A stretch of 16,483 nt of DNA from Promethearchaeota archaeon (GCA_048941015.1 JBHLNZ010000065.1:1-16483), one strand, 5' to 3'; counted from the stretch's first letter, positions 1-16,483 are shown. Numbers and translations are program-made. The notes: generated by a model from the sequence alone, not told the origin.

Positions 1-1
1 A

Positions 2-169
2 GATTCAATTGAATCTTTATCGAAAATATCTAGTCTACAAAAAATTCTTAATGAACAACAAGAAGATGGTCTTTGGAATTTAAAATTATTACGTCCTGGC
101 GGAGAAAAAGATATTAAACATTGGATAAGTTATTTAGTATGTAGAACATTTAAGAGATTTTTTAATTAA
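2..169 (+). CDS. 3' end of a gene entering from the left; prenyltransferase/squalene-cyclase (QW) repeat-like protein (partial)
   Basis: Not in the ORF track. The frame starting at base 2 is open to TAA at 167-169: DSIESLSKISSLQKILNEQQEDGLWNLKLLRPGGEKDIKHWISYLVCRTFKRFFN*. QQEDGLW (56-76) fits the QxxDGxW repeat. It converges on the MFS gene. Confidence 0.55.
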   Translation, partial: DSIESLSKISSLQKILNEQQEDGLWNLKLLRPGGEKDIKHWISYLVCRTFKRFFN

Positions 170-211
170 TTTGACAGTAAATTGGAGTTTCTATAGAAAA
201 AAGTAGAAAAT

Positions 212-1528
212 TCAATAATCTAATTGCTCTGCCATATAAGGTTTTAATTTTTTAATAGCAATTATATAGAGCGGAATTAATGAGGCCTCCACAAAAATTG
301 AAATAATAAATGGGACTTTGTGGCCAAGATAATCCCATGCGAAACCTCCAATTATTGGACCTATTATAGCCCCAACAAAGCTCATCCATTGGGAAATTCC
401 AAAAATTTTTCCACGATGCCCTTTAGATATACGACTTATGATGTTTTGCAAAATTAGCCCTCCTGCCCATCCAAAACTAGAATCTAATAATAACATTATC
501 GAAAACACAATTCCATTTGTACTATTAATAATTAACCATGTGATTAAAGAGCCAAATCCACTTACTATTGCCATACCTATCATTGGATTAATTTTATCCG
601 CCAACTTTCCCATTTTTGGTGATAATAAAAGAGAAAAGATTTGACTTGGGAAATATATTAACATAACTATTACTGCATTATCAATCTTTAACTCTTCTAT
701 TAGATATACTTGAAAAAATGGAGGGCCTATAGTTTGATTAATATTACTCGTCATAAATGCTGTAATCAATACAATAAATCCAATGATAAAACCAAATGAG
801 AACTTTGAAATTTTTTGATTACTTTGAGAAGATTTAATATGTTTTTTATCAGATTCTTTCATTTCAGATAAACTACTATTTCCACCAATGTGATTCTCAT
901 AGGTTAAATGTTCATCTACTTGACGATTAAATATTATACCAGCATAAATATTTGAAGCTGTAAATAAGATTAGAGGAGAATAAACTATAAATCGATTTTC
1001 TGGTATAAAGACATTTGCTAAACCGAAAATTATGAAACTTAAAATCGAGCCAACTAGATTGCCTTTTCCAAGCATTCCCCCTTGTTTTCCAAATGCTGAT
1101 GATCTATATGATTTATGAGATTTTTCTGACATTAAAGCATATAAAGGACTCCAAAAAAATCCTACAAAAAATCCTAAAATAAATAAACCTGTCGTAAATA
1201 TCGGTAATGATGCAATCAGAATACCTAAATACATTACAAAATATGAAGCACCTCTGCCAAAACTTCCAATAAGAACGAGAAGTTTTTTTGAAACACGATC
1301 GGTTAAAAAACCTACCAGTGGAGAGCTAAGTAACCCCCCAAAAGTCTGAAATGCAAAAGCCAATCCTAATTCCGTACCACTTACTCCTAAAATTTGCCAT
1401 GATACATAGGGGATTAAAAACCAAAAGAAGAAAAATCCTAGAGAATTCCAAAAAACTATTCTTATCATAGGTACAAAATCAGGAGTTATTTTATCGTCTC
1501 TTAATTTTGTCTTATTTCGTCTAAACAT
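212..1528 (-). CDS. Major facilitator superfamily transporter (DHA1-like, about 12 TM helices), substrate unknown
   Basis: 438 aa with two hydrophobic halves and a hydrophilic central loop. MFS motif A is GFLTDRVSKK, repeated as GKLADKINP. The C-terminal half has HRGKIFG...GAIIGPIIGG. Confidence 0.9.
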   Translation of the reverse strand: MFRRNKTKLRDDKITPDFVPMIRIVFWNSLGFFFFWFLIPYVSWQILGVSGTELGLAFAFQTFGGLLSSPLVGFLTDRVSKKLLVLIGSFGRGASYFVMYLGILIASLPIFTTGLFILGFFVGFFWSPLYALMSEKSHKSYRSSAFGKQGGMLGKGNLVGSILSFIIFGLANVFIPENRFIVYSPLILFTASNIYAGIIFNRQVDEHLTYENHIGGNSSLSEMKESDKKHIKSSQSNQKISKFSFGFIIGFIVLITAFMTSNINQTIGPPFFQVYLIEELKIDNAVIVMLIYFPSQIFSLLLSPKMGKLADKINPMIGMAIVSGFGSLITWLIINSTNGIVFSIMLLLDSSFGWAGGLILQNIISRISKGHRGKIFGISQWMSFVGAIIGPIIGGFAWDYLGHKVPFIISIFVEASLIPLYIIAIKKLKPYMAEQLDY

Positions 1529-1547
1529 CTTTTAAAGGTTTGAAATC

Positions 1548-1555
1548 TATATAAA
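1548..1555 (-). promoter_or_regulatory. Candidate archaeal TATA box for the MFS gene (likely leaderless transcript)
   Basis: Minus strand reads TTTATATA, ending 20 nt before the ATG at 1528. The AT-rich background limits certainty. Confidence 0.45.
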
Positions 1556-1644
1556 ATGAAAAGTTCTAAATCAAAAAAACTTAATTAAATTTTCTCAAAG
1601 GATATTCTTTCTTTTAAAAATCATACTTTATGAAATAAATGGAT

Positions 1645-1654
1645 AAACCTTAAT
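1645..1654 (+). promoter_or_regulatory. Candidate BRE/TATA element for the OFOR operon
   Basis: AAACCTTAAT in the divergent intergenic region. The same AAACCTTAA core occurs upstream of the Kelch gene (5087-5095). Confidence 0.3.
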
Positions 1655-1721
1655 TTTTTAAGAAGATTTTACTTACTGTAATTCATTATTTCAAAAAAAA
1701 ATATACGTAATATTCAAAAAA

Positions 1722-2723
1722 ATGTTAACTCCAGAACATGTTAAAGAAGTTTTAAAGCAAAATACTATAAATCTACGTTTTCACGCTCGCGGAGGTCAAG
1801 GCGGAGTAACTGCATCAAATCTATGCGTTGAAGCGTTTTATGGTTATGGAATCTGCCAACCAAGATTTGGAGCAGAGAGAATGGGAAGTCCTACTGAAAG
1901 CTATGTTAGATTATCAGCGAATGAAGAATTAATAAGATCTAACGAACAGGTATATGCACCACATTTCGTTGCTGTTTTAGATCCTTCACTTTTGGGAGAA
2001 ATTGACGTTACTTCAGGATTAGCGAAAGGTGGATGGCTTATTGTAAATACTTCATTAGATCAAGTCTCTATTCAGACTGCCGTAGGTAGGAAAGATATCA
2101 ATATTGCAACTATTGATGCTACTCGAATAGCTTTAGACGTTTTAGGAAGAAATATAACTAATACTATTATATTAGGAGCATTAATTAGAGTTTCTCACCT
2201 TTTCACTTTAGAGGAGTTATCTGATGCTATAATGAGAAGATTTAAAGGAGAGATTGCTGGTAAGAATATTGATGCAATTAAACAAGCAATAGAAGAGACT
2301 TGTATTTATGATATCGGTATTGAGCCAGACTTTACTATTGATACCAAAGTTCCATGGCATCAAGTCTTTCCTGGCTTACCTGGCTATAAAGAACTTGATA
2401 AAGCAGGAGTTTGGTATATGGATGAAAATGTTATAGAAATGGGGAGCAGTCAAGTAAATACTGGGTCATGGGGAGAGTGGGATATTATATGGGATGAGGA
2501 AAAGTGTACTGATTGCGCTCAATGTTGGTATATATGCCCTGATTTTGCTATTATTCGAGAAAAAGGAGAGGATGGCCTATGGCATATGAAAGGAATCGAT
2601 TCCTATCATTGTAAGTCATGCCAAAACTGTCTAGAAGTTTGTCCAGTAGATGCTATAAGTAAAAGATTAAAACAAGGACCTGCAGCTTGTGCAGTTCCAG
2701 AAGATCAAGAAGGAGGTAATTAA
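1722..2723 (+). CDS. porC: 2-oxoacid:ferredoxin oxidoreductase, fused gamma + delta (2x[4Fe-4S] ferredoxin) subunit
   Basis: Gamma motifs RFHARGGQGGVTAS, FGAERMGSPTESYVRLS and DATRIALDVLGRNITNTIILGAL. These are followed by the delta motif TGSW and two CxxCxxCxxxCP motifs (CTDCAQCWYICP from C262, CKSCQNCLEVCP from C297). Confidence 0.92.
   Translation: MLTPEHVKEVLKQNTINLRFHARGGQGGVTASNLCVEAFYGYGICQPRFGAERMGSPTESYVRLSANEELIRSNEQVYAPHFVAVLDPSLLGEIDVTSGLAKGGWLIVNTSLDQVSIQTAVGRKDINIATIDATRIALDVLGRNITNTIILGALIRVSHLFTLEELSDAIMRRFKGEIAGKNIDAIKQAIEETCIYDIGIEPDFTIDTKVPWHQVFPGLPGYKELDKAGVWYMDENVIEMGSSQVNTGSWGEWDIIWDEEKCTDCAQCWYICPDFAIIREKGEDGLWHMKGIDSYHCKSCQNCLEVCPVDAISKRLKQGPAACAVPEDQEGGN
2711..2717 (+). 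promoter_or_regulatory. Shine-Dalgarno site for the alpha subunit
   Basis: AGGAGGT ending 8 nt before ATG 2726, inside the last codons of the upstream gene. Confidence 0.7.
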
Positions 2724-2725
2724 TT

Positions 2726-3952
2726 ATGTCAATAGAACCAATGAAAATCTTTTTTAAAGAGATTAAAGAACCAATTGAAACTACAATGATTGGAAATTAT
2801 GCCGTAGCAGGCGGTGTAACTCAAACTGATCCAGATGTAATCTGTGCATTCCCTATAACGCCTCAAACCCAATCGGTTGAGGGATTATCTGATGTAGTTC
2901 ATCAAGGAAGATTGAAAGCAGCTTTTGTTAATGTTGAGTCTGAATTAGCTGCTATTAGTTATTCAACAGCAGCCTGTGCAGCAGGAGCAAGAGCATTTAC
3001 AGCTACAGCTAGTCAAGGATATTTACTGATGACAGAAGCACTTCCCATGGCAGTAGGATGGAGATTGCCTTTAACAATGATGATTAGTGCAAGAGCTTTC
3101 AATTCACCAAATTTAAGTATATGGAATAGTTGGGAATATACACAAGTCAATTCTGAATTAGGTTGGAATATTCTTGTATCAGAAAATGTTCAAGAAACTT
3201 ATGATGCTGCGATACTCTCAGTTATGGTTTCAGAAGAAAGTTTATTTCCAACTATATTTGTTCATGATGGATTTATTATTTCTCACTCCGTTCAAAAATT
3301 AACCTTGATTCCTGATGAAATTGTTAGAAGAATGACTCCAAAAAAGCCTAGACATACAATAAGTACTAACCATCCTGGTACCTGGGGCGGCATTGTTACA
3401 CCCTCTTTTTTTATGGAAGGAAGAGCAAATTTAGAAGAAGCAAAAAAACCAGTACTGGGACAAATGACTAACGTTTTTAATAAATTCAAAAAAGAAACAG
3501 GTAGAGAATACAATTTAATAGAAACATATAATTTAGATAATTCTTCAAAAACAGCATTTTGCACAATGGGTTCTATGTGTGGAAATATTATTAGTTGGAT
3601 GACTAAAAATAAGGATATTGGACTTATTAAAATGAGAGCCTACCGTCCTTTTCCATATGAAGAATTAAGAAAAATTGTTGAACAATATAACTTGGAAAAG
3701 TTAATTCTTTTAGAAAAGAGTGATTCGCTAAATGGAATGTTACCTCCATTTTCAATGTCTGTAGCTAGTGCACTTTATCCTCTTGGAACTCTTTTTAGGA
3801 GTTTTATTGTCGGTTTAGGAGGGCGAGATGTAACTAGAGACGAGTTTGACATTGCAAAGAAAAAAATAGCAAAAGTGTCAGATATGAAAGGACAATTGTA
3901 TTCATATCTTGGTCTACGAGAAACTAAAGAAAAAATTTATGGGGTGGATTAA
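2726..3952 (+). CDS. porA: 2-oxoacid:ferredoxin oxidoreductase alpha subunit (PorA family)
   Basis: Motifs GNYAVA, AFPITPQT, VESE, AAGARAFTATASQG, DGFIISH, YRPFP and GLGGRDV. It starts 2 nt after the gamma-delta stop. Confidence 0.93.
   Translation: MSIEPMKIFFKEIKEPIETTMIGNYAVAGGVTQTDPDVICAFPITPQTQSVEGLSDVVHQGRLKAAFVNVESELAAISYSTAACAAGARAFTATASQGYLLMTEALPMAVGWRLPLTMMISARAFNSPNLSIWNSWEYTQVNSELGWNILVSENVQETYDAAILSVMVSEESLFPTIFVHDGFIISHSVQKLTLIPDEIVRRMTPKKPRHTISTNHPGTWGGIVTPSFFMEGRANLEEAKKPVLGQMTNVFNKFKKETGREYNLIETYNLDNSSKTAFCTMGSMCGNIISWMTKNKDIGLIKMRAYRPFPYEELRKIVEQYNLEKLILLEKSDSLNGMLPPFSMSVASALYPLGTLFRSFIVGLGGRDVTRDEFDIAKKKIAKVSDMKGQLYSYLGLRETKEKIYGVD
3941..3946 (+). promoter_or_regulatory. 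Shine-Dalgarno-like site for the permuted beta subunit
   Basis: GGGGTG ending 9 nt before ATG 3956, which supports this as the real start. Confidence 0.55.
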
Positions 3953-3955
3953 AAC

Positions 3956-5035
3956 ATGTCAGAAAGAAATGTAATTAATTATGAAGATATTCTAGCTAGA
4001 AAAGAAAAGTCCAACGTATTATTCTTTAATTATGATAATGAAGCATTCATGAATACAGGGATCCAAGAAAGTGGTGGAACTCCACCCTTCGCTTCTACCA
4101 CTACTGGTCCGGCTGGTGAAAAAATCCCAGGAAAAATAGGTGTAAAACAAGATTTAGTAACTCCTTTTGCTTTTTTTGGAACTAAAAAGCTCTTTTTAGC
4201 AACAGTAAATCCAGCTTATCCTACAGATTTTATGGGCAAAGTTGCTGATGCACTTAAATCTAATGGTTCTGCTTTTATACAAGCATACTCAGACTGCATG
4301 AGGGGTTGGCGTCATGGTGCTGAATCCGCTTTAGAAATATCAAAATTAGCGACTGATTGCGGATATTGGCCACTTTATACCGTAAGGGTAGAAGATGGTA
4401 TGCCCAAGTTCACATATTTTAGAGGTTTAGACATTAATAAAGATAAATTCGTAGATTATTTGAAATCAATGGGTAAATTTCGCCATCTTTTTAAACCAAA
4501 ATTTATGGAAAAAGAGATAGATCAAATAATTTACTTGACAGAACAAAGAAATGAAAAAATAAAGCGATTAGTTGACAAATTTGGATCTGACAAACCTATA
4601 GATTTCTATCGAATAAATCGTAAGAAATTAGAACCTCAAAATCATCTACAACCGGGACATGGGCTTTGTCCAGGATGCGGAGCAGGAATGGTTTTAAATC
4701 AACTAGCAACTGCCGCTCAAGCAGTTGGTGGGAATAACGTAATTTATGTAAACAATACGAGTTGTTCAGAAGTTTCCACTTCAAAAGACTATGTGACCTC
4801 TTGGAATGTCCCATGGGTTCATCATTTATTCGAATCAGGCGCTACAGTTGCAGAAGCAATAAGCACTGCTTATAAAATTATGAAATCAAAAGGCGAATTT
4901 GATGGTGAGATTCCATATGTTATTCATATTGGGGGCGACGGCTCAACATATGATATTGGCTTTCAATTCTTAAAATCTGCCTTAATAAGGACAAGTTCAT
5001 TTGTAGAAATGAATGAATATCTCAAACAGCATTAA
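3956..5035 (+). CDS. porB: 2-oxoacid:ferredoxin oxidoreductase beta (ThDP-binding) subunit, circularly permuted
   Basis: All PorB motifs are present but in swapped order. YDNEAFMNTGIQ-SG-TP (res 26 on), SDCMRGW (C114), GYWPLY and YLKSMGKFRHL come first. PGHGLCPGCG (C238/C241), TSCSEV (C270), SWNVPWVHHLFE and GGDGSTYDIG (G326 on) come last. Confidence 0.92.
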   Translation: MSERNVINYEDILARKEKSNVLFFNYDNEAFMNTGIQESGGTPPFASTTTGPAGEKIPGKIGVKQDLVTPFAFFGTKKLFLATVNPAYPTDFMGKVADALKSNGSAFIQAYSDCMRGWRHGAESALEISKLATDCGYWPLYTVRVEDGMPKFTYFRGLDINKDKFVDYLKSMGKFRHLFKPKFMEKEIDQIIYLTEQRNEKIKRLVDKFGSDKPIDFYRINRKKLEPQNHLQPGHGLCPGCGAGMVLNQLATAAQAVGGNNVIYVNNTSCSEVSTSKDYVTSWNVPWVHHLFESGATVAEAISTAYKIMKSKGEFDGEIPYVIHIGGDGSTYDIGFQFLKSALIRTSSFVEMNEYLKQH

Positions 5036-5048
5036 ATAAATTCTACTT

Positions 5049-5080
5049 ATTCTTTTCTTTTATTAATAAATCTGTTTTTT
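5049..5080 (+). terminator. T-rich archaeal-type terminator region after the OFOR operon
   Basis: ATTCTTTTCTTTT...CTGTTTTTT shortly after the porB stop. Confidence 0.4.
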
Positions 5081-5085
5081 AAATT

Positions 5086-5098
5086 AAAACCTTAAATA
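5086..5098 (+). promoter_or_regulatory. Candidate BRE/TATA element for the Kelch gene
   Basis: AAAACCTTAAATA matches the archaeal purine-rich BRE plus TTAAATA pattern, about 80 nt upstream of ATG 5181. Confidence 0.4.
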
Positions 5099-5180
5099 CT
5101 TCAAAATTTTTGACCTTAGATTTAAAAGTTTATTTATTTTAATTTTTCCATAATTATCACTTTAGTGAATTGAAGAATTT

Positions 5181-6212
5181 ATGAGAAAAAAAAGCAAAAT
5201 ATTAGTAATTTCTCTTGTAATACTAATAGCTAGTAGTATCTCTATTACTTTCGGAATTCTAATTTACTTTAATAAACCTTCAGCGAGATTTGGCTATGGC
5301 ATGGTTTATGATGAAAGCATTAATAAAGTCATACTATTTGGTGGTGGTTTTCAAGATAGTACGTCCTATACCTATTATGGTGATACATGGGTTTATAATC
5401 CTAGAACAAATTTATGGGCTGAAATTTTTCCCCAAGAGCATCCTACTGCAAGATCAAGTCATTCTATGGTCTACGACGCGATAAATCAGAAAATAATACT
5501 TTTTGGTGGAGTTGATTTAAATGATAATTGGTTGAATGACACATGGATCTTTGACTCTCAAACTAAAAAGTGGACTGAGGTATTTCCCGTAAACAGTCCC
5601 TCAATTAGAGGAAGTTCTTCTTGTTATTACGACCGTCAGGCTCAAAAGGTGATTCTTTTTGGAGGGTATCAAGAAGTGGGAGGGCATTTAAATGACACCT
5701 GGGTATATGATTATTTAACTAATAACTGGACAAATCTTAATCCTTCGATTAAACCAACAGGACGATATGGTGCTCCTATGGTATATGATCCAATAAATAA
5801 AAGGGGTCTTCTTTTTGGTGGTCGCACCACTATTATAACAGATGAAACGTGGGTTTTTTACTATTCTAACAATTCTTGGCTTGAGTTAACTTTGTCAGTT
5901 ATGCCATCCAACAGATATTGGGAAGGTTTGGTTTATGATGAGACCGCTCAAAACGTGTTACTTTATGGAGGGCGTGTTTCTGGAGGAATTGGAGAAGCTT
6001 TGGATGAAACATGGTTATTCGATCCTTTTACCAATCAATGGAGTCAGACGTTTCCAAGCTCTAATCCTACAAGTAGATTTCATGTCTCACTTGTATATGA
6101 TTCTGAGAAAGAAAATGTTATTCTCTTTGGAGGTTTTAGATTTCCAGATGTTTGTTTCGGTGATACATGGAATTATAATTATGATACTAATACTTGGAAT
6201 AAATTAAAATAA
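5181..6212 (+). CDS. Membrane-anchored or secreted Kelch-repeat six-bladed beta-propeller protein
   Basis: Basic N-terminus MRKKSK plus a hydrophobic helix (res ~7-31). Then six repeats of PxxR-x4-(M/L)VYD-x6-(I/L)L(F/Y)GG-x(n)-(D/E)TW-x-(Y/F)-x6-W. Confidence 0.9.
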   Translation: MRKKSKILVISLVILIASSISITFGILIYFNKPSARFGYGMVYDESINKVILFGGGFQDSTSYTYYGDTWVYNPRTNLWAEIFPQEHPTARSSHSMVYDAINQKIILFGGVDLNDNWLNDTWIFDSQTKKWTEVFPVNSPSIRGSSSCYYDRQAQKVILFGGYQEVGGHLNDTWVYDYLTNNWTNLNPSIKPTGRYGAPMVYDPINKRGLLFGGRTTIITDETWVFYYSNNSWLELTLSVMPSNRYWEGLVYDETAQNVLLYGGRVSGGIGEALDETWLFDPFTNQWSQTFPSSNPTSRFHVSLVYDSEKENVILFGGFRFPDVCFGDTWNYNYDTNTWNKLK

Positions 6213-6335
6213 TAATTATAATCAATATATATCAAACAGTAAACATTTCCAAAAGGATTGGTAAATAGGTAATTTCTAATAATTTTTTAACATTTAATAA
6301 TTATTACTATTATAATTAGGAAAAGAGGATCATCT

Positions 6336-7496
6336 TTGACTTTATCAAAACGAGAACGCGTCTTTAAAACTTTAGAGCTTGATGGAGAACCTGATAAGGT
6401 TCCTATACATTGTTTTGGTTTTGAACAAACAGGTATATCTTTTCAAGCTTTTAAAAACTCTGAAGAATGGGATAAAAATGAGAGTTATGTGATAAATAAA
6501 TTTTCAAATGTGAAATATTATATAACAGAACAGCGATTTTGGAATGTAGATCTATGGGGGATGGATCCTTTTGGTGAAAATAAAATAAAAATTAGAAATA
6601 AAACAGCACCCCCAGAATATCCAGAGTGTCGCATTAATATAATGGATGGTCGGATTTATAAGAATGTTAAACAAGTAAATACTGGTTTAGAGTATTCTTG
6701 GTATGTTGATGGGTATTTTAAAAATCCAGAAATTTTAAATTCTTACTGGGATCGATATGGAAAACCAACAGAGCTAATTAATGATAGAATTAATTATTCT
6801 CCTCGAATATGGGAGAGTTTTGTTGAGGCAATTTCCCCATACTTTTATCCAATGGCTAATTTACCAATAAATCCTTCTGAAGCTTTAGTAGGTGGTACCA
6901 CCTTTTTTCGATTTGCTTATTACATGAGAAAAAATCCTAAATTTATACATATGATTATGGATGAATATACAAAGGTTAATATAGAGATTATCAAACGATT
7001 AGATGAAGCTGGAGTCGATATAGTTACTTTTGGTGATGACCTGGGCTATAAAGAGAATCAATTTTTATCTTTGAAGAATTTTCGAGAGTTTATTCTTCCA
7101 TACCATAAAAGAATATATCAAGCTTGCAAAAAAAGGGGAATTTTAATCGTTTTGCACTCTTGTGGTAAAATAGACCCCTTTTTACCAGACTTAGTCGATG
7201 CTGGACTTAATTGTATCCAATCTCTAGAAGCCACAGCAGGAGTTGATTTAAAAGGATTGAAACAATCCTTAGGGAATAAACTATGTTTTATGGGTGGATT
7301 AGACTCATCTGGAATTCTAACATATGGCACACCTAAAGATGTTAAAGAAAATGTGAAAAGTTGTATTAAAAACGCTGGTAAAGGTGGTGGATATTTTGTA
7401 GGACCTAGTCATGACATCTTAAACATTCCCTGGGAAAATATTCTAGCAATGAGAGCTGCAATTGAAAAGTATAGAAACTATCCCTTAAATTTTTGA
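6336..7496 (+). CDS. UroD/MetE/MtaA-CmuA superfamily protein (probable Zn-dependent substrate:corrinoid methyltransferase-like), paralog 1
   Basis: N-terminal KRERV...EPDKVP, GDDLG, HSCG (H274/C276), LCFMGGLD and GGGYFVGPSH. The TTG start is supported by upstream GAGGA and by alignment with the paralog start MNLSKRERV. It lacks the MRQAGR motif of true HemE. Confidence 0.85.
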   Translation: MTLSKRERVFKTLELDGEPDKVPIHCFGFEQTGISFQAFKNSEEWDKNESYVINKFSNVKYYITEQRFWNVDLWGMDPFGENKIKIRNKTAPPEYPECRINIMDGRIYKNVKQVNTGLEYSWYVDGYFKNPEILNSYWDRYGKPTELINDRINYSPRIWESFVEAISPYFYPMANLPINPSEALVGGTTFFRFAYYMRKNPKFIHMIMDEYTKVNIEIIKRLDEAGVDIVTFGDDLGYKENQFLSLKNFREFILPYHKRIYQACKKRGILIVLHSCGKIDPFLPDLVDAGLNCIQSLEATAGVDLKGLKQSLGNKLCFMGGLDSSGILTYGTPKDVKENVKSCIKNAGKGGGYFVGPSHDILNIPWENILAMRAAIEKYRNYPLNF

Positions 7497-7600
7497 AGTA
7501 AATTTATAGAACATTAAATGTAATTCTCTGACCCAACCTAACCATCACTTTGCGCTATTATATAACGTTCTGTTAATTTACTGAAACTGAATTAAAAAAA

Positions 7601-7614
7601 TAAAACTATATATA
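7601..7614 (+). promoter_or_regulatory. Candidate BRE/TATA element for GPH transporter 1
   Basis: TAAAAC-TATATATA about 60 nt upstream of ATG 7674. Confidence 0.45.
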
Positions 7615-7673
7615 AGAATACGAACAACTAAAAAAACACAATAAAAATATTAGGAAAAAAAGTGATTTATTAA

Positions 7674-9107
7674 ATGAGTGAAACTGAATTAAATGTTGAA
7701 TCAAGACATCGATGGTGGCGTTATGCTTCAAATGGTACATATCAAATAACTGCAACCGTTATTAGTGCCACACAAGCTCTCTATTTATACTTTTATTATA
7801 GACAAGTTATAGGTTTAAATACGGGCCTAATTATTCTAGCTTTATCGATTTTTACTGTTTATGATGCAATTAATGACCCAATAATAGGATTTTTAGTAGA
7901 TCGAAATACTAGGTTAACAAAACGATGGGGTAGGCGCTTCCCATGGATAGTAATCGGAATTATTCCATGGACATTGGCACTTTATCTTATCTTTTCGGCT
8001 CCAACTTTGGATCCTTCAAATCAATTGCCTGTTTTTTTCTGGTTGCTATTCTCATTGGTTATTTTTGATACATTTGGGTCTTTGGTTGGGATTAATGTAA
8101 GTGCTCTTCGACCTGATTTATTTAGAACTGAAGATGAGCGTCGAAAATTAACTTGGTGGTGGACTCCTTTAGATATGGTTGCCCAAGCATTGGGATTTTT
8201 AATTCCGCCTCTATTCTTAGTTGCAGGGAACACTAGGACTAGTTTTGCGTTAATGGGGGCTATGATGGCAGTGATTTGTCTAATAAGCGCTGTATTATTC
8301 TTACCCGGAACAACAGAAGATAAAGTTGTAAAAGACAGATACTTTACAGGTCAATATGAATCTTTCAAATTTTTAACTGGATTTAAAGAAGTCCTGAAAT
8401 CTAAAAGTTTCATGATCTTTTTCATAACACTCACTAGTTTCAATATTACCATTAATTTACTGATGGGTAATGCAGTATTCGTGAACAACTTTCTATTGCG
8501 GTATGCCCCAGGTGATGAATTCATCATATTTGTAATCTTTATGCTAGGTGCTTTTGTTTCATTTCCTTTCTGGATACTATACCTTAAACGAATAAATAAC
8601 AATAAAAAAGTTCTCGTAATGGGTGGTTTAGTTCTTTCTTTTGCTCTTTTCCCTTTAAGCTTTTTCCAAACTGAGATAGATTTATTCATAATGCTATTCA
8701 TTCTCGGAATAGCAATGGGGAGTATGTGGGCATTTTTCTATACTATAATCCAGGCAAGTGTCGTAGATGATTTTGTTGCAAAAACTAGAAAAAATCAAAA
8801 AGGCATTCTTCTTGGAATGTCAACGCTCCTCGGTCGGCTAGTTGCTACTATTGATGAAGGGATATTAGCACTTGTAAATTTGGCTACTGGTTTTCCAGAA
8901 GGAGTAACAACTTATAGTGAATTAGTTACAAAAATTAATCTCTTAGGCGGTAATCTTGGTTTAGCATTATTAGGTTTGAGACTTCTTTTTGGTATTATTC
9001 CAAGTTTGATAATATTAGCTGGTACATTAATCTTTTGGAAATATTTTCCTCTAACTCAAGAAAAAGTCTTAGAAAACAAGAAGATTCTGGAAGAACTTGG
9101 ATTTTAA
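7674..9107 (+). CDS. Glycoside-pentoside-hexuronide (GPH, MelB-like MFS) cation symporter, paralog 1
   Basis: Family signature YDAINDPIIGFLVDRN...RWGRRFPW, plus FRTEDERR, VVDD...QKG and C-terminal FPLT. About 12 hydrophobic segments. Confidence 0.9.
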   Translation: MSETELNVESRHRWWRYASNGTYQITATVISATQALYLYFYYRQVIGLNTGLIILALSIFTVYDAINDPIIGFLVDRNTRLTKRWGRRFPWIVIGIIPWTLALYLIFSAPTLDPSNQLPVFFWLLFSLVIFDTFGSLVGINVSALRPDLFRTEDERRKLTWWWTPLDMVAQALGFLIPPLFLVAGNTRTSFALMGAMMAVICLISAVLFLPGTTEDKVVKDRYFTGQYESFKFLTGFKEVLKSKSFMIFFITLTSFNITINLLMGNAVFVNNFLLRYAPGDEFIIFVIFMLGAFVSFPFWILYLKRINNNKKVLVMGGLVLSFALFPLSFFQTEIDLFIMLFILGIAMGSMWAFFYTIIQASVVDDFVAKTRKNQKGILLGMSTLLGRLVATIDEGILALVNLATGFPEGVTTYSELVTKINLLGGNLGLALLGLRLLFGIIPSLIILAGTLIFWKYFPLTQEKVLENKKILEELGF

Positions 9108-9110
9108 ATA

Positions 9111-9125
9111 TTTTTTATTTTTTTT
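9111..9125 (+). terminator. Oligo-T terminator after GPH transporter 1
   Basis: TTTTTTATTTTTTTT 3 nt after the stop, between convergent genes. Confidence 0.55.
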
Positions 9126-9174
9126 AAATAAATACCTAATCTTGGATCTGAAATATTTATAGGAGTGATATCAG

Positions 9175-10083
9175 TTATTTATTGAAGTATTTATCTTTAA
9201 TATCTGGTACTTTTATTTGAGGAGTATTTTTTTTAATATATTCAAGGGATAATAATGTATCTTGTTTTGGCAATTCAAATACTATTGGCCCTTTAAAATT
9301 ATTAGAATGAATTAACTCTAAAAATTCAGGAGGGAATTTCTTACCTGTACCTAAAGCACTATGATCAGAAATTTTATTGTTTTCATCATAGTCTTGTAGA
9401 TGGATTTCGTTGGTGATATCCAAATAACTTTTTGTAATTTCCATTAAATCACACTCTCCTGAAAATCCTGCTAAGATATGTGCAGTGTCAATGCATAATT
9501 TTGTCTTTAATTCTTTAACTATTTTAAGAGTGGCTTCAAATGGGAATTCTAAATTCTCAATAGCAATTTTATTTCGATCTATTCCAGTTTTCTTAATGAT
9601 TTCTTTAATGCTCTGGATTGAAAAATCGATAAACAGACTTGTTGCCAAAGGATATATCTCTGGATCCATTATAAAATCCATCGCATCTGCAATAAATTCG
9701 CCAGTTGGATGTAAAACAAATACTTCAATATCATCTTTTAATTCTATAAAAGAATTATATGCATCGACTATGGATTTTACACTTCCTTCACGAATAAATT
9801 TATTTGGACTAGCAAGCTCAATAGTTAAGTAAGGAAAATGTGCTGAATAGGTAATATCATATTTTTCTTTAATTTCAATTAACTTTTTAATCTCAGCATC
9901 AATTGTATGAATCGGAAAGATTTGAAATACATCTAAGCTAATCTCACAATGTCTAAAACCTGCTTTAGCAACTCCCTTTACAACATCAGAAAACTGGAAA
10001 TCTGATAACCCTTCTAAACCTTTTTCTTTAAGAACTTCATTAATCATTAGTTCTAGTGTAAATGGGGAAATTCCAAACCTCAT
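9175..10083 (-). CDS. AP-endonuclease-2 / xylose-isomerase-like TIM-barrel metalloenzyme; resembles cobamide-remodelling phosphodiesterase CbiR, alternatively a sugar epimerase/isomerase
   Basis: Metal-ligand motifs TYSAHFP, FVLHP, IAIENLEFPFE, LCIDTAH, EIHLQD, DHSALGTG and IVFE. The fold call is strong. The specific function is tentative. Confidence 0.8.
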   Translation of the reverse strand: MRFGISPFTLELMINEVLKEKGLEGLSDFQFSDVVKGVAKAGFRHCEISLDVFQIFPIHTIDAEIKKLIEIKEKYDITYSAHFPYLTIELASPNKFIREGSVKSIVDAYNSFIELKDDIEVFVLHPTGEFIADAMDFIMDPEIYPLATSLFIDFSIQSIKEIIKKTGIDRNKIAIENLEFPFEATLKIVKELKTKLCIDTAHILAGFSGECDLMEITKSYLDITNEIHLQDYDENNKISDHSALGTGKKFPPEFLELIHSNNFKGPIVFELPKQDTLLSLEYIKKNTPQIKVPDIKDKYFNK

Positions 10084-10109
10084 ACGAAAACGTCAACTTA
10101 TAGTCCTAC

Positions 10110-10119
10110 TTTTATATAA
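10110..10119 (-). promoter_or_regulatory. Candidate TATA box for the TIM-barrel gene in a 109-nt divergent spacer
   Basis: Minus strand reads AAGAAA-TTATATAAAA, ending about 27 nt before ATG 10083. Confidence 0.45.
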
Positions 10120-10192
10120 TTTCTTAAAAGGAACTTAATTTTTAAAGTTTGATTTCTTTTAATATTTAATTTTTCAATAAAAATTATTTATT

Positions 10193-11368
10193 ATGAACTT
10201 ATCAAAAAGAGAACGAGTTATTAGGACATTGGAACTTGATGATAACATAGATATGTTACCCATTCATTATTTGGGTTTCGAAAAAACCAGTATATCATAT
10301 CAAAATTTTCTAAAAACAGAAGAATATAACAAACTATATACTTTCATTGAAAATAATTATTCAAGAGCAAAATATTGCTGGGCTGGAGATATTACCGATT
10401 TACGCTTTTTAAATGTTGATTGCTATTCGATGGATCCTTGGGGTCCGAAAAAGTTCAAAGAAAAAATTAAAAAGGCTCCTCCTGAATATCCTGAATGTTC
10501 AATTAGCACAATTGATGGGAGAATATGGAAGCTTGTCAAGCAAGTTGATACTGGTATAGCTTATTTATGGTATATCGATGGTTACTTTCGAAATCCCGAG
10601 ACAGTACATTATTATTGGAATAAATATGGCAAACCCTCAGAGTTAATTAATGATAAACTTAATTACACACCCCAGATATGGGATGGATATGTAAAAAGCC
10701 TCGAAAAATATGTATATCCAATGGCTTTTGTACCCATTGCTATGCATGAATCATTATTTGAAGGAATGACAATGAGTCGCGTAGCATATTATATGCGTAA
10801 AAATCCTCAATTTATTCATGAACTTATGAATGAATATACTCAAACAAATTTAGAGACTTTAAAACGATTTGCTGAAGCTGGAGTCGACATCGTTTTTTTT
10901 TCTGATGATCTGGGATTTAAAGGGCGCTCAATCTTATCAATTGTCCACTTTAAAGAGTTTATCCTTCCTTATTATAAAAAATTATATCAAGCATGTAAGA
11001 AAAGGGGAATGTTTATTGTTCAACATTCTTGCGGATATATTGATAAAAATCTTCCATATATGGCGGATGCTGGACTTAATTGTATTCAAGCACTTGAACC
11101 TGCAGCGGGTGTTGATTTGGCTAACTTAAAAAATAATCTTGGTGATCATTTATGTTTTATGGGAGGTATTGATTCGAGTCGAATTTTGAATTTTGGAACA
11201 CCTGCTGAGATTGAACAAGAAGTAAAAAGATGCGTTCAAGCAGCTGGTAATAGGGGCGGGTACTTTATAGGCCCTAGCCATAATATTTTAAATGCTCCAT
11301 GGAAAAATCTTATAGCCCTTAAGAGTGCTATTAATAAATTTCGAAAATATCCTATAAATCTCGCTTAG
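10193..11368 (+). CDS. UroD/MetE/MtaA-CmuA superfamily protein, paralog 2
   Basis: SDDLG, HSCG (H278/C280), LEPAAGVDL, LCFMGGID and GGYFIGPSH. Collinear with 6336..7496. Confidence 0.85.
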   Translation: MNLSKRERVIRTLELDDNIDMLPIHYLGFEKTSISYQNFLKTEEYNKLYTFIENNYSRAKYCWAGDITDLRFLNVDCYSMDPWGPKKFKEKIKKAPPEYPECSISTIDGRIWKLVKQVDTGIAYLWYIDGYFRNPETVHYYWNKYGKPSELINDKLNYTPQIWDGYVKSLEKYVYPMAFVPIAMHESLFEGMTMSRVAYYMRKNPQFIHELMNEYTQTNLETLKRFAEAGVDIVFFSDDLGFKGRSILSIVHFKEFILPYYKKLYQACKKRGMFIVQHSCGYIDKNLPYMADAGLNCIQALEPAAGVDLANLKNNLGDHLCFMGGIDSSRILNFGTPAEIEQEVKRCVQAAGNRGGYFIGPSHNILNAPWKNLIALKSAINKFRKYPINLA

Positions 11369-11453
11369 GTTATTTTGATCGAATCTAAATGAACGCATTA
11401 TTAAGGTATTAGAGTATAAAGAACATTATTATGAAATTATCATAGAAAATGTG

Positions 11454-13589
11454 TTATTTTTTAAAAATTCCAATTAAAGGTGATAAAGAGGGAATTTCAA
11501 GTTCGAATTGTATTAGATTTTCAGACATTTGATTTAGATCTAAAGTTTGCAGCTTCTGATTTAATCCATTATATATATCTATACTTTTTACATTTAAATT
11601 ATATCTAATTGGATTAAATTGAATCCTTATTTTTTGATTTCTGCTATTTAGATTATAAGTAGTCAATACTCCTAATTTTTCATTTTCATCAACATGAAGA
11701 TGAATATTTTGACTTATGCCATAAAATGTACCGCGTGTGAAAAATGATTTAAGTTTCTTATAAAGGATCATTGCCTTTTTCAAGGCTTTATATTTTCGAT
11801 CATCTTTATTATTTAATCCGCCAATTCCTAAATGTCTTGCTAAAGAAGCATAAAACCAGAATTGTAGCATATTCAGATTGTCACTATTTTCGTTAATATG
11901 CAAATAGAGTGGAATAGAGTAAGCTAAGTTATATTCAAACAATTGATTAGTTCTACCAGACAATAAATCTTGCATTGGATTCCACATGCATTCAAATCCC
12001 CAATTTTCATCAAAACTATGAGGAAGATTATGCTGAAAATATAAAGGATGTCTTGGCTTTACACCTCTGTCATGAGCTTCTATGAGAATGTGAGGATATT
12101 CTTTCTTCACATTTTGAATTACTCTTAAAATATTTTCTGCATGTGTTTGTCTTCTCATTGGTACTTCATGTCCATGATTTTTGCTAAAACAGCCAATATT
12201 ATCTGCCATAAACATTGAAAAGTCAGTAAAATCAAACATGAAAAAATCAATCCCTTCTTTGGCTAACTCTAAAATTCTCTGGGTTTTTTCTTTAACCCAA
12301 TGTTCATTCGCACATACACAATATAGATTTATATAGGGATCTGCAACTAATTTTACTCCTTTTTTGGATCTTAAATAAAATTCATCAGGTTCATTTTGAC
12401 CTTCAAAATTCATCATGAGATGCAGAGCAAGCTTTAAACCATACTTATTATGAATCGTATTCGAAAAATCTTTAAGGGATCCAAATCGCTTTTCATTCCA
12501 TATTTCAGATCCAAGCCAAATATTCCAACCAGGATCTAAATACAAAGATTCGGCACCAATATCTCGAGCAATAGCAGCTTCATTATATAACTGCTCTAAA
12601 GTATAAACTTCAAATTCGGTACTATCAACAAAGAAACCTGTCTTTTCAGCAACCCAACCTAGATTATATAACTCATTCCAATGAACTGGCGGATTATAAT
12701 CTTCCTTAAATTTATGACCATAGTCCTCAAGATGACTCCTATAAAGATAATATCCCTCTCTATAACCTCCCTCATAAACAGCATACCTTGAAAGCCCAAA
12801 TGAATAACTTTCATGAGGTTCCAACATTGTACCTAACTCTGGATTACCTTCACATAGAGAAACGCCTCCGAATAAAATATATATATCTTCAGCACCCCTT
12901 CCAGGTAATGTGGTCGACATCCGTTGAAATCGAGAATATTCCATCTGAGACTGATTATACTTGCATACAAGTAAGCCTCCTCTCGAATCTCCCCATAGCC
13001 ACCCTTCAGAGCAGAATCCTGGCATCTCTGCTTCTTTGGCAACCCAAGCTCCGAACAAAATATCATTAGCGTTATAATTCTCCTTTCTTCGATCAACTCC
13101 ATATCCAAAATATCTTCGAGTTGGAATGGAGGTTAGAGTAAACTCGTCTAAATGTTCATTCCAACCAAAATATTGCTTAAATAAAGCCTTTTTAAAACCA
13201 AAATTAATTAATCCAAATCTAACTTTTTTATTTCCCTGATTAGTAAGTGTGATCTTTTCATCTAACCACTTACAATTATTTTCAAGTTTGAACTCATGAA
13301 TAATTGAGACGTTAGTATCTTCAAAACTTCCTTCTATAATTAAAGAATCCCTTCCTATCATTCGAATTTCTCTCGATGATAACTCTTTAGCCTTATATTC
13401 TGATCCTAAGTGATCAAGATAAATGTACCGAGAACCTTTTTTACCTGAGGTTAAAATTTTATAATGGTAATCTTCATCAGCATAAACCACATCATCAATT
13501 TTACTGTGAAGGATGTAATGAAACCCTTGATCATCACTGAATTGGATTTTTAATTCCCAAAATTGATTTTCTAAAATATAATTTGGCAT
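11454..13589 (-). CDS. Divergent GH36-like (clan GH-D, alpha-galactosidase-like) glycoside hydrolase
   Basis: N-terminal beta-rich domain, then barrel motifs in GH36 order: PPVHWNELY, ARDIGAESLYLDPGW, KRFGSLKDF, GLKLALHL, GIDFFMFDF and YPHILIEAH, followed by a C-terminal beta domain. No signal peptide is seen. Confidence 0.65.
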   Translation of the reverse strand: MPNYILENQFWELKIQFSDDQGFHYILHSKIDDVVYADEDYHYKILTSGKKGSRYIYLDHLGSEYKAKELSSREIRMIGRDSLIIEGSFEDTNVSIIHEFKLENNCKWLDEKITLTNQGNKKVRFGLINFGFKKALFKQYFGWNEHLDEFTLTSIPTRRYFGYGVDRRKENYNANDILFGAWVAKEAEMPGFCSEGWLWGDSRGGLLVCKYNQSQMEYSRFQRMSTTLPGRGAEDIYILFGGVSLCEGNPELGTMLEPHESYSFGLSRYAVYEGGYREGYYLYRSHLEDYGHKFKEDYNPPVHWNELYNLGWVAEKTGFFVDSTEFEVYTLEQLYNEAAIARDIGAESLYLDPGWNIWLGSEIWNEKRFGSLKDFSNTIHNKYGLKLALHLMMNFEGQNEPDEFYLRSKKGVKLVADPYINLYCVCANEHWVKEKTQRILELAKEGIDFFMFDFTDFSMFMADNIGCFSKNHGHEVPMRRQTHAENILRVIQNVKKEYPHILIEAHDRGVKPRHPLYFQHNLPHSFDENWGFECMWNPMQDLLSGRTNQLFEYNLAYSIPLYLHINENSDNLNMLQFWFYASLARHLGIGGLNNKDDRKYKALKKAMILYKKLKSFFTRGTFYGISQNIHLHVDENEKLGVLTTYNLNSRNQKIRIQFNPIRYNLNVKSIDIYNGLNQKLQTLDLNQMSENLIQFELEIPSLSPLIGIFKK

Positions 13590-13684
13590 TTTCTCTTCAC
13601 AAAAGCTTCTTTAAAATAATAAAAATGTTCATTAATACATAATTTTATTCAGTATTAAAAGATAAATTTAAATTAACTTTTTGT

Positions 13685-13730
13685 ATTTTCTTCTGGCGTG
13701 AAGAAAATTGATTAATGAACCATCAATTTT
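13685..13730. repeat. Two overlapping perfect 9-bp inverted repeats in the divergent GH/GPH intergenic region
   Basis: ATTTTCTTC-N6-GAAGAAAAT (13685-13708) and AAAATTGAT-N9-ATCAATTTT (13704-13730). Confidence 0.5.
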
Positions 13731-13876
13731 ACGTGCTTTTTATCTGATTTGTTAAAATTTCACTCATCATCCTTTTTGAAATAACAATTCATTAAAAAAA
13801 GGGAAATGCTTAAAATAAAAAAAGTTGAATAGTATTAATTAAAAATTTTAAAATAATTTGTTCGAGATGATTTTAA

Positions 13877-15313
13877 GTGAATGAAGAAATAAAATTAGAA
13901 GGAGATACTGAAGCTCAATCAAACAGGCATTCAAAAAAAACATATCTATCTTTTAGTATGTATCAACTCTCATGGACAATCATAGTTTCAACCTACAATT
14001 TATTCTTGTTTTATTATTATCATACCGTAATAGGTCTTGAAGCATGGGTAATCTTTCTTGCTACTGTATTTACAACTATATGGGCCTCTCTTAATGATCC
14101 CCTAATTGGATATATAACTGATAGAAATTTTAAGTGGACTAGGAGATGGGGAAGGCGCTTTCCATGGATTGTTCTAGGTGCATTACCATTTTGTTTTTCA
14201 ATAATTCTAATTTTTTCAGCTCCAGACGCTAGTATAAATCCATGGCCTGCGTTCTTTTGGTTTATTTTCTCCCAATTTATATTTGAACTCTTTATAACTC
14301 TTGCTGATGTAAATATAGGTATGCTTCGAGTCGATAAATTTCGTACAGAGAAAGAGCGTAGGATATACTCGGGTTATTTCGGCCCATTGGATATGATAGC
14401 ACAAGTATTTGGTATGACTATTCCTCCTTTGTTAATTATTCCTGCTCTAGGATCTTCTTCATATACATTAATGGCAATACTAGTTGCTGTTATTGCTTTT
14501 ATTTTCACATTACTTTTTATCCCAAGTGCTCGAGAAGATAAAATAATCATAGATAGATATTTTTCTAGAGATTATGAAAGAATCTCCTTTTTTAAAGGTT
14601 TAGGAGCAGTGCTGAAACAAAAAAGCTTTTTAGGATTTTGGATTATATATTCTACTTTTCTAATAGCAACAACAATAATGACAGCTATGATTCCATATTT
14701 AGCCACGTTCCTATTACAAGTTGGACCTGATATTATAACGGTTTTATTTGCTATTTTCCTTACAGGAGCTTTAATTTCAGTCCCTATATGGCTAAAATTA
14801 CTTAAGAGATTCAATAATAATAAAAAGGTTTATACAATGGGAGGATTTATTTTATCCGGTACTCTTATACCAGTAAGTTTATTTGTAGGCATTATCGATG
14901 TTGCTATCTATATGTTTATCATTGGTTTCGCTATGGGTAGCATATGGGCTATAGGGATACCTGTTATACAAGCAAATGTCCAAGATGATTTTGTAGTCCG
15001 TACAGGAAAAAATCAAAAAGGAGTGCTAGTGGGTGTCGGGGCCTTACTTTCAATTTTCACTGCTTTCATTGATGAATTGGTTATAGCAATCGTATACGGT
15101 ATTACTGGATTTCATGGAGGGATAAAAGATTATGCAGAATTAGTAGCAACTGTAGCGAACGTAGATTTAGTTCTCTGGGGTATTCGCTTCCTACTAGGTA
15201 TTATTCCTATGTTGATAATGCTAATAGGAACCATCATATTTTGGAGAATATACCCTCTCACACAAGATAAAGTTTTAGCGAATAAAGCTATGCTAAAAGA
15301 ACTTGGCTTTTAA
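13877..15313 (+). CDS. GPH (MelB-like MFS) cation symporter, paralog 2
   Basis: GTG start with upstream GAGATGA. Motifs WASLNDPLIGYITDRN...RWGRRFPW, FRTEKERR, QDDFV...KNQKG and YPLTQDKVL...ELGF. Collinear with 7674..9107. Confidence 0.9.
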   Translation: MNEEIKLEGDTEAQSNRHSKKTYLSFSMYQLSWTIIVSTYNLFLFYYYHTVIGLEAWVIFLATVFTTIWASLNDPLIGYITDRNFKWTRRWGRRFPWIVLGALPFCFSIILIFSAPDASINPWPAFFWFIFSQFIFELFITLADVNIGMLRVDKFRTEKERRIYSGYFGPLDMIAQVFGMTIPPLLIIPALGSSSYTLMAILVAVIAFIFTLLFIPSAREDKIIIDRYFSRDYERISFFKGLGAVLKQKSFLGFWIIYSTFLIATTIMTAMIPYLATFLLQVGPDIITVLFAIFLTGALISVPIWLKLLKRFNNNKKVYTMGGFILSGTLIPVSLFVGIIDVAIYMFIIGFAMGSIWAIGIPVIQANVQDDFVVRTGKNQKGVLVGVGALLSIFTAFIDELVIAIVYGITGFHGGIKDYAELVATVANVDLVLWGIRFLLGIIPMLIMLIGTIIFWRIYPLTQDKVLANKAMLKELGF

Positions 15314-15318
15314 ATCTA

Positions 15319-15326
15319 TTTTTTTT
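15319..15326 (+). terminator. Oligo-T terminator after GPH transporter 2
   Basis: T8 run 5 nt after the stop, in the same position as in paralog 1. Confidence 0.5.
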
Positions 15327-15359
15327 AATTTATTAAAAATGAAGCATTTTACTCAAGAT

Positions 15360-16483
15360 TCATAATTTTAAAGGGTATTTTCCATATTTTTTATTGGCTG
15401 AAATCATTGCAAAAATATTTTCCAATTTACAGGAATTGGTAATATCTGTACATGGGCTTAAAATATATCCTCCGCCTTCACCAGCATTCTTAATACAACT
15501 TCTTACTGCTTCATCAACTTCATTAATAGTTCCAAATGGCAATAATTGAGAAACATCAATATTTCCTATTAAACATACTTTATCTCCATATTTTTCCTTT
15601 AAATGCTTCAAATCCATGCCAGCCATTGGTTCTAATGCCTCAATTCCATGAAATCCTGCTTCAATTAATCCATCAAAATATGGTTCAGTAAAACCATCAG
15701 AATGAAATATAACATATTTTCCCGCTTTAATAATTGGATGTAGAATTTGCTTATAAGCAGGTATAATTAGTTCTTTATGATATTTTGGATTTATCATTGT
15801 TGTATTTTTTAAAGCTGAATCGTCGCACAAAAAGAATACTTCAAAATCTGTTTCTGCCCACAATTTTGATGCATTAACAGCAATTTTAGTTCTTAGATCA
15901 ATATATCTCTTAATCTTACTTCTTTTCTTCCTTATTAATTTAATTATCAATCCTAATCCAAGACCTTCCCAGATAGGTTCTAAAATTGGGTGTAAATGAG
16001 CACAAAATAGAAAATCATCTATAGGGAATCTTTTAAGTTTTTTATTGATTTTCACAGCAAAATCTATATTTTCTTCCCATTCAATATTAAAATAAGTATT
16101 ATAAAAAAAGTCTGCCATTTCTTCATTCTTTATATAATTCGTTAAATACCAAGAAATGTCAGACTCAAATGAAAGATTCTTCATTGAAATTCTTCCATCA
16201 ATATCAATATATTTATTAGAGTCTTCTAACTTAGGTAAAGGATGACTTTTTAAGTAACTCTGAGGGATTCTTACAGGAAAACCATCAAATCCCCAAGAAG
16301 AATCAAATCCTAACTTCTTATAATGATTAAAATCTAAGAAGTAAAATACATATTTTCTATCCTTCTTAAAATCAGTTCCCCAATATTTTAATAGTTCTTT
16401 CCGGAAACTAGGCATAATATCTTGACAAAAAAGTGGAACTCGGTCAGGTTCCTCATGATTAATTGCTTTTAGTATCCGTTCTC
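15360..16483 (-). CDS. UroD/MetE/MtaA-CmuA superfamily protein, paralog 3 (5' end outside the window)
   Basis: CDDSA, HSDG, LEPMAGMDL, CLIGNID and GGGYILSPCT. The frame stays open upstream of the Met at 16415 to the window edge, reading (R)ERILKAINHEEPDRVPLFCQDI-MPSF, the family's typical N-terminal RER...EPDRVP motif. Confidence 0.85.
   Translation of the reverse strand, partial: ERILKAINHEEPDRVPLFCQDIMPSFRKELLKYWGTDFKKDRKYVFYFLDFNHYKKLGFDSSWGFDGFPVRIPQSYLKSHPLPKLEDSNKYIDIDGRISMKNLSFESDISWYLTNYIKNEEMADFFYNTYFNIEWEENIDFAVKINKKLKRFPIDDFLFCAHLHPILEPIWEGLGLGLIIKLIRKKRSKIKRYIDLRTKIAVNASKLWAETDFEVFFLCDDSALKNTTMINPKYHKELIIPAYKQILHPIIKAGKYVIFHSDGFTEPYFDGLIEAGFHGIEALEPMAGMDLKHLKEKYGDKVCLIGNIDVSQLLPFGTINEVDEAVRSCIKNAGEGGGYILSPCTDITNSCKLENIFAMISANKKYGKYPLKL

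Follow-up and report, generated by a model that had tools for sequence, protein, structure and literature searches.

A circularly permuted beta subunit in a likely 2-oxoacid:ferredoxin oxidoreductase of Lokiarchaeia

The stretch of DNA analyzed here (the window) is 16,483 nucleotides long and comes from a Promethearchaeota archaeon (GCA_048941015.1, JBHLNZ010000065.1:1-16483). Between positions 1722 and 5035 its plus strand carries three tightly packed genes, encoding a gamma-delta fusion, an alpha subunit and a beta subunit of the 2-oxoacid:ferredoxin oxidoreductase (OFOR) type, which we call beta' because the two halves of its chain are swapped (Table 1). The gamma-delta protein opens with a POR gamma domain (residues 24-191) and continues into a ferredoxin-like delta module with two CxxCxxCxxxCP motifs, CTDCAQCWYICP and CKSCQNCLEVCP in the translation; it scores 154 bits on the NCBIfam PorC_KorC model and 60 bits on PorD_KorD. 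In the alpha subunit, residues T45, E73 and R123 align with T31, E64 and R114 of Desulfovibrio africanus pyruvate:ferredoxin oxidoreductase (PFOR) (9bt4_B; 7plm_A/1b0p_A), and all three are invariant in an alignment of the family's alpha proteins (alignment A2). In PFOR these positions are known from structural work as the substrate-carboxylate and thiamine diphosphate (ThDP)-activating residues.

Table 1. Features of the operon, in window coordinates
Feature	Position	Strand	Basis
Gamma-delta fusion subunit (333 aa)	1722-2723	+	Pfam POR 5.5e-28 and Fer4; NCBIfam
Alpha subunit (408 aa; PYR domain and domain II)	2726-3952	+	Pfam POR_N 2.5e-54, PFOR_II
Shine-Dalgarno-like GGGGTGG	3939-3945	+	Sequence reading; 10 nt upstream of the beta' ATG; function inferred
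Circularly permuted beta subunit (beta', 359 aa and stop)	3956-5035	+	Stop-free ORF, homology, AlphaFold model
N-terminal extension, beta' residues 1-19	3956-4012	+	Unaligned to PDB PorB; conserved in the family
Old C-terminal half, beta' residues 20-191 (9bt4_C 119-282)	4013-4528	+	phmmer i-E 2.3e-25
YDNE, from beta' residue 26	4031-4042	+	
C114 codon	4295-4297	+	
Join of old C-terminus to old N-terminus, beta' residues 192-223	4529-4624	+	Gap between the two phmmer stretches
Old N-terminal half, beta' residues 224-345 (9bt4_C 3-115)	4625-4990	+	phmmer i-E 4.1e-18
C238 codon (CPGCG from residue 238)	4667-4669	+	
C241 codon	4676-4678	+	
C270 codon	4763-4765	+	
GDG, beta' residues 327-329 (GGDG from 4931)	4934-4942	+	
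C-terminal extension, beta' residues 346-359, then stop codon	4991-5035	+	Alignment ends
T-rich stretch (TTCTTTTCTTTTATT ... TTTTTT) past the operon	5050-5080	+	Sequence reading

The beta' gene follows the alpha gene at a distance of 3 nt, the alpha stop ending at 3952 and the beta' ATG beginning at 3956, and the Shine-Dalgarno-like GGGGTGG falls within the 3' end of the alpha gene. Beyond the operon, the T-rich stretch may be an archaeal oligo-T terminator, a possibility inferred from its sequence only. Within beta', the old C-terminal half holds the YDNEAFMNTG strand, the Mg ligand N28, the cluster ligand C114 and WPLY, and the old N-terminal half holds PGHGLCPGCG, C270, VPWVHHLFESG and the GDG with Mg ligand D328, followed by a helix. 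Besides the four cysteines at 114, 238, 241 and 270, the chain has one non-ligand cysteine, C135. The join combines the last part of the canonical C-terminal helix with some 16 additional linker residues. AlphaFold models it as a long helix (185-209) and a strand (210-219), and it has no match to the canonical profile by hhalign. The N-terminal extension follows the pattern I-I-x-x-E/D-D/E-I/L-L-A-R within the family, and in the model residues 4-8 form a strand and residues 9-13 a helix. The C-terminal extension follows the pattern aromatic-x-x-M-N-x-x-L.

The swapped order rests on homology in two pieces. In a phmmer search of PDB sequences, beta' residues 224-345 match residues 3-115 of Methanosarcina acetivorans PorB (9bt4_C; i-E 4e-18) and residues 21-191 match residues 119-282 (i-E 2e-25). 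The two matches do not overlap, come in swapped order and combined span PorB residues 3-282 of 296. The beta subunit of oxalate oxidoreductase (OOR; 5c4i_C) shows the swapped pair too, with 223-345 falling on 9-127 and 20-185 on 130-290, and the NCBIfam PorB model likewise covers beta' as two stretches. Homology to solved and curated OFOR beta subunits (9bt4_C and 5c4i_C; NCBIfam PorB, OOR-beta and VorB) thus extends over the whole PP domain, and a two-piece, swapped match of this kind is far beyond chance. The break lies between PorB residues 115 and 119, that is, within three canonical residues, at the point where the GDG helix of the ThDP motif leads into its DNE strand. As a result, beta' does not have the contiguous GDG-x(24-30)-N(N) ThDP/Mg motif in its linear sequence. 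Its GDG (327-329) and DNE (27-29) are both invariant but occur in reversed order with 300 residues between them, and the motif could be restored solely in three dimensions, a closure that we infer.

A preliminary description, made from the sequence alone, had proposed that this ORF is a circularly permuted OFOR beta subunit, and the two non-overlapping, swapped matches to archaeal PorB bear the proposal out. The stop-free ORF and all the residue and nucleotide positions quoted there were reconfirmed, as were, by sequence reading, the 3-nt gap to alpha and the Shine-Dalgarno-like site. Also upheld were the reversed Mg ligands D328 and N28, about 300 residues apart, and the retention of the cluster cysteines in the order C114, C238, C241, C270, all four of which align to cysteines of 9bt4_C. 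Its placement of the linker at about residues 205-230 held only roughly, since aligned homology ends at 191 and restarts at 224.

Because the window derives from an assembly of 144 contigs with 5% contamination, the swapped order could in principle be an artifact of assembly or binning, with a misjoined contig or a collapsed tandem duplicate as its source. This explanation is all but excluded by the distribution of the gene. A word-indexed search of 5.8 billion proteins returned more than 100 protein clusters collinear with full-length beta', at 54-96% identity and on contigs of up to 959 kb. The swapped order occurs on hundreds of independent contigs, and five permuted matches lie in one-contig genomes. 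Exact-sequence look-up identified three of these, all closed: Promethearchaeum syntrophicum MK-D1 (DSAG12_00808, QEE14985.1), which is a cultured organism, Candidatus Lokiarchaeum ossiferum (NEF87_002873), which is an enrichment, and Candidatus Harpocratesius repetitus. Identities of 52-96% correspond to diverged orthologues rather than one copied error. The presence of the same order in independent, closed genomes therefore excludes misassembly, in place of read mapping, and answers the preliminary suggestion that independent genomes be searched for it.

The permuted order is a feature of one archaeal class. A six-frame search found it in 130 of 400 genomes of the phylum, including 128 of the 160 genomes sampled from families f1-f7 of the same class, Lokiarchaeia. 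Outside the class it was seen in 1 of 239 genomes, as an 88%-identical fragment that is likely to represent a mis-binned contig. HMMER, run exhaustively over 1.84 billion cluster representatives, gave one other full-length collinear representative (P0121, labeled Helarchaeota, 55% identity) plus fragments. Nearly all the remaining listed matches were two-stretch, and they were in canonical order where the listed coordinates permit checking. For phylogenetic comparison, the permuted sequences were rearranged in silico, for alignment only, and placed in a tree alongside 53 canonical representatives and the two canonical paralogues from this genome. All 14 permuted rows grouped in a single clade (SH-aLRT 100), whose stem measures 1.37 changes per column. 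The permutation is real and old and has been conserved across Lokiarchaeia, and the single clade indicates one origin. In this view an ancestral porB would have been rearranged once, in the ancestor of the class.

Dating or sourcing the event from the tree was rejected, as the sister group of the permuted clade is unresolved, at a weak fork. Canonical relatives nearest in sequence include PorB of Bathyarchaeia, found in a porC-porD-porA-porB operon (L104; P0126/P0301 cluster) whose beta is 38-43% identical to beta' and whose gene order of gamma, delta, alpha and beta is alike. In this operon gamma and delta are encoded by separate genes, and the beta, canonical in order, reaches its highest score on PorB (397 bits); placement of this beta as sister of the permuted clade is unsupported at the same weak fork. 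Identity to the nearest canonical operon is 34% for alpha against 38% for beta'. Since alpha is as diverged as beta', the entire enzyme represents a deep Por-type lineage, and the length of the stem (1.37) is no peculiarity of the permuted subunit.

The textbook route to circular permutation runs through tandem duplication, fusion and truncation. The HMMER representatives and the split and fused candidates that we examined included no porB intermediate, either tandem or partly truncated. The terminal extensions were considered as duplicated relics, and this idea was rejected: aligned alone by hhalign, neither the N-terminal (E 0.13) nor the C-terminal extension (E 0.16) has a significant match to canonical PorB. 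Under very permissive hhalign settings the N-terminal extension runs onto the post-GDG helix and "MNEYL" of the C-terminal extension onto "MNTG", which is a hint only. An apparent alpha-beta' fusion, a 715-aa open frame (G259/L090), was explained by a stretch of N at a scaffold gap. In two metagenome-assembled genomes the protein is split between two ORFs, with the break within or close to the linker (P0295 and P0292; P0314 and P0315), and these were rejected as intermediates; they are likely to be frameshifts or assembly errors. Both cases lie on short contigs; in one of them a peptide is duplicated at the break point, and in the other the CPGC segment is absent.

The operon has been kept together over considerable divergence. 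The order gamma-delta, alpha, beta' is maintained in a distant Lokiarchaeon locus (L006, the one distant locus examined in detail) despite unrelated flanks, and it is found as well in MK-D1, L. ossiferum, Harpocratesius and two loci from other families of the class. Alpha is adjacent to beta' in 82 of about 90 loci; an exception is a closed genome (G279) in which the two are 543 kb apart. At least three relatives in the same family whose genomes are essentially complete (G267, G179 and G182) lack the permuted operon and have only distant alpha paralogues; the operon is therefore dispensable in those genomes.

In a 40-sequence alignment of beta' (A1; homologues of 53-96% identity), invariant positions include N25, Y26, D27, N28, E29, N33, T34 and G35 of the motif's second half, the four cysteines C114, C238, C241 and C270, then W283, W287, H289 and E293, and finally G327, D328 and G329. 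The four proximal [4Fe-4S] ligands expected of an OFOR beta subunit are accordingly all present, as the CxxC of C238 and C241 together with C270 and C114. Pairwise dN/dS (NG86), computed against 89 orthologous coding sequences, is 0.04-0.07 for the listed pairs. Where dS is finite (44 pairs), the ratio has a median of 0.06 and does not exceed 0.26, and the closest pair has dS 1.08 and omega 0.069. These values are rough, as dS is saturated in most pairs. The proportion of nonsynonymous differences (pN) is 0.087 in the old C-terminal half and 0.104 in the old N-terminal half, and 0.22, 0.18 and 0.20 in the N-terminal extension, linker and C-terminal extension. Both halves of beta' are thus under equal and strong purifying constraint, and the linker and extensions are under looser constraint without being free of it. 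Relaxed selection, which the preliminary description had named as an outcome that would count against its proposal, is excluded by these ratios and by the invariance of the Mg ligands and the four cysteines.

An AlphaFold2 monomer of beta', built from alignment A1, has a pTM of 0.84 and a mean pLDDT of 77.9, with residues 30-70 below 50. In solved enzymes, the loops matching these residues wrap the cofactor at the subunit interface. VIA-align gives Z of 10-12 to PFOR domain VI, OOR beta and PorB, over 158-183 residues at an rmsd of 2.6-4.4 A, and Foldseek is in accord. The coverage is mostly of the C-terminal half, in most rows model residues 7-208. As a comparison of the whole domain these alignments were set aside: both programs are sequential, cover about half of the chain in the OFOR matches and are blind to how the halves pack. 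Closure of the cofactor site within a single chain, with the termini side by side, is consequently inferred from topology and without measured geometry. Within a beta-alpha-beta unit, the cut falls in the loop leading from helix to strand, which lies on the far side of the sheet from the cofactor, and the chain ends should therefore adjoin.

A complex model of alpha and beta' scored 0.83, with 0.00 for the best of three controls. Among solved complexes, 58 of 80 reached the mark for such models, as did 2 of 110 mismatched pairs; the runs here used our own alignments, so that these counts are only a rough guide. Contact agreement between runs was at least 93% and partner pLDDT at least 83, and the confident contacts join alpha residues 64-90 with beta' residues 260-345, in the old N-terminal half including the post-GDG helix. 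Binding of alpha to beta' is supported by this prediction, with the reservation that a pass may reflect likeness to solved OFOR complexes. The expectation that beta' be encoded with, and assemble with, alpha and gamma/delta subunits is met, by the operon for the first part and for the second only by the alpha-beta' model.

One alternative is that the enzyme is active but terminally swapped, such that the C-terminal GDG-helix of one beta' complements the N-terminal DNE strand of another across the dimer. In its favor, each free end of the chain carries one half of the motif together with a conserved extension, OFORs are known to form dimers of heteromers, and the complex model took in just one alpha and one beta'. 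Against it, the monomer model is compact (pTM 0.84), the cut lies in a short loop of one beta-alpha-beta unit so that the ends are expected, on topology, to be adjacent, and no specific evidence points to terminal swapping. We regard this arrangement as very improbable and retain closure within a single chain as the preferred reading.

In our interpretation, which we consider likely, the genes at 1722-5035 encode an active Por-type 2-oxoacid:ferredoxin oxidoreductase of composition (alpha beta' gamma-delta)2 with a natural circular permutant as its beta subunit; activity and ThDP binding are inferred. The beta' chain would start at the YDNEAFMNTG beta-strand, the second half of the ThDP/Mg motif, traverse the old C-terminal half, continue through a linker some 30 residues long to the old N-terminus with its CPGC and end past the GDG loop and its helix. 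So ordered, it would fold into the usual PP domain, in which D328, toward the C-terminal end of the chain, and N28, toward its N-terminal end, would jointly hold the Mg-diphosphate of ThDP. Alpha E73 would activate the cofactor, and T45 and R123 would hold the substrate carboxylate. Electrons are predicted to pass to the proximal [4Fe-4S] cluster (C114, C238, C241, C270) and from there, by way of both delta-module clusters, to ferredoxin.

An opposing view is that beta' is an inactive relic or a noncatalytic scaffold without ThDP, and that canonical Por/Vor paralogues do the chemistry. Two canonical alpha-beta pairs are indeed present in every genome checked, some complete relatives lack the permuted operon and there are no biochemical data for any member of the family. 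Several observations make this view very hard to sustain: every cofactor and cluster ligand is invariant family-wide, dN/dS is about 0.05 in both halves of beta', the alpha partner retains the catalytic Glu and the substrate-binding Thr and Arg, and the operon in MK-D1 is expressed at levels similar to those of other catabolic genes. These last data come from Imachi et al. 2020 (PMC7015854), where DSAG12_00808, 00809 and 00810 are listed in Supplementary Table 4 as the beta, alpha and delta/gamma subunits of pyruvate:ferredoxin oxidoreductase, with expression values of 286, 372 and 314, within the range of other catabolic genes. They form the sole PFOR entry in that table, and the main text describes 2-oxoacid oxidation as central to the syntrophy of MK-D1 (PMC7015854). 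The PFOR assignment made there rests on annotation. The active-enzyme reading is thus the one we keep, and the preliminary claim of a functional gene is supported by constraint, ligands and operon context, with activity and ThDP binding remaining inferences.

The substrate can be suggested with less assurance. Beta' scores 210 bits on the NCBIfam PorB model vs 174 on VorB (curated cutoffs 405 and 405) and 187 on OOR beta (cutoff 590), and it meets the curated equivalog cutoff of none of the three. Alpha scores 294 bits on PorA_Arch, against a cutoff of 550, vs 199 on the Vor alpha model, and the T31 and R114 equivalents that it retains lean the same way. With all the NCBIfam scores well under curated cutoffs, subfamily and substrate are no more than leanings, and the sub-cutoff scores also account for the name "hypothetical protein" that NCBI gives to the beta' proteins of MK-D1, L. 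ossiferum and Harpocratesius. For the two canonical alpha-beta pairs of this genome (contigs C69 and C58), VorB gives slightly higher scores than PorB. We lean, without great conviction, to pyruvate as the inferred substrate of the permuted enzyme, possibly with 2-oxobutyrate in addition.

PorB is the beta subunit of the four-subunit archaeal pyruvate:ferredoxin oxidoreductase, and in M. acetivorans (9bt4_C) it is homologous to beta' in both halves (overall E 1.5e-46). The two have in common the ThDP/Mg residues, the four cluster cysteines, VPW-H-x-LFE-G, WPLY and a PorA-like alpha partner, and PorB superposes on the C-terminal half of the beta' model with Z 10.1 and an rmsd of 2.9 A over 163 residues. 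Unlike PorB, beta' has its halves swapped, carries terminal extensions of 19 and 14 residues and has about 16 extra joining residues, and unlike in the four-subunit enzyme of M. acetivorans, the gamma and delta of the Lokiarchaeal enzyme are fused. The oxalate oxidoreductase of Moorella thermoacetica (5c4i) is also a three-subunit enzyme, in which one polypeptide comprises domain III and a ferredoxin domain, and the Lokiarchaeal gamma-delta matches the OOR delta model over residues 52-313. OOR beta is homologous to both halves of beta' (E 7.8e-45) but is canonical in order; scores on the OOR models are far under cutoff (187 against 590 and 137 against 500), and the Lokiarchaeal alpha, unlike OOR, keeps the PFOR-type Thr and Arg substrate residues.

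Permutation of domain order is itself known in the ThDP superfamily, with PP-PYR-x in transketolase and dehydrogenases and PYR-x-PP in decarboxylases (bioRxiv 10.1101/2021.03.21.436335), and the same source calls the ThDP motif "strictly maintained." Both that case and beta' reorder sequence, and the superfamily case preserves the cofactor site. The difference is that the superfamily case rearranges entire domains, with GDG-x(about 30)-N still contiguous, whereas beta' is cut inside the PP domain and inside the motif.

We found no description of a circularly permuted PorB or other OFOR in the full-text literature searched, which included locus tags and a 2026 review of PFOR diversity, and Imachi et al. 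2020 (PMC7015854) makes no mention of the swapped order of DSAG12_00808. The preliminary impression that no natural permutant of this subunit had been described therefore stands within that literature, with the qualification that the gene was already known, its MK-D1 orthologue having been listed as PFOR beta; what is new is its permuted order. A bolder reading is that the permutation is adaptive rather than neutral, and that the ThDP/Mg halves with their extensions form a terminal "clasp," which might gate cofactor loading or make new contacts with gamma-delta or the partner protomer. We consider all of this unlikely. If it were true, the PFOR of Lokiarchaeia would be mechanistically distinct and central to the syntrophic 2-oxoacid metabolism of eukaryogenesis models.

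ThDP enzymes are recognized by a contiguous GDG...N, and here a whole archaeal class keeps an enzyme with that motif cut. Beta' is in this respect a natural test of what chain connectivity means for a cofactor site and a template for the engineering of split or permuted OFORs. There is a practical consequence too, as sub-cutoff scores lead to the name "hypothetical protein," and automated metabolic reconstructions of Asgard archaea can appear to be without a PFOR beta subunit. The amino-acid and 2-oxoacid syntrophy of MK-D1 underlies a leading model of eukaryote origin, and the permuted operon is the PFOR listed for this cultured archaeon, so that the permuted enzyme is testable in an available organism.

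Besides the permuted enzyme, the genome to which the window belongs encodes two canonical alpha-beta OFOR pairs, whose beta subunits score ~390 bits with the VorB model and ~375 bits with the PorB model, slightly below the curated cutoffs (405 bits). Immediately 3' of the gamma-delta/alpha/permuted-beta operon lies a Kelch-repeat gene, a eukaryote-like repeat protein within an Asgard genome. Farther along are three paralogous URO-D-family proteins, interleaved with two transporter genes in an arrangement that resembles a repeated "URO-D-like plus transporter" module of unknown substrate. A long ORF on the minus strand found no Pfam family at E <=0.001.

Features of the window, of its genome and of genome G279
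Feature	Location	Strand	Remarks
Kelch-repeat beta-propeller protein, 343 aa	window 5181-6212	+	Kelch_KLHDC2_KLHL20_DRC7, 9e-55
URO-D-family protein	window 6336-7496	+	Pfam profile match, C-terminal 180-200 profile positions only
MFS_2/GPH-type transporter	window 7674-9107	+	
Xylose isomerase-like TIM-barrel protein (AP_endonuc_2)	window 9175-10083	-	between transporter and URO-D-like genes
URO-D-family protein	window 10193-11368	+	as for 6336-7496
ORF of 711 aa	window 11454-13589	-	
MFS_2/GPH-type transporter	window 13877-15313	+	
URO-D-family protein	window 15360-16415	-	as for 6336-7496
Canonical OFOR alpha-beta pair	window's genome (G000), contig C69:26388-27209		locus L002
Canonical OFOR alpha-beta pair	window's genome (G000), contig C58:7635-8456		locus L003
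Permuted beta	G279, contig 1:1502548-1503603		locus L101
Alpha orthologue	G279, contig 1:2045958-2047169		62% identical

Two MAGs have the permuted beta as a pair of adjoining ORF calls: P0295 with P0292 on a contig of 3004 nt, and P0314 with P0315 on a contig of 21200 nt from a Helarchaeota MAG. Both are split in or near the linker that connects the former C-terminus to the former N-terminus. In one of them a peptide occurs twice at the split; in the other, the CPGC segment is missing. Frameshifts or assembly errors are the likely cause in both, and the position of the break is worth recording despite the probable error.

Loki-type permuted beta copies, 81-88% identical, also occur in two bins: that of DATKTW010000155.1, labelled Candidatus Nanopelagicaceae bacterium (an actinobacterium), and a bin of another, distant Asgard family of the phylum (G075). 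We regard both as most probably mis-binned contigs.

Within the family of the window's genome, three genomes that are 98-100% complete (G267, G179 and G182) yielded neither the permuted beta nor the orthologous alpha, only canonical Por/Vor-type paralogues. It is likely that the operon has been lost in some close relatives. In G279, a one-contig genome, the permuted beta gene is solitary and stands 543 kb away from the alpha orthologue; the subunits have therefore been retained but unlinked.
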